Positions 1-64,000 of a DNA stretch of 64,000 bases are shown piece by piece; within the stretch, counting starts at the first letter, position 1; each line of letters begins with the position of its first letter. The translations under genes and the position numbers were made by a program. Origin of the DNA: Acidimicrobiia bacterium. Its GTDB lineage: Bacteria; Actinomycetota; Acidimicrobiia; Acidimicrobiales; Aldehydirespiratoraceae. The notes below the pieces were generated by a model, which worked only from the letters and a program-made list of their open reading frames with translations, did no database searches and had not been told where the DNA came from. Where the stretch lies: NCBI GenBank assembly GCA_024421085.1, contig JAHQYN010000005.1, forward strand, positions 2,368 to 66,367. The letters run 5' to 3'.

Positions 1-2
1 CC

Positions 3-878
3 GACCTCGCCGAGCGCATCCAGGTCGGCCTGCTCAACGTGTTGGAGGAGCGTGACGTGCAGATACGGGGCCACAAGGTGAGGCTACCGCTCGACGTGGT
101 GCTCGTGGCATCGGCCAACCCGGAGGACTACACCAACCGCGGCCGGATCATCACCCCGCTCAAGGACCGGTTCGGCTCCCAGATCCGCACCCACTACCCC
201 CTCAACGTCGACACCGAGATGGCGATCGTCGAACAGGAGGCCGACATCTCGTTCAATGGCGATGCATTCACCGGCGATGTCGAGGTGTCGGTGCCGTCGT
301 TCATGAGCGAGATCGTGGCGACGTTGACCCACGCGGCACGGGCCAGCCAGCACATCTCGCAACGTTCGGGCGTGTCGGTGCGGCTGTCGATCGCCAACGA
401 GGAGGTCATGGTCGCCAACGCCGTGCGACGCACCCTGCGCGCAGGCGGCAGCCAGGCAGTGCCGCGCATCGTCGACCTCGAGGCGCTGCCGGCCTCCACT
501 GCGGGGAAGGTCGAGATGGAGACTCTCGATGAGGGACGCGACGGCGAGATCCTCAACAACCTCGTGCGGGCCGCGGTGCTCGCGGTGTTCAAGCAGCGGG
601 TGCCGCCCGACACCCATCTCGGGGTGGTCGAGGCGTTCGAGGGCGACCTCGTGGTCGACACCGGCGAAGACGTGACCGACGAGGCGTACGCCGCGATGCT
701 CGAGCAGATCCCGGCTTTCATCGCACCGGTTCGGGCTCTGTTGTCAGACGAGGGCCAATCCGAGTCGCCCGCTCTGGTCGCCAGCGCCACCGAGTTGATA
801 CTCGAAGGTCTCCATCTGACTAAGCGCCTCAACAAGGACGGAGGCGCAACCAAGTCCCAGTTCCGAGGCCGCAACTGA
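3..878 (+). CDS. Mg-chelatase ChlI/MoxR-like AAA+ ATPase, 5'-truncated by window edge
   Basis: Frame open from base 3 (DLAERIQVGLLNVLEERDVQIRG...SANPEDYTNRGRIITPLKDRFG), resembling the Rv0958-type chelatase-like ATPases. Confidence 0.8.
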   Translation, partial: DLAERIQVGLLNVLEERDVQIRGHKVRLPLDVVLVASANPEDYTNRGRIITPLKDRFGSQIRTHYPLNVDTEMAIVEQEADISFNGDAFTGDVEVSVPSFMSEIVATLTHAARASQHISQRSGVSVRLSIANEEVMVANAVRRTLRAGGSQAVPRIVDLEALPASTAGKVEMETLDEGRDGEILNNLVRAAVLAVFKQRVPPDTHLGVVEAFEGDLVVDTGEDVTDEAYAAMLEQIPAFIAPVRALLSDEGQSESPALVASATELILEGLHLTKRLNKDGGATKSQFRGRN

Positions 879-956
879 GAGCGTGCGCGGGCAGGTGAAA
901 GCGGGCAACCTCGCTGAGTGGGTGCGAAACCAGGCTGCTGACTACCCTCGCGGATA

Positions 957-2531
957 ATGAACAGCGCCGTGTGGCAGACGATCCCGCAACTCATAGACGA
1001 CGCTGCCCACCGCTTCGGTGAACATGAAGCGATGGTGGACGGCGGCGTCCGCTGGAACTTCTCTGAGTTCCGCTCGCAGATCCACGTAGCGGCGCGTGCG
1101 CTGATGGCCTCGGGGGTGGACCCAGGCGACCGCGTGGCGCTGTGGGCACCCAACATCTGCGAATGGGCCGTGGCCGCGCTCGGGGTGCATGCAGCAGGCG
1201 GGGTAGTGGTACCGATCAACACCCGATTCAAGGGCCGCGAGGCCGCCTACGTGCTCGAGAACTCCGGGGCCGAGATGCTGTTCTGCGTCACCGACTTCCT
1301 TGACACCGACTATGTGGCACTGCTGCAGCAAGCCGGAGTTCCCGAGACGCTGTCGGAGATCGTCGTGATGCGGGGAGCCTGCCCGGCCGGTGCCACCGAC
1401 TACCGCGATTTCATGGCCCGTGCCGCTGCGGTCGACGAGACCGAACGGACCGCCCGCAGCGCCGCGGTCAACGGCGACGACCTCTGCCACATCATGTTCA
1501 CCTCCGGCACCACCGGCGACCCCAAGGGCGCCATGCTGATCCATTCCGCTGTCTGCCGGTCCTATCTGAGCTGGTCCAAGGTGATCGGGCTCGACCGCGA
1601 CCGCTACCTGATCATCAACCCGTTCTTCCACTCTTTCGGGCTCAACGCGGGCATTCTCGCCTGCCTCATGACCGGCTCGACCATCATCCCCCACCCGGTG
1701 TTCGACGTCCCCTCGGTAATGAGGCGCATACCCGAGGAGCGCATCTCGATGCTCCCCGGACCGCCAGCCGTCTACCAGACGATCCTCAACAGCGAGGACC
1801 TCGACCAATGGGACATGTCGTCGCTGCGCCTGGCAGTGACCGGCGCGGCCGCCATCCCCGTGGAGATGATCCTTGCTATGCGCGAGCGGCTCGGCTTCGA
1901 GAAGATCGTCACCGGCTACGGGCTCACCGAATCATCGGGGATCACCACCATGTGCCGACACGACGACGACCCCGAGATCATCGCCCACACCAGCGGCCGG
2001 GCCATCGACGGCGTCGAAGTGCGAATCGTTGACCCGCAGGGCCGAGAGGTGCCGAGAGGCGAGCCGGGCGAGATCGTTGTGCGCGGCTACAACGTGATGA
2101 AGGGCTACCTCAACGACCCGGCCAAGACCACCGAGACGATCGACGCCGACGGCTGGCTGCACACCGGCGACATCGGAGTGATGGACGCTGGCGGCAACAT
2201 CGACGTCACCGACCGGCTCAAGGACATGTTCATCAACGGCGGGTTCAACGCCTACCCGGCCGAGATCGAGAACCTGATGATGAACCATCCAGGAGTCGCA
2301 CAGGTAGCCGTGGTCGGCGTGCCCGACGACCGGCTCGGCGAAGTCGGCCACGCCTTCGTGGTGCCCTCGGTCGGATCCGACCGCGACCCCGAGGAACTGA
2401 TCGCCTGGTGCCGCGGCCAGATGGCCAACTACAAGGTCCCACGACATGTCGAATACGTCGACGCACTCCCCCTCAACGCCAGCGGCAAAGTCCTGAAATA
2501 CCAACTCCGCGAACGCGCCGTGCGGTGCTAG
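957..2531 (+). CDS. Acyl-CoA synthetase, FadD3-like
   Basis: AMP-binding motifs FTSGTTGDPKG, TGYGLTE, WLHTGDIG, LNASGKV; GGFNAYPAEIE as in FadD3-type ligases. Confidence 0.85.
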   Translation: MNSAVWQTIPQLIDDAAHRFGEHEAMVDGGVRWNFSEFRSQIHVAARALMASGVDPGDRVALWAPNICEWAVAALGVHAAGGVVVPINTRFKGREAAYVLENSGAEMLFCVTDFLDTDYVALLQQAGVPETLSEIVVMRGACPAGATDYRDFMARAAAVDETERTARSAAVNGDDLCHIMFTSGTTGDPKGAMLIHSAVCRSYLSWSKVIGLDRDRYLIINPFFHSFGLNAGILACLMTGSTIIPHPVFDVPSVMRRIPEERISMLPGPPAVYQTILNSEDLDQWDMSSLRLAVTGAAAIPVEMILAMRERLGFEKIVTGYGLTESSGITTMCRHDDDPEIIAHTSGRAIDGVEVRIVDPQGREVPRGEPGEIVVRGYNVMKGYLNDPAKTTETIDADGWLHTGDIGVMDAGGNIDVTDRLKDMFINGGFNAYPAEIENLMMNHPGVAQVAVVGVPDDRLGEVGHAFVVPSVGSDRDPEELIAWCRGQMANYKVPRHVEYVDALPLNASGKVLKYQLRERAVRC

Positions 2532-2540
2532 GGTCACGGT

Positions 2541-2687
2541 ATGGGACTCAAGAGATTCATCACGAACCTGCTCAGCCCACCGAACCTGCGCCGGCGTCAA
2601 GCACCCACAGCGCCCAAGTCCAGCGAAGCCTACGCCGAGGAGATCGAGACGGAGAAGGAGCGCCGCAGAGGAATGAGGGGCTTCTAG
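2541..2687 (+). CDS. Putative 48-aa small protein (leaderless)
   Basis: ORF MGLKRFITNLLSPPNLRRRQAPTAPKSSEAYAEEIETEKERRRGMRGF; TAGGGT -10 box 6 nt before the ATG, as at neighbouring known genes. Confidence 0.55.
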   Translation: MGLKRFITNLLSPPNLRRRQAPTAPKSSEAYAEEIETEKERRRGMRGF

Positions 2688-2743
2688 GAGAATGAGGGGC
2701 TGCTGGCTGCTGCCCTCCGGTTGATGAGTCGCATCGAAGAGTC

Positions 2744-3088
2744 TCAACCCCAGCCCATGGTGTGCAGCGATTCGTCGTCGATGCCGAAGTGGTGGGCGAT
2801 CTCATGGATGACGGTGATCTCGACCTCGGCGGCCAGTTCGGTCTCGTCGCTGCACATCTCGCACAACGGCAGCCGGTAGATGCTGATCTTGTCGGGCATC
2901 TCGAAGGCACCGTAGGCCTCCCGCTCGGTGAGCGGCACTCCCTCATAGAGACCCAGCAGGTCTTCGCTGGGGTGCCGGTCCTCGATCACCACCGCAACGT
3001 TGTGCATCATTGCGCCCAGCTCCGCCGGCAGCGCATCGACCACCTCAGCCACCAGATGTTCGAAGCGGCGTGTGCCGACCGGTTCCAC
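2744..3088 (-). CDS. Zincin-like metallopeptidase (DUF1025-type)
   Basis: LLGLYEGVPL...PDKISIYRLPL...TVIHEIAHHFG (HExxH); GTG start 7 nt after TAGCCT. Confidence 0.85.
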   Translation of the reverse strand: MEPVGTRRFEHLVAEVVDALPAELGAMMHNVAVVIEDRHPSEDLLGLYEGVPLTEREAYGAFEMPDKISIYRLPLCEMCSDETELAAEVEITVIHEIAHHFGIDDESLHTMGWG

Positions 3089-3126
3089 CCACCAGAGGCT
3101 AATGGTCGACTCGGTAGGGTGCTGCA

Positions 3127-5124
3127 ATGGTCGCCGACGATCGATCCGAGGACCGCGCCGAGGACCGCGCCGAGGACCGCGCCGACGATCGATCCGAGGA
3201 CCGCGCCGAGGCGTTGCTGGCCGGATTGACTCCAGCGCAGCGCGACGCAGTCACCACGACGGCTTCGCGGCTCTGCATCATCGCCGGCGCCGGCTCGGGC
3301 AAGACCCGGGTGCTGACCCGGCGGGTCGCCTGGCAGTCGGCGCAAGCGAACATCGACCCCCGCCGCGTGCTGGTGCTCACCTTCACCCGGCGGGCCGCGT
3401 CTGAGCTGCGCTCGAGACTGAAGAGTCTGGGAATGCGCGAGGCGATCGCGGCCGGCACCTTCCACTCGGTGGCGTTGGCGCTGCTGAAGCGTTACTGGGA
3501 CCACTGCGACCGACCGCACATGAAACTCCTCCCAAGCCGCTATTCGTTGTTGGCCAAAGCGAATCCTCAGCTCGACACCACAACGGTCGCCGCTATCAAC
3601 ACCGAGATCAGCTGGGCTCGGGCCCGACTGATCACGCCCGAACGCTACGCCGCCGAAGCAACCGAGGCCCGGCGGCGACCTCCGCGCAGCGCCGAGTTCA
3701 CGGCATCGGCCTACGCTGCGTTCCAACAGGCCAAGAACACCCGCAGGCTCATCGACTTCGACGATGTGCTGGCCCTGTGCCACTCCGTGCTGACCAAGCA
3801 GCCGGCTTTCGCCGACGCGCAGCGCTGGTTCTACCGGCATCTGTTCGTCGACGAGTTTCAAGATGTCAATCCGCTGCAGTTCGCGGTCCTGTCGGCCTGG
3901 CTCGGGCCCGAGTCGTCGCTCGCCCTAGTCGGCGACCCAGATCAGGCCATCTACGGCTTCAACGGCGCCGACCCCGACTTCATCCGCCGGGTCGACCGCC
4001 ACTTTCCCGGGATTGCGGTGATGCACCTCCGCACCAACTTCCGGTCGACCCCGGAGGTGCTGTTCGCCGCGGCCCGGGTGCTGAACAGCGAACCTCAACC
4101 CGCCACCCGGGCCTCCGGTGACTGGCCCACGGTGACCGTGACCGAGGGCGACGACGAGGCTTCGGTGCTGGTGCAGGCGATCCGTTCTCGACGCCTCGAG
4201 GGTGCTTCATGGCGGGACCAGGCGGTACTGGCGCGGACAAACGCCCAACTCCCCGCGTTGCGCAAGGCGTTGACTGCGCTGGGCGTACCGACCCGAAGGC
4301 GCGACACCGGCCTGCTGCGACACCCGGAGATCGTCGATCTGTTGAACCGCTGGCACAGCGACACCGCGCTCTCGACGATGTTGACCGACGAGCAGATGCG
4401 TCTGCGGCACGATCGGCCCGTCAACGACCAGACCGTGATTCTCGACGCGTTCATGAGTCTCGCTGCGGACCACCTGACGCTTGAACCCCGGGCCACGATC
4501 GGAGACTTCACCGTCTCGCTGCGCAGCGATGATCGAGTGGGCGAGGCCGTCGATGCCGTGGAGCTCTGCACCTTCCATTCCGCCAAAGGACTGGAATGGC
4601 CGATAGTCCATCTGGTGGGGCTCGAAGACGGGTTGGTCCCCGTCGCCTTCGCGCGTTCGCGCGCCGCCCGCGAGGAGGAGCGGCGACTGCTCTACGTCGC
4701 GGCCACCAGGGCCCGACAGGAACTTCACGTCATGTGGTGTTCCAACCGCGTCGTCGCGAGCAAGCCGATGGAACGCTCCCCCTCACCGTGGTTGGAGGCA
4801 TTCGTCAGCGACAAACCTGCGGACCAGACCCCCACCGGCCCTCCCCGCGAAGTCCTCGACCTGCTCCGACGATTGCGAGACTCGCATTCCGGTGACGACC
4901 CCGCCGAGCGTGCCAGCGAACTACTCACCGATCTGCACCAGTGGCGGAGCGCAGTCGCCCGCGCTGCCAGGATCAAGCCTTCAGCAGTGCTGAAGGACAG
5001 CACACTGCGCCGCATCGCCCAACAGGAGCCGTCGAGCATTTCCGAACTCAGCGCCGTCATCGGCCCCATCATGGCCGATCGATTCGGCCCTCGGCTCCTA
5101 GAGATCATCCATCCCGCAGATTGA
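3127..5124 (+). CDS. uvrD2: ATP-dependent DNA helicase UvrD2-like with C-terminal HRDC domain
   Basis: AGAGSGKT, VDEFQD, VGDPDQAIYGF, TFHSAKGLEW, EERRLLYVAATRA; HRDC-like LHQWRSAVARAARIKPSAVLKD. Confidence 0.9.
   Translation: MVADDRSEDRAEDRAEDRADDRSEDRAEALLAGLTPAQRDAVTTTASRLCIIAGAGSGKTRVLTRRVAWQSAQANIDPRRVLVLTFTRRAASELRSRLKSLGMREAIAAGTFHSVALALLKRYWDHCDRPHMKLLPSRYSLLAKANPQLDTTTVAAINTEISWARARLITPERYAAEATEARRRPPRSAEFTASAYAAFQQAKNTRRLIDFDDVLALCHSVLTKQPAFADAQRWFYRHLFVDEFQDVNPLQFAVLSAWLGPESSLALVGDPDQAIYGFNGADPDFIRRVDRHFPGIAVMHLRTNFRSTPEVLFAAARVLNSEPQPATRASGDWPTVTVTEGDDEASVLVQAIRSRRLEGASWRDQAVLARTNAQLPALRKALTALGVPTRRRDTGLLRHPEIVDLLNRWHSDTALSTMLTDEQMRLRHDRPVNDQTVILDAFMSLAADHLTLEPRATIGDFTVSLRSDDRVGEAVDAVELCTFHSAKGLEWPIVHLVGLEDGLVPVAFARSRAAREEERRLLYVAATRARQELHVMWCSNRVVASKPMERSPSPWLEAFVSDKPADQTPTGPPREVLDLLRRLRDSHSGDDPAERASELLTDLHQWRSAVARAARIKPSAVLKDSTLRRIAQQEPSSISELSAVIGPIMADRFGPRLLEIIHPAD
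3134..3210 (+). repeat. 12-bp coding tandem repeat (EDRA/DDRS) at the UvrD2 N-terminus
   Basis: GAGGACCGCGCC units; protein reads DDRSEDRAEDRAEDRADDRSEDRAE. Confidence 0.85.
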
Positions 5125-5211
5125 CAGCAAAGCATCAAAACGCCACTGCCAGATCGTCTCATTTGACCGCGCCTTCTCCCGGTTCAGCGGCGTGAGGCTG
5201 GAGACACCGGG

Positions 5212-7338
5212 CTAGTCGCGGCGCGGGAGTGCGACCACCGCAACGTTCGCATCGCACTGTTCAAGGACCGTCTCAACGGTGTGGCCGAGGAATGGCCGCC
5301 CGTCGACGCTGCGCAACTGCGCGCCGAGAACCACAAGGTCGCAGCCTTCGTCTGTGGCAACACCCACCAGCGCCGAAGGGACGTCGGCGGAACTGCGGAT
5401 CAGTGCGCGCGGCCAAATTCCTGCCTGAACCGCCCGGATCGTGGCGATGTCGAGGAGCTCTCTGGCGACCACCTCGCTCGGGTCCAGTTCGGTCGAGCGG
5501 CGTTTCAACACCCGCGGAACGAGCGTCTTGCGGTTGAGCACATGCGTCAGGAACACCTCGGTCCCCAACTGCTCGGAGATGCTGAACGCCACTTCCTGGG
5601 CCGCGCTCGACGAACGGGTGCCCGTGACCGGAACGACGACTCGGCTGAACGCTGCCGGAAGGGGGCGATCAAGATCGCGGGCCCGGCGGACGATAATGAC
5701 CGGGATCGTGGCTTTCAACAGGATCTCGTCGACCATCGGCGAATACAACTGGCTCTCGTGGCGGGTCGCCACACCCACGGCGATCACCCCGTAGCCGAGC
5801 CGGGACTCCGCGGCGATCGCTGCCGCGGCATCGTCGCCGCTCACCGTCCGGTGGTCGACCGCCCGCTCGTTGAGCACCGCTTCGAGCACCGACAGGTCCG
5901 GTCGTTGCGGCCCGTCGAGCACCGAGACCAGCGTCGCCGGGGCTTCTTTCGGCCAGGCGAACTGCACGAGCTGCGCCGCGGCTATCGAAGCCGGGCCGCC
6001 CTGTGACGGCAACAGTATCCTCGACGACTTCACCACCAGGTTCTGACTGAGCGCTTTCTCGCGGTCGAGTCGCTCCCGCTCGTCGGCCGATCCCCTCCAG
6101 CCGCGCACCACGGCGCGCAGCGACACCGCCGCGAACACCGAGGTGACCAGCGGCACGATCACGATCACCGTGTATGCCGTCTCGCTGAACACGCCCAGGG
6201 ACAGACCCACAGAGGCGATCACGATCTCCAGGGTCCCCCGCGCATTGAGTCCGGCGCCCAGAGCCACCGCAGCCTTGCGGCTCTGACCGGCCAGGCGCGC
6301 CCCGACGAAAGCCCCGGCGAACTTCGCGCCGATAGCCACCGCCAGCACGATCCCCAGCCACCTGAGAGCGTCTGTATCTAGGAGTCCGAGATCGACACGC
6401 ATCCCGGCGGTGGCGAAGAAGACCGGGGCGAGGAGGCTCGTCGTGAGAGACTCGATGTGGTGCAGCACCTCGGGTTGACCGAACCGGGAGCGGTGCAGCA
6501 CAACCCCCGCCACGAACGCGCCGAGCACGGCTTCGATGCCGAGCGCCTGGGTCGCAACTCCATAGACGAGCATGGTGACCGCAACGACGGTCATCGCCCC
6601 GGCAATGTTGGGACCGTCGCGTCGCACCCAGCGCAGCGCCCGGTCGACCAGCCGTTGGCCCAGGGTCATGGCCAGAACCAGGAAAAGAGCCAACCCCAGC
6701 ACCGTTTCAAGCACGACCCTTATCGACACCGACCCCGAAGTGGCAAAGCTGGCGAAGACCGCCAGCATCACCCAGCCGATCACATCGTTGGCCATCCCGG
6801 CCGCAACCGTGATCTGGCCGAAGTCGCGTCTCATCAGGCCCAGCTCGGAGAGGATCTTGGCGATCACGGCCAAAGCCGAGACAGCCATCGCCGCGGCCAC
6901 GAACATGGCGAACACGCTGCGGTCGGCGTCGCTGCCGACGAACGACTCGGGCAGCCAGACGCCGACCAGTATCCCACCGATCAGGGGCACGACCAGACTG
7001 AAGCCGGTCACCAGCGCGGCGGCGCGCCCGAGGCTGCGGATCAACCCCAGATCGGTCTCGAAACCCGCGGTCACCAGCAGCAGGGCCACACCCAGCCAGC
7101 TGACCGCCAGCAGGGCACCCGAGGAGATCTCCTCTTCGGGCAGGAACCAGGCGAAGCCCTCGGGCCAGACCCGCCCAAAGATCGAGGGGCCGACGATGAT
7201 CCCCGCCGCGAGCTGCCCTATCACCGAGGGAAGGTTGATGCGGCGCATGAGGCCGCCGAACAGGCGGGCTACCGACACCAGCACCAGCAACTGCGTCCAG
7301 AAGACCAGCAGTTGGTGCTCGTCGAGGGGGGTCAACAT
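5212..7338 (-). CDS. Cation:proton antiporter (CPA2/KefB-like) fused to universal-stress domains
   Basis: Multi-TM N-terminal region with GMANDVIGW and GLNARG; C-terminal USP motifs VVVPVTG and PFLGHTVETVL. Confidence 0.85.
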   Translation of the reverse strand: MLTPLDEHQLLVFWTQLLVLVSVARLFGGLMRRINLPSVIGQLAAGIIVGPSIFGRVWPEGFAWFLPEEEISSGALLAVSWLGVALLLVTAGFETDLGLIRSLGRAAALVTGFSLVVPLIGGILVGVWLPESFVGSDADRSVFAMFVAAAMAVSALAVIAKILSELGLMRRDFGQITVAAGMANDVIGWVMLAVFASFATSGSVSIRVVLETVLGLALFLVLAMTLGQRLVDRALRWVRRDGPNIAGAMTVVAVTMLVYGVATQALGIEAVLGAFVAGVVLHRSRFGQPEVLHHIESLTTSLLAPVFFATAGMRVDLGLLDTDALRWLGIVLAVAIGAKFAGAFVGARLAGQSRKAAVALGAGLNARGTLEIVIASVGLSLGVFSETAYTVIVIVPLVTSVFAAVSLRAVVRGWRGSADERERLDREKALSQNLVVKSSRILLPSQGGPASIAAAQLVQFAWPKEAPATLVSVLDGPQRPDLSVLEAVLNERAVDHRTVSGDDAAAAIAAESRLGYGVIAVGVATRHESQLYSPMVDEILLKATIPVIIVRRARDLDRPLPAAFSRVVVPVTGTRSSSAAQEVAFSISEQLGTEVFLTHVLNRKTLVPRVLKRRSTELDPSEVVARELLDIATIRAVQAGIWPRALIRSSADVPSALVGVATDEGCDLVVLGAQLRSVDGRPFLGHTVETVLEQCDANVAVVALPRRD

Positions 7339-7342
7339 CGCC

Positions 7343-8125
7343 CTAGCGGCTTCCGTCGATCAGGACCGGGGCGTGGTCGCTCGGCGGGTCGTCCTTGGGG
7401 CCCTTGCGCTCGTTGCGGTCTACTAGGGCCAGCTCGGTGGCGTCGGCGACGGACCGGGAGGTCATCAGCAGATCGATGCGCATTCCCAGCTTCTTGTGGA
7501 AGCTGCCGCCGCGGTAGTCCCACCAGGAGTAGAGGCGCTCATCTTGGTGGTGTTCACGGAACACGTCCACCAGTCCCCAGTCTTGCAGAGCCGCGATTCT
7601 GGCACGTTCAGGTTCGCTGGTGTGGGTCTGCGTCACGAACTCGGCGGGGTCATAGACGTCGCGGTCTTCGGGGGCGATGTTGAAGTCGCCGCAGACGACG
7701 ATGTCGTCGCTGGGCTCGCACTGCCCGTCGAGGTCTCCGACCAGCCGGTCGAGCCAGGCCAGCTTGTACTGGTAGTGGTCGTGGTCGAGCGCCCGTCCGT
7801 TGGGCACGTAGCAGCAGGCCACCCGGACTCCGCCACAGGTCGCCCAGGCGATCCGGGCATCGGCGTCTGCTGGTTTGCCGTCGCCGAATCCGGCGATCGG
7901 GTCGTCTATTCCCAGCCGCGAGAGGATCGCGACGCCGTTCCAGCGCCCCTGCCCATGATGGAAGCTGTCGTAGCCGAGCGCTTCGAAGGTCATCGCCGGG
8001 AACGCCTCGTCGGCCAGTTTGGTCTCCTGAAGGCACAGCACGTCTGGTTCGAACATCTCAAGCCAGCGCTCGACCCGCCCGAGTCGGGCCTTCAACGAGT
8101 TGACATTCCAAGTCGCGATCCGCAC
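7343..8125 (-). CDS. xth: Exodeoxyribonuclease III
   Basis: RIATWNVNS, LCLQETK, YVPNG, CGDFNIAP, YSWWDYR, RIDL, SDHAPV; GTG start 7 nt after TAGGAT. Confidence 0.93.
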   Translation of the reverse strand: MRIATWNVNSLKARLGRVERWLEMFEPDVLCLQETKLADEAFPAMTFEALGYDSFHHGQGRWNGVAILSRLGIDDPIAGFGDGKPADADARIAWATCGGVRVACCYVPNGRALDHDHYQYKLAWLDRLVGDLDGQCEPSDDIVVCGDFNIAPEDRDVYDPAEFVTQTHTSEPERARIAALQDWGLVDVFREHHQDERLYSWWDYRGGSFHKKLGMRIDLLMTSRSVADATELALVDRNERKGPKDDPPSDHAPVLIDGSR

Positions 8126-8155
8126 CCACACGATCCTAGGACACCACGGGGCGCT

Positions 8156-8303
8156 TCGGATCGCGGCCACGCACGAACGCCAGCGAGTGTCGCGCCGGCA
8201 CCGTCCGAAAATGACATCGGATCGCGGCCACGCACGAACGCCAGCGAGTGTCGCGCCGGCACCGTCCGAAAATGACATCGGATCGCGGCCACGCACGAAC
8301 GCC
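8156..8303. repeat. 61-bp tandem repeat, about 2.4 perfect copies
   Basis: TCGGATCGCGGCCACGCACGAACGCCAGCGAGTGTCGCGCCGGCACCGTCCGAAAATGACA at 8156 and 8217, partial at 8278. Confidence 0.95.
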
Positions 8304-8369
8304 GCATTCGGTGCTTGGGCCCTTTGGGGGCCTCGGTGCCGCCGCCGGGGAGGTTCCCGAACCGGGGAT

Positions 8370-8471
8370 TCAGGACTGACCGGCCGGGCCAGCGGCGTCG
8401 AGGCGGGGGCGGTCGCTCCAGAGACGATCGAGCTGATAGAAGTCGCGCTGGGCCGAACCGCACACGTGCAC
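8370..8471 (-). pseudogene. Displaced second copy of the rsfS 3' end (att-like direct repeat)
   Basis: 8397-8471 matches 10246-10320 at 72/75 nt; reads VHVCGSAQRDFYQLDRLWSDRPRLDAAGPAGQS* with its own TGA at 8370-8372. Confidence 0.9.
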
Positions 8472-8519
8472 TCTGTGATGTCACGCTCCTCAAGAGCGGA
8501 CCGTCGCGAGGCTCTTCTT

Positions 8520-9926
8520 TCACTTCGCGGCGCAATGCTGAGCGCCGACAGCGGCGCTCAGGATCCACTCATAGGCGGGTTGGGCATGAACCCCGGTGGG
8601 CACCTCACCGGGCAGACCCCGGTGGTCGAGCGTGAGCAAGGACTGCGATGCAGTCGGGAGCACCTTGCTGGCCGCGACCAAGCCACGCAGCTCCCGAGCG
8701 GCGGTGCTTGCGTCGGTCGCGTCCGCGCACACTTGGATGAGCTCAGCGGTTCCGTCGAGATGGTGTGCCAGGAAGTCGACCTCGTAGCCCTCGGCAGTCT
8801 GGACGTAGGTGATCTCGCTGCCGCGACGCTCCAGTTCGATCAGCACCGCGGTCTCCAGAGCATGGCCCCTATTGGCCCTCCCGTTGCGGTCGTACACACC
8901 GATGAGGCCTGCATCGACCGGGTACGCCTTGCGCGGGTTGACCATCCGCTGCCGTTCCGATGCCGCCTCCATCCAGACCGTTCGCACCAGAAAGCTGTCC
9001 TCGAGCCAGCTCAGATGCTGGTGAACGGTGTCGCGCGCGATCGCGATGCCCTGGGAGCGCAGGGTCCGGTGGAACTTCTCGACGCTGAACATCGCGCCGG
9101 CGTTGGCCAGCAACTGGCGTGCCAGCCAGCGCAGGCCGACCACATTGGTCGCCCCGTGGCGATCGATCACGTCCCTCAGCAGAGCAACATCGACATAGTC
9201 GGTCAGCAAGCGCCGCCGTGTCGCGGTGTCCAGTCCCTGTGCTTCAGGGAAACCGCCGGACTCAAGCCACTCGACGAACGCCGCCTCGACCCGCGCCCGC
9301 TCGATGCGGGACATGTTCGGGGGGGACTCGGGCAGGGCTTCGCCGCGATGCCGCAGCGCCTCGTCGAACCCGAACGGATGCATGAGGACCTGCCACGCCC
9401 TGCCCCGCAACTCGGTAGCGATCTCGCGTGACAGCAACGCTGCCGAGGAGCCCGACACGAACACCTCCGCGCCTTCGGCATCGAGCAGGCGCCGCACGAG
9501 CCGCTCCCAGCCCGCCACGGTCTGGATCTCGTCAAGGAACCAGCAAACCGGTGCATGTGTACCCGAAGACGTCGTGGCTCGATAGCGATCGGTGTACTCG
9601 TCGATCAACGCACCCAGCGTCGCTGCACCGAGCCCCACCAGACGCTCGTCTTCGAACGAGACGAAGGGAAGACACTCGGCCGGGACTCCTGTCGAGATTC
9701 GCTCAGAGCGCAGCTGGTGCAGAAATGTCGTCTTGCCCGCCCGGCGAATGCCGATCACGGCTGTGGCCTTGCCAGCGAACGCCGTTGGCCCGACGACGCG
9801 ACGCGGCGTGAACAAGGGGGGGCTGCGCACCTCCTCCAGCCGGGCGAAGAAGGTGTGTCGCAGCTGCGGCGAGGGTGCATCCGAGCCTGCCGTGCGCTCC
9901 CAGTTGTCGTTCGCCGATGGCGTCAT
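8520..9926 (-). CDS. AAA+ ATPase with DUF4143-type C-terminal domain (COG1373-like)
   Basis: Walker A GIRRAGKT, Walker B WFLDEIQ, SGSSA, GGFPE, KAYPVDAG, LETAV, EVDF, IQVC. Confidence 0.9.
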   Translation of the reverse strand: MTPSANDNWERTAGSDAPSPQLRHTFFARLEEVRSPPLFTPRRVVGPTAFAGKATAVIGIRRAGKTTFLHQLRSERISTGVPAECLPFVSFEDERLVGLGAATLGALIDEYTDRYRATTSSGTHAPVCWFLDEIQTVAGWERLVRRLLDAEGAEVFVSGSSAALLSREIATELRGRAWQVLMHPFGFDEALRHRGEALPESPPNMSRIERARVEAAFVEWLESGGFPEAQGLDTATRRRLLTDYVDVALLRDVIDRHGATNVVGLRWLARQLLANAGAMFSVEKFHRTLRSQGIAIARDTVHQHLSWLEDSFLVRTVWMEAASERQRMVNPRKAYPVDAGLIGVYDRNGRANRGHALETAVLIELERRGSEITYVQTAEGYEVDFLAHHLDGTAELIQVCADATDASTAARELRGLVAASKVLPTASQSLLTLDHRGLPGEVPTGVHAQPAYEWILSAAVGAQHCAAK

Positions 9927-9937
9927 GGCGTATTCTC

Positions 9938-9994
9938 TCCTTGTCAGAAGGAAAGTTTACTATCAATTTCTCCTTCTTAAAAGGAGAAATTGAT
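9938..9994. promoter_or_regulatory. Tandem operator-like palindromes over the ATPase promoter
   Basis: Perfect 14-bp inverted repeat ATCAATTTCTCCTT-N5-AAGGAGAAATTGAT (9962-9994) and a second TCCTT-N5-AAGGA core (9938-9952) 33 bp away; TAAACT -10 candidate on the minus strand between them. Confidence 0.7.
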
Positions 9995-10212
9995 GGCGGT
10001 GCCGGGCCCTCTGAATCCGGCTTCCGCTTCGTTGGCTGTAGTCGTCGAGCTACCCACCCGTCCACAGGCTGCCGATGATGCCGAGTGTGGTGGGGTGCTG
10101 AGGTAACCGTTGGGGTGGCCGTGCAGACGAGAAACTCGTCCTGCGTGGCGGGGGCAGTTGTTCGGGGGTGGGTCCGGGTGTGGGTCCGGGTGTGGAGCTG
10201 TCGGACTTGAGT

Positions 10213-10596
10213 TCAGGAGGGATCTAGCGGTTGGGTGGGGGTCCAGTCGAGGCGGGGGCGGTCGCTCCAGAGACGCTCGAGCTGATAGAAGTCGCGCTGG
10301 GCCGAACCGAAAACGTGCACCACGAACGCGCCGTAGTCCATCAGCACCCACTCGCGCTCCTGTTTGCCCTCGACCCGCAGCGGTGCAGGTCCGCCGGCGA
10401 GCTTCAGCTCGTGCTCGATCGCATCGACGACCGCATGGACCTGACGGGGATTGGCTGCGCTGGTGATCACGCAATGATCGGTCACCGCAAGCACATCGCC
10501 CACATCGATGATCAGCGTGTCTGTCGCCTTCTTGTCGTCGGCGACGGCCGCGGCCAAGCGGACCCACCTGAGTCGGTCCTGGCCGCTTCGGCTCAC
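10213..10596 (-). CDS. rsfS: Ribosome silencing factor RsfS
   Basis: DKKATD..IDV, VITSAANPRQV, WVLMDYG..VVHVF...RDFYQLERLW; downstream of nadD. Confidence 0.93.
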   Translation of the reverse strand: MSRSGQDRLRWVRLAAAVADDKKATDTLIIDVGDVLAVTDHCVITSAANPRQVHAVVDAIEHELKLAGGPAPLRVEGKQEREWVLMDYGAFVVHVFGSAQRDFYQLERLWSDRPRLDWTPTQPLDPS

Positions 10597-11966
10597 GAGC
10601 CTGCCCAGTCCCAGCCGACGGTGACGGTGAGGTCTGCTGGTGAGTCAACGTCTTCGACGAACGTCGTCGATGCCCCGATCGCATCAGCCAGGGCGGTCGC
10701 CGCCTGCCGGTGGTCGGCGAGGTGGTAGGCCACCGTCGTCTCCTCCACCCCGAACACCGCAGCATTGCCGAGCACGGTGATCTCCGCGCCTGCATCGACG
10801 AGCAGCGGCAGCATCTGGTCTCCCAACCCGGCGCCGGTGCCGTCGAGCAGGCTCACCGAAGGGCGCGCGCCGAGATGCGAACCGACCGGCAGCGGCACCA
10901 TCTCGCGAGCCAGTCGCTTCAACTGGACCTTCTGCTCCTCGTTGAGGGCGAAGAACGGAGGATCTTCGCCTCCGAACGACACCGCCACAACAGCCAGAAC
11001 CTCCAATCGTCGAGACCCCGTGCCCAACGCACGCAGATACGCCGACAACCCGTCGTCGAACGGCAGCGTCGCGGCGACAAGGTCATCGGCGGTGCCCACA
11101 CGGGAGAGCCAAGCCTCCCACAGATCGGCCTGACGCTGCGTGCGGTTCGAGTCGAACTCGCCCTCGTTGAGCCAGCCGTAGACCTCCGCGGCCCGCGCTC
11201 CGCTCAACTGCTGGAACCCGGCCCGATACTCCGTCTCCACGAGACCTCCGGCGCCGACCGAGACGAGGTCGTCGTCGAGAACGACCGGCAGCGGCTCGAC
11301 TAGGCGCAGCCAGCCCCCCAGTTGCGAGGTCGTGATCTCCAAGGTCTCCCTGAATCCGAACCCGAAGACGTCGCCCACCAGCCTGCTCAGGCCTTCCATC
11401 CCCGCCGCCTCATAGACCTCGCCGACGAACACCGCGTCAGCGGGATCGTCGCTGGGCTCGAGGAGGGTCTCGGCGCTGAGCAGCACAGCGGTTCCACCCT
11501 GATCAAGCGCGGTACGAGCCAGGACCGTGATTCCGACCAGGTCGCCACCGTCGCTGAGATGGGCGACCAACATGGTCGGCGTGGGATCGACGAACGCCTG
11601 GTATCCCGGTGCTGTTGGGTCGGTGATCGTCTCGCGCCGCTCACCATTGTTGGAGTCGAGCACCAGCTTGGTTCCTTCCCGCCACACCGCGAACACCAGT
11701 GCCGCAACCGCCACCACCAACAACGGAAACACCAGACCCCAGAAGGGATGCGGACCCGGTGCCGGCCGCTTGCCGCCGACGCGACCCGCGCGGCTCGGTT
11801 CGGGCCGCTCCACCGTCGCGGCGCGCGGCCCCGAATCCAGATCCGCCGTGGCAGCACGCGGCCGCGAAACCCGCTCCGCCGTCGCAGCACGCGGCCCAGA
11901 ATCCCGATCCGCCGTCGCGGCGCGCGGCCCAGAATCCCGATCCGCCGTTGCGTCGGCGGTGTTCAC
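10593..11966 (-). CDS. LytR-CpsA-Psr-like membrane protein with LytR_C domain
   Basis: Single TM helix, RTQRQ motif, C-terminal VSLLDGTG...GNA...DLTVTVGWD; GTGA overlap with the nadD stop. Confidence 0.7.
   Translation of the reverse strand: MNTADATADRDSGPRAATADRDSGPRAATAERVSRPRAATADLDSGPRAATVERPEPSRAGRVGGKRPAPGPHPFWGLVFPLLVVAVAALVFAVWREGTKLVLDSNNGERRETITDPTAPGYQAFVDPTPTMLVAHLSDGGDLVGITVLARTALDQGGTAVLLSAETLLEPSDDPADAVFVGEVYEAAGMEGLSRLVGDVFGFGFRETLEITTSQLGGWLRLVEPLPVVLDDDLVSVGAGGLVETEYRAGFQQLSGARAAEVYGWLNEGEFDSNRTQRQADLWEAWLSRVGTADDLVAATLPFDDGLSAYLRALGTGSRRLEVLAVVAVSFGGEDPPFFALNEEQKVQLKRLAREMVPLPVGSHLGARPSVSLLDGTGAGLGDQMLPLLVDAGAEITVLGNAAVFGVEETTVAYHLADHRQAATALADAIGASTTFVEDVDSPADLTVTVGWDWAGS
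11809..11948 (-). repeat. 33-bp coding tandem repeat (about 4 x AATADRDSGPR)
   Basis: TCC(G/A)CCGT recurs at 11809, 11842, 11875, 11908 and 11941. Confidence 0.85.
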
Positions 11967-12583
11967 CGAGGACTCCCGTAGAGCCCGTTGGAGCGCACAT
12001 AGTCGATCACCGGAGTCGGCAGGAGTCCCAGCACGGGCCGACCGTTGCGGAAGCGGTTGCGAACGTCTGTCGAGGAGACCTCCAAGGCAGGTGCCTCGAC
12101 CACGACGTGCTCCCAGCCCGGTGGAGGTCGGCCCCCGACGCTTCCCGCACGTTCTGCCACAACTGTGGTCGCCAGTCGCTGAACCTCCTCGGGGCGCTCC
12201 CAAGTGTCGAGGCTCGCCGCGACATCGGAGCCCACGACGACGAACAGGTCGGTACCGCCGGTCTGTGCGTCCAGCGCGGCGAGCGTGTCGGCGGTGCAGG
12301 TCCGTCCACCGCGCCGGATCTCGTGATCGCTCGCCTCCAGCACAGACGCGCCGATCGTCTCGTTGGCCGCCGCCACCGCGGCGCGGACCATCTCGAAGCG
12401 GAACCTCGCAGGCGTCACGGAGTTGAAGACAGTCTTCTGCCAAGGATCATTGGCGACGACCAGCAGCATCCGGTCGAGCTCGAGCCGGTGCCGCACTTCC
12501 AAGGCGACCGCCAGATGACCGGAATGGACTGGGTCGAACGTTCCACCGAACACCCCGACCCGCTGCGGTGTATGCTCCTCCAC
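11963..12583 (-). CDS. nadD: Nicotinate-nucleotide adenylyltransferase
   Basis: GVFGGTFDPVHSGH, PWQK, VVGSD, VSSTDVR. Confidence 0.95.
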   Translation of the reverse strand: MEEHTPQRVGVFGGTFDPVHSGHLAVALEVRHRLELDRMLLVVANDPWQKTVFNSVTPARFRFEMVRAAVAAANETIGASVLEASDHEIRRGGRTCTADTLAALDAQTGGTDLFVVVGSDVAASLDTWERPEEVQRLATTVVAERAGSVGGRPPPGWEHVVVEAPALEVSSTDVRNRFRNGRPVLGLLPTPVIDYVRSNGLYGSPR

Positions 12584-12647
12584 GGCTCAGAGTCTAGGGT
12601 CGTGTCCCGGCAACGCAGTCGGGCCGTTGACTGACTCGCGCGGCCGA

Positions 12648-12682
12648 CGTGACAAAAGTCATACAAGCATGATGTGACTTTT
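12648..12682. promoter_or_regulatory. Palindromic regulator site upstream of the sigma factor gene
   Basis: AAAAGTCA-N13-TGACTTTT (12654-12682) overlapping a CRP/GlxR-like CGTGA-N6-TCATA (12648-12663). Confidence 0.4.
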
Positions 12683-12843
12683 CGGCCCCGATGGTGTCTA
12701 ATAGTATACGGCTAGGCCGGAAGGCGGCGCGGACTCAAACAAGATCGCGAGCAGACGGTACCTAAGCCCGTCCCAACACAACCCCAGGCTTCGGCCTGCA
12801 TTATCGGGAAGAGCGCGTGCGCCGATCCCATCGAGTGAGATTC

Positions 12844-13683
12844 ATGAGTGATTCCGTAGGACAATACCTGAACGAGATCGGCGCAGTAGGTCTGCTGAAC
12901 GCGCAAGAGGAGCGCCAACTCTCGCAAATCATCGAGAAAGGCACCGAGGCCCAGGCCCGCAAGGATGCCGGCGAGACCGGCGTTGAGCTCAACCGGGCCA
13001 TCCGCAAGGCAGCGGCGGCCAAGGACCGTTTCATCCGGGCGAACCTCCGCCTCGTTGTGAGCGTCGCCCGGCGCTATCCACTGCCCCCGGGCATGGAACT
13101 GCTTGACCTGATCCAGGAGGGCAACCTCGGCCTCGAGCACGCGGTCGACAAGTTCGACTGGCGCAAGGGCTTCAAGTTCTCGACTTACGCCACCTTCTGG
13201 ATCCGTCAGGCGATCGGCCGGGCGCTCGACCAGAAGGCGAGCCTGGTCCGCCTTCCCGGCGACCGCTCCGCGAGCCTGCGCGCTGCGCTGCGGGCAGTCT
13301 CCGGCGACGGCGACGAGCTCGACGACGAGCACGCCCGCCCGCACCGGAGGACCACCCCCTCCAGCCTCGACCGCACCATCGGCGACGACGACTCCAACGA
13401 GCTCGTCGATCTGCTCCCCGACTCGAATCCCGGCCCCGAGGTCGAGGTCATGGCCAAAGCCGAGGAGGAGATGGTCACCGGACTGCTCGACATACTCGAC
13501 GAACGGGCGAAGTACGCCGTTGAGCAACGGTTCGGCCTCGGCGACGGACGCAAGCGCTCGTACCGCGAAGTCGGTGAGGATCTCGGCGTCACCGCCGAAG
13601 CCGCCCGCCGCCTCGTCAAGCGGGCCATCAACTCGGTTCGAGAATATGCTGCGAATAGTGTAGACGCGGTGGGCGTGGCGTAG
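12844..13683 (+). CDS. RNA polymerase sigma-70 factor, RpoD/SigB-like (group 2)
   Basis: DSVGQYLNEIG, ANLRLVVSVARRY, DLIQEGNLGL, KFSTYATFWIRQAI; lacks region 1.1. Confidence 0.92.
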   Translation: MSDSVGQYLNEIGAVGLLNAQEERQLSQIIEKGTEAQARKDAGETGVELNRAIRKAAAAKDRFIRANLRLVVSVARRYPLPPGMELLDLIQEGNLGLEHAVDKFDWRKGFKFSTYATFWIRQAIGRALDQKASLVRLPGDRSASLRAALRAVSGDGDELDDEHARPHRRTTPSSLDRTIGDDDSNELVDLLPDSNPGPEVEVMAKAEEEMVTGLLDILDERAKYAVEQRFGLGDGRKRSYREVGEDLGVTAEAARRLVKRAINSVREYAANSVDAVGVA

Positions 13684-13711
13684 TATAATGTTCACCACAA
13701 CCCAACAACCC

Positions 13712-13750
13712 ACTGGGGCCCTCGCCGATCGGCGGGGGTCCCGGTCTTTT
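13712..13750 (+). terminator. Intrinsic terminator after the sigma factor gene
   Basis: GC-rich hairpin ACTGGGGCCCTCGCC-GATC-GGCGGGGGTCCCGGT followed by CTTTT. Confidence 0.65.
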
Positions 13751-13837
13751 CCAGCGATGTTGTCGGCATCGTGCGAAGTTGTCGGCATTGTGCGAAATCA
13801 GGTGGAACCTGCGGCACGAACACAGCAGACTTGTCAG

Positions 13838-15202
13838 GTGAGCAACGACTGGAACCCAAGCAGTTGGCGGAACTTCCCCGCCAAGCATCAGCCTTCATGG
13901 CCTGACGACGCCGAAGTCAATCAGGTTCAGAAGATCCTGAGCGAGCAGCCACCCTTGGTCTTTGCAGGTGAGGCCCGCAACCTCATGGGCCGGCTTGCCA
14001 GGGTCGCCGAGGGCGACGCCTTCCTGCTCCAGGCCGGGGACTGCGCCGAGTCCTTCGACAGCTCAACCGACTCGATCAGGGACCGGCTCAGGGTCATCTT
14101 GCAGATGGCCATCGTGCTCACCTACTCCGGCGGCACCCCTGTGGTGAAGGTCGGCCGCATCGCCGGGCAGTTCGCCAAGCCCCGCTCCAATCCAACCGAG
14201 ACGCAGGGCGAGACCGAACTGCCGTCGTTCCTCGGCCAGATCGTAAACGACGTGGCATTCAACTCAGACGACCGGCGCCCGGACGCCCAACGCCTCCTCA
14301 CCGCCTACCACCGGGCCGCCTCCACCCTCAACCTCCTGCGGGCCTTCACACGCGGCGGATACGCAGACCTGCATCAGGTGTCGAGCTGGAACCGAGACTT
14401 CGTAGCGTCCTCGCCCGCAGGCGAGCGCTACGCCACAATGGCCGACGAGATCGACCGCGCCCTGCGCTTCATGGCCGCCTGCGGGATCGACTCCACCACT
14501 GTTCCAGCCCTTCACGAGGTCGACTTCTACACCAGCCATGAAGCGCTGCTGCTCAACTACGAGGAGGCGCTGACCCGCCGCGACTCCCTCACCGGCGACT
14601 GGTACGACTGCTCCGCGCACATGCTCTGGATCGGCGAACGAACCCGCGAGCTCGACGGCGCCCACGTGGAGTTCCTGCGCGGCGTCGGCAATCCGCTGGG
14701 ATGCAAGATCGGACCCACCGCCACGACCGACGAAGTGCTCGGGATCTGCGAGGCCCTGAACCCCGGCCGCGTGCCCGGCAGGCTCACCCTGATCAGCCGC
14801 ATGGGTGCCGACAAGATCGCCGACGGCCTGCCGCCGCTGCTCGCCGCGGTGCGCGACTCCGGTCACCGCGTGGTCTGGGCCTGCGACCCGATGCACGGCA
14901 ACACCTACACCTCCACCGGTGGACGCAAGACCCGCCATTTCGAGGATGTGCTCAGCGAGATCGGCAGCTTCTTCGCGGCTCACCGCTCCGAGGGAACCCA
15001 TCCCGGAGGGGTCCACGTCGAGTTGACCGGCGACGCGGTCACCGAGTGTCTCGGCGGATCCGACGACCTCGTCGACCAAGACCTCGACCGGGCCTACGAG
15101 ACCATGTGCGACCCCCGGCTCAACGGCCGTCAATCGGTCGATCTGGCCTTCCGCGTGGCCGAACTGCTGCAGTCCGACGTCACCCCCGGACTGGGACGCT
15201 AG
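13838..15202 (+). CDS. aroG: 3-deoxy-7-phosphoheptulonate synthase, class II
   Basis: LLQAGDCAESF, GRIAGQFAKPRS, YTSHEALLL, WIGERTR, CDPMHGNT, CDPRLN. Confidence 0.95.
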   Translation: MSNDWNPSSWRNFPAKHQPSWPDDAEVNQVQKILSEQPPLVFAGEARNLMGRLARVAEGDAFLLQAGDCAESFDSSTDSIRDRLRVILQMAIVLTYSGGTPVVKVGRIAGQFAKPRSNPTETQGETELPSFLGQIVNDVAFNSDDRRPDAQRLLTAYHRAASTLNLLRAFTRGGYADLHQVSSWNRDFVASSPAGERYATMADEIDRALRFMAACGIDSTTVPALHEVDFYTSHEALLLNYEEALTRRDSLTGDWYDCSAHMLWIGERTRELDGAHVEFLRGVGNPLGCKIGPTATTDEVLGICEALNPGRVPGRLTLISRMGADKIADGLPPLLAAVRDSGHRVVWACDPMHGNTYTSTGGRKTRHFEDVLSEIGSFFAAHRSEGTHPGGVHVELTGDAVTECLGGSDDLVDQDLDRAYETMCDPRLNGRQSVDLAFRVAELLQSDVTPGLGR

Positions 15203-16695
15203 GCCAGGTTCTCTACGAAGCCCTCGAGTTGGCGGAGGTTCCTAACCTCGAAGGTGCCGTCACAGTGCTGGGAATACTCACCGACGATCGAGTCGCCGGT
15301 GTCCCAGTAGCTGCGCGGCTCCGGATTCAGCCAGTAGACGTGTCGGGCTTTGTCCTGCATCTCCTTGACGATCCAACTCTGCGCCGCGTGGTAGTTGTTG
15401 CGGGCGTCGCCGAGGATCATTATCGACGTGCGCGGGCCGATGTCGGATCCGTACTTCTGCCAGAACACGCCGAACGCGTGCCCGTAGTCGGAATGCCCGT
15501 CGACCCAGACCACGTCGGCTTCGGTGTTGACGCGGTGAACCGCCTCGTTGATGTCCTCAACCCCCTCGAAATACGATGTCACCTCGTCGAGCCCGTCGAT
15601 GAACACGAATGAGCGGACCTTGGAGAACTGCCCGGAGATGGCATAGACGAGGTGCAGCGTGAAACGGGCGAACGCAGCAACCGAACCGGAGATGTCGGCG
15701 ACGACGAAGATCTCGGGCTTGTGCGGCCTGGGGTTGCGGAACTTCGGCTCGACCGGGACCCCCCCGTAGCTCAACGAAGCACGGACCGTGCGCCGGAAAT
15801 CGAGCGGACCCCTGCGTCCGTGTCGGCGCTTGCGCTGCAGCCGGGCCGCCAGCTTGCGCGTCAGCGGGTAGATCGCCTTGCGCAGGCTCGCCATCTCCTC
15901 GCGCGAGGCGTGCATGAAATCGACGTCCTCGGGCAGGGGCTTGCGAAGCGTCTTGGCCATCGCCTCGACACCGCGGTCGGCCACCAACCGCCTCCGGATC
16001 TCCGCCTCTATCTCCTTTTGCAGCTGATCGATCCGCTGCTGGTACTCGTCGCGCCAGAGCCGCTGGTCGAAATCTGAGAACTCCCCCTGAGTGTCTTGGG
16101 CCTGCTGCAGCAGACGCTCCAGGACGCCGTCGAGATCCAGGTTTCGCAGCGTCCGGTAGAGGTAGTAGGTGCCCCCGACCGGGCGGCCGGGCTCCATCCC
16201 CGCGAACCGGCGAACGGCCTGGCGGGCGACGCCCTTCATCATCTGGGCGTCACCGCGCAGCAACGACTGGAACAGCATCTCCGCAAGTTCCTCGGGACTC
16301 AGGTTCTCGCCTGCGCCGCCGCCGCCCTGCTGGTCGCCGAGTTGGGCCTCGTCGAGTTCGTCGTCGTCGAGGTCGCCAAACTCGTCGTCCTCGCCAATGG
16401 CATACTGCCTGCCCCGCAACGAGAAGTACACCTCGAACACCGTCTCGAAGGCCTTCCAGTGGTTGTAGTGCTTGACCAGCGTGGCGCCGAGCGCGTACTT
16501 GAAGGACTCGCGGTCACCGATCGGCACATGCTTGACCGCTTCGAGTGCGTCGAGGTTCTCGGTGAGGCTCACCGGCAGGCCCGCGGCGCGCAGCTCGATG
16601 ATGAACCCGTTGAGCAGTTCCAAGATGGCGTCGCCGAACTCCAGGGGAACCCGCTGAGTCGCGCCGTCTCCTTGTGGGGTGCCGATCGCGGTCAT
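15199..16695 (-). CDS. VWA domain protein, CoxE-like
   Basis: LRAAGLPVS, LDFRRTVRAS, MIDAS DISGSV, LGDARNNY, YWLNPEP. Confidence 0.88.
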   Translation of the reverse strand: MTAIGTPQGDGATQRVPLEFGDAILELLNGFIIELRAAGLPVSLTENLDALEAVKHVPIGDRESFKYALGATLVKHYNHWKAFETVFEVYFSLRGRQYAIGEDDEFGDLDDDELDEAQLGDQQGGGGAGENLSPEELAEMLFQSLLRGDAQMMKGVARQAVRRFAGMEPGRPVGGTYYLYRTLRNLDLDGVLERLLQQAQDTQGEFSDFDQRLWRDEYQQRIDQLQKEIEAEIRRRLVADRGVEAMAKTLRKPLPEDVDFMHASREEMASLRKAIYPLTRKLAARLQRKRRHGRRGPLDFRRTVRASLSYGGVPVEPKFRNPRPHKPEIFVVADISGSVAAFARFTLHLVYAISGQFSKVRSFVFIDGLDEVTSYFEGVEDINEAVHRVNTEADVVWVDGHSDYGHAFGVFWQKYGSDIGPRTSIMILGDARNNYHAAQSWIVKEMQDKARHVYWLNPEPRSYWDTGDSIVGEYSQHCDGTFEVRNLRQLEGFVENLA

Positions 16696-16702
16696 CGCCG
16701 GA

Positions 16703-17584
16703 TCAGGCGCTCACACCGTCGGCAGTCACCAGTTCCTTTGCGACCTTGTTTATGTCGCTCTGGTACTTCAACAAGATGTTGAGCGTGTCGCTCGCAGTCT
16801 GCTCCTCGATCTTGTCGACCCCGAGCAGCACCAGCGTGCGGGCCCAGTCGATCGTCTCAGACACCGACGGCGCCTTCTTCAACTCGATCTGGCGTATCGA
16901 GCGCACGACCCGGGCGACCTGATCGGCCAGATTCTCGGTGATCTCAGGGACCTTCGTGAGCACGATCTCCTTCTCGCGCTCCAGGTCGGGATAATCGACG
17001 TGAAGGTACAGACAACGCCGTTTCAAAGCCTCAGAAAGCTCACGGGTGTTGTTGGAGGTCAAGAACACCAGCGGAATCTGGGAGGCCTCGATGGTGCCGA
17101 GCTCGGGGATCGAGACCTGATAGTCAGAGAGGATCTCAAGCAGCAGAGCCTCGGTCTCGACCTCGACACGGTCGACCTCGTCGATCAGCAGCACGACGGG
17201 ATCGGTCGCGCTGATCGCCTCGAGCAGCGGCCTCGTCAACAGGAACTCGTCGGAGAAGATGTCGTCTGAGAGGCCGTCCCAGTCATGGCCGTCACTTCCG
17301 TCGCTCTGGATCCTCAGCAGCTGCTTCTTGTAGTTCCACTCGTAGAGCGCCTTGGCTTCGTCGAGCCCCTCGTAACACTGCAGACGGATCAACCGGGTGC
17401 CGAGCACCTCCGAGACGCTCTTTGCCAGCTGCGTCTTGCCGGTGCCTGCAGGCCCCTCCACCAGGACCGGCTTCTGCAACCGGTCCGCGAGGTAGACCAC
17501 ACCGGCGATGCCCTCGTCGGACAGATAGCCGACCTGGCACAGGCCGTCCTTGAGGGAGGCGACGTCGCTGAAACGAAAAGACAT
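16703..17584 (-). CDS. MoxR/CoxD-family AAA+ ATPase
   Basis: EGPAGTGKT, RLQCYEGLD, LLIDEVDR, LSEALKRRCLY. Confidence 0.92.
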   Translation of the reverse strand: MSFRFSDVASLKDGLCQVGYLSDEGIAGVVYLADRLQKPVLVEGPAGTGKTQLAKSVSEVLGTRLIRLQCYEGLDEAKALYEWNYKKQLLRIQSDGSDGHDWDGLSDDIFSDEFLLTRPLLEAISATDPVVLLIDEVDRVEVETEALLLEILSDYQVSIPELGTIEASQIPLVFLTSNNTRELSEALKRRCLYLHVDYPDLEREKEIVLTKVPEITENLADQVARVVRSIRQIELKKAPSVSETIDWARTLVLLGVDKIEEQTASDTLNILLKYQSDINKVAKELVTADGVSA

Positions 17585-17661
17585 AGAGGATCAAGGTTAG
17601 CGGCCGTCTACCCCGGTGCAGGTCTCGCTGCGCTCACCGGGCTGCTTTGCGGCGGGGTCTG

Positions 17662-18915
17662 TCAGGGCCGGACGTGGCCCTCGCCGCGGACAACGTACTT
17701 GCAGGTGGTGAGCTGCTCGAGCCCCATCGGACCGCGGGCATGGAGCTTCTGGGTCGAAATGCCGATCTCGGCACCGAAGCCGAACTCCTCACCGTCGACG
17801 AAGCGGGTCGATGCGTTGACCAGGACCGCCGCGGCGTCGACCTCAAGGGCGAAACGGTCCGCAGCGCGGACATCGTTGGTGACGATCGCTTCGCTGTGTC
17901 CCGTCGAAGTCTCAGACACGTGGGCGATCGCCTCGTCGAGATCGCCGACCACCTTGACGCTCATCTTCATGTCGAGGTACTCGGTCGCGAAGTCCTCCGG
18001 TTCAGCGGCTGCGATCGACGGGGAGATCCGGCGCGACTCCTCGTCACCCACCAACTCGACCCCCTCGAGCGAGTCCACCATCGTCGGAATGAACGCCGAA
18101 GCGACGTCGCGGTGGACGACAAGGGACTCAGCGGCGTTGCAGACCCCGGTTCGCTGGGTCTTGGCGTTGACGAGGATCTTGATCGCCATGTCGAGGTCGG
18201 CGGCAGCGTCGACATAGACATGGCAGTTGCCAGCCCCGTCAATGACATAGGGAACCGTGGCGTTGTCGAGGATCGACTGGATCAACGACGGACCCCCACG
18301 GGGGATCAGACAGTCGATGTAGTCGTTCTGCTGCATGAACTCCACAGCGGCCTCACGACGCGTGTCGTTGACCACCACCAAGGCGTCAGCGGGAAGCCCC
18401 GCCTCGGTGAGTGCCTCACGCAACACGGCCGACACGGCCAGATTGGAATTGATCGCAGACGAGGACCCGCGCAGGAAAGCGGCGTTTCCAGACTTGAGAC
18501 AGAGGCCGAAGGCGTCGCTGGTCACGTTGGGGCGGCTCTCGTAGATGATCGCCACAACACCGAGCGGCACATGCACCCGTTCAATGCGCAGCCCGTTGGG
18601 CCGCACCCAGCCGTCGCTGATCCGCGACACGGGATCAGCCAGCGACGCAACCTTGCGAAGGCCCTCGGCCATCGCTTCGATGCGCGAACGGTCGAGCCGC
18701 AGGCGATCCACGAGCGGCGCTGCCATCTGAGCGCTGACCGCCGCGGCCACATCCGCGGCGTTGGCCTCCAACACCGGCTCCGCCTTCGCCATCAGCAGGT
18801 CGGCCCCGGCGGCCAAGGCGGCATCCTTGCACTCGGTGCTGGCAACGGCCAGCGCGCGTGATGCGATCTTGGCGCGCGCCGCGAGCTCTGGGATCGGAGT
18901 GGTTCGGCCGGTCAC
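17662..18915 (-). CDS. proA: Gamma-glutamyl phosphate reductase
   Basis: IYESRPNVT, IPRGG, CNAAESL, NASTRFVDG, GISTQKLHARGPMGL. Confidence 0.96.
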   Translation of the reverse strand: MTGRTTPIPELAARAKIASRALAVASTECKDAALAAGADLLMAKAEPVLEANAADVAAAVSAQMAAPLVDRLRLDRSRIEAMAEGLRKVASLADPVSRISDGWVRPNGLRIERVHVPLGVVAIIYESRPNVTSDAFGLCLKSGNAAFLRGSSSAINSNLAVSAVLREALTEAGLPADALVVVNDTRREAAVEFMQQNDYIDCLIPRGGPSLIQSILDNATVPYVIDGAGNCHVYVDAAADLDMAIKILVNAKTQRTGVCNAAESLVVHRDVASAFIPTMVDSLEGVELVGDEESRRISPSIAAAEPEDFATEYLDMKMSVKVVGDLDEAIAHVSETSTGHSEAIVTNDVRAADRFALEVDAAAVLVNASTRFVDGEEFGFGAEIGISTQKLHARGPMGLEQLTTCKYVVRGEGHVRP

Positions 18916-18992
18916 TGTCTCAGCGTAGCTGACCGACACAGTAGTGTTGACCGGAGCAGAGGCAGTTCAATCGGTGGAAGGGACCAACTGGA

Positions 18993-20672
18993 GTGTCGGC
19001 ACCGAAACGAAACGGGTCCTTGCTGGTCGCTCTGGGGATCGGCATTTCACGGGTGTCGGGCCTGCTGCGCGAACTGGTGGCGGGCCGGGTGTTCGGCCTC
19101 GGCCTCGCCGCCGACGCCTTCTCCGCCGCTTCGCAGATCCCCAACCTGCTGCAGAACCTGCTCGGCGAGGGGGTGCTCTCGGCATCGTTCGTGCCCGTCT
19201 ACAGCAAGCTCCTCGACGACGAGGACCCCGAGGAGTCCAGCCGGGTCGCCGGGGCGGTCGGGGCGCTGCTTTTGGCGGTCACCGGCGTCTGCGTGGGGGT
19301 CTTCGTGCTCGCCGCCCGACCGATCACATCGGTGCTGGCATTCGGCCTCAGCGGCGAGAAGTTCGAGATCGTTGTCGACCTGGTCCGGATCATGGCCCTG
19401 GGTATGGGGTTCCTGGTCATGTCGGCGTGGTGCCTCGGGGTGCTCAACAGCCATCGTCGCTTCTTTCTCCCCTACGCGGCGCCGGTCATCTGGAACGCCT
19501 GCCAGATCATCGCCCTCTACCTGATGTGGGCCCGCGACTGGGACTTGGTAGACGCCGCGAGGGGCCTGGCACTGGCGGTCACCGTCGGTGGCCTGCTGCA
19601 ACTGCTGATCCAATTGCCGACCGTGCTGCGCCTGGCCTCCGGCATCCGCTTGCGGCCCGACAGGCGGGACCCCTCGGTGCGGGAGATCCAGCGACGCTTC
19701 GTGCCCGCGCTGCTCGGGCGCGGCGTCGTGCAGTTGTCGGCCTACCTCGACCTGATGCTGGCCACCCTGCTGGCGACCGGCGCGATCGCCGCGTTGATCA
19801 AGGCGCAACTGTTGTACACGCTCCCGGTGAGCCTCTTCGCGATGAGTGTGGCTGCAGCGGAGCTCCCGGAGCTGTCACGGCTCGTCGGCGACCCGCTGAG
19901 ACTGGCGTCGCGCTCCGAGCGGGGGTTACGACGGATCGCCTTCTGGATGCTCATGGCATCGATGGTGTCGATAGTGGCCGGTGACCTGATAATCCGGGTT
20001 CTGTTCGAAGGCGGCGAATTCAACCACACCGACGCGATCCTGGTGTGGCTGGTGCTCGGCGCCTACGCGGTCGGACTGCCGGCCGTCGGCACCAGTCGGT
20101 TGCTCCAGAACACCTGCTACGCCGTCGGCGACACCCGCGGGCCGGCTCGCATTGCCGGACTTCGAGTGGCCGTCTCAGCGGCCGTTGCGCTGCTCATCAT
20201 GTTCTCGCTGGACCGCGTGATCGTCACGCTGGACGGGCTGACCACCAGCGGAGGCTGGATCTCGTCGGCGCCGTTGGCCGAGAGCGTGCGGGCGGTCGAG
20301 GGTCCTGTCCGCCTCGGAGCGGTCGGCCTGTCCACCGCTTCTGCGGTCGGCGCCTGGGTCGAACTGCTGGCCCTGTCGGTTCGGTCCCGCCGCCACCTGC
20401 CAGCCATGACCAACCCGGTGCGCACACTGGGGCGGCCAGCGGCAGCCGCGGCCGGAGCCCTCGTGCTCGCTGGCACGACCAGGCTGGCACTCCCAGACAT
20501 TCCGATGCTCCCCGACATTCGGTATCTCCCGGACCTTTCGCTGCTGTTCACCGCTGGGGCGGTCGTCGGCGTGGCGGTCGTCGGCTACGTGGCCATCGCC
20601 TCCCGCATCGGCGTGGAGGAAACCCGGCTGCTGTCGGACCCGGTCCGTAAGGCGTTCTCGCGCTCACGCTGA
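18993..20672 (+). CDS. murJ: Lipid II flippase MurJ
   Basis: SRVSGLLRE, ADAFSAA..IPNLL..LLGEGVLSASFVP, multi-TM. Confidence 0.92.
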   Translation: MSAPKRNGSLLVALGIGISRVSGLLRELVAGRVFGLGLAADAFSAASQIPNLLQNLLGEGVLSASFVPVYSKLLDDEDPEESSRVAGAVGALLLAVTGVCVGVFVLAARPITSVLAFGLSGEKFEIVVDLVRIMALGMGFLVMSAWCLGVLNSHRRFFLPYAAPVIWNACQIIALYLMWARDWDLVDAARGLALAVTVGGLLQLLIQLPTVLRLASGIRLRPDRRDPSVREIQRRFVPALLGRGVVQLSAYLDLMLATLLATGAIAALIKAQLLYTLPVSLFAMSVAAAELPELSRLVGDPLRLASRSERGLRRIAFWMLMASMVSIVAGDLIIRVLFEGGEFNHTDAILVWLVLGAYAVGLPAVGTSRLLQNTCYAVGDTRGPARIAGLRVAVSAAVALLIMFSLDRVIVTLDGLTTSGGWISSAPLAESVRAVEGPVRLGAVGLSTASAVGAWVELLALSVRSRRHLPAMTNPVRTLGRPAAAAAGALVLAGTTRLALPDIPMLPDIRYLPDLSLLFTAGAVVGVAVVGYVAIASRIGVEETRLLSDPVRKAFSRSR

Positions 20673-20704
20673 CCAGTGGCACCGCCAGCCACTACGATTG
20701 AACC

Positions 20705-21481
20705 ATGCTCCAGTACCTGAAGAAGCGTTGGAACTACCTGATCACCAGATCGAACCAGAGATTCGAGGAGTCAGCGGACCCCAAGGTCCAGTTGGAACAG
20801 GCCATCAGCGAGGCCAAGGACCAACACAACCGGCTCCGCGGGCAAGCGGCCAACGTCATCGCCAACCAGAAACAGACTGAGCTTCGGCTCAACCGCGCCA
20901 TCGAGGAACTCGAGCGCTACAGCGGCAACGCTCGCCAGGCCGTCAAGATGGCCGACGAAGCCACCCGCTCCGGCCACGCCGAGAACCTCGAGCGTTACAC
21001 CGACGCTGCCGAGCATTTCGCCAACCGGATCGTGATCCTCGAAGAGGAGATCGAGAGCCTCAAGGGTCTGTACTTCCAAGCCTCCGAGGCCGCTGACCAG
21101 GCCAAGGCCGCGGTCGAGCAGAACGCCGGACTGCTGCAGAAGAAGCTCGGGCAGCGGCAGGCACTGCTGAGCCAACTCGACCAGGCCAAGATGCAGGAGA
21201 CCGTCAACTCCGCCATGAGCACCCTGTCAGAGGCGGTCGGCGAGGACGTCCCGACCTTCGACCAGGTACGCGACAAGATCGAGGCCCGCTACGCACGGGC
21301 CAAGGCCGCCGCCGAGCTCACCGAGGGCAGCGTCGAGACACAGGTGTACGAAGTCGAGAAGGCCGCTCGGAGGTTCGAGGCGCAGTCACGGCTCGAGACG
21401 ATCCGTTCCAACCTCGGAATCGAGGCCCCCGACGCCGCACAGGCGATCACCGAGACCAGCAGCGATCCAAGCACTCCCTGA
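20705..21481 (+). CDS. pspA: PspA/IM30 family protein
   Basis: ADPKVQLEQAI, LLSQLDQAKMQE, PTFDQVRDKIEARYA; coiled coil. Confidence 0.9.
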   Translation: MLQYLKKRWNYLITRSNQRFEESADPKVQLEQAISEAKDQHNRLRGQAANVIANQKQTELRLNRAIEELERYSGNARQAVKMADEATRSGHAENLERYTDAAEHFANRIVILEEEIESLKGLYFQASEAADQAKAAVEQNAGLLQKKLGQRQALLSQLDQAKMQETVNSAMSTLSEAVGEDVPTFDQVRDKIEARYARAKAAAELTEGSVETQVYEVEKAARRFEAQSRLETIRSNLGIEAPDAAQAITETSSDPSTP

Positions 21482-21495
21482 GGGACCAGCCAGGT

Positions 21496-21658
21496 AGGCA
21501 CCGACACCAGCCAGACGGGCATCGAAACCGGTCAAGCAGGGACCGTCACCAGACCGGCGGGCACCGTCACCAGACCGGCGGGCACCGTCACCAACCAGGG
21601 CAGGCACCGACACCAGCCAGACGGGCACCGAAACCGGTCAAGCGGGCACCGTCACCAG
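21496..21658. repeat. Nested duplication of the proB 3' end
   Basis: 57-bp unit at 21496-21552 and 21602-21658, with two 21-bp ACCGGCGGGCACCGTCACCA units between. Confidence 0.85.
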
Positions 21659-22744
21659 GTCGTCGGCGTGGACGACCAGATGCAGCGCAGGTGCGGGCAG
21701 ATCCTCGCTGCGGCGGCCCGCAACCGCGCGCAGGTCGTCCGAACCGTGACGGGTCAACCCCTTGGCGAAGACCACCGCATCGTCGTCGACCACCTCGACC
21801 GGAGCTCCCGCGGCGAACGAACCGTCGACGCCGCGCACCCCCGCCGCCAGCAGCGACTTGCCCCGTTCGAGGGCTTTGCGAGCTCCCGCGTCGACGGTGA
21901 TGGTCCCCTGTGCGCCGACCGCGAAGGCGATCCACAGCTTCCTCGCGGGCAGTCGGCTCTGGCGGGCGCGCACCATCGTGCCGCTGCCGGCCACACCGTT
22001 CACTGCGTCGCGCAGCACCGATTCACGGTCCGCGTCCGCGATCACCGACGACACGCCCGACCAGGCTGCGATCTTCGCCGCGTTGAGCTTCGAGGCCATG
22101 CCGCCGCTCCCCCGAGCGGACCCGGCGCCACCGACGAGCGCCTCGGTCTGATTGTCTGTGCCCACGATCTCAGAGATCAGCGAGGCGTCAGGGTTGATGC
22201 GCGGATCTGCGGTGAGCACACCGGCCGTGTCTGTCAGCAGAACCAGGCGGTCGGCGTCGACCAGGTTGGCGACCAGGGCCGCTATCCGGTCGTTGTCGCC
22301 GAAGCGGATCTCGTCATCGGCGATGGCGTCGTTCTCATTGACCACCGGCACGACACCGAGCTCGAGCAGGCGCTCAAGAGTCTGTCGGGCATGCAGGTAC
22401 TGGGAGCGCACGATGAAGTCGAGCGGAATCAGCAGAACCTGGCCCGCGATCAGGCCGTGTGATGCGAACTCCTCACGGTAGACCGCCATCAGCGCACTCT
22501 GTCCGACCGTGGCCACCGCCTGCAGTGTGCGGACGTCTCTGGGCCGCTTGGCGCCGCCCAGACCCAGCTCGGGCAGACCCGCGGCAATAGCGCCTGAGGT
22601 CACCACCACGATCTGGTATCCGTCGGCGCGCAGCTCGGCGACTTCGGCGCACAGCTTGGCGACACGCGACCGCTGCACCGCCCCGTCGTCGTCGGTGATG
22701 GACGAGGTCCCGATCTTCACCACGACCGTGCTGTTGGTGCTCAT
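21638..22744 (-). CDS. proB: Glutamate 5-kinase
   Basis: VVKIGTSS, VNENDA, FGDND, GSGGMASK, C-terminal PUA domain. Confidence 0.96.
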   Translation of the reverse strand: MSTNSTVVVKIGTSSITDDDGAVQRSRVAKLCAEVAELRADGYQIVVVTSGAIAAGLPELGLGGAKRPRDVRTLQAVATVGQSALMAVYREEFASHGLIAGQVLLIPLDFIVRSQYLHARQTLERLLELGVVPVVNENDAIADDEIRFGDNDRIAALVANLVDADRLVLLTDTAGVLTADPRINPDASLISEIVGTDNQTEALVGGAGSARGSGGMASKLNAAKIAAWSGVSSVIADADRESVLRDAVNGVAGSGTMVRARQSRLPARKLWIAFAVGAQGTITVDAGARKALERGKSLLAAGVRGVDGSFAAGAPVEVVDDDAVVFAKGLTRHGSDDLRAVAGRRSEDLPAPALHLVVHADDLVTVPA

Positions 22745-23982
22745 GTGTCCTCTTCGTACTCGAAACTGAACTCTCCGATGCGAACCTCGTCACCAGTCTT
22801 CAGCCCGGCCCGCGCCAACGCCGTGTCTACCCCGAGCTGTTGCAACCGCTCGGTCGCATATGCCAGCGCCTGGTCGTCAGTCAGGTCACTGAGAGCGACC
22901 GCCCTCCGAGCGGCACGGCCCAGCACCTCCCAGGACCCGTCGTCATGGCGCCGAAGCTGAATCTCCGCGGGCAGCGGGCGATGGATCACCGACAGGACCG
23001 ACTCGACCTGCTGGGCGCGGCTCTCGCCGACCAGTCGCACCAGCTCCCCGATCAACTTGTTGATCCCCTCACCGGTGACTGAGGAGACCACGGCGCCGTC
23101 GAAGGAGTGGCCCGGGGCCATGTCGGCGCGGCTCCCGACCACCAGGCGCGGCCGGTTCAACAGGTCAGCCTGATAGGAGCCGAGTTCGTTTAGCAGCACC
23201 TGCAACTGCTCGTGCGGCGCGACTCCGTCCCACGGCGCCAGGTCGACGAGCACCAACAACACCTGCGCCCGCTCGACATGGCGAAGGAACTGGTACCCCA
23301 GCCCCCGGCCCCGGCTCGCACCTTCGATCAGCCCCGGAATGTCGGCCACGACCATCTCGAAACCGTCGTCAGTGCGCACGACTCCGAGGTTCGGCTCAAG
23401 GGTCGTGAACGGATAGTCGGCGATCTTCGGCTTGGCTGCCGAGATGCGGCTGATCAGCGTCGACTTGCCGACATTGGGGAAGCCGACGATCGCCACGTCG
23501 GCGAGAAGCTTGAGCTCGAGCCGCAACCAGCGCTGCTCGCCGTGCTCGCCCTGCTCCGCGAACGCCGGCGCCCGGCGCCGGTTCGACAGGAAGCGGGCGT
23601 TGCCCCGGCCGCCCTCCCCGGCCTGCGCGGCGAGCCAACGATCACCGTTGTTGACGAGATCGGCCAGCGGTTCGCGCGTCTCGTGGTCGACCACGACCGT
23701 TCCCATCGGCACCGCCACCTCCAGATCCTTGCCCCGCGCGCCGTGACGTTTGGATCCACCACCGTGTCTGCCGTTGTGCGCCCGGCGATGGGGGTGGTCG
23801 CGGAAAGCCAGCAGCGAAGCGACGTTGCGGTCCGCTACCAGCCACACCGATCCGCCGTCGCCGCCGTCGCCGCCGTCGGGCCCGCCTTTCGACACATGCG
23901 CTTCACGCCGGAACGCAACGCAGCCAGCGCCGCCGTCGCCAGCGGTGACATGAAGGTTGCATTCGTCGCTGAAAGTGCTCAC
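22741..23982 (-). CDS. obgE: GTPase ObgE/CgtA
   Basis: GGPDGGDGG, GFPNVGKST, ADYPFTTLEPNLG, DIPGLIEGAS. Confidence 0.97.
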   Translation of the reverse strand: MSTFSDECNLHVTAGDGGAGCVAFRREAHVSKGGPDGGDGGDGGSVWLVADRNVASLLAFRDHPHRRAHNGRHGGGSKRHGARGKDLEVAVPMGTVVVDHETREPLADLVNNGDRWLAAQAGEGGRGNARFLSNRRRAPAFAEQGEHGEQRWLRLELKLLADVAIVGFPNVGKSTLISRISAAKPKIADYPFTTLEPNLGVVRTDDGFEMVVADIPGLIEGASRGRGLGYQFLRHVERAQVLLVLVDLAPWDGVAPHEQLQVLLNELGSYQADLLNRPRLVVGSRADMAPGHSFDGAVVSSVTGEGINKLIGELVRLVGESRAQQVESVLSVIHRPLPAEIQLRRHDDGSWEVLGRAARRAVALSDLTDDQALAYATERLQQLGVDTALARAGLKTGDEVRIGEFSFEYEEDT

Positions 23983-24047
23983 CCCGCCAGCGTAGGGCAC
24001 GACTCAGAGACAGACGCGTCCGCCGAACCACCAGCGGGGGCGGCGGG

Positions 24048-24299
24048 TCAGGCTGGGATCACGTCAACAAGTTTGCGGCCGCGGCGGCGACCGAACTTGA
24101 CCGTGCCGTCGGAGGTGGCGAACAGAGTGTCGTCACCGCCGCGCATCACGTTGTTGCCCGGGTGGAACTTGGTGCCGCGCTGACGAACAATGATCGCACC
24201 GGCCAGAACCTGGCCACCGTCATAAACCTTGACACCCAGTCGCTGAGCGTTGGAATCGCGGCCGTTGCGGGTGGAACCGCCGCCTTTGGTCTTGGACAT
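24048..24299 (-). CDS. rpmA: 50S ribosomal protein L27
   Basis: [30 protein letters not shown]. Confidence 0.98.
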
Positions 24300-24305
24300 T
24301 GTAAA

Positions 24306-24614
24306 TCAACCCCTGGATATCTCGGTGATCTCGATGAGGGCCTGAGTCTGACGATGCCCCCAGCGCCTGCGATTGTTGGACTTGCTCTTGTAGAGGAAAC
24401 CGTTGATCTTCGGGCCCCTGCGCTCCTCAACGACCCGCGCCGTCACCGACGCGCCCCGCAGCTGATCGGGAGTGGCCAGGACGGTGTCGCCGTCGACGAG
24501 CATCACCGGCGCCAGTTCGACTTCAGAGCCCGGCTCGCCCAGCCGGTCCACCGAGATGGTCTGGCCCTGCTCGACGCGGTACTGCTTGCCGCCGGTCTTC
24601 ACTACTGCGTACAT
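24306..24614 (-). CDS. rplU: 50S ribosomal protein L21
   Basis: MYAVVKTGGKQYRV...GHRQ. Confidence 0.98.
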   Translation of the reverse strand: MYAVVKTGGKQYRVEQGQTISVDRLGEPGSEVELAPVMLVDGDTVLATPDQLRGASVTARVVEERRGPKINGFLYKSKSNNRRRWGHRQTQALIEITEISRG

Positions 24615-24638
24615 AGGTTCACGATTCTAACGGGCCCG

Positions 24639-26828
24639 TCAGCCGATCAGACCCTCGATCAACACATGGCCGTCACCCTCACAGGTCTCGCAAAGGTCAG
24701 ACACCGACTCCAGCAGGCCCTCGCCGATCCGCTTGCGGGTCATCTCGACCAATCCGAGGCCCGAGATGTCGAACACCTGCGTGCGGGTCTTGTCACGAGC
24801 CAACGCCGCGCGGAACACCTTCATCACCTCGGCACGGTTCCTGGCGATCTCCATGTCGACGAAATCGATCACGATGATCCCGCCGATGTCACGCAGCCGC
24901 AGTTGATTGGCGACCTCCTCAGCGGCTTCGAGGTTGTTGCGGAAGACCGTCTCCTCAAGGCTCGACTTGCCGACGTTCTTGCCGGTGTTGACATCGATCA
25001 CGGTGAGGGCCTCGGTGGCCTCGATGATCAACGAACCGCCCGACGGCAGCCAGACCTTGCGGTCGAGCGCCTTGCGCAACTGCTCCTGCACGTGATGGCG
25101 CTCGAACAGCGGCAGCTTCGCGGCCTTCGGGTCGTAGTACTCGACGCGTTCCGCCAGTCCCGGCGTGATGCTCGAAACGTACGCCCTCACCTCGTCGCAG
25201 AGTTCACGGTTGTCGATGACGATCCCGCGGAAGTCCTTGGTGAACTCCTCGCGGATTATCCGCACCGCGGCCTCGGGCTCGCGGTAGACGAGCGCAGGCG
25301 CTCTCGTCTTCTTGGCGAGCGCCTCGATCTCGTTCCACTGGGTGACGAGACGGGAGACGTCGCGCTCGATCTCCGCGGCCGTGACCTTCTCGGCCGCGGT
25401 GCGGACGATCACGCCGTGCTGTTTGGGTTTCGCCTTGTCGAGGATGTTGCGGAGCCTGGTCCGTTCGGTGTCGGGCAGGCGTCTGGAGATGCCGTAGGTG
25501 GAGGTGTTGGGCACCAGCACCACGAAGCGGCCGGGAAGCGACACCTCCTGGGTGAGGCGCGCCCCCTTGTGAGCGATCGGGTTCTTGGTCACCTGGCAGA
25601 TGATTGTCTGGCGGGCCTTCAGCAACTGCTCGATGCGAGGCTGCTCGGTGGGCTTGCTGTCGAGGTCGTCCCGGTCGTACTGGACATCGCCGCGGTACAG
25701 CACCGCATTCTTGGGGGTGCCGATGTCGATGAAGGCCGCCTCCATGCCCGGAAGCACGTTCTGCACCCGGCCGACATAGATGTTGCCGTGAATCTGGCTG
25801 ATGTCGTCGGCTGGACGAGACACCTGATGCTCGACCAGCTTGCGCCCTTCGAGTGTTGCTATCTGCGTCGCCTTGTCACCCACTGACACGCACATCAGGT
25901 AGCGGCCGACCGCCTGCCCCTTGCGGGTTTTGCCGCGCCGCTGTTTGAGCGTCTTCTCATCAAGTTCGACTGCATCGTCGATGACCGACTCGACCGGACG
26001 ATGGGACCGCTGGCCGCGACCCTGACGACCCTGGGCGCCTCCGGCCCTGTTGCGGGCATCTCCTTGGGGCTGGTCAGGAGCGGACCCCCGGCCACGGCCC
26101 CGTCCGCCGCGCCTGCGGCGCCGAAGCTTCGATCCTCCCCCACCCTGGCCGCGGCCCTGGTTCTCCTGCTGCTCTTGACCCTGGGAGTCCTGCTGCTTCG
26201 GGCCCTGGTTCGAAGACCCTGACCGCCCAGAACCCTTGCTTTCGGAACCGCCGCCGCCACTGCCGCCGCGCCCGTCCTTGGGCTTGGCGTTCGAGGCGCC
26301 ACGACCCGAGGGCCCGGCGCTGCCGTCGCCCGAAGCACCACGACCCGAGGGCCCGGCACTGCCACCGCCCGAAGCACCACGACCCGAGGGCCCGGCAGTG
26401 CCACCGCTCGAAGCACCACGACCCGAGGGCCCGGCACTGCCACCGCCCGAAGCACCACGACCCGAGGGCCCGGCACTGCCACCGCCCGAAGCACCACGAC
26501 CCGAGGGCCCGGCAGTGCCACCGCCCGAAGCACCACGACCCGAGGGCCCGGCACTGCCACCGCCCGAAGCACCACGACCCGAGGGCCCGGCACTGCCACC
26601 GCTCGGAGGCGCCGGTCGGGTGTCTCCTATGCGCGGGGCCCGATTCGGAGTCGGCGCCGGGCGAGAATCACCAATTTTCGGTTTCCGGGCACCCTTGGGT
26701 TGAGATCTGCCGGGCGGTCGAGGATTGCCGGGCGGGTGAGATTTGCCGGGGTTTTGAGATTTGGCAGTGGACTGAGTTTTGGGAGCAGGCGCGGATGCGT
26801 CGCTGTTGTCGGCCTGTGATTTGGCCAT
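24639..26828 (-). CDS. rne: Ribonuclease E/G with long disordered N-terminal extension
   Basis: GNIYVGRVQNVLPGMEAAFIDIG, IDVNTGK, RLRDIGGIIVIDFVDM, CETCEG. Confidence 0.95.
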   Translation of the reverse strand: MAKSQADNSDASAPAPKTQSTAKSQNPGKSHPPGNPRPPGRSQPKGARKPKIGDSRPAPTPNRAPRIGDTRPAPPSGGSAGPSGRGASGGGSAGPSGRGASGGGTAGPSGRGASGGGSAGPSGRGASGGGSAGPSGRGASSGGTAGPSGRGASGGGSAGPSGRGASGDGSAGPSGRGASNAKPKDGRGGSGGGGSESKGSGRSGSSNQGPKQQDSQGQEQQENQGRGQGGGGSKLRRRRRGGRGRGRGSAPDQPQGDARNRAGGAQGRQGRGQRSHRPVESVIDDAVELDEKTLKQRRGKTRKGQAVGRYLMCVSVGDKATQIATLEGRKLVEHQVSRPADDISQIHGNIYVGRVQNVLPGMEAAFIDIGTPKNAVLYRGDVQYDRDDLDSKPTEQPRIEQLLKARQTIICQVTKNPIAHKGARLTQEVSLPGRFVVLVPNTSTYGISRRLPDTERTRLRNILDKAKPKQHGVIVRTAAEKVTAAEIERDVSRLVTQWNEIEALAKKTRAPALVYREPEAAVRIIREEFTKDFRGIVIDNRELCDEVRAYVSSITPGLAERVEYYDPKAAKLPLFERHHVQEQLRKALDRKVWLPSGGSLIIEATEALTVIDVNTGKNVGKSSLEETVFRNNLEAAEEVANQLRLRDIGGIIVIDFVDMEIARNRAEVMKVFRAALARDKTRTQVFDISGLGLVEMTRKRIGEGLLESVSDLCETCEGDGHVLIEGLIG
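26292..26603 (-). repeat. 39-bp x 8 coding tandem repeat (SGGGSAGPSGRGA) in RNase E
   Basis: CGAAGCACCACGACCCGAGGGCCCGGCACTGCCACCGCC units starting 26292, 26331 ... 26565. Confidence 0.95.
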
Positions 26829-26867
26829 AGTTTCTTTCCTTCGTTGATGACACCGGGGAACAGGCGA

Positions 26868-27599
26868 TCATGTCGCCCCCACCGGTGTGGACGAGGCAGC
26901 GTCCAGCGGACTGCTGCGCTGCCGGTCGTCGGTTTCGTTCATTGTCCATTGGTGAAGCCTCAGCACCCGGTGCTCGATCAGCGGCGGATCAAGGGCGCCC
27001 AAGAGTTCAGACACTCGCAGAGCACGCGGTTGGGTGGCGAGTTCAGCGATGAGCCGCACCCCGCCACCGTTCGCTTGTTCAGCTTCGATAGGCCCTTCAA
27101 CATCGAGACTCAGCACGCCGGGGCGCAGGTCGTCCACGACCTTGCGACCCTTGCGTTCTCTGGTTGCGACGAGACTCTCTGCGGCGAGCGCTCGAGCCAC
27201 GGCGCTGGCCACGGTATCGGCGTCGATGTCGACGACATCGATCTGCCAGGTGCAACTCGTGACTGCCTGCTGCAACGACGCAGTCTGTCGGTCAACGGCC
27301 ACTGCAGCAGTGACTGCCATTCCTTGCGGAAGCTCATTTGTCAGTCGGGCCGGCAGATCGCCCATTTCAATTCCGTTGATTCGTTCGGGATCCAAGTCAA
27401 TGTCAAGATACTCCGCATCGGAGGAATGTCCTGTCGACAGGGCGAGACCGAATGCAATCTTGGGCCGCGGCGAGAACCCCTGGCTGTAGGCGACGGGGAG
27501 CCCGGCGCGCCGCAGCGCCCGCTGGAAGATCCGGGCCACGTCGCGATGCGAGGTGAAGCGCACCTTGCCGTGCTTGGTGAAGCAGATCCGAACCCTCAT
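26868..27599 (-). CDS. Radical SAM-associated protein (TIGR03936/DUF2344-like)
   Basis: FTKHGKVRFTSHRD, LPVAYSQGFSPRPKI, ALSTGHSSDAEY. Confidence 0.9.
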   Translation of the reverse strand: MRVRICFTKHGKVRFTSHRDVARIFQRALRRAGLPVAYSQGFSPRPKIAFGLALSTGHSSDAEYLDIDLDPERINGIEMGDLPARLTNELPQGMAVTAAVAVDRQTASLQQAVTSCTWQIDVVDIDADTVASAVARALAAESLVATRERKGRKVVDDLRPGVLSLDVEGPIEAEQANGGGVRLIAELATQPRALRVSELLGALDPPLIEHRVLRLHQWTMNETDDRQRSSPLDAASSTPVGAT

Positions 27600-29611
27600 G
27601 ACGCCACCCCGGCCCCCCGACGGGTACCGACGCCGTTGCGCGCCCCGCTGTGCCGGTGCCGCTGCGCCAGCACCACCGGCACGGCCCCGCCCCCGCTCAG
27701 GTCGACTCCGGTCCCCTGGCTGCCCCCCGCGGGAGGCGAGGCCGATGCCACGACATGCTCGATTCCGTAGCCCGTGCAGGCACCGCAGTCGTAGCAGGGT
27801 ATCCAACGGCAGTCTTCCAAGCCCAGTTCATTGAGGGAGTCGCGCCAGTCCTGCCACAGGAAGTCCTTGTGCAGCCCCGCCGAGAGGTGGTCCCAGGCAA
27901 GCACCTCGTCTTGTGTGCGGTGACGGTGGACGTACCAGTCGACATCGCAGCCGTTGACTGCCATGGCCTCGAGCCAGAGGTCGTAGTTGAAGTGCTCAGA
28001 CCACTCCTGGAACGTGCCGCCCTTGCGCCAGACATACTCGATCACAGGACCTAGGCGGCGGTCGCCGCGACTGGTGATGCCCTCTGCGAGAGTTGCCTTT
28101 GGATCGTGCCATTTGAGCTGCACGCCGGGGGTCCGTCGCAGATCATCGCGCAGCAGCCCGATCTTGCGCGACAGCTCAGTCACGGTGTTCTGACCGAACC
28201 ACTGGAACGGCGTGAACGGCTTAGGCACGAAACCGCCCACGGAGACCGTCACCGACGGTGAGGAGTGGTGACTGCGGCCGAGCGCCACACAGTTGCGGGC
28301 GAGCTCGGCGATACCGAGTGTGTCCTCGTCGGTCTCGGTCGGAAGCCCGGTCAGAAAATACAGCTTCATGCGCCGCCAACCCTGGCTGTAGGCGCTCTCG
28401 ACCGCTCCGTAGAGGTCCTCCTCACGGATGAGCTTGTTGATGACCTGGCGCATCCGCCAAGAACCCGCCTCGGGCGCGAAGGTCAGACCGGTGCGGCGAG
28501 CCCGCTGGATCTGCGCGGCGATGCCGACCGTGAACGCGTCCACCCTCAGGCTCGGCAGAGCGACGCTCACCTGGTCGCACCCGGCGTCGCTGACCGTCTC
28601 GCCGATCACCTGCTCGATACCGCTGAAATCCGCGGTCGAGAGCGACGTCAGCGCAACCTCGTCGTATCCCGTGCGGGTCAGACCGTCGCTGATCATGGCG
28701 CGAACCTGCTCGGCAGGACGCTCCCGGACAGGCCGGGTGATCATCCCCGCCTGACAGAACCGGCAACCCCTGGTGCAACCCCTGAAGACCTCCACCGACA
28801 GCCGGTCATGCACGACCTCTGTCAAGGGAACGAGCTGGTTCCTTGGATAGGGCCAGTCGCCGAGGTCGGCGACCGTGCGCTTCTCCACCGTGGCCGGGAC
28901 ATCACCGTAGCGGGGCACAACCTCGGCGATGAACCCGCCGGAGTAGGCCACCTGATACACCGAAGGGACGTAGACCCCGGCGATCTTCGACAGCTCCCTC
29001 AGCAGCGAGGAGCGGGCGCCGCCAGGACGCCCCGTTCGCTTCGAGCCGCACAACCGCTTCCAGTCGCGCAGCAACTCGGTGATCTCGCCGACGACCTCTT
29101 CGCCGTCGCCGAGCACCACGAAATCGACGAACTCGGCGATCGGTTCGGGGTTGTAGGTGCAGTGCCCGCCCACACCGATCAGCGGATCGTCGTCTGCGCG
29201 TGAATCCGCGTGGATCGGAACCCCAGCGAGATCGATGCAGTTGAGCAGGTTGGTGTAGGTCAGTTCGGCGCTGAGGTTGAACGCAATGACATCGAAGTCG
29301 CCTGCGGGGCGATGCGTGTCGACCGAGAACAGCGGCAACCGGTCACGTCGCAGCAGGGCTTCAAGGTCGGTCCAGGGCGAATAGGCACGTTCGGCCGCGG
29401 CGTCGTCACGCTCATTGAGAATCTCATAGAGGATCTGCAGACCCTGGTTGGGCAGCCCGATCTCGTAGGTGTCGGGGTAGGTCAGCAACCAGCTGACGAT
29501 GCCGGGACCGTGAGTCGGCGTCTGCGCGCCCTGCTCGCAACCGATGTAGCGCGCCGGCTTCTGTACCTGCGGAAGCAGATTCTCAAGACGGGGCCAAAGC
29601 GACGCGGACAC
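27596..29611 (-). CDS. B12-binding radical SAM protein (TIGR03960-like)
   Basis: VQKPARYIG, YPDTYEIGLPN, CTRGCRFC, GLTFAPEAG. Confidence 0.92.
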   Translation of the reverse strand: MSASLWPRLENLLPQVQKPARYIGCEQGAQTPTHGPGIVSWLLTYPDTYEIGLPNQGLQILYEILNERDDAAAERAYSPWTDLEALLRRDRLPLFSVDTHRPAGDFDVIAFNLSAELTYTNLLNCIDLAGVPIHADSRADDDPLIGVGGHCTYNPEPIAEFVDFVVLGDGEEVVGEITELLRDWKRLCGSKRTGRPGGARSSLLRELSKIAGVYVPSVYQVAYSGGFIAEVVPRYGDVPATVEKRTVADLGDWPYPRNQLVPLTEVVHDRLSVEVFRGCTRGCRFCQAGMITRPVRERPAEQVRAMISDGLTRTGYDEVALTSLSTADFSGIEQVIGETVSDAGCDQVSVALPSLRVDAFTVGIAAQIQRARRTGLTFAPEAGSWRMRQVINKLIREEDLYGAVESAYSQGWRRMKLYFLTGLPTETDEDTLGIAELARNCVALGRSHHSSPSVTVSVGGFVPKPFTPFQWFGQNTVTELSRKIGLLRDDLRRTPGVQLKWHDPKATLAEGITSRGDRRLGPVIEYVWRKGGTFQEWSEHFNYDLWLEAMAVNGCDVDWYVHRHRTQDEVLAWDHLSAGLHKDFLWQDWRDSLNELGLEDCRWIPCYDCGACTGYGIEHVVASASPPAGGSQGTGVDLSGGGAVPVVLAQRHRHSGARNGVGTRRGAGVAS

Positions 29612-29653
29612 TCATTGAGGCTACCCGCCCGCCCGCCGGACCAGCGCTCCGCC

Positions 29654-30838
29654 TCAACTGCGGTCCGCGAAATCGAAGCGGCGGCGGTAGACGCCCATGA
29701 CCAGGCCCAGCGCCACCATCGAGGTGAGCATTGACGACCCGCCGTAGGAGACCAGCGGGAGCGGAATCCCGGTCACCGGCATCATCCCCATGGTCATGCC
29801 GGCGCTCTGGAAGACCTGGAACAGGAACATCGCCATGACCCCGACGGTCAACAAGCGGTCGAACGAGTCGGTCGCGCGCACCGCGATCCGCCAGATCCGA
29901 AACAGCATCAGCGCATACAGCCCCAGCAGCAGGCCCGCCCCCCGAAAACCCAGCTCCTCGCCTGCCACCGAGAAAATGAAGTCCGTCTGCTGTTCGGGAA
30001 CAAGGTTAGAGCGGGTCTGCGTGCCCTGGAACAGGCCCCGGCCCGACAGCCCCCCGTTGCCGATGGCGATCTGCGACTGCTCCACGTTGAACGCCGCGCG
30101 CGCCGCCTCAGGCCCCAGCGCAATCAGCTCGTCCTGATCGAGGATGAACACCTGGAGCCGGTGCTCCTGAAACTCCGCAAGGACGTCGGACTGGAAGAGC
30201 ACTGCCACGCCGGCAACCGCGATCACGGCCAGACCGGCAATGAACCGCAGCTTGACCCCGCTCATGGCGATCATCGCCGCGACGATGACGACGTAGACGA
30301 GGATCGTTCCCACATCGGGCTGTCGCAGGATCAAAAGGACCGGCAGACCGGCGAGGCCCAGGGCCCGCAGCAGCCGCTTCGCCCGCACCTCCTCGACCGA
30401 CAGGACCGCCGCGAGAACGACAATGAGCACCACCTTGCCCGGCTCCGACGGCTGGAAACTGAACCCGGCGAAGCTGTACCAGGCACGGATTCCCCTCACG
30501 TTCTCGCCGAACGCCAGCAGACCGCCGAGCACAAGCAGCAGACCGACGTAGGCCGCGGGCAACGACGCCCGCAACGAGCGCACACTGAGATGCGCGACCA
30601 GAACGGCACCGAGCAGACCCAGGACCGCGAACGCCGCCTGACGTTCAAGGAACGAGTAGTCGACCGGTTCGAGCGGTGTCGCCGAGCCGCGGGTGGCGGA
30701 GAAGACGAGCACCGCTCCCATCGCGGTGATCAGCAGCACCGTGGCAATGAGCACCGGGTCCAGCACGAACCACCAGCGCTGGTCGTCCTCAGCAGCGAGC
30801 CGGGGGGGACGCGAAGTGAACGTGCCCGGGGCCGTCAC
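29654..30838 (-). CDS. rodA: Rod shape-determining SEDS protein RodA
   Basis: FQPSE, QPDVGT, QSQIAIGNGG, PEQQTDFIF, PVTGIPLPLVSYGGSS. Confidence 0.93.
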   Translation of the reverse strand: MTAPGTFTSRPPRLAAEDDQRWWFVLDPVLIATVLLITAMGAVLVFSATRGSATPLEPVDYSFLERQAAFAVLGLLGAVLVAHLSVRSLRASLPAAYVGLLLVLGGLLAFGENVRGIRAWYSFAGFSFQPSEPGKVVLIVVLAAVLSVEEVRAKRLLRALGLAGLPVLLILRQPDVGTILVYVVIVAAMIAMSGVKLRFIAGLAVIAVAGVAVLFQSDVLAEFQEHRLQVFILDQDELIALGPEAARAAFNVEQSQIAIGNGGLSGRGLFQGTQTRSNLVPEQQTDFIFSVAGEELGFRGAGLLLGLYALMLFRIWRIAVRATDSFDRLLTVGVMAMFLFQVFQSAGMTMGMMPVTGIPLPLVSYGGSSMLTSMVALGLVMGVYRRRFDFADRS

Positions 30839-32964
30839 TGCGATCCTTCCTCTGCCGGGATCCCCTGTCGTGCGGCATCGCGCGCCGCCAGCAGAGCTTC
30901 GATGCGAGCAGCCTGCTGGGTTTCTGACTCATCGAGCGTCAACGCCCGGGGCAGGTTGCTGCGGGCGATGGGCTCGAGTATCGCGGCCGCGACGGGCGCG
31001 GCGGCGGCGCTGCCGAACCCGCTCTCCTCCATCACCACCGCGACCGCGATCTCGGGGGGGCCGTTCACGTCTAGGCCGAGTTCGGGGAAGTCGTTGGGGC
31101 CCCAGGCCACGAAGAGGCTCGTGTCCGCCTTCCCATCGACTTCAGCGGTGCCGGTCTTGCCGGCCACCGGCCACGCGTCGATGGGGAAGGTCCCGCCCTG
31201 GAAGGCACTGGCGGCAGTGCCGCGGACCCCGCCGAGTCTGGGCACCCCCAACAACCCGCGGATGATCGGCTCGGTCACCTCGGGTCCCAGGTCGAGCTCG
31301 TCTGACACCCTCGGGCCGAACTCGACGATCGGAACGCCCTGCGGACTCGCGACCCTCAGCGCGACATTGGGTTGGTGGCGGGCGCCGCCGTTGGCGAACG
31401 TGGCATAGGTGTTGGCGAGCTGGATCGGCGTCACCAACACGTCGCCCTGGCCTATCGACAACAAGATGGTGTCGCCCGCGAACCACTGGTCCCCGTCACG
31501 GATGAAGACGCCCTCGGAGAACTTCTGATCGAAGTAGTCGCGGTCCGGCACCACGCCGGACCGCTCGTAGGGAAGCTGCACGCCGGTGGCGCCTCCGAGA
31601 CCCAGGCGCCTCGCAGTCGTCTGGATCCCCTCGTCGCCCTGCGGCCCGCGCTCGCGGGTGAAGAACCCCTCCCCGGCGAGCCGATAGAAGTAGACGTCGC
31701 TCGACACCGTCAGCGCGTCGGCCAGGTCGACGAAGCGCGAGCCCGTGAAGGGACTGTCGAACGCGCAGGTTCCCTCCAGTTCGGTGCCGGTCTCGCAGAA
31801 CGGGTAGACGTAGCTCCCTTCGTCGTCGACAAACTGGTCCGGCCCGCCGTAGAGCTCGTCGATCACGCTGTGCTCCAGCGCCGCCACGGAAGTGACCAGC
31901 TTCCAAGTCGAGCCCGGAGCGTAGGAACCCTGGATGGCCCGGTTGAGGATCGGTGAGTAGTTGTCCTCGGAAGTCAGCAGATTGAACTCCTCGGTGGAGA
32001 TTCCAGTGGCGAACTGCGACGGGTCGTAGGTCGGGAACGACGCCATCACCAGCACGTCGCCGTTCCGGGGATCGATCGCGACCACCGATCCGGCCGGGGC
32101 CAAGACGTCCGGCTCCTCCGACTCGAGACGGGTCTTGAGCAGCCCCAGCGCGAGCTGCTCCTCGGCGCGGGCCTGCAAGTCGATGTCGATCGTCAGCCAC
32201 ACGTCGTTGCCGGGTATGGGCGCCACGCCGGGATGCTCGCGAATGACCTCGCCCACATTGTTGACCTCCAGTCGGCGAACTCCGGGAACGCCGCGCAGTT
32301 CGAGCTCGAAGATCCTCTCGATGCCGGTCTTGCCGATCCGGCTGTTCGGCCGGTAGGTCTTGGCATCGGGCGCGTCGGGGTCGAGGTTGGCGTTCGCCTG
32401 CTGCTGCTCTGCCAGGGTGACGGGGCCCACGTAGCCCAGCAGGTGAGCGGCGAGACTGCCGAAGGGGTAGTTGCGGATCCTGCGCTGCTCCACGCGCACG
32501 CCGGGGAACTGCTCGGGGCGCTCCCCCAGATACACCATCAGCTTGGAGTTGACATCGACCGCGATCGGAATCCGGTCGAAGGGCCCATAGCGGGGATCAG
32601 CGACCTCAGCGGCGATGGTCGACACCTTGGTCGGCCGACCGGAGCGGCTGATCGCCACCGCGAGCCTGCCGAAGACCTCCTGGGCCTCGTCTTCAGAAAT
32701 GGCCTCGAGGACGTTGCGGTCGAACGTCACGACCTGCACGACCTTGTTGTCGACTAGGACCCGACCATTGCGGTCGAGGATCCGCCCCCGCGGCGCCTCT
32801 TCGAAGACCGGCTCGAACACGTTGGTCACCGCCTCCCCGCTCAACACCTCGTGCTCGATGCCTTGCAGGAACCACAGCCGGGCGACCAGGGCGCCGAAGA
32901 GGATCAACGCCACGAACGCGAAGATCCGCAGCCGCAGCTTCAAGGGGTCGTCGTCGACGGCCAT
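30835..32964 (-). CDS. mrdA: Penicillin-binding protein 2
   Basis: APRGRILDRNG, SxxK (STWK), SSD, KTGTAE. Confidence 0.93.
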   Translation of the reverse strand: MAVDDDPLKLRLRIFAFVALILFGALVARLWFLQGIEHEVLSGEAVTNVFEPVFEEAPRGRILDRNGRVLVDNKVVQVVTFDRNVLEAISEDEAQEVFGRLAVAISRSGRPTKVSTIAAEVADPRYGPFDRIPIAVDVNSKLMVYLGERPEQFPGVRVEQRRIRNYPFGSLAAHLLGYVGPVTLAEQQQANANLDPDAPDAKTYRPNSRIGKTGIERIFELELRGVPGVRRLEVNNVGEVIREHPGVAPIPGNDVWLTIDIDLQARAEEQLALGLLKTRLESEEPDVLAPAGSVVAIDPRNGDVLVMASFPTYDPSQFATGISTEEFNLLTSEDNYSPILNRAIQGSYAPGSTWKLVTSVAALEHSVIDELYGGPDQFVDDEGSYVYPFCETGTELEGTCAFDSPFTGSRFVDLADALTVSSDVYFYRLAGEGFFTRERGPQGDEGIQTTARRLGLGGATGVQLPYERSGVVPDRDYFDQKFSEGVFIRDGDQWFAGDTILLSIGQGDVLVTPIQLANTYATFANGGARHQPNVALRVASPQGVPIVEFGPRVSDELDLGPEVTEPIIRGLLGVPRLGGVRGTAASAFQGGTFPIDAWPVAGKTGTAEVDGKADTSLFVAWGPNDFPELGLDVNGPPEIAVAVVMEESGFGSAAAAPVAAAILEPIARSNLPRALTLDESETQQAARIEALLAARDAARQGIPAEEGSQ

Positions 32965-32982
32965 GGTCTCAAGCCTCCAGAA

Positions 32983-33492
32983 TCATCGAACGGCTCCCGC
33001 ACCTTCGAGTCCCGTCGGGGGTCCGATGGACCAGGCCAGCAAGGGACGTGTCAACGGCGCCGCCAGAGCATTGATCGCCCCGGCGATCAGCGCGACACGC
33101 AGCATCTCCAGATCGACCAGGCCGCGTTGTCCCATGACCTCGCCCAGCAGGGCGTAGCCGACGACCGCGGCGAAGGTGCCGAACCCGGCGATCGTGGCCA
33201 ACTGCAGCTTCGAGTCTCGGAACAGCTCCGCTCCGCCGGCCGCGGCCGCGAAGGAGACCACGACGAAGACGATCGCCGACAGGCCCAGCGGAGTGGGGAG
33301 GTAGACGTCCCAGAACAGGCCCGCGGCGAACGCCGCGGTCGGTCCGCGCCGCGGCCCGAACCAGTAGCCGAACATCACCGCGAGAAGAACGAGCAGCTCA
33401 GGCGCCACCCCCGAGACCCGGACGTCGGCGAACACGGTGACCTGCACGACCACCGCCAAGAGGATAAGTGCGCCCAGCCTCAAGGGGATCAT
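32983..33492 (-). CDS. mreD: Rod shape-determining protein MreD
   Basis: Hydrophobic 169-aa protein between mreC and mrdA. Confidence 0.85.
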   Translation of the reverse strand: MIPLRLGALILLAVVVQVTVFADVRVSGVAPELLVLLAVMFGYWFGPRRGPTAAFAAGLFWDVYLPTPLGLSAIVFVVVSFAAAAGGAELFRDSKLQLATIAGFGTFAAVVGYALLGEVMGQRGLVDLEMLRVALIAGAINALAAPLTRPLLAWSIGPPTGLEGAGAVR

Positions 33493-34445
33493 TGGTTCAC
33501 CTCGTCGGCGCCGCCCTCTTCGGGAGGATCAAGCAGGTCGGGGTCGAGGTCGAGGGGCACGCTGGTGCTCGGCACGACCTCTGCGGGTGCCGGATCCTCG
33601 CGCTGGGCAGTGATCAGCACCGACACGAATGCCAGGTCCTCGACGTCGTTGGCCAACTCCACGAGGACCTCCAGAGACAAGTCGTCGGCAGCGGGGCGCA
33701 CTTCGACGACCCGCCCTATGGGAACATCGGCGGTGTAGCGCGAGTCTGCATCGGTCACGACCGCGGAACCGACCTCCGGCAACAGCGCCGTGTCTGTGAT
33801 CCTCGGCCAGTTCGGGCCCTGATTGACGATGAACATCCCCGGTTCGCCGGGGACCGCGTGACCGAGGCCCACATCGTTGGTGGAGACCAGCCGCACTCCG
33901 ACGAGCAGGCTCGGATCGCTCAGCAGCTGGACCGTCGAGGTGACCCCGTCGACCCGCTCGACGCGTCCCACCAGCCCCGCGCCGGTGACTACTGCCATCC
34001 CCTCTGACAGGCCGTGGCGGTGTCCCTTGTCGATCGTGACGACGTCGCCCGCGAAGTTGCCGACCGGTCCCCTCGCGACGCGGGCCGCAACGGTCGTGAC
34101 GTCTGCGGCATAGGGAAGGTCCAACGACTCCAGGAGCTGCTGGTATGCACTGCTGTCGGCCTCGGCCTGGATCGCCGCGCCGCGCACCGCGTCGAGCTCT
34201 TGGCGCAGGGCCGCGTTCTCGGCTTCGAGCTCGTCGTAATCGAACAGGGAATTCCAGAGGTCGCCGACCGGTGAGAAGACCGCGGAGGCCAACGTGTTGA
34301 CAGGATGCAGGAGGTCGCGAACCAGTCCCTGCGCCGTGCGCGCCGACTCGAAGCCGCGCAGATCGAGGGTCAACAAGGTGATGGCGACGAGCGTGAGCAA
34401 AACCAGACGGTGACGGACCCGCCCCGTCTGCTGAGCCGGCGCCAT
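33489..34445 (-). CDS. mreC: Rod shape-determining protein MreC
   Basis: TM + coiled coil, TIDKG, GLVGRV, VPIGRV. Confidence 0.9.
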   Translation of the reverse strand: MAPAQQTGRVRHRLVLLTLVAITLLTLDLRGFESARTAQGLVRDLLHPVNTLASAVFSPVGDLWNSLFDYDELEAENAALRQELDAVRGAAIQAEADSSAYQQLLESLDLPYAADVTTVAARVARGPVGNFAGDVVTIDKGHRHGLSEGMAVVTGAGLVGRVERVDGVTSTVQLLSDPSLLVGVRLVSTNDVGLGHAVPGEPGMFIVNQGPNWPRITDTALLPEVGSAVVTDADSRYTADVPIGRVVEVRPAADDLSLEVLVELANDVEDLAFVSVLITAQREDPAPAEVVPSTSVPLDLDPDLLDPPEEGGADEVNQ

Positions 34446-34460
34446 GAAACCGCCTTGCGG

Positions 34461-35522
34461 TTACAGCTCGCCGGAGCTGAAGACTACGTCCTTCAGGGCC
34501 TCGAACTCCTCGAGGACTTGGCCTGACCCGACAGCAACCGCGTACAGCGGCCGGGGGGCGATCCGCACCGGCATCCCCGTCTCGTCGGCCAGCCGCTGGT
34601 CGATGTTGCGCAGCAGCACTCCCCCGCCCGCCAAGGTTATGCCGCGCTCCATGATGTCTGCGGCAAGGTCGGGCGGGGTCTGGTCGAGGGTCGACTTGAC
34701 AGCATCGCAGACCGCCACGATCGGCTCCTCGAGCGCACCGCGGATGTCTTTGGTGCTCACGACGATGCTGCGGGGCAGGCCGGTGACGAGGTCTCGTCCG
34801 CGGACCTCGGCGCACAGCTCCTGCTCGAGCGGCGCCGCCGAACCGATCTGAACCTTCACTTGCTCAGCAGTGCGCTCACCGAGCGCAAGGCCGTGCTCTT
34901 TCTTGACGTGCTGGGCGATCGCATCATCGAGCTCGTCGCCGCCGACCCGGACCGACTGGCTCGCCACCACCCCGCCGAGGGAGATGACCGCGACCTCGGT
35001 GGTCCCACCGCCGATATCGACGATCATGTTGCCGGTCGGCTCCTGGACGGGAAGGCCGGCACCGATCGCTGCGGCCATGGGCTCCTCGATTATGTAGGCC
35101 GGCTTGCTCGCGCCCGCGTACTCCGCCGCCTCCTGCACGGCGCGCTGCTCGACACCGGTGATTCCCGAAGGAACCGCGATGACCATGCGCGGGCGGGCCC
35201 ACTTGCGCTGATGCACCTTGCGGATGAAGTAGCGGAGCATCTTCTCGCAGATCTCGAAGTCCGCGATGACACCGTCCTTTAGCGGGCGTATGGCCCGAAT
35301 ATTGGCAGGGGTGCGTCCGATCATCCGTTTCGCGTCAGAACCCACGGCCAAGGGGCGGTTGTCGGTGGTGTCGATGGCGACCACCGACGGTTCGTCGAGC
35401 ACCACGCCCTCGCCGCGCACATAAACCAGCGTGTTGGCGGTGCCGAGGTCGACTGCCATGTCGCGGCCCATCGCGGCCCGCAGACCACCGCCCAGAGCGT
35501 TCTTGAATGAGTCTGAAGCCAT
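34461..35522 (-). CDS. mreB: Rod shape-determining protein MreB
   Basis: DLGTANT, RPLKDGVIADF, EEPMAAAIGAG, DIGGGTTE. Confidence 0.96.
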   Translation of the reverse strand: MASDSFKNALGGGLRAAMGRDMAVDLGTANTLVYVRGEGVVLDEPSVVAIDTTDNRPLAVGSDAKRMIGRTPANIRAIRPLKDGVIADFEICEKMLRYFIRKVHQRKWARPRMVIAVPSGITGVEQRAVQEAAEYAGASKPAYIIEEPMAAAIGAGLPVQEPTGNMIVDIGGGTTEVAVISLGGVVASQSVRVGGDELDDAIAQHVKKEHGLALGERTAEQVKVQIGSAAPLEQELCAEVRGRDLVTGLPRSIVVSTKDIRGALEEPIVAVCDAVKSTLDQTPPDLAADIMERGITLAGGGVLLRNIDQRLADETGMPVRIAPRPLYAVAVGSGQVLEEFEALKDVVFSSGEL

Positions 35523-35709
35523 TAGCCCATCACCTCGTTCCGGTCGGCGTGCTCGGCCGGGAGAACCCGGCACGCACGGTGCTGTTCCCCCGCGCGCCAG
35601 TGTACGCAGAAACGTCGGCGCCGTGCCAAGAATCGACTGCACGCGCGCCGTCATCGGCGAACCGCGGTGCGGGGATGCCCGAGCCGGTCGCTGCAGCCGT
35701 CATCTGGGG

Positions 35710-36126
35710 TCAGCCTCGGCTCAGGCCCGGGAAGAAGATCGCAATCTCACGTTCCGCGGACTCAGCGGAGTCACTCCCGTGAATCAAGTTCTCCGTGAAC
35801 TGCCAGCCCAGGTCTCCTCGGATCGTTCCGGGCGCCGCCGCCAGCGGATCCGTCGTGCCCATCATCTCCCGCACCACCCGCCAAGTATCGGGGACGCCCC
35901 CCACGACCGCGGCCAGCACCGGACCCCGGCTCATGAACGCGACCAGGTCGGGGTAGAACGGCTTGCCCTGATGTTCTGCGTAGTGGTCGGCGAGGATCTC
36001 TTCGTCGAGGACCCTGAGCTCCGCCGCCGCCAGCGTCAGCCCCTTGCGCTCGAAGCGCCCGAGGATCTCACCCACCAGACCCCGCTGCACCGCGTCCGGT
36101 TTGCAGATGATCAGAGTTCGGTCCAT
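35710..36126 (-). CDS. ndk: Nucleoside diphosphate kinase
   Basis: KPDAVQRGLVGEI, PGTIRGD, NLIHGSDS. Confidence 0.97.
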   Translation of the reverse strand: MDRTLIICKPDAVQRGLVGEILGRFERKGLTLAAAELRVLDEEILADHYAEHQGKPFYPDLVAFMSRGPVLAAVVGGVPDTWRVVREMMGTTDPLAAAPGTIRGDLGWQFTENLIHGSDSAESAEREIAIFFPGLSRG

Positions 36127-36226
36127 GCGCTGGAAGGCTACCCCGTCGATTCAAAACGGCACCGCGATTCGAAACAGCACCGCGATTTCCAACCTCACCG
36201 CGCGCCTGGCGCGGGCGCGGTCACAG

Positions 36227-37513
36227 CTACAGCTCAGCGGCGAATTCGCGTGCGACCTCCAACACGGTCACGGACCCCGCAACCACGATCAGGTCCTCGT
36301 CGTCGGCCTGGTCGATGACGAAGTCCAAGGCTGTCGCGACGTCTGCAACGGCATCGGCGCGCGCTCCCAACGAGACTGCGGTGTCACGCAGGACGTCCGC
36401 CGCAACACCGCGGGGTGTGGGCGCGGTGGTGGTGACCAGCAGGTCGAAGCCCGCCGCGCCGAGGGCTTCGAGAACCTCCGCCGGATCCCGCCCGTCCTGG
36501 ATTCCGAAGACCAGGAATCGACGGTTGAGACCGCCGAAATCCTCCTCGAGCGACCTGGCCAGCGCCTGCGCGCCCGGCGGGTTGTGGGCCGCATCGAGCA
36601 GGATCAACGGACCGCGGTGGACCACCTCGAGCCGGCCCGGCGCCTCCACTGAAGTTAGGGCCTCCGCCAACACTTCTGAGCTGAGCGGTGCGTCGAAGAA
36701 CTCCTCAACGGCACACACCGCCGACGCGGCGTTGTGCCCCTGATGGGCGCCGTGCAGTCCGACGAACACATCAGAATGGGTTGCTCTCGGCGTTTCGACG
36801 CGCAACAGGCGGCCGCCGAGAGCCACCTCGTTGCCCGACAAGGCGGGGGTGACGATGCTCGCTGGCAACTGTGCGGCGACCATCTCCGCGAGTTCGGCGG
36901 TGCTCTCGCCGAGCACGACACTCGAGCCGGCCTTGACGATCCCGGCCTTCTCCTGGGCCACCCGACGCCACCAGCCCGGGGCCCCGTCGGTGTGGTCACG
37001 CCCCACGTTGGTGATCACCGCGACCTGGCCGTCGACCACGTTGGTCGCGTCGAACCGCCCCAACATTCCCACCTCGACCACCGCCGCCTCGACCGCCTCG
37101 TTGGCGAAGTGCGCGAGGGCGGCCGCGGTCACCGTCTCGAACCAGCTCAGAGGCTCGAGTTGCGCCGCCTCCACTAGGCGCGCGATGTCGCCGACGGCCC
37201 GGCCAAACGTTGCCTGGTCAACTTCGGCGGCCCCGACCCGGATCCGTTCGCAGGGCGTGGCCAGATGCGGGCTCGTGTACAGACCGACCCGCAGCCCCAT
37301 TGCGCCGAGCAGCGACTCGACCATCCGCGCGGTCGAGCCCTTGCCGTTGGTGCCGGTGATGTGGACCGCGGCGAAGGCGTGCTGCGGGTCGTCGAGGAAC
37401 GCCATGACCTGACCCATCCGGTCGAGCGACAGCCCCTTGACGGCCCCTGCACGCGGCTGGACCTCGTAGTTGATCAGCCGCTCAAGATGGTTCAGCGCCT
37501 CCCGGTAGTCCAA
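36227..37513 (-). CDS. folC: Folylpolyglutamate/dihydrofolate synthase
   Basis: [35 protein letters not shown]. Confidence 0.95.
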
Positions 37514-37555
37514 GCCTCAAGTCCCTTCGCCCGGGTGTCGCCAAGCCCGTTCCGC

Positions 37556-38809
37556 TCAGCTGGCGCGCAGGTTCTCGGCGCGGTCAAGCAGCACCGGCGG
37601 AACCTTCTCGAGGACCGTGTCGCGGTCGATAACCACCTGGCCCACGTCGTCGCGGCCCGGGAGGTCGTACATTGAGTCGAGCAGCACCTCTTCGAGGATG
37701 GCGCGCAGCCCGCGTGCGCCCGAGGACCGCTTGACCGCCTCCTGTGCAATGGCGAGGAGCGCGGCCTGGGTGAATTCGAGTTCGATGTTCTCGAACTCGA
37801 AGATCTTCTGGTACTGCTTGATGAGGGCGTTGCGCGGCTCAGTGAGGATCTCCACGAGTGCGCCCACTTCGAGGTGCCCCACCGAACCCTGCACCGGCAG
37901 GCGCCCGATGAACTCGGGAATCAAACCGAACTTGACGAGGTCTTCTGGCAGCACTTCGTCGAAGACTGCTCCGAGATCCTTGTCCTGCGGGCGGCGGACA
38001 TCGGCCCCGAAGCCGACGCCGCGGGTGCCGACACGATTCTCGACGATCTTCTCGATGCCTGCGAACGCCCCTCCGCAGATGAACAGCACATTGGAGGTGT
38101 CGATCTGGATGAACTCCTGGTGGGGGTGCTTGCGCCCGCCCTGGGGCGGCACCGCCGCGGTGGTTCCCTCGAGGATCTTCAACAGCGCCTGCTGGACTCC
38201 CTCGCCGGACACGTCGCGGGTGATCGACGGGTTCTCGCTCTTGCGGGCCACCTTGTCGATCTCGTCGATGTAGATGATCCCGGTCTCAGCCTTCTTGATG
38301 TCGTAGTCGGCTGCCTGGATCAGCTTCAACAGGATGTTCTCGACGTCCTCGCCGACGTACCCGGCCTCGGTGAGGGCAGTGGCGTCGGCGATCGCGAAGG
38401 GCACGTTGAGCATCCTGGCCAGGGTCTGGGCCATCAGCGTCTTGCCGCACCCGGTCGGGCCGATCAGCAGGATGTTGGACTTCGACAGTTCGACCTCGGA
38501 GTCGAGCTGGGCACCCAGCTCCACCCGCTTGTAGTGGTTGTAGACGGCCACTGAGAGGATCCGCTTGGCGTTGTCCTGGCCGACGACGTAGTCGTCTAGG
38601 AACTGGTAGATCTCGCGCGGCGAGGGCAGCACCCCCAGACTGTGCTCGGAACCCTCGGCAAGTTCCTCCTTGATGATCTCGTTGCACAGACCGATGCACT
38701 CGTCGCAGATGTAGACCCCGGGACCCGCGATCAGCTTCTGGACCTGCTTTTGCGACTTCCCGCAGAAGGAGCACTTCAGCAGTTCTCCACCTTCGCCGAA
38801 TTTGGCCAC
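37556..38809 (-). CDS. clpX: ATP-dependent Clp protease ATPase ClpX
   Basis: CSFCGK zinc finger, [29 protein letters not shown]. Confidence 0.98.
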
Positions 38810-38842
38810 TGGTCCCTTCCCTGCTCTTGAATTCGGTCGAAT

Positions 38843-39484
38843 TCAGCCGATCACTGTGATCGCGCCGCTGCTGTCCACAGTGTTGCGCGCCTCTATGACC
38901 TCATCGATTATGCCGTACTCTTTGGCCTGAGGCGCGGTCATTACGAAGTCTCGGTCCGTGTCGGCGGCGATCTTGTCGACCGACTGGCCGGTGTGCTGGG
39001 CCAGAACCTGCTCCAGCGAGACCTTCATCCGCTGGATCTCCGCGGCTATCAGCTCGATGTCGCTGGCCTGGCCGCGGGCACCGGCGTAGGGCTGATGAAT
39101 GAGTATCCGCGCGTGCGGCAGCGCCAAGCGCTTGCCCGGTGCACCGGCCGCCAACAGCACCGCTGCGGCCGACGCGGCCTGACCGAAACAGATCGTGGTG
39201 ATGTCGGGCTTGATGTAGCACATCGTGTCGTAGATCGCGAACAGGGCGTTGATGTCGCCACCCGGCGAGTTGATGTACAGGTTGACGTCCTTGTCGGGAT
39301 TCTCCGACTCCAAGTGCAGCAGCTGGGCACAGATCAGGTTTGCGATGGTGTCGTCGATCGGCGTGCCGATGAAGATGATGTTCTCCTTCAACAGGCGGCT
39401 GTACAGGTCGAAGGCCCGTTCTCCCCGGTTCGTCTGCTCCACGACGGTGGGAACGAGGTAGCTGCGAGGGTTGAGGTCAGTCAT
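38843..39484 (-). CDS. clpP: Clp protease proteolytic subunit
   Basis: [30 protein letters not shown]. Confidence 0.97.
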
Positions 39485-40904
39485 TGGTCGTCTCCATCGT
39501 CTGTCGGTGCGTCGTCTGTGCTGGTTGGTCTGTGACTGGTTGGTCTGTGACTGGTTGGTCGTGGTCGGTGGCGGCGGATGACTCCGCTGCTCTCAGATCA
39601 ACCGCAGCACCGGATTCGTCGACAAGCTCAACGTTGTCGAGAAGCCACTCCAGGGCCTTGGACTTGGCGAGATCGGCACGCAGCGGCGAGAGCTGCCCCG
39701 ATTCTCTGAGCCGCTCCATCTGCTCAGAGCCGGTGACACCGACCCTCGCGGCCATTTCATCGATCGTCTCAGTGAGGGCGTCATCGTCGGGGTCGAGTCC
39801 CTCGGCCGCGGCGATCGCCCGCAGCGCCAGATCGACCTTGACCGCGTTCTCCGCAGGCTCGGCGAACTCAGAGACCAGCTGCTCGAGGTCCTGGCCCGTC
39901 TCGGCGAAGTGGTCGATCGGGTCGACCCCATAGTGCCGCAGACTCCCGAACAGTTTCTGCAGCCGAGCGTCTATCTCGTCGGTGATCATCGCCTCAGGGA
40001 CCTCCTCGGTCACCAGGTCAGCGAGCGCCTCGGCGATCTTCAGGTCAGCGGCTTGACGGGCCATCGACATCTTCATAGAAGCGAGACGCTCGCGGATGTC
40101 GGCACGCAGTTCAGCGACCGTCTCAAACTCGGTTGCTTCGGCGGCCCAGGGGTCGTCGAGCTCCGGCAGGACCGCTTCGCGCACATCCAAGACGTCGATG
40201 ACGAAGTCGAGGGGCTCGGTCTCGTCGGGGTCAGGATGGGCGGCTTCGAAGGTCAGCTCATCACCGGCCACGGCGCCGCGGAGGTTCTCGTCGATCTCCG
40301 CCGCTACCGCACCGGTGCCCACCTCGTAGTCGTAGTCGGCCGCTGACAGGCCGGGCATTTCCTCACCGCCCTGGCTGCCGACGATGTCGATGCTCACCTG
40401 ATCACCGTCGGTTGCAGGTCGATCCACGGTCTGGAACACGGCATGCTCGGCTCGGAGCCGATCGATCTCGGAGTCGATGTCGTCGTCTGTCGGGACGGGG
40501 CTCGGGATCTCGATGTGCAGGCCCTTGTAGCCGGCCACTTCGATCACAGGTCGGATCTCGACCGTGGCGTCGAAGACCAACGCGCCCTCCTCCTGCCCGG
40601 CAACGATCTCGATGTCGGGAGAGTCGATCACGTCCAAATCGTGTTGGGCCAAGGCCTGCCGGTAGTAGCCGGGCAGTTCCTCGCGGAGAGCCTCGGCGCG
40701 TCCGTACTTGTGCCCGAGCTGGGCCTCAAGCACCCGACGCGGGACCCTGCCCCGACGAAACCCTGGTATCTCGACCTCCTGGGAGATACGCCTGAACGCC
40801 GCAGAGACCGCTGTGTCGAACTCCTTGTCGTCAACCTCGACGGTCAGCTTGACCCTGTTGTCGCCGAGGAACTCGATACTGCTCGTGGTGCCATTGTCGT
40901 TCAC
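39477..40904 (-). CDS. tig: Trigger factor
   Basis: [10 protein letters not shown] ribosome-binding motif; tig-clpP-clpX order; GTG 7 nt after TAGGCT. Confidence 0.93.
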
Positions 40905-40912
40905 CCGCAAGA

Positions 40913-41003
40913 GCCTAACGCCACGCGGGTTCGACTCGGTTACATCATCACGCCTGACACCGACGACGCAGACCGCCTAACGCCACGCGGGTTCGACTCG
41001 GTT
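40913..41003. repeat. 29-bp direct repeat with 33-bp spacer (duplicated tig promoter segment)
   Basis: GCCTAACGCCACGCGGGTTCGACTCGGTT at 40913-40941 and 40975-41003. Confidence 0.9.
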
Positions 41004-41117
41004 GCTCGGCAGCGCCGCCCACCGCGTGCAGCGGCTCAGCGCGTCTGCGGCGCAAGAACGGTTCAATGCCCGCGCAGGCATCAATTCCTGCACCGGCCGC
41101 TAGCCTTGAGGCCGCCC

Positions 41118-41189
41118 GCGGGTGTAGTTCAACGGCCAGAACCTCAGCCTTCCAAGCTGATGATGGGAGTTCGATTCTCCTCACCCGCT
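41118..41189 (+). tRNA. tRNA-Gly (TCC)
   Basis: Acceptor GCGGGTG/CACCCGC, anticodon arm TCAGC-CTTCCAA-GCTGA, T-loop TTCGATT; CCA not encoded. Confidence 0.95.
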
Positions 41190-41339
41190 CAAACGACCGG
41201 CGGCAACTCGACAGGCCCGGGAGCACCCGCGGCCAACCGCTTGCACGGTGGGCCGCTTGCACGGTGGACCGCACGCGGCGAGCAGTGAGCCGACCGGCCC
41301 GGCACTTCGGCAGCCGACTCGGGCAGCCGACGCGGGCAG

Positions 41340-41570
41340 CTAACTCGCGGTCGACGGATACAGATGCGCCATAGTGCCGGGCTCCACCCGGCAGGTCTCG
41401 ATGAACTTGTCAACGTCGCCTCGCTTGAGTCGGATCACGCGACCGAACTTGTAAGCCGGAATCTGACCCTCGTCAATGAACCGGTACAACGTTCTCGGCG
41501 TGATGCCGAGCCGGTCTGACGCCGCCGGTGTCGACAGCCAAATGACATCATCTGCAGCTTGCTCGGGCAT
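41340..41570 (-). CDS. Small MerR/excisionase-fold (HTH_17, BldC-like) DNA-binding protein
   Basis: WLSTPAASDRLGITPRTLYRFIDEGQIPAYKFGRVIRL; GGAGG RBS. Confidence 0.85.
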   Translation of the reverse strand: MPEQAADDVIWLSTPAASDRLGITPRTLYRFIDEGQIPAYKFGRVIRLKRGDVDKFIETCRVEPGTMAHLYPSTAS

Positions 41571-41800
41571 TCTGCCTCCCTTCAGAAGAAATTTCCTCTG
41601 GTGATTCACGCCAATTTACAGGGTTTTCGGACTGTTCACATCAGTTGCGGGCCGCCAACATCGAAATTACCTCTGGAAGTCTGGATTTTCTGCTGATATG
41701 GTCTCGCAGCGAGCCAGCCGGGAGCGGGAACTGTCTGGTCGGCTCAGCGGGGCGGGTGCCGTGGAGGCGCACGCAGAACGGCGGAGGAGTTGCGACGGCG

Positions 41801-42742
41801 ATGACAGATTCAAGGACCGAGGGCCGCGACGCGGCGGCGGAGACGGCGGGCGTTCGACGATCCATAATCTCGCGCCGCAGCCTCCCCAACGGACGGGCGC
41901 TCGTGGGCGCCCTGCTGGTGACCGTCGCGGCCGCCGGCGCGTTCGTGTTCGCCGGCAGTGACGGCGGGCCCGACAACGAATACCTCGTGCTGCTGCGAGA
42001 CGTCGACGCGGGCGGGCTGCTCAGCGCCGCCGACGTCGCCTACGAGCCGATGAAGCTCAGCCCGCAGCTCGCCGAAATTGCCTTCTCCGCGGCGAGCAAC
42101 GACACGACCGACCAACTCGAGGGCGCCACAGCCCTGCGATTCCTGCACGCCGGTGCGCTGCTTCTCACCCCCGACCTGCGCGGCGCCGACCCGATCCTTG
42201 GAGCGGAGGCGCCCAAGACCCATGAACTGACTCTGCCTGTGCCGCTGGACCGCACGCCCGCAGTCCTTGCCCGGGGTGACCGGGTCGCCGTCCTCGCCTA
42301 CGACTCGCGCAACGAAAGCACCTGGACCGCCGTCGAGGACGGGCTGGTCCTGCGCTACGCCGCAGCCGGCGACAGCATCGGCTCAAGCTCGCACGGCCGC
42401 TTGACGCTGGCGCTGAGCGATCCGCAGCGGGTCCTGCGCGGCGCGCACCTGTCGTTTCTCGAGCTCACCGTGGTGCTGACCACGAGAGCCGCCGACGACG
42501 GGTACCCCAGGCTCTACCGCGGCCCCCTGCCGCCCGACCAGACCGACGAGCAGATCGACTCTGCCGAACGATCCCCGCTCGCCGACCCCCACTCCGCCAC
42601 CGAACCCGCACCGCCCGCCACGCCCCCCCGCCCCGCCCCCCCCCGCACACAGCACCGCAGCCGGCCACAGACCCTGCCGCGCCGGCGCCGCCCGACGACA
42701 CCGGCCCCGCAAGCAAAGAGGAGTTCCTGCAATGAGCGATGA
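41801..42742 (+). CDS. SAF-domain CpaB/RcpC-like Tad pilus protein (3' end uncertain)
   Basis: RALVGALLV TM, SAF-like LRDVDAGGLLSAADV, LARGDRVAVL; first gene of the Tad cluster; garbled C-rich tail. Confidence 0.65.
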   Translation: MTDSRTEGRDAAAETAGVRRSIISRRSLPNGRALVGALLVTVAAAGAFVFAGSDGGPDNEYLVLLRDVDAGGLLSAADVAYEPMKLSPQLAEIAFSAASNDTTDQLEGATALRFLHAGALLLTPDLRGADPILGAEAPKTHELTLPVPLDRTPAVLARGDRVAVLAYDSRNESTWTAVEDGLVLRYAAAGDSIGSSSHGRLTLALSDPQRVLRGAHLSFLELTVVLTTRAADDGYPRLYRGPLPPDQTDEQIDSAERSPLADPHSATEPAPPATPPRPAPPRTQHRSRPQTLPRRRRPTTPAPQAKRSSCNER

Positions 42743-42816
42743 TTCGAGGATGTCACCGAGCCCGAGGCGGAGCCGGTGGCCGCAAACAAAGAGGAGTTCC
42801 TGCAATGAGCGATGAT
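42707..42816 (+). repeat. 37-bp direct repeat (73-bp period) duplicating the cpaB-cpaE junction
   Basis: CCGCAA(G/A)CAAAGAGGAGTTCCTGCAATGAGCGATGAT at 42707-42743 and 42780-42816. Confidence 0.9.
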
Positions 42817-44109
42817 CGCTGGGTAGTACTGGGCCTCGGCCACCCCAGAGCCGAATGGTTGAGCAGGCTGTCCCGATGGTCGACGGCTGCGGCCGTCCCG
42901 GTCGACTTCATCAAGTGCATCTCAAGAGACGAGGTGCTGGCACGGCTCAACAGCGGGAGGTCGTACTCCGCGCTGCTAGTCGGCGACGACGTTGCCGGGC
43001 TTGACCGCGACCTGATCGACAGTGCCCGCATCGCCGGCGCGGCGGTCATCGTCGTGGGTGCCAACTTCGAGCGGGACTGGAACGAGCTCGGGGCCGCCGC
43101 GAGCGTGCCCGACGGGTTCGAGCGGTCGGAACTGCTGGGCGCATTGACCGACCACTCCGCGCCGATCGCCAACATCGCCGCGGTCGTCGGCCACTCCCCG
43201 ATCCCCCAGGAGTCGACCTGGAGTGGACGACTGATCGCCGTCACCGGGCCGGGGGGCGCCGGATCGTCGGTTGTGGCGATGGCGGCAGGCCAGTCTTTCG
43301 CCAGAGAACCGAGCAACCACTCGATGGTGCTGCTCGCGGACCTGGCTCTCAACGCCGAGCAGGGGATGCTGCACGATGCCCGGGAGGTGATCCCCGGGGT
43401 GCAGGAGTTCGTGGAGGCGCACCGAGTCGGCAGGGTGCCCATCGAAGTCATGCGGTCGCTCGTCTTCGAGGCCGTCGACCGCGGCTACCACCTGCTGCTG
43501 GGTCTGCGCCGCCATCGTGACTGGACGGCGATCCGGCCCCGCGCCTTCGAATCGGCCCTCGACGGGATGCTGCGCGCCTACCGCCTGGTCATTGCCGACA
43601 TCGACCACGACTTCGAAGGGGAGCAAGACACCGGTTCGCGAGACATTGAGGACCGCAACCACATGGCGCGCACGGTCGCGTCGAGGGCCGACCTCGTAGT
43701 CGTCGTCGGTCTCGCCACCACCAAGGGGATCCATTCGCTGACCCGGACGATCCGCGAACTCGTCACCGTGGGTATCCACTCCGAACGGATCGTCGCGGTG
43801 CTGAACCGCACCACTCGCAACCCGCGGCGCCAGATCGACGCGGCGGAAGCCCTGGCGAGCCTGCTGGCGCGCGACGACCGCATCGGCGACATCGGTGAAC
43901 CCGTGTTCGTCAGCGAGAGGGCCGATATCGAGGAGGCGCTGCGCGACGGCGTCCGTCTGCCCAGCAACGCCGGCAAGTCGCTGCACCGGCAACTCTCGAG
44001 CCGCCTGTGGACCGCGGTGCGCGACTCGAGTCCGGCAGATTCTCGCGGGAACCTCGAAGCGGTGCCGGTAGCGCCGGGATCGCTCGGGCACTGGAGCAGA
44101 GAGGCCTGA
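42805..44109 (+). CDS. CpaE/TadZ-like receiver-ParA/MinD-type protein
   Basis: Receiver-like N-terminus, deviant P-loop LIAVTGPGGAGSS, LLADL; GAGGAG RBS. Confidence 0.7.
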   Translation: MSDDRWVVLGLGHPRAEWLSRLSRWSTAAAVPVDFIKCISRDEVLARLNSGRSYSALLVGDDVAGLDRDLIDSARIAGAAVIVVGANFERDWNELGAAASVPDGFERSELLGALTDHSAPIANIAAVVGHSPIPQESTWSGRLIAVTGPGGAGSSVVAMAAGQSFAREPSNHSMVLLADLALNAEQGMLHDAREVIPGVQEFVEAHRVGRVPIEVMRSLVFEAVDRGYHLLLGLRRHRDWTAIRPRAFESALDGMLRAYRLVIADIDHDFEGEQDTGSRDIEDRNHMARTVASRADLVVVVGLATTKGIHSLTRTIRELVTVGIHSERIVAVLNRTTRNPRRQIDAAEALASLLARDDRIGDIGEPVFVSERADIEEALRDGVRLPSNAGKSLHRQLSSRLWTAVRDSSPADSRGNLEAVPVAPGSLGHWSREA

Positions 44110-44118
44110 CCGGCGACC

Positions 44119-45544
44119 ATGACCATCATCGACCGAACCATGACCATCGCCGAAGACCCCACACCGCTCGCCGAGATCGAGACCAGGGTGAAAGAGCGCG
44201 CCAAGGACGAGGCCCTCGACCTCAACGCGGTCGAGAGCGCCCAAGCACTCTCGCTGCTCGTCGCCGAGGAGATCCGACACTGGAACGACGATCACCGCCG
44301 CGGCATCCGCCCCTATCCGCTCAGCTATCCCGAGATCGTCTCAGAACGGGCGCTCCGCAACCTGACCGGATACGGACCACTCGGTCCCCTGCTCGAAGAC
44401 GCCGACGTCTGGGAGATCATGATCAACGCGCCCGACGCCATCTTCGTGAAGCGCCATCGGGGCACCAGCGGCTACCACGACGAGGTGTTCCACAACGACG
44501 AACACGTGATCCGCACCCTCACCAAGGTGCTCGACGACGCCTCCAGCGCGCACCGCAAGCTCGATCCCAGCGAGGGGTTGCAGGATGCGCAGCTCGACAC
44601 CGGCGCCCGCCTGCACATAGTCCCCGGCGGCGTCGGCCCACGCTCCCGGCGCCCCCTGAAACCACGACCCCAGCGAGGGGTGGCAGGATCCAAACCCCAA
44701 CCGCGGCCCCCGCCTGCACATAGTCCACGGCGACGTCGCCCGCGGCGGCCACATCATGGTCAACGTCCGCAAGTTCACAGGTATCGCCTTCCGCAACCTC
44801 GACGAGCTCGTGGGGCGGGAGATGCTCTCGGCACCGGTGGCCGAGTTCCTGCGCGGCTGCGTCGCGGCGCGCCAGACGATGGTGTTCGCGGGTGCCCCCG
44901 GAGCGGGCAAGACCACCATGCTCAACTGCTGTGTCGCAGAGCTCAACCCGTCGCTGCGGGTGGTGGTTGCCGAAGAGGTCTTCGAAGCCGACATCCCCCT
45001 GCCCAACGTGGCCAGCATGCAGACTCGGGCGGCCCGCTCGGACCGACCCGCAGTAGACCTCCGGCGCCTCGTTGCGGGGTTCCTGCGAATGGCCCCCGAC
45101 GTGGCGATCGTGGGAGAAGTGCGGGACCGCGAGGCACTGCCGCTGCTGCTGACGCTCTCCTCGGGCGTCAAGGGCTACACCACTATCCACGCCGGCTCCG
45201 CGCGCCAGGCGCTGACCCGACTCCGTTTCATCTGTCAGCTCGCAGACACCAGCAACGAGCTGCCGATGAGTGCGCTCAACAGCCTCGTCAGCGAAGCGAT
45301 CGATGTGGTGGTCCACTGCGTGCGGACCCGCAACGGTCCGCGGGTGGGGTCGATAGTCGCAGTCGAAGACCTCGCCGGGAGCGCCGACGGCACAGCCTTC
45401 ACGACGACCGACGTCTTCGTCCGCGACAGTCTCGACAGCCCGCTTCGCTGGTCGGAGCTGATACCGGAGCGCCTGGGGCGCGCCTTCGCGGAGAACGGAC
45501 TCGACCTCCGAGCCGTCCTCGACCCCGCGGGGGTCTGCCGATGA
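44119..45544 (+). pseudogene. tadA: TadA/CpaF secretion ATPase, split by a 103-bp degenerate duplication (possibly an assembly artefact)
   Basis: GYGPLGPLLED..VWEIMIN in frame 1; VNVRKF, GAPGAGKTT, LRMAPDVAIVGEVR, TTIHA in the shifted frame; CGCCTGCACATAGTCC repeated at 44608 and 44711. Confidence 0.85.
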
Positions 45545-46440
45545 CCCCTCTGCTGATCGCCGTCACGACCGGGTTCGGCGTGTTTTTGATGTACACGGCA
45601 CTCGCTTTGGGTTGGAGCGGCCTGGGGCTCGGGCCGCGGGTCGGCTCGGCACCTCGCTCGGGGCGCCGAGCCGGGACCCTCGACATCGACGTCTGGTTGA
45701 TGCAGGCCGGCCTCGAAGGCATTGACAAAAGGGAGTTCTTCGTGGTTGTCGCAACCTTGTTCCTTGTCGGCTTCCTGCTCGCCTTCGCCGCTTTCGGCGG
45801 GGCCGTGCCCGCTCTGGCGATCGGAGGTTTCGCGGCCTCGTTCCCGGTCGCGTCGTACCGCTGGCGCCGGATCAACCGGAGGCGACGGGCGCAGGAGGCA
45901 TGGCCGCGCATGATCGAGGAGATCCGCCTCCAGACCTCATCGCTCGGCCGTTCCGTTCCCCAGGCGCTGTTCGAGGTCGGCCGGCGCGGCCCCGAGGAGC
46001 TCAGGGGCGGGTTCGAGGCCGCCCGGCGCGAGTGGCTGCTCACGACCGACCTGGCCCGCACGTTCAGCGTGTTGAAGCACCACCTCGCCGACCCCACCGC
46101 CGACATGGCCTGCGAGACGCTGCTGTGCGCCCACGAACTCGGCGGCGCAGACCTCGACGGGCGCCTCGAGGCGTTGGCCGAGGACCGCCAGTCCGATGTG
46201 CAGGGCCGCAAGGACGCCTACAGCCGGCAGGCAGGCGCCCGCTTCGCACGCCTGTTCGTATTCTTGGTACCCGCGGGGATGACTCTCGCCGGGATGTCTA
46301 TCGGCAACGGCCGCGCCGCCTATCGCAGCAGCACCGGACAGATCATCGTGATGGTCTCCATCGCCATGGTCATCGCCTTCTGGGTCTGGGCCGGGCGGGT
46401 GATGCGTCTCCCCGAGCCGCAACGGGTGTTCAAGGACTGA
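45541..46440 (+). CDS. tadB: TadB-like pilus assembly membrane protein
   Basis: ATGA overlap with tadA; TM helices, AWPRMIEEI, GGADL..RLEALAED. Confidence 0.82.
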   Translation: MTPLLIAVTTGFGVFLMYTALALGWSGLGLGPRVGSAPRSGRRAGTLDIDVWLMQAGLEGIDKREFFVVVATLFLVGFLLAFAAFGGAVPALAIGGFAASFPVASYRWRRINRRRRAQEAWPRMIEEIRLQTSSLGRSVPQALFEVGRRGPEELRGGFEAARREWLLTTDLARTFSVLKHHLADPTADMACETLLCAHELGGADLDGRLEALAEDRQSDVQGRKDAYSRQAGARFARLFVFLVPAGMTLAGMSIGNGRAAYRSSTGQIIVMVSIAMVIAFWVWAGRVMRLPEPQRVFKD

Positions 46441-46442
46441 TC

Positions 46443-47345
46443 GTGCGCGTGCTCGCGATCCTGTCGCTGTCGGCTTTCATCGGGCTGGCCCTGCTGCTGT
46501 CTGAGCAGCGATGGATCAACCGGCCGAGGCTGACTGACCGGCTCAGCCCCTACGCACCGGGGTTCGCTGAGCAGGCGCGGCTCGGGCTGGGATCGGTCGC
46601 CTCCTTCCGGGAGGTCGTCGCGCCACTGTCGCGGGCTGTCGGGGAACGGGTCGCCCGCACCTTCGGGGTCAGCGAGGAGCTCGGCATCCGGCTTCGTCGC
46701 ATCCACTCTCCCTGGGATGTGACGACTTTCAGGGTCCGCCAACTCGGTTGGGCCGGTGCTGCCTTCGTGGCAGCGACCGTTGTCGCGGTCGGGTTGGGAG
46801 CGCCCACGCTGTTCGCGGTCCTGGGAGTCCTTGGAGCTCCGATACTCGCGTTCCTGCTCCTTGAACAGCAGGTCGTGGGGGCTTCCAATGCATGGCAGCG
46901 GGGTTTGTTCCTGGAGTTGCCGGTGGTGGCTGAACAACTCGGGATGCTGCTGTCGGCAGGATGGTCCTTGACCGCGGCCGTCAACCGGATCGCCGAACGC
47001 GGCAGCGGCAACTGCTCCAAGGACCTGACCCGGGTGATCCAGCGTACGCAGCAGGGCCTCAACGAGGCCGAGGCTCTCCAGGAGTGGGCCGACCTGGCAG
47101 GGGTCGACGCAGTGGAGCGCCTCGTCACGATCCTGGCTCTGAACCAGGAGGCCGCCGACCTCGGGCGGCTGATCTCAGACGAGGCCCGCGCGATCCGCCG
47201 GGAGAACCAGCGTGAGCTGATCGAGAGCATCGAGAAGCGCACGCAGCAAGTGTGGATTCCGGTGACCGCCGCCACTCTGCTCCCGGGACTGCTGCTGATG
47301 GGCGTGCCCTTCCTTGACGCCCTCACCCTCTTCTCAGCCAACTGA
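46443..47345 (+). CDS. tadC: TadC-like pilus assembly membrane protein
   Basis: ELPVVAEQLGMLLSAGWSL, EALQEWA, VWIPV. Confidence 0.82.
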   Translation: MRVLAILSLSAFIGLALLLSEQRWINRPRLTDRLSPYAPGFAEQARLGLGSVASFREVVAPLSRAVGERVARTFGVSEELGIRLRRIHSPWDVTTFRVRQLGWAGAAFVAATVVAVGLGAPTLFAVLGVLGAPILAFLLLEQQVVGASNAWQRGLFLELPVVAEQLGMLLSAGWSLTAAVNRIAERGSGNCSKDLTRVIQRTQQGLNEAEALQEWADLAGVDAVERLVTILALNQEAADLGRLISDEARAIRRENQRELIESIEKRTQQVWIPVTAATLLPGLLLMGVPFLDALTLFSAN

Positions 47346-47400
47346 CTTCCCCCCAACGACTTCCCCCCAAAACGACTTCCCCCCAAAACGACTTCCCCCA
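47344..47400. repeat. 4 x GACTTCCCCC(C) repeat (14-16 bp units); four G-runs on the minus strand
   Basis: C6 at 47349, 47363 and 47379, C5 at 47395. Confidence 0.9.
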
Positions 47401-47526
47401 GACCGAAGGGCGCCGCTTGCAGGCGCCGCGAACACACCGCAGCGGGGTGCTCGCCGGTCTGGAGCGCGGGCCGCGGGCCCGCCGAGATTGAACTCCATCA
47501 ACTACACCAAACAAGGAGCAACAACC

Positions 47527-47757
47527 ATGAACATCTATTCACTCACCTGGATGCAACTCCAGATTCTCGTGAGCTGGGCCAACAAGCGCACCGGCCGATT
47601 GGTCGGTGACCGCGGCGAGGGCGTCATCAGCACCGCCATCGCGGTGCTGATAGTCGCCTTCCTCGGCGCAGCCATGTGGGTCGGTTTCAACACCATCTGG
47701 GACGGTGCGGAAACAACGATCAAGAAAGAGGTCAACAGCATCGGCAATGGCAAGTAG
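47527..47757 (+). CDS. Flp-type pilin
   Basis: AAGGAG RBS; DRGEG-VISTAIAVLIVAFLGAAMW prepilin-like site and TM helix; 76 aa. Confidence 0.8.
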   Translation: MNIYSLTWMQLQILVSWANKRTGRLVGDRGEGVISTAIAVLIVAFLGAAMWVGFNTIWDGAETTIKKEVNSIGNGK

Positions 47758-48196
47758 GGCTGCGCAGTTGCGTTCTCGTCAACCGTTCGGTCAGCCGGCA
47801 GATCAGCAGCGGGGCGCTGGCCTCATCGGCATGAGCACTGCGTTGCTGGTGTTCATGCTGATGATGCTGGCGGCCGTGCAGATCCTGTACAACCTGTACG
47901 CCACTTCGATGGTGACCGCCGCGGCGCACGACGCGGCCCGGGAGGTCGCTGGCCTCGACGCGGCCGCCAACCGCTGCGGGGCGGTGGCGCAGGCGGAGGC
48001 GTCGTTCCTGCGGTCGCTCGGCGACTACGGCGCCGCTGGCCATGCCACGCTGCACTGGACCTGTAACGACCCCGACGAGGTGCGGGTGCGCGTCGTCGCC
48101 CGGCACCCGTCGGTGCTGCCCGAGCGGCTCTCCGGGTTGAACTCGCTGGCAATGCTCGACCGCACCGTCGTAGTGCGCACGGAGTCACGCCGATGA
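47747..48196 (+). CDS. TadE-like pseudopilin
   Basis: QRGAG + hydrophobic helix + AAAHDAAR. Confidence 0.75.
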   Translation: MASRAAQLRSRQPFGQPADQQRGAGLIGMSTALLVFMLMMLAAVQILYNLYATSMVTAAAHDAAREVAGLDAAANRCGAVAQAEASFLRSLGDYGAAGHATLHWTCNDPDEVRVRVVARHPSVLPERLSGLNSLAMLDRTVVVRTESRR

Positions 48197-48666
48197 GCGC
48201 CGCAGTCCGCCCAATACCCGCCGCACGGCGGTTGCGGGGCGATGTGGGGCAGGTCGGTGGAATCGAGGTCCTGCCCTTCGGGTTCCTGCTCTTCGTCAGC
48301 GTCACGCTGCTGTTGGTCAACGTCTGGGGGGTCATCGACACCAAGCTGGCCGTGACCTCAGCAGCGCGGGAAGCAGCCCGGGCCTACAGCGAGTCCGACA
48401 ACGAGAACAGCGCCCGACGCGCCGCGGTCGCCCGCGCCACCGAGACACTCGCGGCCTATGGTCGGGGCGGCGACCGCGCTTCGGTCGACGTGCCGGTTCT
48501 GCGGCAGTTCGAGCGATGCAGCCGAGTGACCGTGACGGTGAGCTACGAACTCCCAGGAGTTGCCGTCCCTTTCCTGGGAGGTCTGGGGGCCCGAACCGTG
48601 GCTTCGTCTTTCACCGAGATCGTCGACCCCTACCGGGACCGCATCGCCAAGGAGGCCCAATGCTGA
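48193..48666 (+). CDS. TadE/F-like pseudopilin
   Basis: GDVGQ..IEVLP + TM + SAAREAARA, VTVTVSY. Confidence 0.75.
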   Translation: MSAAVRPIPAARRLRGDVGQVGGIEVLPFGFLLFVSVTLLLVNVWGVIDTKLAVTSAAREAARAYSESDNENSARRAAVARATETLAAYGRGGDRASVDVPVLRQFERCSRVTVTVSYELPGVAVPFLGGLGARTVASSFTEIVDPYRDRIAKEAQC

Positions 48667-49184
48667 ACCGTCAGCGGGCAGCCGTTTCAGGAACTTCAGC
48701 GCCGAGGCTGCGAGCCGCGCGGCCAACCTCACCCCACCATCAGCGAACTCTTCGGGTTTCAGGAACTTCAGCACCGAGGCTGCGAGCCGCGCGGGGCACG
48801 GTGCTGCTGATGTTTCCCGCAGCGCTGATGGTCATGGTGATCCTCGGCGCCATCGTGGTCGATGTCGGCTACACCACGATCCGCGGGCGTGAACTGCGGG
48901 CGGTCGCGGCGTCCGCGGCCAACGACTCGTTGGCCGCGCTCGACATCGTGGAGTTGCGAACCACGGGACGAAAAGTGATCGACGAAGCCGCGGCGCGCCG
49001 GACCGTCGCCGAGGCGATAGCCGCCGGGCCGCTCCCCGACGCCCGGATCGTCGCCGTCGTCATCGATCGCTTCGAGATCGCCGTGACTCTCGCGCTCGAC
49101 CTCGAACTGGTGATGGCGCCGGCGCTGGGGGACCTCAGGCAGGTGACGCTGGTGCGGACCGAACGCGCAGCAGTCGTCACCTAG
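48660..49184 (+). CDS. TadG-like pilus protein
   Basis: RGTVLLMFPAALMVMVILGAIVVD...AASAAND; in-frame duplication in the leader. Confidence 0.72.
   Translation: MLNRQRAAVSGTSAPRLRAARPTSPHHQRTLRVSGTSAPRLRAARGTVLLMFPAALMVMVILGAIVVDVGYTTIRGRELRAVAASAANDSLAALDIVELRTTGRKVIDEAAARRTVAEAIAAGPLPDARIVAVVIDRFEIAVTLALDLELVMAPALGDLRQVTLVRTERAAVVT
48684..48794 (+). repeat. 39-bp direct repeat (72-bp period) in the TadG-like leader
   Basis: GTTTCAGGAACTTCAGC(G/A)CCGAGGCTGCGAGCCGCGCGG at 48684 and 48756. Confidence 0.9.
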
Positions 49185-49254
49185 CGGCAGGCCGACTCAC
49201 GGAACGCGGCAAAAACCCTGGATGCGCCGGGGATTTGCCGTCTTCGCTCATGTT

Positions 49255-49316
49255 CGCTCCGCTCGACACCCGCTCTTGTCCGCTCCGCTCGACACCCGCT
49301 CTTGTCCGCTCCGCTC
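49255..49316. repeat. 26-bp tandem repeat in a convergent intergenic region
   Basis: CGCTCCGCTCGACACCCGCTCTTGTC about 2.4 copies. Confidence 0.85.
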
Positions 49317-49407
49317 ACGGGCCGCGAAGCCGCTCACGGGCCGCTCAGGCCGCGGCCTCGTTCAGGCCCGGCCGTGTGCTGGATCAATTCGCTCGGCCTC
49401 TGGGAGA

Positions 49408-50355
49408 TCAGAAATAGATCGTGCGCTTGGCTCTCTCGACCACCTCGTCGAGGTCGTCGGTCCAGGCGCCGAGCGACAGGTACTTCCAACCGCCGTCGGC
49501 TGCGACCGTCACGATCGTGGCGCGGTCGGTCCTCTCGGCGACGCGGACCGCTCCCGCCATCGACGCCCCGGTGGAGATGCCGCAGAAGATTCCCAGATCG
49601 GCCAGGCGACGGGTCCACTCAAGGGACTCGCGGGGACGCACGATGCGCTTGCCGTCGAGCAGGTCGACGCCGCCCCATCGTTCGAACACGGGGGGAATAT
49701 AGCCATCGTCGAGGTTGCGGAGCCCTTCGACGAGCTCGCCGACGGGCGGCTCGACAGCCAACACCTCTATATCGGGATTCTGCTCCTTGAGGAAGCGGCC
49801 GACCCCCATCAGCGTTCCGCTGGTCCCGAGCCCTGAGACGAAGTGCGTCACCTCGGGAACCTCGGCCCAGATCTCAGGGCCGGTCGACTCGTAGTGGGCG
49901 CGGGGATTGGCCTCGTTCTCGTACTGGTACAAGAAGACCCAGTCGGGGTTCTGCTGCGCCAGCCCCTGGGCACGGAGCACCGCTCCGTTGGAGCCCTCGG
50001 CGCCCGGAGAGTCGATGATCTCCGCACCGAAGAGCTCGAGCATCTGCCTGCGTTCAACCGAGGTGTTACCCGGCAGAACTATCTTCACCCGGTAGCCGCG
50101 GGTACGGGCAATCATCGCTAGGGCGATCCCGGTGTTGCCCGAGGAGGGTTCGAGAATGGTCGCCCCGGCGCTGAGCGTGCCGTCGGCCTCCGCAGAGAGC
50201 ACCATCGACCGGGCGACCCGGTCCTTCACCGAGCCGCCCGGGTTCTGGCCTTCGAGCTTCAGCAGGATCCTCGCCTCGGAGTTGGGGCTCAGCGCGCTGA
50301 CGTCGACGATCGGCGTGTTGCCGATCATGTCGATCACCGATCCGAAGACGGTCAC
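49408..50355 (-). CDS. cysM: PLP-dependent cysteine synthase, CysM-like
   Basis: KLEGQNPGGSVKDR, EPSSGNTG, GLGTSGT, DGGWKYLS. Confidence 0.9.
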   Translation of the reverse strand: MTVFGSVIDMIGNTPIVDVSALSPNSEARILLKLEGQNPGGSVKDRVARSMVLSAEADGTLSAGATILEPSSGNTGIALAMIARTRGYRVKIVLPGNTSVERRQMLELFGAEIIDSPGAEGSNGAVLRAQGLAQQNPDWVFLYQYENEANPRAHYESTGPEIWAEVPEVTHFVSGLGTSGTLMGVGRFLKEQNPDIEVLAVEPPVGELVEGLRNLDDGYIPPVFERWGGVDLLDGKRIVRPRESLEWTRRLADLGIFCGISTGASMAGAVRVAERTDRATIVTVAADGGWKYLSLGAWTDDLDEVVERAKRTIYF

Positions 50356-50480
50356 GCGTCCGCTCCGCTGGTCAGCACCGTCACCGATCCGAAGACGGTC
50401 ACGCGTCCGCTCCGCTGGTCAGCACCGTCACCGATCCGAAGACGGTCACGCGTCCGCTCCGCTGGTCAGCACCGTCACCG
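50334..50480. repeat. 47-bp x 3 perfect tandem repeat of the mec-cysM junction
   Basis: TCACCGATCCGAAGACGGTCACGCGTCCGCTCCGCTGGTCAGCACCG at 50334, 50381 and 50428, plus terminal TCACCG. Confidence 0.97.
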
Positions 50481-50877
50481 GTTCCTCGGTGATCTCCTCA
50501 GCGGCGATCCTGTAGCAGCGCAACGACGGATCGGGATGCTTGAGCGAGACGATGATGAACCGCCACACACCGAAGGGATCGAACCGGGCAGCGTCGGCCA
50601 CATCAGTCGGCGACGGGTAGTTGGTCGTGTGGGTATGGGAGTGCATAACCCCGATCACCGCCAGCCCGTCGTCGTCCGCGGCATGCTCGACTCTCAGGAT
50701 CTCAGCGCCGTCGAGCTCGTAGACCCGGCTCGAGCGGGCGGTGTTGGTCATCGGGAAGAACCGATCAACACGGTCACCCCCGTAGCGGCCAGCGAACAGC
50801 CCGCAGGCCTCGTCGGGCAGCCCCGCGATCGCATGGCCGAGCATCCGGGAGTGAACCGACGCGGGAATCTCCAGCAC
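50446..50877 (-). CDS. mec: JAB/Mov34 (M67) metallopeptidase, Mec-like
   Basis: PDEACGL, HSHT...YPSPTD JAMM motif; upstream of cysM. Confidence 0.88.
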   Translation of the reverse strand: MLEIPASVHSRMLGHAIAGLPDEACGLFAGRYGGDRVDRFFPMTNTARSSRVYELDGAEILRVEHAADDDGLAVIGVMHSHTHTTNYPSPTDVADAARFDPFGVWRFIIVSLKHPDPSLRCYRIAAEEITEEPVTVLTSGADA

Positions 50878-50927
50878 GCGCGCCAAGGGTACCGCGACCC
50901 GCGCTCGGCAGCATTAGCGTTGCGCCA

Positions 50928-51434
50928 ATGGCGAAGTCGAACAAACCAGGCGACCTCCCCGCCGGGGCCGCGGCGGTGGCCACCAACCGCGTGGCGCGCC
51001 GCGACTACACGATCTTGGACTCCCTGGAGGTCGGAATCCAACTGCACGGCAGCGAGGTCAAGTCGCTTCGTGAGAGCAGGGTGCAGTTGGCCGAGAGCTA
51101 CGCCATCATCTACCGCCGCGAGCTCTGGCTCGTCGGGCTGCACATCTCGGCCTACTCCCATTCCGCGGCCGCCTACGCCCATGAACCCGACCGGCGACGC
51201 AAGCTGCTCGCCCATCGCCGCGAGATCGACCGCTGGGCCTCACGGCTCGAGCGCGAGAAGCTCGCGCTGGTGCCCCTGGCACTCTATTTCGTCGGCGGAC
51301 GGGCGAAGCTCAAACTGGCGCTGGCCCGAGGCCGAACACAGGCCGACCGGCGCCAAGACATCGCCCGCCGCGACGCCGACCGTGAAGCGCAACGAGAGAT
51401 GACCCGCTCCCACCGCCGCCGGTCAGCCACCTGA
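50928..51434 (+). CDS. smpB: SsrA-binding protein
   Basis: ATNRVARRDY, GSEVKSLR, RRRKLLAHRREI, LVPLALYF. Confidence 0.96.
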   Translation: MAKSNKPGDLPAGAAAVATNRVARRDYTILDSLEVGIQLHGSEVKSLRESRVQLAESYAIIYRRELWLVGLHISAYSHSAAAYAHEPDRRRKLLAHRREIDRWASRLEREKLALVPLALYFVGGRAKLKLALARGRTQADRRQDIARRDADREAQREMTRSHRRRSAT

Positions 51435-51513
51435 CGGGCAGCGCTCGCGAGCACGCTGACGAACAAGCGCCGAGGACCCGACAGTGACTGCCGACGAGTC
51501 GGATGAGGCACGC

Positions 51514-54500
51514 TCACGCGTCCGGTCGGGTCCGCTTTCCCCCATGAACCGTGGGCTCACGACACCATTGCTCCCTCAACGTGTCCAACGGGTCGAGGAT
51601 CGACTCGGGAAGTCCAAGCAGATCGCAAAGAACAGCCTGATCGAGTTGTTGGCGCACCTCGTCGCGATGCGCCTCGTTCGCGGGGAGGAATTCACGCAAC
51701 CGAAACCGCGCGAAGACCTCTGAGGCATCGGTGAGTTGCTCCCCTGATAGCGCACGGCAGTCGAGCACCGGTATCTCAGCGATACGACCGACCGAGAGGA
51801 GCGACCGACCCTGCTGCTGACGCGACCCGACCCACCAGCGACCCAGCAGTCCAACAGTAGTGTTCAACCACAGCACAATCGGCAGTTCGTGTACCGGTGC
51901 GTCCACAAGATAGCTCGGCCAAGCCCTTCCGCCGATGCACGCCCGTGGCGTCAAGCAGGCGCCAAGACGCTGGCTGTTGAGTCGGAAATCCAGGTTGATA
52001 TGGACTCGCGACGCGGCACGCGACCAGACCTCCCTTCCTTGGTCGGCGGTGCAGCCCGGGCGCACCTCTCCGTAAGCGTCGGGAAGGACTTCCAGCCTGT
52101 TCTCCCGGCCCGAGCGGGAACTGTGTGCCCAAAGTGCCGGGTAGGAAGCGGCTTTCCACCGCTCTGTGCCCGATTGCAAGTCGTATATCCAAAACGGTGC
52201 CGCATAAGCACCCGTGCCCCTCTCGACAGCATCTGCGGATGTCGGTTTGACACCGATTCCGGCGTTGCCCGGACCACTGCGGCCAAGGTCTCCCAACCTG
52301 GCGACCCGCAGCGGAAGCGGCTCGTGCCTTGGCAGTCTGAGCCTGCTGTCGAGCAACCCGAGACAGGTGTCGGCCAACTCAAGTTCGGAAAGTTGACCAT
52401 ATCCTCCATCCTCCAGCCGACCCGTTCCAACTATCCCGAGGCGCTGATCGCCGATCCTGAGCACTCCCGGCAATTCCGCGCTTCTGTGGCTGCCAACCCT
52501 GCGGGCCAGGATCGCGGACGCCGCTGCAAGCGACTGAGCGACGGTCTCGGGACGGTCGGCGAGCCCCACCCAGAGGACCTTGTCTGCCTCATCAGCGTTC
52601 TGGCCGCCTGCCGCGCCGTCGGAACCTTGCCGCCTCACCGCGACGACAAGCACTTCGGCCATCGCCGTGTCGTCCGAAAATGCTCTGTCGGTAGAACCGT
52701 GCGCCGCGATCGACACGACAATGATCTTGTTGTAGTGCGTCGAGAGCAGTTCCCGAGCTTTGGACCAAGCGCTCGATACCGTGAAAGTAGCGGGCAGGAC
52801 GAACGCCACGACACCTCCGGGTTTTACCTTGGCGTGCGCGAGATCGAGAAAATTCGAGGCCAGACCAGCGTGCCCGTGCCCAGCAGTGGGATGTCTCCCC
52901 TGGTACTTCTCGGCAGGTTGTTTGCGCTTCGCCCGGTATATCTCGGCGAGCCGCTTACTCATCTGCTTCTGTTCCACCTCTGAGGTCCCGAAGCCGGCGA
53001 AGGCGGGGCGCGGAATGCCGACGCGATCGCCCTCCTGCCCGACAGTGCGCGCGAAAGGAGGGTTCATGATGACAAGGTCAGACGATCCATGGTCGAGAAC
53101 CAGAGCATCCTTCGAATTCACAGAATGGACCGATCGACCCGATGCTGCTGTTCTGCCTGTGCCGAACAGTGATGCCGCCTCCTTGTCGTCGATCAATTCG
53201 AGTGATCCGATTGCCGTTGCCGCGACAGAATGGCCCGCACCGGCGACTTGGCCGTAGGGCATCAGGTGGACATTGGTGTCGCCGAAGGGAACCGACGGAT
53301 GCACAGCTGACAGCAGCGAAGCGGTGACATGCACGGCCGCAGGCATGATGTCTGCTCCGACGAGAACCTGCTCCATGAAAGTCGGGTGCAGTTCCTCATC
53401 GTCGAGACCCCCTCGGCGCGCTCTGGCGGACAAGCGTCCGTATACCGCGGAGAGCAGGGCGCCCGTGCCGCAGGCAAGGTCGGCGACCTTCAGCTTCTTG
53501 ACTGCGTCGTCGTCGGCGAAGTCCGCTCCGAGAAGCGCCACGGCCAACTCAGCCAGCAAGACTGCCGACGGCGGCCGCGTGTAGAATGTGGCCAGGAACT
53601 TGCGGTCGGCGATCAACCGCCCGAAGAGTTGGCCGGTCATTTCTTGGGTCGTTGTGACGCCAATACCGACGAGTCGTTCCGCTACCAGAGCCAGTTGGCC
53701 GACTACATCGCGAAACACATCTGCAGGAAGCGGCGCCAGCACGCGCCGAGCGATCTCAAATATGGGCCAATAGTTGATTTCAAGGATGGCATCCCACTCG
53801 CCCAACAATGCGCTCGGAGTCAACTCGCCTGCCGACCTGAGGTCTGCAAACGGGGCGATCCCCGGGTGTGTCGAAGCGACGGCGCAATGGAACGTGAGCG
53901 CATTGGCCACGATTGTCATCGCCATGCGCGAGGTCTGCTCGCCGTCTGCCTGGTGAAGCGCCAAAGAGATGGCATCGAGCACCGACATCCGGTTTTCCGA
54001 CAGGAGTTCGCGCAGAGTCCCTGCCGCCTGGGAGACACCGCCTTCGAGTACGCCGGCTGCCTGCGACAACTGGCGTTCTGAGACGGCAATCGCCTCAACC
54101 AGGTTCGCCAGCGCATCGATGTCACCGTTGATCCAACCGGCCGACGGGAACCTGTCGGGCGATTCGGGGCGGGTCCCGATGAGCAGGCAGTAGTCGAAGT
54201 CCTCTTGAGCGATCGCCGCGGCCAGTTCAGCCTGCGGCGCCCGGCTCAGGGATTCAGGAAGTCGCACGGCTACGACTTGCTCGACGGTTTCGCCCGTCTC
54301 AAGAAGGTTCTTGCCGAGACGACCGGAAGCATCTGATTCCACCGTGGCGGCAGGGAGATACTCGGTCTCGAGGATCACCGACATTCCCCCGGGCATCCGG
54401 ACGACTATGTCCGGTGCCTTGGAGGGGTGGTCGGCGAGCACCCTCGTCGACTCGGCCTCCACCGACCAACGCGGATGTTTGGAATTGAGCGCGGCGGCCA

Positions 54501-54546
54501 AGTAGTCGTTGACTGTGGTCTCACGGGTCCGTGCTTTGCGATCCAT
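51514..54546 (-). CDS. Fused nuclease/N6-adenine methyltransferase (type IIG/IIC-like R-M enzyme)
   Basis: PDIVV...ILETE nuclease-like N-terminus, FYTRP, motif I DLACGTG, motif IV NPPF, long C-terminal TRD-like region. Confidence 0.8.
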   Translation of the reverse strand: MDRKARTRETTVNDYLAAALNSKHPRWSVEAESTRVLADHPSKAPDIVVRMPGGMSVILETEYLPAATVESDASGRLGKNLLETGETVEQVVAVRLPESLSRAPQAELAAAIAQEDFDYCLLIGTRPESPDRFPSAGWINGDIDALANLVEAIAVSERQLSQAAGVLEGGVSQAAGTLRELLSENRMSVLDAISLALHQADGEQTSRMAMTIVANALTFHCAVASTHPGIAPFADLRSAGELTPSALLGEWDAILEINYWPIFEIARRVLAPLPADVFRDVVGQLALVAERLVGIGVTTTQEMTGQLFGRLIADRKFLATFYTRPPSAVLLAELAVALLGADFADDDAVKKLKVADLACGTGALLSAVYGRLSARARRGGLDDEELHPTFMEQVLVGADIMPAAVHVTASLLSAVHPSVPFGDTNVHLMPYGQVAGAGHSVAATAIGSLELIDDKEAASLFGTGRTAASGRSVHSVNSKDALVLDHGSSDLVIMNPPFARTVGQEGDRVGIPRPAFAGFGTSEVEQKQMSKRLAEIYRAKRKQPAEKYQGRHPTAGHGHAGLASNFLDLAHAKVKPGGVVAFVLPATFTVSSAWSKARELLSTHYNKIIVVSIAAHGSTDRAFSDDTAMAEVLVVAVRRQGSDGAAGGQNADEADKVLWVGLADRPETVAQSLAAASAILARRVGSHRSAELPGVLRIGDQRLGIVGTGRLEDGGYGQLSELELADTCLGLLDSRLRLPRHEPLPLRVARLGDLGRSGPGNAGIGVKPTSADAVERGTGAYAAPFWIYDLQSGTERWKAASYPALWAHSSRSGRENRLEVLPDAYGEVRPGCTADQGREVWSRAASRVHINLDFRLNSQRLGACLTPRACIGGRAWPSYLVDAPVHELPIVLWLNTTVGLLGRWWVGSRQQQGRSLLSVGRIAEIPVLDCRALSGEQLTDASEVFARFRLREFLPANEAHRDEVRQQLDQAVLCDLLGLPESILDPLDTLREQWCREPTVHGGKRTRPDA

Positions 54547-54694
54547 CCGAGCGTCCTTTTGACCGGTGCGCCTCTCGCTCCGGCTGCCAACGAAACGTAG
54601 CGACGATGTGTGACAATCCGGTGGATCCCGCCGGTGCAGGGAACGTTGCGCGGCCACTGCGGCGTTTCGACGCTGCGATTCGCAGTGCTGACGT

Positions 54695-54824
54695 CTCGTT
54701 CCGCGGGCTTTGAAACGCCGCTCGACCGACCTCGAACCGAGCGAGGTGATCGCCAGAGAACTTCTCGACATCGCCACTATCCGGGCGGTTCAGTCAGGAA
54801 TCTGGCCGCGGGCGCTGATTCGCA
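54695..54824 (+). pseudogene. Diverged 130-bp fragment of the antiporter-USP gene (inverted relative to 5394-5523)
   Basis: LVPRALKRRSTDLEPSEVIARELLDIATIRAVQSGIWPRALIR vs LVPRVLKRRSTELDPSEVVARELLDIATIRAVQAGIWPRALIR; 14 mismatches in 130 nt by hand count. Confidence 0.9.
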
Positions 54825-55353
54825 CGTGCAGTGCCGACGTCTCGACGTGCGGTTGTGGCGTCAGCAGGTGAATCCGGTGCTGGCGGGGGAAGGGGGGCAT
54901 CCCCCCGCGGGCGCGCCCCCCGCTTGGGGCGTCAGCAGGTGAATCCGGTGCTGGCGGGGGAAGGCGGACCTGCCCGGCGGCGACCTCCACCGGATGGGTG
55001 CGCAGGGGCTCACGGGCGGGACGGCGGGTGGCCTCTCCGCTGGTGACGTCGAAACGTCCCTGATGCATCGGGCACTCGATCTCACAGCCGACGAGAACGC
55101 CCTCAGAGAGGCGCGCCGAGTGGTGGGTGCAGGTGTCGTCGACTGCATAGACCGCACCGTCGTCAGTCCGGCAGACCGCATAGCGCACTCCCCCGCGTTC
55201 CACGCCCAACACGTCGCCCAAGGGAACATCGTCCACGTCGCACAACACGACACCGGTCGGATCAACGTCGACCGGACCAGCCGCCCGGTCCACCGCTGCC
55301 GGGGCCATCACAGCCGGATCAACGTCGACCGGACCAGCCGCGGGCGGGGGCAT
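54790..55353 (-). CDS. Rieske-type [2Fe-2S] ferredoxin (MocE-like); both ends uncertain
   Basis: CTH...LSEG..IECPMHQGRFD; flanked by duplicated, garbled sequence. Confidence 0.85.
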   Translation of the reverse strand: MPPPAAGPVDVDPAVMAPAAVDRAAGPVDVDPTGVVLCDVDDVPLGDVLGVERGGVRYAVCRTDDGAVYAVDDTCTHHSARLSEGVLVGCEIECPMHQGRFDVTSGEATRRPAREPLRTHPVEVAAGQVRLPPPAPDSPADAPSGGRARGGMPPFPRQHRIHLLTPQPHVETSALHVRISARGQIPD

Positions 55354-56524
55354 CGCGGCCGGGGGCGGCGGCGGGGGGGGCGCGGGGTGCTGGTCGGGGC
55401 CGGCGGGGGGGGGGGGCGGGGGCCGGCGGGGCGGGACGGGGGCGGGGCTGGGTCGGCGGAGCGGTGCCGGCGGGGACGCGGTTCGGCAGCCGATAGTCGG
55501 GGTCGGTGCGCTGGCGGCGCATCGTCGTCACGATCTCCACCATCCCGGCCCGCACTCCAGGGGTCGGCTCCGGGAGCTGATCCTTGATCTCGGTGTGCAA
55601 CTCCGGGAGCGCGTGGAACGGCACCATCGGGTACATGTGATGCTCGATGTGGAAGTTCATGTTGCAGTAGAGCCACTGCAGCGGCCTGCTCACACACATG
55701 CTGCGGGTGGTGCGGCGATGGTCTGCTGCCTCGGTCTCGAGTCCCCCGTGCTGCAGGGCCCGCAGGACTCCATGCATCGGCTCGCCCACCACCCGGGGAA
55801 GCATCAGCATCACCGCCGGCAGCGGGGTCCACAGCACGAGGCAGGACCCGATCACGGTCGCGTACAACACCAGGAACACCCTGGCATTGCGGGCCGTGAG
55901 CGGCAGGTCGTCTTCCGGCACTGCCTCGCGGATCGAGTCGTTCGGACGCTTGAATGCGAGCTGCGCAAGCTCCTTGTTGTAGTTCCAGAAATGGTTGGTG
56001 CCCAGCACCAGGTTGGCCAGGTCGCGTCGCTTGATGGGGTTGGGCAGCAGGTACTCGGCATCATCGCCGACCATCGAGGTGTAGGTGTGGTGCCGGGCAT
56101 GGACCCAGCGCACCGTGACCGGCTCCCAGTTCTGCATCCAGGAGTTCGTGTACAGCAGGGCGTTGTTCAACCAGAGCTGGCGGAACGGCGTGTAGTGGCA
56201 GGCCTCGTGGCCGGTCGCGTTGGAGAACGACCACACGAAGCAGTAGGCCCCGTAGATCGCCAGGAACCACCACGACCCCCTGACCCACAGCAGCACCGAG
56301 AGCGCACCGAGTCCGCCCAGGAGCGCGAAGTAGGCAGCGATGCGGCGCAACGCCTCGCCGTCGGTCCGGCGGCTGAGTCGGGTGAGGGTCTCTCTGGGGA
56401 GCGTCGCCTTGAACCACCGGTCCGACTCGGGAGGGCCCGGCGCGGCTGGTCTCAGACTGGTCGGGTCGGCAGGCGACTGCTCCGGGTACGAGACGGTCGA
56501 GTCCATCACAGCGGGCCGTTTCAA
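55319..56524 (-). CDS. Membrane di-iron desaturase/hydroxylase (MocD-like)
   Basis: His boxes HEACH, HARHH, QH, NMNFHIEHH..P.VPFHALP. Confidence 0.85.
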   Translation of the reverse strand: MKRPAVMDSTVSYPEQSPADPTSLRPAAPGPPESDRWFKATLPRETLTRLSRRTDGEALRRIAAYFALLGGLGALSVLLWVRGSWWFLAIYGAYCFVWSFSNATGHEACHYTPFRQLWLNNALLYTNSWMQNWEPVTVRWVHARHHTYTSMVGDDAEYLLPNPIKRRDLANLVLGTNHFWNYNKELAQLAFKRPNDSIREAVPEDDLPLTARNARVFLVLYATVIGSCLVLWTPLPAVMLMLPRVVGEPMHGVLRALQHGGLETEAADHRRTTRSMCVSRPLQWLYCNMNFHIEHHMYPMVPFHALPELHTEIKDQLPEPTPGVRAGMVEIVTTMRRQRTDPDYRLPNRVPAGTAPPTQPRPRPAPPAPAPPPRRPRPAPRAPPAAAPGRDAPARGWSGRR

Positions 56525-57090
56525 TCCCAGGACCGAGGGGTTCGGGAGAAGACCTCGTTGAGCAGTGGGACGAAGTCTTCGACCTGGAGATCGTCGTAGT
56601 GGGGGTCGAAGCAGTTCTGGTCGTAGGACGCGCAGAAGTCGACACAGCGGTCGAAGTGCGGCGACTCGCAGTAACGGTCGCGCTCATCGCGGTCACCGCC
56701 GAGGTGGTGAAAGTAGTAGTAGCCTTGGAACAGCCCGTGGTGGCGGACCACCCAGGTGGTCTCTTCGCTCACGTAGGGGGTGAGGATCGCCGCTGCCACG
56801 TCGCTGTGGTTCGCCGGGGCGAGCACGTCGCCGATGTCGTGGAGCAGTGCCGCGGCCACGAACTCGTCGGGTTCTCCGTTGCGCAGCGCCCGGGTGGCGG
56901 ACTGGCGGCTGTGGCGCTCCCGGTCGATCTGATACCCGAGCGTGGGACCCTCGAGCAGACGGAGTGTGGTCAACAGATGCTCAACGAGCGTCTGTGCAGC
57001 GTGCTCCCTGTACCGTCTGTCGAGACGGCGGTAGTCCTCGGCGGTTCCGTCAGCCATCTCCGTCCAGTCAACGGTGAATGCCTCGGCCAT
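56521..57090 (-). CDS. HD-domain metalloprotein (PhnZ/TmpB-like, COG4341-type)
   Basis: HSRQSATRA, ALLHDIGD, NHSDV, RHHGLFQ, YDQ; GGAGGA RBS. Confidence 0.8.
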   Translation of the reverse strand: MAEAFTVDWTEMADGTAEDYRRLDRRYREHAAQTLVEHLLTTLRLLEGPTLGYQIDRERHSRQSATRALRNGEPDEFVAAALLHDIGDVLAPANHSDVAAAILTPYVSEETTWVVRHHGLFQGYYYFHHLGGDRDERDRYCESPHFDRCVDFCASYDQNCFDPHYDDLQVEDFVPLLNEVFSRTPRSWD

Positions 57091-57103
57091 TGATCCTCCT
57101 CGT

Positions 57104-58339
57104 CTACGGGCGGGGCGCACCCGCAGGGAACGAGACCCGCATGATTCTCGGGCCTCGCACTTGACCGCCCGCCCACTTCATGGAGTCGCGGTCGCTGACG
57201 TGGAACTCGGGAATCCGTTCGAGCCAGACTCGCAGCGCAACGTTCATCTCCAAGCGGGCAAGGTTCGAACCCGCACACCGGTGGATCCCCGATCCGAACG
57301 CAACGTGGCGGTTCCGTTGGCGGTCGATGATGAACTCGTCGGGATCCTCGAAATGTTCGGGGTCATGGCATGCCGCCGGGAAGTTCATCAGCACCTTGTC
57401 GCCCTGCTGAATCTTGACCCCGCCGTAGTCGACATCGGCATCGGCAATCCGGGCCATGGTTACCGGGGCGTAGTAGCGCAGGAACTCCTCCACTGCGGTA
57501 GGCAGCAGTTCGGGTTCGGCGTTGAGACGGGCGAGGTCGTCCGGATTGGTCCCCAGGTGCCACAGGGCGGACCCGATGGAGCTCCAGGTCGTGTCGATCC
57601 CTGCTATTACCAGCAGGTTGGCGATTCCTATGACGACCCCCGGGGTGATCTCGGCGTCTTCGTCGAACGGCTCCATGTGGAGCAGTTCGGTCAGCAGATC
57701 ATCTTTGGGGTTGTCGACCCGCTCGTGGACCTCGACTCCGAGGAAGCCAAGCAGAGCGTCACGGGCGGCCATTCGCTTCTCAGGGTCTAACAGGCCCTCG
57801 CCCAGCAGGTCGTTGACCCAGCCGACGAACGTGTCGGCCATCGCCGGATCGACACCCAGCAGATGGGCGATGACCCTCGGCGGAATCTGCTGTGAGTAGT
57901 CCACAGCAGCATCGCACTCCCCGTCGGCGATGAAGCCGTCGATCAGCGAATGCGCCAGCTCCTCGGTGTAGTCGGTGTAACGATTCACCGTCTTGGGCGA
58001 GAACGCCGGCAGGATCATGCGGCGGGTCCAGGTGTGGATCGGGGGGTCGGCGGTGATCGGCGCCGCCGCGATCTGCTGTTCGTAGAGCGTCTGTTCGGGG
58101 AAGTCCGGCGGCGGCGGCATCACCAGCGGCGCCCGCGACGACAGCTCAGGGACCATTTTCGCCAGCGCGCGGATGTCGTCGAAGCGGGTCGGGTTCCAGG
58201 AGCCCTTGAGCCGTTCGGTATGGGCGATCGGGCATTTCTGGCGCATCTCCCGCCAGATCGGCACGGGATCCTCAATGTAACGTGGGTCGCTGATGTCGTA
58301 GTCGGTGGTCCAGTCGGTGACCGGTGTGGGCTCAGACAT
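57104..58339 (-). CDS. Cytochrome P450
   Basis: AGIDTT, EEFLR, HVAFGSGIHRCAG heme motif. Confidence 0.95.
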   Translation of the reverse strand: MSEPTPVTDWTTDYDISDPRYIEDPVPIWREMRQKCPIAHTERLKGSWNPTRFDDIRALAKMVPELSSRAPLVMPPPPDFPEQTLYEQQIAAAPITADPPIHTWTRRMILPAFSPKTVNRYTDYTEELAHSLIDGFIADGECDAAVDYSQQIPPRVIAHLLGVDPAMADTFVGWVNDLLGEGLLDPEKRMAARDALLGFLGVEVHERVDNPKDDLLTELLHMEPFDEDAEITPGVVIGIANLLVIAGIDTTWSSIGSALWHLGTNPDDLARLNAEPELLPTAVEEFLRYYAPVTMARIADADVDYGGVKIQQGDKVLMNFPAACHDPEHFEDPDEFIIDRQRNRHVAFGSGIHRCAGSNLARLEMNVALRVWLERIPEFHVSDRDSMKWAGGQVRGPRIMRVSFPAGAPRP

Positions 58340-58500
58340 AGGGAAACGGTAACGCATCGACTCACTGTTGGGGACACATGCATCGGTCTTTTTTGCGGCA
58401 TGTGTCGTCGGGCCGGGCTACGCTTGGCATCCTCGCCAGGGGAGGCCTTCTCAGGGGGTCTCGTCGGGGAACGCATTTTGACAATCGACAACATGCACAA

Positions 58501-58889
58501 GGGGCTGATCGGTTTCGACGTTGGGACCGGGATGTGCCGACGTGCGACCGGAGTTGCTCAGACTCCCAAAACGGGGCACCAACAGAGACGCCGATACGGA
58601 CGATCTCGTTCTCGCCGCCTGATAAGTCAGTAGGCAGAGAATCATCGCGACCAGCAATGGCACGCGGGGCCACACTGCCGCAGCCTGGCACCAGAAGCGG
58701 TAGTGGACAGCAGGGAGAGACCGCTGACTGACGGGAAAGACCCCTGACGCCGGAGAAAGTTCTGGTGGCGGGCCCTTGGGCCCAACTCACCCGGGAGCGT
58801 GGCAGCCATGAGCCACACCCACGGGAATGGTCGTAGCGCGGCGGGCAACCACCCGACGGACGAGGGTTCGATTCCCTCCAGCTCCACCA
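58501..58889 (+). ncRNA. ssrA: tmRNA; tag peptide ADTDDLVLAA**
   Basis: 5' GGGGCTGATCGGTTTCGAC, 3' GGTTCGATTCCCTCCAGCTCCACCA; tag ORF 58590-58619 followed by TGA TAA. Confidence 0.96.
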
Positions 58890-58940
58890 AGACCACACAA
58901 GATGGAACCAATTCAGCGTCCCTGTCAGGTTGCGAATCGG

Positions 58941-58969
58941 TTGCTAATAGGTTGCAACCGTCGTATAGT
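58941..58969 (+). promoter_or_regulatory. Leaderless promoter of the TA operon with an operator in its spacer
   Basis: TTGCTA-N17-TATAGT, GTG 6 nt downstream; palindrome GGTTGCAACC in the spacer and two further GGTTGC half-sites upstream. Confidence 0.7.
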
Positions 58970-58975
58970 TGTGTT

Positions 58976-59737
58976 GTGGCGACCATTGACGATCTCCTCG
59001 GTCGGGACCCCGACACAGCGACCCGGGCCGCTCAAGAAGCGGTTCCAGGGTTCGTCGCCGAAATGGACGAGATCGCTCCCGCGATTGCTGCGGGCTGCAA
59101 CCGGCCGGTGCTGTTGCACTACTGGATGACAGTGGACGGCGCCGCCCAGCGGCTTACGGCACTGCCATCGACAGATCCCGACATCGCCGAGCGGGCCGCT
59201 ACGGGATACTTCCTGTTGCGCGACAACGCGGCGGAACTGCTGTGGACGGCGCCGACCGTCGACGGCACGGGAGTGCTTACCGCATTGGTGGACCGGATCA
59301 GGTTCCTCGTTGGCGGGCTGCCCCGCCCGCCTAGGCGCGGCGGTGCCGGTCTGGACAGAGCCGTGTTGCACCGTGTTGTGGTGACGTTGGCCGATATCGA
59401 GTTTGAACGCCGCGTCGATGAGCCGTTGAGGCGGGTGATGGCGACGCTAGCGCTGACAAGCAGCGACGTCGCGGGGATGATGGGCGTGACCCGCCAGGCC
59501 GTCGACAAGTGGCTTCAGTCCGGGACCCCGACCGAGCGTCTCGACCGCATAGGCACGCTCGCTGAGATCGCCGACATTCTCAGGCACCGCCTGCGTGAGG
59601 GCATGCCCGCGGTTGTGGTACGCCGACCCGCCGAAGCGTACGGTGGCCGCAGCATGCTTGAGATGATCACCGACGGCGACCACCGCGAACTGTTGGAGTC
59701 GGTGCGGGCGAGCTTCGATTACGCACGCGTCGCATGA
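58976..59737 (+). CDS. Xre/MbcA/ParS-like antitoxin with long N-terminal extension
   Basis: HTH VAGMMGVTRQAVDKW, C-terminal RRPAEAYGGRSMLEMI; directly upstream of a RES gene. Confidence 0.75.
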   Translation: MATIDDLLGRDPDTATRAAQEAVPGFVAEMDEIAPAIAAGCNRPVLLHYWMTVDGAAQRLTALPSTDPDIAERAATGYFLLRDNAAELLWTAPTVDGTGVLTALVDRIRFLVGGLPRPPRRGGAGLDRAVLHRVVVTLADIEFERRVDEPLRRVMATLALTSSDVAGMMGVTRQAVDKWLQSGTPTERLDRIGTLAEIADILRHRLREGMPAVVVRRPAEAYGGRSMLEMITDGDHRELLESVRASFDYARVA

Positions 59738-60246
59738 CGTGCGCAGCGTAGCGGTAGGCGGTACCTACTACCGCGTCGCGGATCCCCCGCTGGGACGACC
59801 CCGTTGACGCGCACCACGCCGCTGTGTCGGGGCAGCGCTGGAACCCGCCCGGTGTCGCCTGCTTGTATCTCAATGTTGACGTGCTCACTGCCCGCAACAA
59901 CGTCGTTGGCCGTTTCGCGGGCCTGCCCTATGGGCCAGAGGACCTCGAACCGACTGAGGCGCCGGTGCTGATCGTTGTGAAGGTGCCCGAAGGTCTGGCC
60001 CTTGACGCGTTCTCCGATAAGGGGGTGACCGCGGTCGGCCCGCCGACCACCTACCCGCTCGACAGCGCCGACAACCTTGTCGCCCACAGCGTCTTCCAAC
60101 CGATCGGGACAGCCGCTTACCAGGCCGGTTTAGACGGCGTCGCAAGCCATTCGGCCGCCCCTGGCAGCAGCCGCGAACTCGCCTGGTTCCCGCGCTCACA
60201 ACCGGCCTCCGTGACCGAGCGCGTCTCCTTCAGCGCCTGGTGGTGA
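59734..60246 (+). pseudogene. RES-domain toxin, frameshifted near the 5' end
   Basis: GTYYRVADP in one frame, WDDPVD...GQRWNPPG..CLYL...HSAA...ELAWF in another; break in the C5 run 59784-59788. Confidence 0.75.
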
Positions 60247-60514
60247 CCCAACAAGAAATCGACCCGGCCGTCGACACCCTGAGCGCCCCTTGCCCCGAAC
60301 GCACCGCACGCACGCTGCAAACCGCCATGCGCGCAAGCACCAACCCCACCGAACCAGCCGAAGCTATTCGAGTCTGCGCGAACACCATCCGCACCGCATG
60401 CTTTTTCTTCTCACCAGAGTAGCGGCGAGACCTCGCCACCGCCCTCGTTTGTGTGTCGATAGATTCCATACTCGCTCCAATCCTTGGAGCCTGCACAAAA
60501 CCCGGGGTGAATCA
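60246..60514 (-). mobile_element. IS3-family left-end remnant (IR + degraded orfA)
   Basis: TGATTCACCCCGGGTTTTGTGCAGGCT end; RRYSGEKKKHAVRMV OrfA-like start. Confidence 0.7.
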
Positions 60515-60592
60515 GGTGTCTTTGTTGGGTTCACGGTTCCAACGTTTCTTGGGGTCGTCTGTGAACGGTTGATCGGCAGTCCGCCGACGCCA

Positions 60593-60877
60593 TCAGCACT
60601 TCCGCTCGCCTGCTTCTCGCACAGCGGTGTCGAACTGGGCTTCTGTCATACCGAACGCTGAACAGAACTCAGACCGGATAGACGAATATGCGTCGGCCGC
60701 AAGCAATTTGCGTTGCATCTCAAGGACTGATTGGTGCAACGCCTCCATGGCTTCGAGTTTCTGTGGGCTTTCTCCATCGCCGAACACCCGGTCGATCTCA
60801 GCCCAACCATCTTCAAGCATTCCAGCAAGCAGCTTGTTGATAGCTCGCCGTTTAGCGCGGTCTTTTCTCCACCCCAT
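60593..60877 (-). CDS. Hypothetical protein (94 aa)
   Basis: ATG abuts the upstream stop codon; helical, charged; no recognised motif. Confidence 0.55.
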   Translation of the reverse strand: MGWRKDRAKRRAINKLLAGMLEDGWAEIDRVFGDGESPQKLEAMEALHQSVLEMQRKLLAADAYSSIRSEFCSAFGMTEAQFDTAVREAGERKC

Positions 60878-61189
60878 CTAATCGACACCGAGCCGTTCAC
60901 AGAGATTCGCGTCAGCCAACTGGTCGGCCTCGCCAAGGATCCCGAGTTCGTCGCTGTTCAGGCAGTCAATGTCGGCTTCTAGTTCCTCTATGCGCACAGA
61001 CCAGCCCCTCACCTCGTCGGACCACGCTTCCAGGTCGGTTTCTAGGTCAGCTACCCGAAGCCGCAACGCGCTGATCTCGTCACCGGTGGTGGTGTCGTTC
61101 GGCGGGTAGATCAACACTATTGTCAACACAACCGCCGCAGTTAAGGTTATTGCTGCCATCGCCCACGGGAGTCGCTCAGTCACCGTCAA
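60878..61189 (-). CDS. Hypothetical membrane-anchored coiled-coil protein
   Basis: N-terminal TM helix then heptad-like ISALRLRVADLETDLE...IEELEADI. Confidence 0.6.
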   Translation of the reverse strand: MTVTERLPWAMAAITLTAAVVLTIVLIYPPNDTTTGDEISALRLRVADLETDLEAWSDEVRGWSVRIEELEADIDCLNSDELGILGEADQLADANLCERLGVD

Positions 61190-61226
61190 CTAGTCCTCGC
61201 AGGATGTCCAGGCCGTCCGTGAACAA

Positions 61227-62291
61227 TCACTGCAGCTGTGCTCTTTGCTCCATCAGATCCCTGGTGGAAAGGTCAGCATAGGTCGCTTCGCCGAAACCCA
61301 AATGCGCGTCCACAATCGACGAGTCTGTGATGACCTCAAGACGTTCGCCTTGTTCAGCGCGGTGCCGTCGATGGAGTTCGAGCGCAGCAACCTTAGCAGC
61401 GCAACTGAAAAACCGGACCGAATCCTCCCAGCCGTATAAAGACAGCGTCTCGACGACCTTGCAGAACTCGCCGTCACCCGGTTTTGGTATCGCGTTGGTC
61501 ATGGCGGGACTGGTTTCCCCGTGGTCGGCTGTACCGAGAACTGGCTGTTGTGAATACGTCGCTTCTTGTCTCATGCGAGCGCCTGCTGAGCGTCCCGCTA
61601 GTCGGGCCTCGTTCACCAACTCCAAGGAGTTCTCTGGGGTGCCCAACACGGCGGCAATCGCGTGGGGTGCCGACATGGCGGCTAGGACCGCCAGTGGAGT
61701 CGTGTCGCCTGGTTCGCTCCCATCCATGAAACCGAAAGCATCGCGAATACATCCAGGTGCGCTCAAAGCCCAAGCTGCTGCCTCCATGTTCTCTATCAGC
61801 ACAGGCAGGGTCTCACGGGCGCATTGGCTGAACCTGGCATGACTAGCCCGTTGTCTCTTGAAGTGAGCGCGGTCGTTAGAAAATCCGCGTTGCGGTGCAG
61901 ATAACGATATCCACACGTCAATGGAATCAACCGACGTCGGAAGCATTTCGAGACGCTCCCGGCCAGATGGGTTGGATTCAGCAAGGCGCAGAGCAGCGCG
62001 CGCTACATCGGGATAGAGCAACGCGGCGAGCGCGGACCGAGCACAGTCAGTAGAGTTCAAGGCCACCAACAGCGCCTTGCTGCCGCCCCCGTCTGAGCGA
62101 AGAGACGCCCCGGCTTGTGGATCGCCTGCCATCGCAAGCGTTACGCGTGCTAGCAGCTGGTCTTCTAAGACTCCAGACAGAAGATGGGGTGGGATTTCCC
62201 GATCAAGCAGGGCAGCGTGTGCTTTGTTCGAGACACGGTTGATGCGGGTTGTGGTGTCTGACGTGCTCTTTGGTTCTCCTATGTTGCTCAT
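61227..62291 (-). CDS. Hypothetical protein (354 aa)
   Basis: Long ORF in more AT-rich DNA; no recognised motif. Confidence 0.6.
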   Translation of the reverse strand: MSNIGEPKSTSDTTTRINRVSNKAHAALLDREIPPHLLSGVLEDQLLARVTLAMAGDPQAGASLRSDGGGSKALLVALNSTDCARSALAALLYPDVARAALRLAESNPSGRERLEMLPTSVDSIDVWISLSAPQRGFSNDRAHFKRQRASHARFSQCARETLPVLIENMEAAAWALSAPGCIRDAFGFMDGSEPGDTTPLAVLAAMSAPHAIAAVLGTPENSLELVNEARLAGRSAGARMRQEATYSQQPVLGTADHGETSPAMTNAIPKPGDGEFCKVVETLSLYGWEDSVRFFSCAAKVAALELHRRHRAEQGERLEVITDSSIVDAHLGFGEATYADLSTRDLMEQRAQLQ

Positions 62292-62420
62292 CCTGGTTCC
62301 CGTTGATGGTGGTCGATGTCGTTCAGAACGTGTTGCGGGATCCTCTCGGGGTACGACCTGGTTCTCGTCGGTCGATCTGCATTGACGATCATCTTCACGG
62401 AATGGATGTATACCAGGGAT

Positions 62421-62831
62421 CTAGTGCGGTGTCAACAAACGCTTGCGCGCGTGGTGTTTCATGCTGCTTATGGGAGTGGTCGGCCCCAGCGGTGGCCTTT
62501 ATCGGCTCGGGTTCGGGCGCGTTCGCAGCGTTGCGCCAGCGCAGGTCGGGGTCTCGGGCGTTGGCGTTGCGCCAGCGCAGGTAGGCGTGCAGCCGACGGG
62601 TCAGCGGTTGGGGTGCTGGGAGTCGTTGAACACGAACTCGCGCAGCGGCCCGAAGTGAGCCTCGATCGGGTTGGCCCAAGAATTGTAGGTCGGGGTGAAG
62701 CACAACTCGACTTTGTTGTCTTGTGCCCACTTGCGCACGGCGCGGCCCTTGTGAGCCGAGAGGTTGTCGAGGATCACATAGATCCACTCGCCGTCGTCGT
62801 GGCGGGCCCGGATCGACTTGAGCGCGGCCAG
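62421..62831 (-). mobile_element. IS630-family transposase 3' remnant with right end
   Basis: YVILDNLSAHK, FTPTYNSWANPIEAHF, AYLRWRNANAR; frameshifted; ends ...GACACCGCACTAG. Confidence 0.85.
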
Positions 62832-62852
62832 TGATTCACCCTGGGTGAATCA
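62832..62852. mobile_element. 21-bp palindromic IS3-end footprint
   Basis: TGATTCACCC-T-GGGTGAATCA; arm identical to the IS3 end at 60505-60514; truncates the IS630 remnant. Confidence 0.7.
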
Positions 62853-63131
62853 AACCCCGCCCCCCGCCAGTAAACCTCAACCGCGGCCACCTCCCAATAT
62901 ACTTTACCATGCGAGTGCCCCCTCGGTGTGGACCAGAACTTTCTGACAAAGCCTGATTATCCCGCACCAGGAGAGCACGTCGCGCGAACACCCACCCCAA
63001 CACAAACCCCACTACTGACAAATCTGGGCTAATGGATAAGACCTCACGCGCGGGACCTATCCGACAGTGAACCAAAACAATCGACCAAGTCGCGAAATCC
63101 AAGAGTCTTTGGATGGTTCGCTCTCTGACTA

Positions 63132-63848
63132 TCAATCCTCGCCGAAACGGGCGTCGTATGCCGTGGCCATTCGGTCGATGAACTCCTCCCATCGAAGACC
63201 GCTACCGACGGCGGGAAGTTCGAGATCAATGAGCCCCGATTCTTGACAAAACACAACGACCGCGATGCCCTCAAGCAGGTGTGGCGCGTCGCCCTCGGTT
63301 TGTCGTCCGCCTGCACGCGTGAACCGGCCGATCGCCCGTTCAATCAGGTGTGTAGTCGGTTTCCAATCGTCGTCATGCCCTGACCGCACCCGCTCCGTGG
63401 TCGGCAAGGTCAGAATGCCGCCGACAACTGCAAACGGAAACTTGAGGTGAACGTTGACCGCGAACGTCCGGATGTCACCGAAACGGTTCCAGATAGCGCG
63501 ACCCACGGCCAAATGGGCGGGTTTGATCTCGATGGCCAACTTCAAGCCATCCGTCTCGGTGATCTCCGAGACGTCGGCCTTTGCACTCCGCAGACCTCCG
63601 CCAACTGTCCGCTCACCCGCAACGGCGCCGTGCAGGCTGAGCCCTGCTGCCCGGAGACTGGCGAGGGTCGCATTAGACAAACCACTAGAGAGCCGGATCT
63701 GGGCCGCCTTACTCTTCTGCTTGCCGACCTTTGACGCGCCTCTGATATATTCGGCCGAGGCAGCGCAGTATTCCTCAATAGTCGGAGTGGCTGACCCTCC
63801 GATCTGGTCCACCAAGGCAAGACCCGTGGGATCCGGCAATCCAGCCAC
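63132..63848 (-). CDS. Putative type II restriction endonuclease
   Basis: PD-(D/E)xK-like ADVSE...LAIEIK; immediately downstream of a DNA methyltransferase. Confidence 0.65.
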   Translation of the reverse strand: MAGLPDPTGLALVDQIGGSATPTIEEYCAASAEYIRGASKVGKQKSKAAQIRLSSGLSNATLASLRAAGLSLHGAVAGERTVGGGLRSAKADVSEITETDGLKLAIEIKPAHLAVGRAIWNRFGDIRTFAVNVHLKFPFAVVGGILTLPTTERVRSGHDDDWKPTTHLIERAIGRFTRAGGRQTEGDAPHLLEGIAVVVFCQESGLIDLELPAVGSGLRWEEFIDRMATAYDARFGED

Positions 63849-63851
63849 GAT

Positions 63852-64000
63852 TCAGGCCGAACGGTCCAAGGTCAACTGGCTCGATGCCCCGATGGTGTCC
63901 TGCACCCTCGAGGCAGCGTGCGCGAAGTAGGCCGGGTCGATCTCGCAACCGATGCTGTTGCGTCCCCAGATCGCAGCCGCAGCAGAGGCGGTGCCAGTTC
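63852..64000 (-). CDS. Site-specific DNA methyltransferase (beta-class N4/N6), C-terminal part only
   Basis: TGTASAAAAIWGRNSIGCEIDPAY, the region just after motif I of beta-class MTases. Confidence 0.8.
   Translation of the reverse strand, partial: TGTASAAAAIWGRNSIGCEIDPAYFAHAASRVQDTIGASSQLTLDRSA

Follow-up and report, generated by a model that had tools for sequence, protein, structure and literature searches.

The window, by which we mean the whole 64,000-nucleotide stretch of DNA analyzed here, contains a one-gene cassette made up of an AAA_14/DUF4143 ATPase gene and its own promoter, which lies behind an intact rsfS gene and has a second, partial copy of that gene on its far side. An initial annotation had read this arrangement as a unit that swaps the C terminus of RsfS. 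Comparison with relatives does not support the swap: RsfS has not been remodeled, and the odd AAGPAGQS tail on the partial copy belongs to junction DNA where a rearrangement took place. The explanation that we tentatively favor, while giving it slightly less than an even chance, is that the cassette went in 31 bp behind rsfS, duplicating a long piece of its target, and that the spare copy was later truncated at the join to a block carrying xth. As an example of such an insertion the window is modest and eroded, and its main value is the correction concerning the RsfS tail.

The source assembly is a metagenome-assembled genome of 241 contigs and 3.55 Mb that is 90.5% complete. We compared its rsfS locus with those of 40 relatives, including 17 of the same genus, and its xth locus with those of the five nearest relatives. 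The nearest relative, G001, served as the reference for the native tail and the downstream DNA. Unitigs and contigs of six sponge metagenome runs (X2, X3, X5, X9, X10, and X11) provided independent data. The features are listed in Table 1; the neighbors of the cassette are xth, rsfS, a gene for a LytR_C protein, and nadD.

TABLE 1 Features at and around the ATPase cassette, in positions of the window
Feature	Position	Strand	Basis
xth (exodeoxyribonuclease III)	7343..8125	-	TIGR00633 5e-74, Pfam Exo_endo_phos
Junction DNA between xth block and spare rsfS piece	8140..8396		
Spare, dead rsfS copy, 25 codons of the 3' part (repeat copy 1)	8397..8471	-	
48-bp spacer, spare copy to ATPase stop	8472..8519		
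AAA_14 + DUF4143 ATPase, 468 aa, PADLOC candidate defense gene PDC-S01	8520..9926	-	
AT-rich promoter/operator of the cassette	9927..9994	-	Alignment with closest homologues
187 bp between cassette and native DNA	9995..10181		
Native intergenic DNA 3' of the rsfS stop, 31 bp	10182..10212	-	30/31 identical to G001
Intact rsfS, 127 aa, native tail WTPTQPLDPS; contains repeat copy 2 (10246-10320)	10213..10596	-	

The repeat search returned a single two-copy family of 75 nt (8397-8471 and 10246-10320) with 96% identity (72/75) and a spacing of 1,849, and the second copy was recovered by BLAST with an E value of 1.5e-28. These results, together with the finding that both copies encode part of RsfS and lie on the minus strand, agree with the initial annotation. 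The 75-nt sequence occurs only twice in the whole 3.55-Mb assembly. Full-length rsfS matches the Pfam RsfS family at 8.7e-30 and TIGR00090 at 1.2e-28 (score of 99.1 against a cut-off of 56.9 bits), its 100 aligned residues (28 to 127, which take in the tail) show 92% identity to G001, and its C-terminal end reads RPRLDWTPTQPLDPS before the stop; the fragment at the spare copy reads VHVCGSAQRDFYQLDRLWSDRPRLDAAGPAGQS before its stop. Compared with all relatives, the two copies have lineage-specific states in common, namely, GCC for the Ala in SAQ and AGC for the Ser in WSD. The spare copy has 96% identity to the resident copy and 78 to 92% to relatives, carries two private nonsynonymous changes (F to C and E to D), and loses homology abruptly where the 75 bp begin and end. 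It is a decaying derivative of the lineage's own rsfS. No second rsfS end was found among the rsfS loci of the 40 relatives, an exact 33-nt word of the repeat had no matches in the metagenome contigs, and nothing in the literature searched names rsfS as an attachment site.

The repeats had been described as enclosing only the ATPase gene and its promoter. Both are indeed there, but the last 11 codons of rsfS, its stop, and the 31 bp of native intergenic DNA (together 10182-10245) also lie between the copies, and the margins between the repeat copies and the ATPase gene are 48 bp and 319 bp. Between the repeats, AAA_14/DUF4143 was the one family matched, small open reading frames having been scanned in part. 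The description as a single-gene unit without a recombinase, framed by two copies of a host gene's end, held up, as no recombinase, integrase, or transposase was found between or beside the repeats.

Judged against its relatives, the intact rsfS gene keeps the tail typical of the genus as well as the native DNA that follows it. The tail is identical in G001; the W after R(L/V)(D/E) at the repeat end is present in 17/17 same-genus genomes and kept in most of 12 more distant relatives, and 14 of the 17 have a tail of the W(T/V)..P..P type. Homology to G001 continues for 31 bp past the stop and ends at 10182. In 60-nt windows over the native tail and these 31 bp, identity to G001 is 90 to 95%, compared with 85% for the whole 1.6-kb alignment; the 3' region of rsfS in general is 90 to 95% identical to G001, and the tail is no outlier. 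The AAGPAGQS tail and its stop (8 codons, 8373-8396) form part of the junction DNA. This tail was absent from the rsfS loci of all 40 relatives, and its degree of likeness to native tails was reached by 206 of 500 shuffles. The proposed attL/attR geometry with a replacement tail does not fit either, given a native tail on the intact gene, a distal tail unlike the native one, and no recombinase.

The ATPase matches PF13173 (AAA_14, 4.5e-26) and PF13635 (DUF4143, 4.1e-14), both over the cut-offs, and the PADLOC PDC-S01 model PDLC04787 (4.8e-88) over residues 54 to 457 of 468. The Walker A G-K-T is kept in 79/80 homologues and the Walker B D-E in 79 to 80 of 80, and the window's protein has GKT and DE at these places. 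In the sequence alignment of the DUF4143 part, E358, E382, and D384 are conserved, and the third nuclease motif is a Q-x-C (Q398, Q in 79/80; C400, C in 75/80) at the position aligned to the E-x-K of a paralogue; a cutting activity encoded by the protein itself is therefore doubtful. DUF4143 has been entered among the PD-(D/E)XK families, according to the available text of PMC3424549. From its family membership, the ATPase is predicted to act in ATP-driven sensing or cutting of foreign DNA. Searches against the PDB by sequence (0 matches), against Rfam (nothing near the gathering score), and for promoter and terminator consensus sites in 8000-10700 (0 sites) added no features. The promoter/operator sequence is conserved with the closest homologues and contains a 14-nt perfect palindrome (9962-9975/9981-9994) as well as a second palindrome that takes in the ribosome-binding site. 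DNA common to the closest homologues is confined to 8546-9992, that is, promoter and coding sequence, and these limits hold in 160 loci. The best homologues (78 to 83% amino acid identity) come from MAG records of other sponge-symbiont lineages, homologues at 64 to 70% occur in 7/39 genomes of another genus (g5), and no orthologue was found in the 17 same-genus genomes. This distribution points to a horizontally acquired cassette that is foreign to the genus.

Comparison of gene order shows that most species of the genus differ in what lies behind rsfS and that the cassette sits exactly at a synteny break. Ancestrally in the genus, the neighbor of rsfS is tRNA-Ala(GGC) in convergent orientation, which follows rsfS in 7/17 congeners; in 2/17, a tRNA 3' fragment alone is left, in one case (L028) with an rve transposase behind it. 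The remaining congeners have, among others, a ROK regulator, an aminotransferase, an SDR, an ABC permease, or a DDE transposase at this place. None of the 17 same-genus genomes has rsfS next to xth, nor is xth within 1.4 kb in any of them; in the five nearest relatives, it is 0.3 to 2.5 Mb off or on another contig. An empty site in which an rsfS ending in AAGPAGQS adjoins xth, suggested earlier as a check, was likewise seen in 0/17. Alignment of the upstream region makes a GTG at 8125-8123 the most likely start of xth, and homology to the relatives' xth loci ends at 8139/8140, 14 bp upstream of this start, so the native promoter region is gone; as a side effect, xth would depend on foreign DNA upstream. 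The junction DNA, which includes a 61-bp perfect tandem repeat (8156-8303, 2.4 copies), matched neither the relatives nor any other part of the assembly. Contig C165, which carries the relatives' xth neighbor, runs on into a third block whose counterpart lies at yet another place, which indicates that several rearrangements occurred.

The spare copy exists outside the source assembly. Unitigs from X2 (8274-8460 and 8431-10261) and X5 (8274-8444) match the window with no other letters, so that both edges of the 8397-8471 copy are present in independent data, and the support asked of this copy by the initial annotation was found; counting X9, unitigs of three runs cover both edges. X9 has the same layout at about 95 to 98% likeness in contigs of 972 and 2,029 nt, with 35 other letters in place of 8182-8277 in the junction DNA. 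Strains differ in the length of the spacer that separates the spare copy from the ATPase stop, with about 171 more letters in X9 and, in X10 and X11, 301 letters in place of 31. At the other end of the cassette, the 187-bp stretch closes with 12 bp (about 10170-10181) that repeat ACACCCGGACCC in tandem and are absent from X9 and X10 (12 letters missing at 10168). No joint of a circle or of an empty site was present in contigs of the six runs, which cannot show rare forms. A joint in X10 that goes back 1,819 was considered as a circle junction and rejected, being the spare copy mapped onto the resident copy.

In the window's ATPase subfamily, close framing repeats turned up no more often than around shifted control positions: 2/68 loci in genome records were bracketed compared with 6/347 shifted controls, and 0/49 loci in metagenome contigs compared with 0/143, giving 2/117 against 6/490 in total and no enrichment. 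Of the two bracketed loci, L123 has a repeat that is the 3' end of a neighboring paralogue, and L083 has an intergenic one in a three-ATPase array; a comparison of L082 with L083 revealed a substitution and no clean insertion. No framing repeat of at least 25 nt surrounded the gene in six loci of genus g5. The suggested check of whether other DUF4143 genes of the same genome are bracketed by host gene 3' duplications flagged 3/13 places, the window among them. Of the others, C24 is a weak case, with 54 bp at 76% lying between tandemly arranged paralogues, and C152 (159 bp, 97.5%) was rejected as a host-gene target duplication, since it proved to be a row of paralogous genes, namely an internally deleted one, ATPase-1, and a full one, with C45 being a 95% variant of this array. 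In a paralogue family, 19 loci were checked for bracketing repeats; L058 has 2.5-kb repeats (84 to 88%) from a tandem repeat-protein array, L064 a 39-bp repeat (82%), and L065 a 30-bp repeat (29/30). The locus L057 of G015, with empty sites in G012, G013, G014, and G001, was set aside as well, since its 2.5-kb insert consists of two genes and has no framing repeat. The literature searched held no report of DUF4143 genes as mobile units.

In the course of events that we consider best, the cassette would have gone in behind an unaltered rsfS, and the second rsfS end was likely made at that moment as a long target duplication. The inserting enzyme could have been the cassette's own ATPase/nuclease-like protein or the host's break repair. 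Because the native tail and 31 bp lie inside the supposed insert, a simple duplication of 75 bp is contradicted, and the explanation thus needs a second event, a truncation, which we infer only from the synteny break. The target originally duplicated would then have been at least 139 bp (10182-10320), and the spare copy would at first have had a tail and a stop as well; the join to the xth block may have removed both and placed unrelated DNA there that reads AAGPAGQS by chance. Of the features by which Furuta et al. (2010) define long target duplications, the window has repeats longer than 30 bp, a repeat that is not multicopy, and an insert with no integrase, transposase, or other mobile element (small open reading frames scanned in part); a single-copy target joining both present flanks, the defining feature, was found in 0/17 same-genus genomes, which counts against this explanation, as does the lack of enriched bracketing repeats in the ATPase subfamily.

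A chromosome rearrangement by itself could also account for the spare copy, if break repair or template switching copied a stretch of rsfS along with filler (8140-8396) at the xth join. We regard this as rather unlikely, although much of the evidence is compatible with it: the spare copy lies exactly between the synteny blocks, with homology ending at 8139 on one side and at 10182 on the other, the third block of C165 speaks for several rearrangements, no source for the junction DNA exists in the assembly, the 75 bp have abrupt homology limits on either side, and bracketing repeats are not enriched in the ATPase subfamily. What it demands is a coincidence, in that the copied piece would come from the gene across the cassette and would happen to frame just one foreign gene, and no microhomology is evident when the junctions are read directly.

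Integration of a circle has considerably less to recommend it, and we consider it improbable. A circle of about 1.85 kb, carrying the ATPase and an rsfS tag (the 75 bp, the canonical tail, and downstream DNA), would have entered rsfS by a single crossover, the host gene having formerly ended in AAGPAGQS next to xth and the element having restored or replaced the tail. The spacing of the repeats is compatible with a small circle, the order of full gene, imported tail, cassette, partial copy, and other tail fits Campbell-type integration, and the excess identity to G001 over the tail and the 31 bp would fit import from a relative. However, the rsfS 3' region as a whole is that similar to G001, and the circle requires that the odd tail belong to the host and that the canonical tail and 31 bp be imported, that the host RsfS have lacked the W seen in 17/17 congeners and most of the 12 distant relatives, and that rsfS and xth have been adjacent, as in 0/17. 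No relative of the cassette carries an rsfS tag, homology ending at 8546 and 9992 in the 160 loci, and the lack of circle joints or empty sites in contigs of the six runs adds weak evidence to the same effect. Least probable of all is an assembly artifact that merged the rsfS ends of two strain variants in a single contig. The fragmented and incomplete assembly and the exact words of 30 and 33 nt common to the repeat copies leave room for such an error, but it is largely refuted by the X2 and X5 unitigs that cross both edges without other letters, by the same order in the 95 to 98% relative in X9, and by the right edge of the copy (8471/8472), which enters unique DNA after an 8-nt exact match.

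An insertion that duplicates a long stretch of target invites a wider proposal, which we consider doubtful: PDC-S01 genes might themselves be one-gene mobile elements that, without any known kind of recombinase, insert beside gene ends and duplicate tens to hundreds of target bases. An ATPase with a variant nuclease-like domain would then be insertion machinery, besides or instead of serving phage defense, and the window would be an old, partly eroded copy whose footprint survives in several strains. PDC-S01 is reported to be among the commonest candidate defense genes of prokaryotes, and an account of how it arrives would explain its embedding in other loci. The available text of PMC12988326 describes PDC-S01 as a very common single-gene candidate embedded in defense loci and validation as pending for most defense candidates; according to the available text of 10.1101/2024.09.26.614923, four of eight candidates tried against T7, T5, and T4 gave protection, and the one PDC-S01 representative did not belong to these four. 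The window's gene resembles this family in its full-length HMM match and its two-domain layout of AAA_14 and DUF4143. It differs in lying behind a housekeeping gene rather than embedded in a defense locus and in having, with its subfamily, Q-x-C where relatives carry E-x-K.

Among known modes of integration, Campbell-type integration likewise leaves a direct duplication around inserted DNA without an element-encoded recombinase but predicts the host's tail on the distal copy, whereas in the window, the distal tail is unlike every native tail and the proximal one is native. The locus also recalls a tRNA-adjacent island hotspot, since the genes that have taken the place of the rsfS-tRNA interval vary from species to species in the genus, and leftover tRNA 3'-end fragments remain in two congener genomes. 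In contrast to such hotspots, the tRNA of the window's genome is on another contig (C103), neither a tRNA fragment nor an integrase lies near the cassette, and the repeat is rsfS and not tRNA. A further parallel is found in restriction-modification units that lack a recombinase and are framed by target duplications of more than 30 bp (Nobusato et al. 2000, cited in PMC2853133). As far as the available text of PMC2853133 describes them, these units, like that of the window, are short, recombinase-less, defense-type units between direct repeats; the window's repeat of 75 bp likewise far exceeds the target duplications of transposons, and the repeats are host sequence that overlaps a gene 3' end and is unique in the genome. 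The window departs from them in carrying one ATPase gene in place of a restriction-modification pair, in having no empty-site genome that aligns with both flanks, and in holding native DNA inside its repeats, so that the duplication must have been longer at first and cut back afterwards. A clean account of this kind would extend insertion with long target duplication beyond restriction-modification genes.

The window contains a single two-copy direct repeat, 75 nt long with 72/75 positions identical and a spacing of 1849. One copy lies within intact rsfS (10246-10320), and the other, referred to here as the spare copy, lies beyond an ATPase gene. The initial annotation's observation of a 75-nt repeat around one ATPase gene stands, and the repeat was found again in other sequencing runs. 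The spare copy translates as VHVCGSAQRDFYQLDRLWSDRPRLD-AAGPAGQS*, and the intact gene ends in ...VHVFGSAQRDFYQLERLWSDRPRLD-WTPTQPLDPS*. A 455-nt rsfS probe matched the second copy in the own genome (E value of 1.5e-28), and no second rsfS copy of this kind was hit by the probe in 40 relatives (0/40). The region 8100-10260 has no other match in the own assembly (3.55 Mb, 241 contigs).

Features of the rsfS-xth region in gene order; every gene here is on the minus strand
Feature	Position	Strand	Remarks
LytR_C protein gene		-	First in gene order
rsfS	10596-10213	-	127 aa; Pfam RsfS 8.7e-30, TIGR00090
AT-rich stretch with perfect 14-nt palindrome	Palindrome 9994-9962		Between rsfS and ATPase
AAA_14 + DUF4143 ATPase	9926-8520	-	468 aa
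Spacer, 48 bp			Between ATPase and spare copy
Spare rsfS copy, 75 nt	8397-8471	-	Eight unrelated codons follow, then a stop
Perfect 61-bp tandem repeat	8303-8156		Between odd tail and xth
xth		-	Last in gene order; likely start GTG

The spare copy is supported outside the source assembly by sponge metagenome runs X2, X5, X9, X10, and X11. X2 unitigs with no other letters span 8274-8460 and 8431-10261, and an X5 unitig spans 8274-8444; the study codes of both runs differ from that of the possible source run, and year and habitat are the same, so all may stem from one campaign. X9 contains a 95 to 98% relative in which the parts have the same order, with one contig (972 nt) running from xth through the odd tail to the spare copy and another (2029 nt) from the spare copy through the ATPase to rsfS. 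In X10 and X11, 301 other letters separate the spare copy from the ATPase end. An assembly product as the origin of the layout is ruled out by these X2 and X5 unitigs and X9, X10, and X11 contigs. Because the order is shared with X9 and the copy and ATPase end with X10 and X11, the layout is real and predates the split of these strains. Neither circle nor empty-site forms were seen in the run contigs, which may miss rare forms.

The unit had initially been proposed to integrate in rsfS and swap the C terminus of RsfS, with an empty site ending in AAGPAGQS* predicted in relatives. We compared rsfS gene ends in loci of 29 relatives, 17 of which belong to the same genus (congeners). The nearest relative, G001 (84% DNA identity), carries exactly the tail of the window's intact gene, WTPTQPLDPS. 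The form W(T/V)..P..P is found in 14/17 congeners, and W immediately follows R(L/V)(D/E) in all 17. DNA homology to G001 extends 31 bp beyond the rsfS stop, to 10182 (30/31), and ends there. No native tail is similar to the eight codons that follow the spare copy, as their best local alignment score against the 17 native tails was matched by 206/500 dinucleotide shuffles. The G001-identical tail, the 31 bp of homology, and the unrelated odd tail together indicate that intact RsfS keeps its own C terminus, so the proposed swap is wrong, and the predicted empty site is absent from the sampled genomes. In two congeners (L015 in G016 and L035 in G008), a deletion has removed the RsfS tail, and the frame enters the 3' end of a convergent tRNA-Ala gene, giving WAGSGAKGN* and WS*; because of these deletions, the tail beyond the conserved W seems dispensable.

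The spare copy was taken from this lineage's own rsfS, since the two copies share two states seen in no relative (the Ala codon GCC in 'SAQ' and the Ser codon AGC in 'WSD') and the spare copy has 96% identity to the resident one but only 78 to 92% to relatives. One of the three differences between the copies arose in the resident gene and is synonymous, the spare copy retaining the ancestral GTG. Another is a nonsynonymous change from TTC to TGC (F to C) private to the spare copy. The remaining one is a Glu codon at which both copies depart from the GAA of relatives and only the spare copy's GAT alters the residue (E to D). Such differences would be expected of a dead copy next to a gene under selection.

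The ATPase is a full-length match (4.8e-88) to PDC-S01, a PADLOC candidate defence family. An orthologue was found in 0/17 congeners, and homologues of 64 to 70% occur in 7/39 genomes of another genus of the family. Within the species collection, the top matches (78 to 83% amino acid identity) are to records whose titles name other sponge-symbiont Acidimicrobiales MAGs. DNA similarity to homologues is confined to 8546-9992, which takes in the coding sequence plus 66 bp upstream; two palindromes are conserved in the latter, and one of them includes the ribosome-binding site. This limit shows that the travelling unit is a self-contained promoter and gene of about 1.45 kb, and the initial description of a recombinase-less, one-gene cassette holds, here of a candidate defence family. 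Of 80 homologues, 79 to 80 retain Walker A and B. Residues 395-400 (E-L-I-Q-V-C) are conserved in the subfamily, which occurs in many phyla, and place Q-x-C (Q in 79/80 homologues, C in 75/80) at the E-x-K of a paralogue's PD-(D/E)XK fold. Q-x-C is a conserved variant at the aligned position of this putative nuclease-fold motif; PD-(D/E)XK families include DUF4143 (PMC3424549).

Single genes of the DUF4143 ATPase family move from species to species within the genus. ATPase-1, a paralogous cassette of the own genome (C152:570-1905), is 89 to 92% identical in G003 (two copies), G015, and G017, whereas the rsfS regions of these congeners are only 78 to 81% identical to the window; this excess and the restriction of homology to 1.33 to 1.47 kb around the gene point to single-gene transfer. 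In G015, the insert that contains ATPase-1 measures 2.5 kb and is flanked by an SDR gene, itself downstream of tRNA-Arg, and by a housekeeping gene; this site is empty in G012, G013, G014, and G001, and no repeat frames the insert. The window's ATPase subfamily shows no enrichment of framing repeats: with a 500-bp tolerance, bracketing repeats occurred at 2/68 genome loci versus 6/347 shifted positions, at 0/49 metagenome contig loci versus 0/143 controls, and at none of 6 loci in another genus. Individual DUF4143 genes in neighboring-genus genomes are flanked by 30-bp (L065, 1344-1373 and 2801-2830; 29/30) or 39-bp (L064, 1320-1358 and 2700-2738; 82%) direct repeats. At L058 (G017:C1:1632869-1637201), a 1.49-kb ATPase-1 cassette is flanked by two direct copies, each about 2.5 kb long (84 to 88% identical), that encode a repeat-rich protein; the arrangement may be a tandem array of paralogues or, alternatively, a target duplication of very great length. 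Host-gene brackets had also been suggested as a check on other DUF4143 genes of the own genome; the C152 case is instead a paralogous ATPase array with a deleted copy. Pairs or arrays of distant paralogues lie on short contigs there (C152, L009; C45, L081; C24): on C152, a paralogue with an internal deletion is joined by a complete, oppositely oriented ATPase and by the beginning of a full paralogue; C45, a 95% variant, lacks the deleted copy. Separately, a 115-bp mid-rsfS piece, 85% identical to the window's rsfS, lies beside an HNH-type endonuclease gene in three genomes (L075 in G013, 3990-4130; L076 in G015; L078 in G011). The surrounding 8.1-kb segment, which two of the species share at 99.3% identity and the third at 95%, looks like a recently transferred element carrying a stray rsfS fragment.

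In no relative do rsfS and xth adjoin: the 1.4 kb behind rsfS contained no xth in any of 29 loci, and the five nearest genomes have it 0.3 to 2.5 Mb away or on a separate contig. Homology to their xth loci stops at 8139/8140, which is 14 bp short of the likely GTG of xth, so the gene has lost its native upstream region. The divergent xth neighbor of relatives is mid-contig on C165 of the own genome, and the other side of C165 corresponds to a third location in relatives. Between these breaks, 8140-10181 has no counterpart in relatives. Ancestrally, rsfS was followed by a convergent tRNA-Ala(GGC), present there in 7/17 congeners, with only its last 12 to 17 bases left in two more (L028 in G002, about 1990-3362; L020 in G010). 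In G002, the full tRNA lies 1.3 kb past this remnant, on the far side of an rve-type transposase gene; this is an insertion into the tRNA 3' end that duplicated that end. The other eight have a ROK regulator, class III aminotransferase, SDR, ABC permease, DDE transposase, nucleotidyltransferase, or family-less proteins. The tRNA-Ala is 8.9 kb from rsfS in G001 and near the end of contig C103 in the own genome. This site is a hotspot for both gene turnover and rearrangement.

Short repeats also vary here. The 61-bp unit directly upstream of xth (2.4 copies, 100% identity) may now drive xth as a promoter; 35 other letters replace 8182-8277 in X9, so the amplification is recent and strain specific. 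A 12-bp tandem duplication (ACACCCGGACCC x2; 10170-10193) sits exactly at the end of G001 homology, one unit being missing in X9 and X10 contigs. The LytR_C gene contains 33-bp tandem repeats (11805-11969; four overlapping 66-nt copies, 70 to 100%), and an X9 contig omits 150 bases there (11783-11934, with 15 other letters), so repeat number varies among strains.

How did the spare copy arise? In its simple form, insertion with a 75-bp target and only foreign DNA between the repeats is contradicted by the native tail and 31 bp lying between them and by the lack of an empty site joining the present flanks. We favor a two-step form, compatible with all data, in which the spare copy is the footprint of cassette insertion accompanied by a long duplication of the target: the cassette would have entered at 10181/10182, duplicating at least 139 bp (10182-10320), and the rearrangement that brought xth would then have trimmed the spare copy to 75 bp. 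The two copies frame just one foreign gene, and the required second event is independently seen as a synteny break at the exact place. The missing enrichment of framing repeats in the subfamily leads us to hold this insertion at less than an even chance; it is no refutation, because old insertions would lose their repeats. Rearrangement alone, with the spare copy as junction filler, remains a competing account of how the copy arose. So does the single-crossover circle integrated in rsfS that was first suggested, which requires the aberrant tail and xth adjacency as the older state.

PDC-S01 is among the commonest single-gene candidates detected through embedding in defence loci, and validation is pending for most such candidates, according to PMC12988326. 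In one test, four of eight candidates protected against T7, T5, or T4, the PDC-S01 representative not among them (bioRxiv 10.1101/2024.09.26.614923). Our literature search found no published report of a gene-end-duplication pattern for the PDC-S01/DUF4143 family. Such a pattern is described for restriction-modification units, which are likewise recombinase-less and framed by repeats of tens to hundreds of base pairs overlapping gene ends (PMC2853133). Read as an insertion, the cassette is a further, eroded member of the pattern described for restriction-modification genes.
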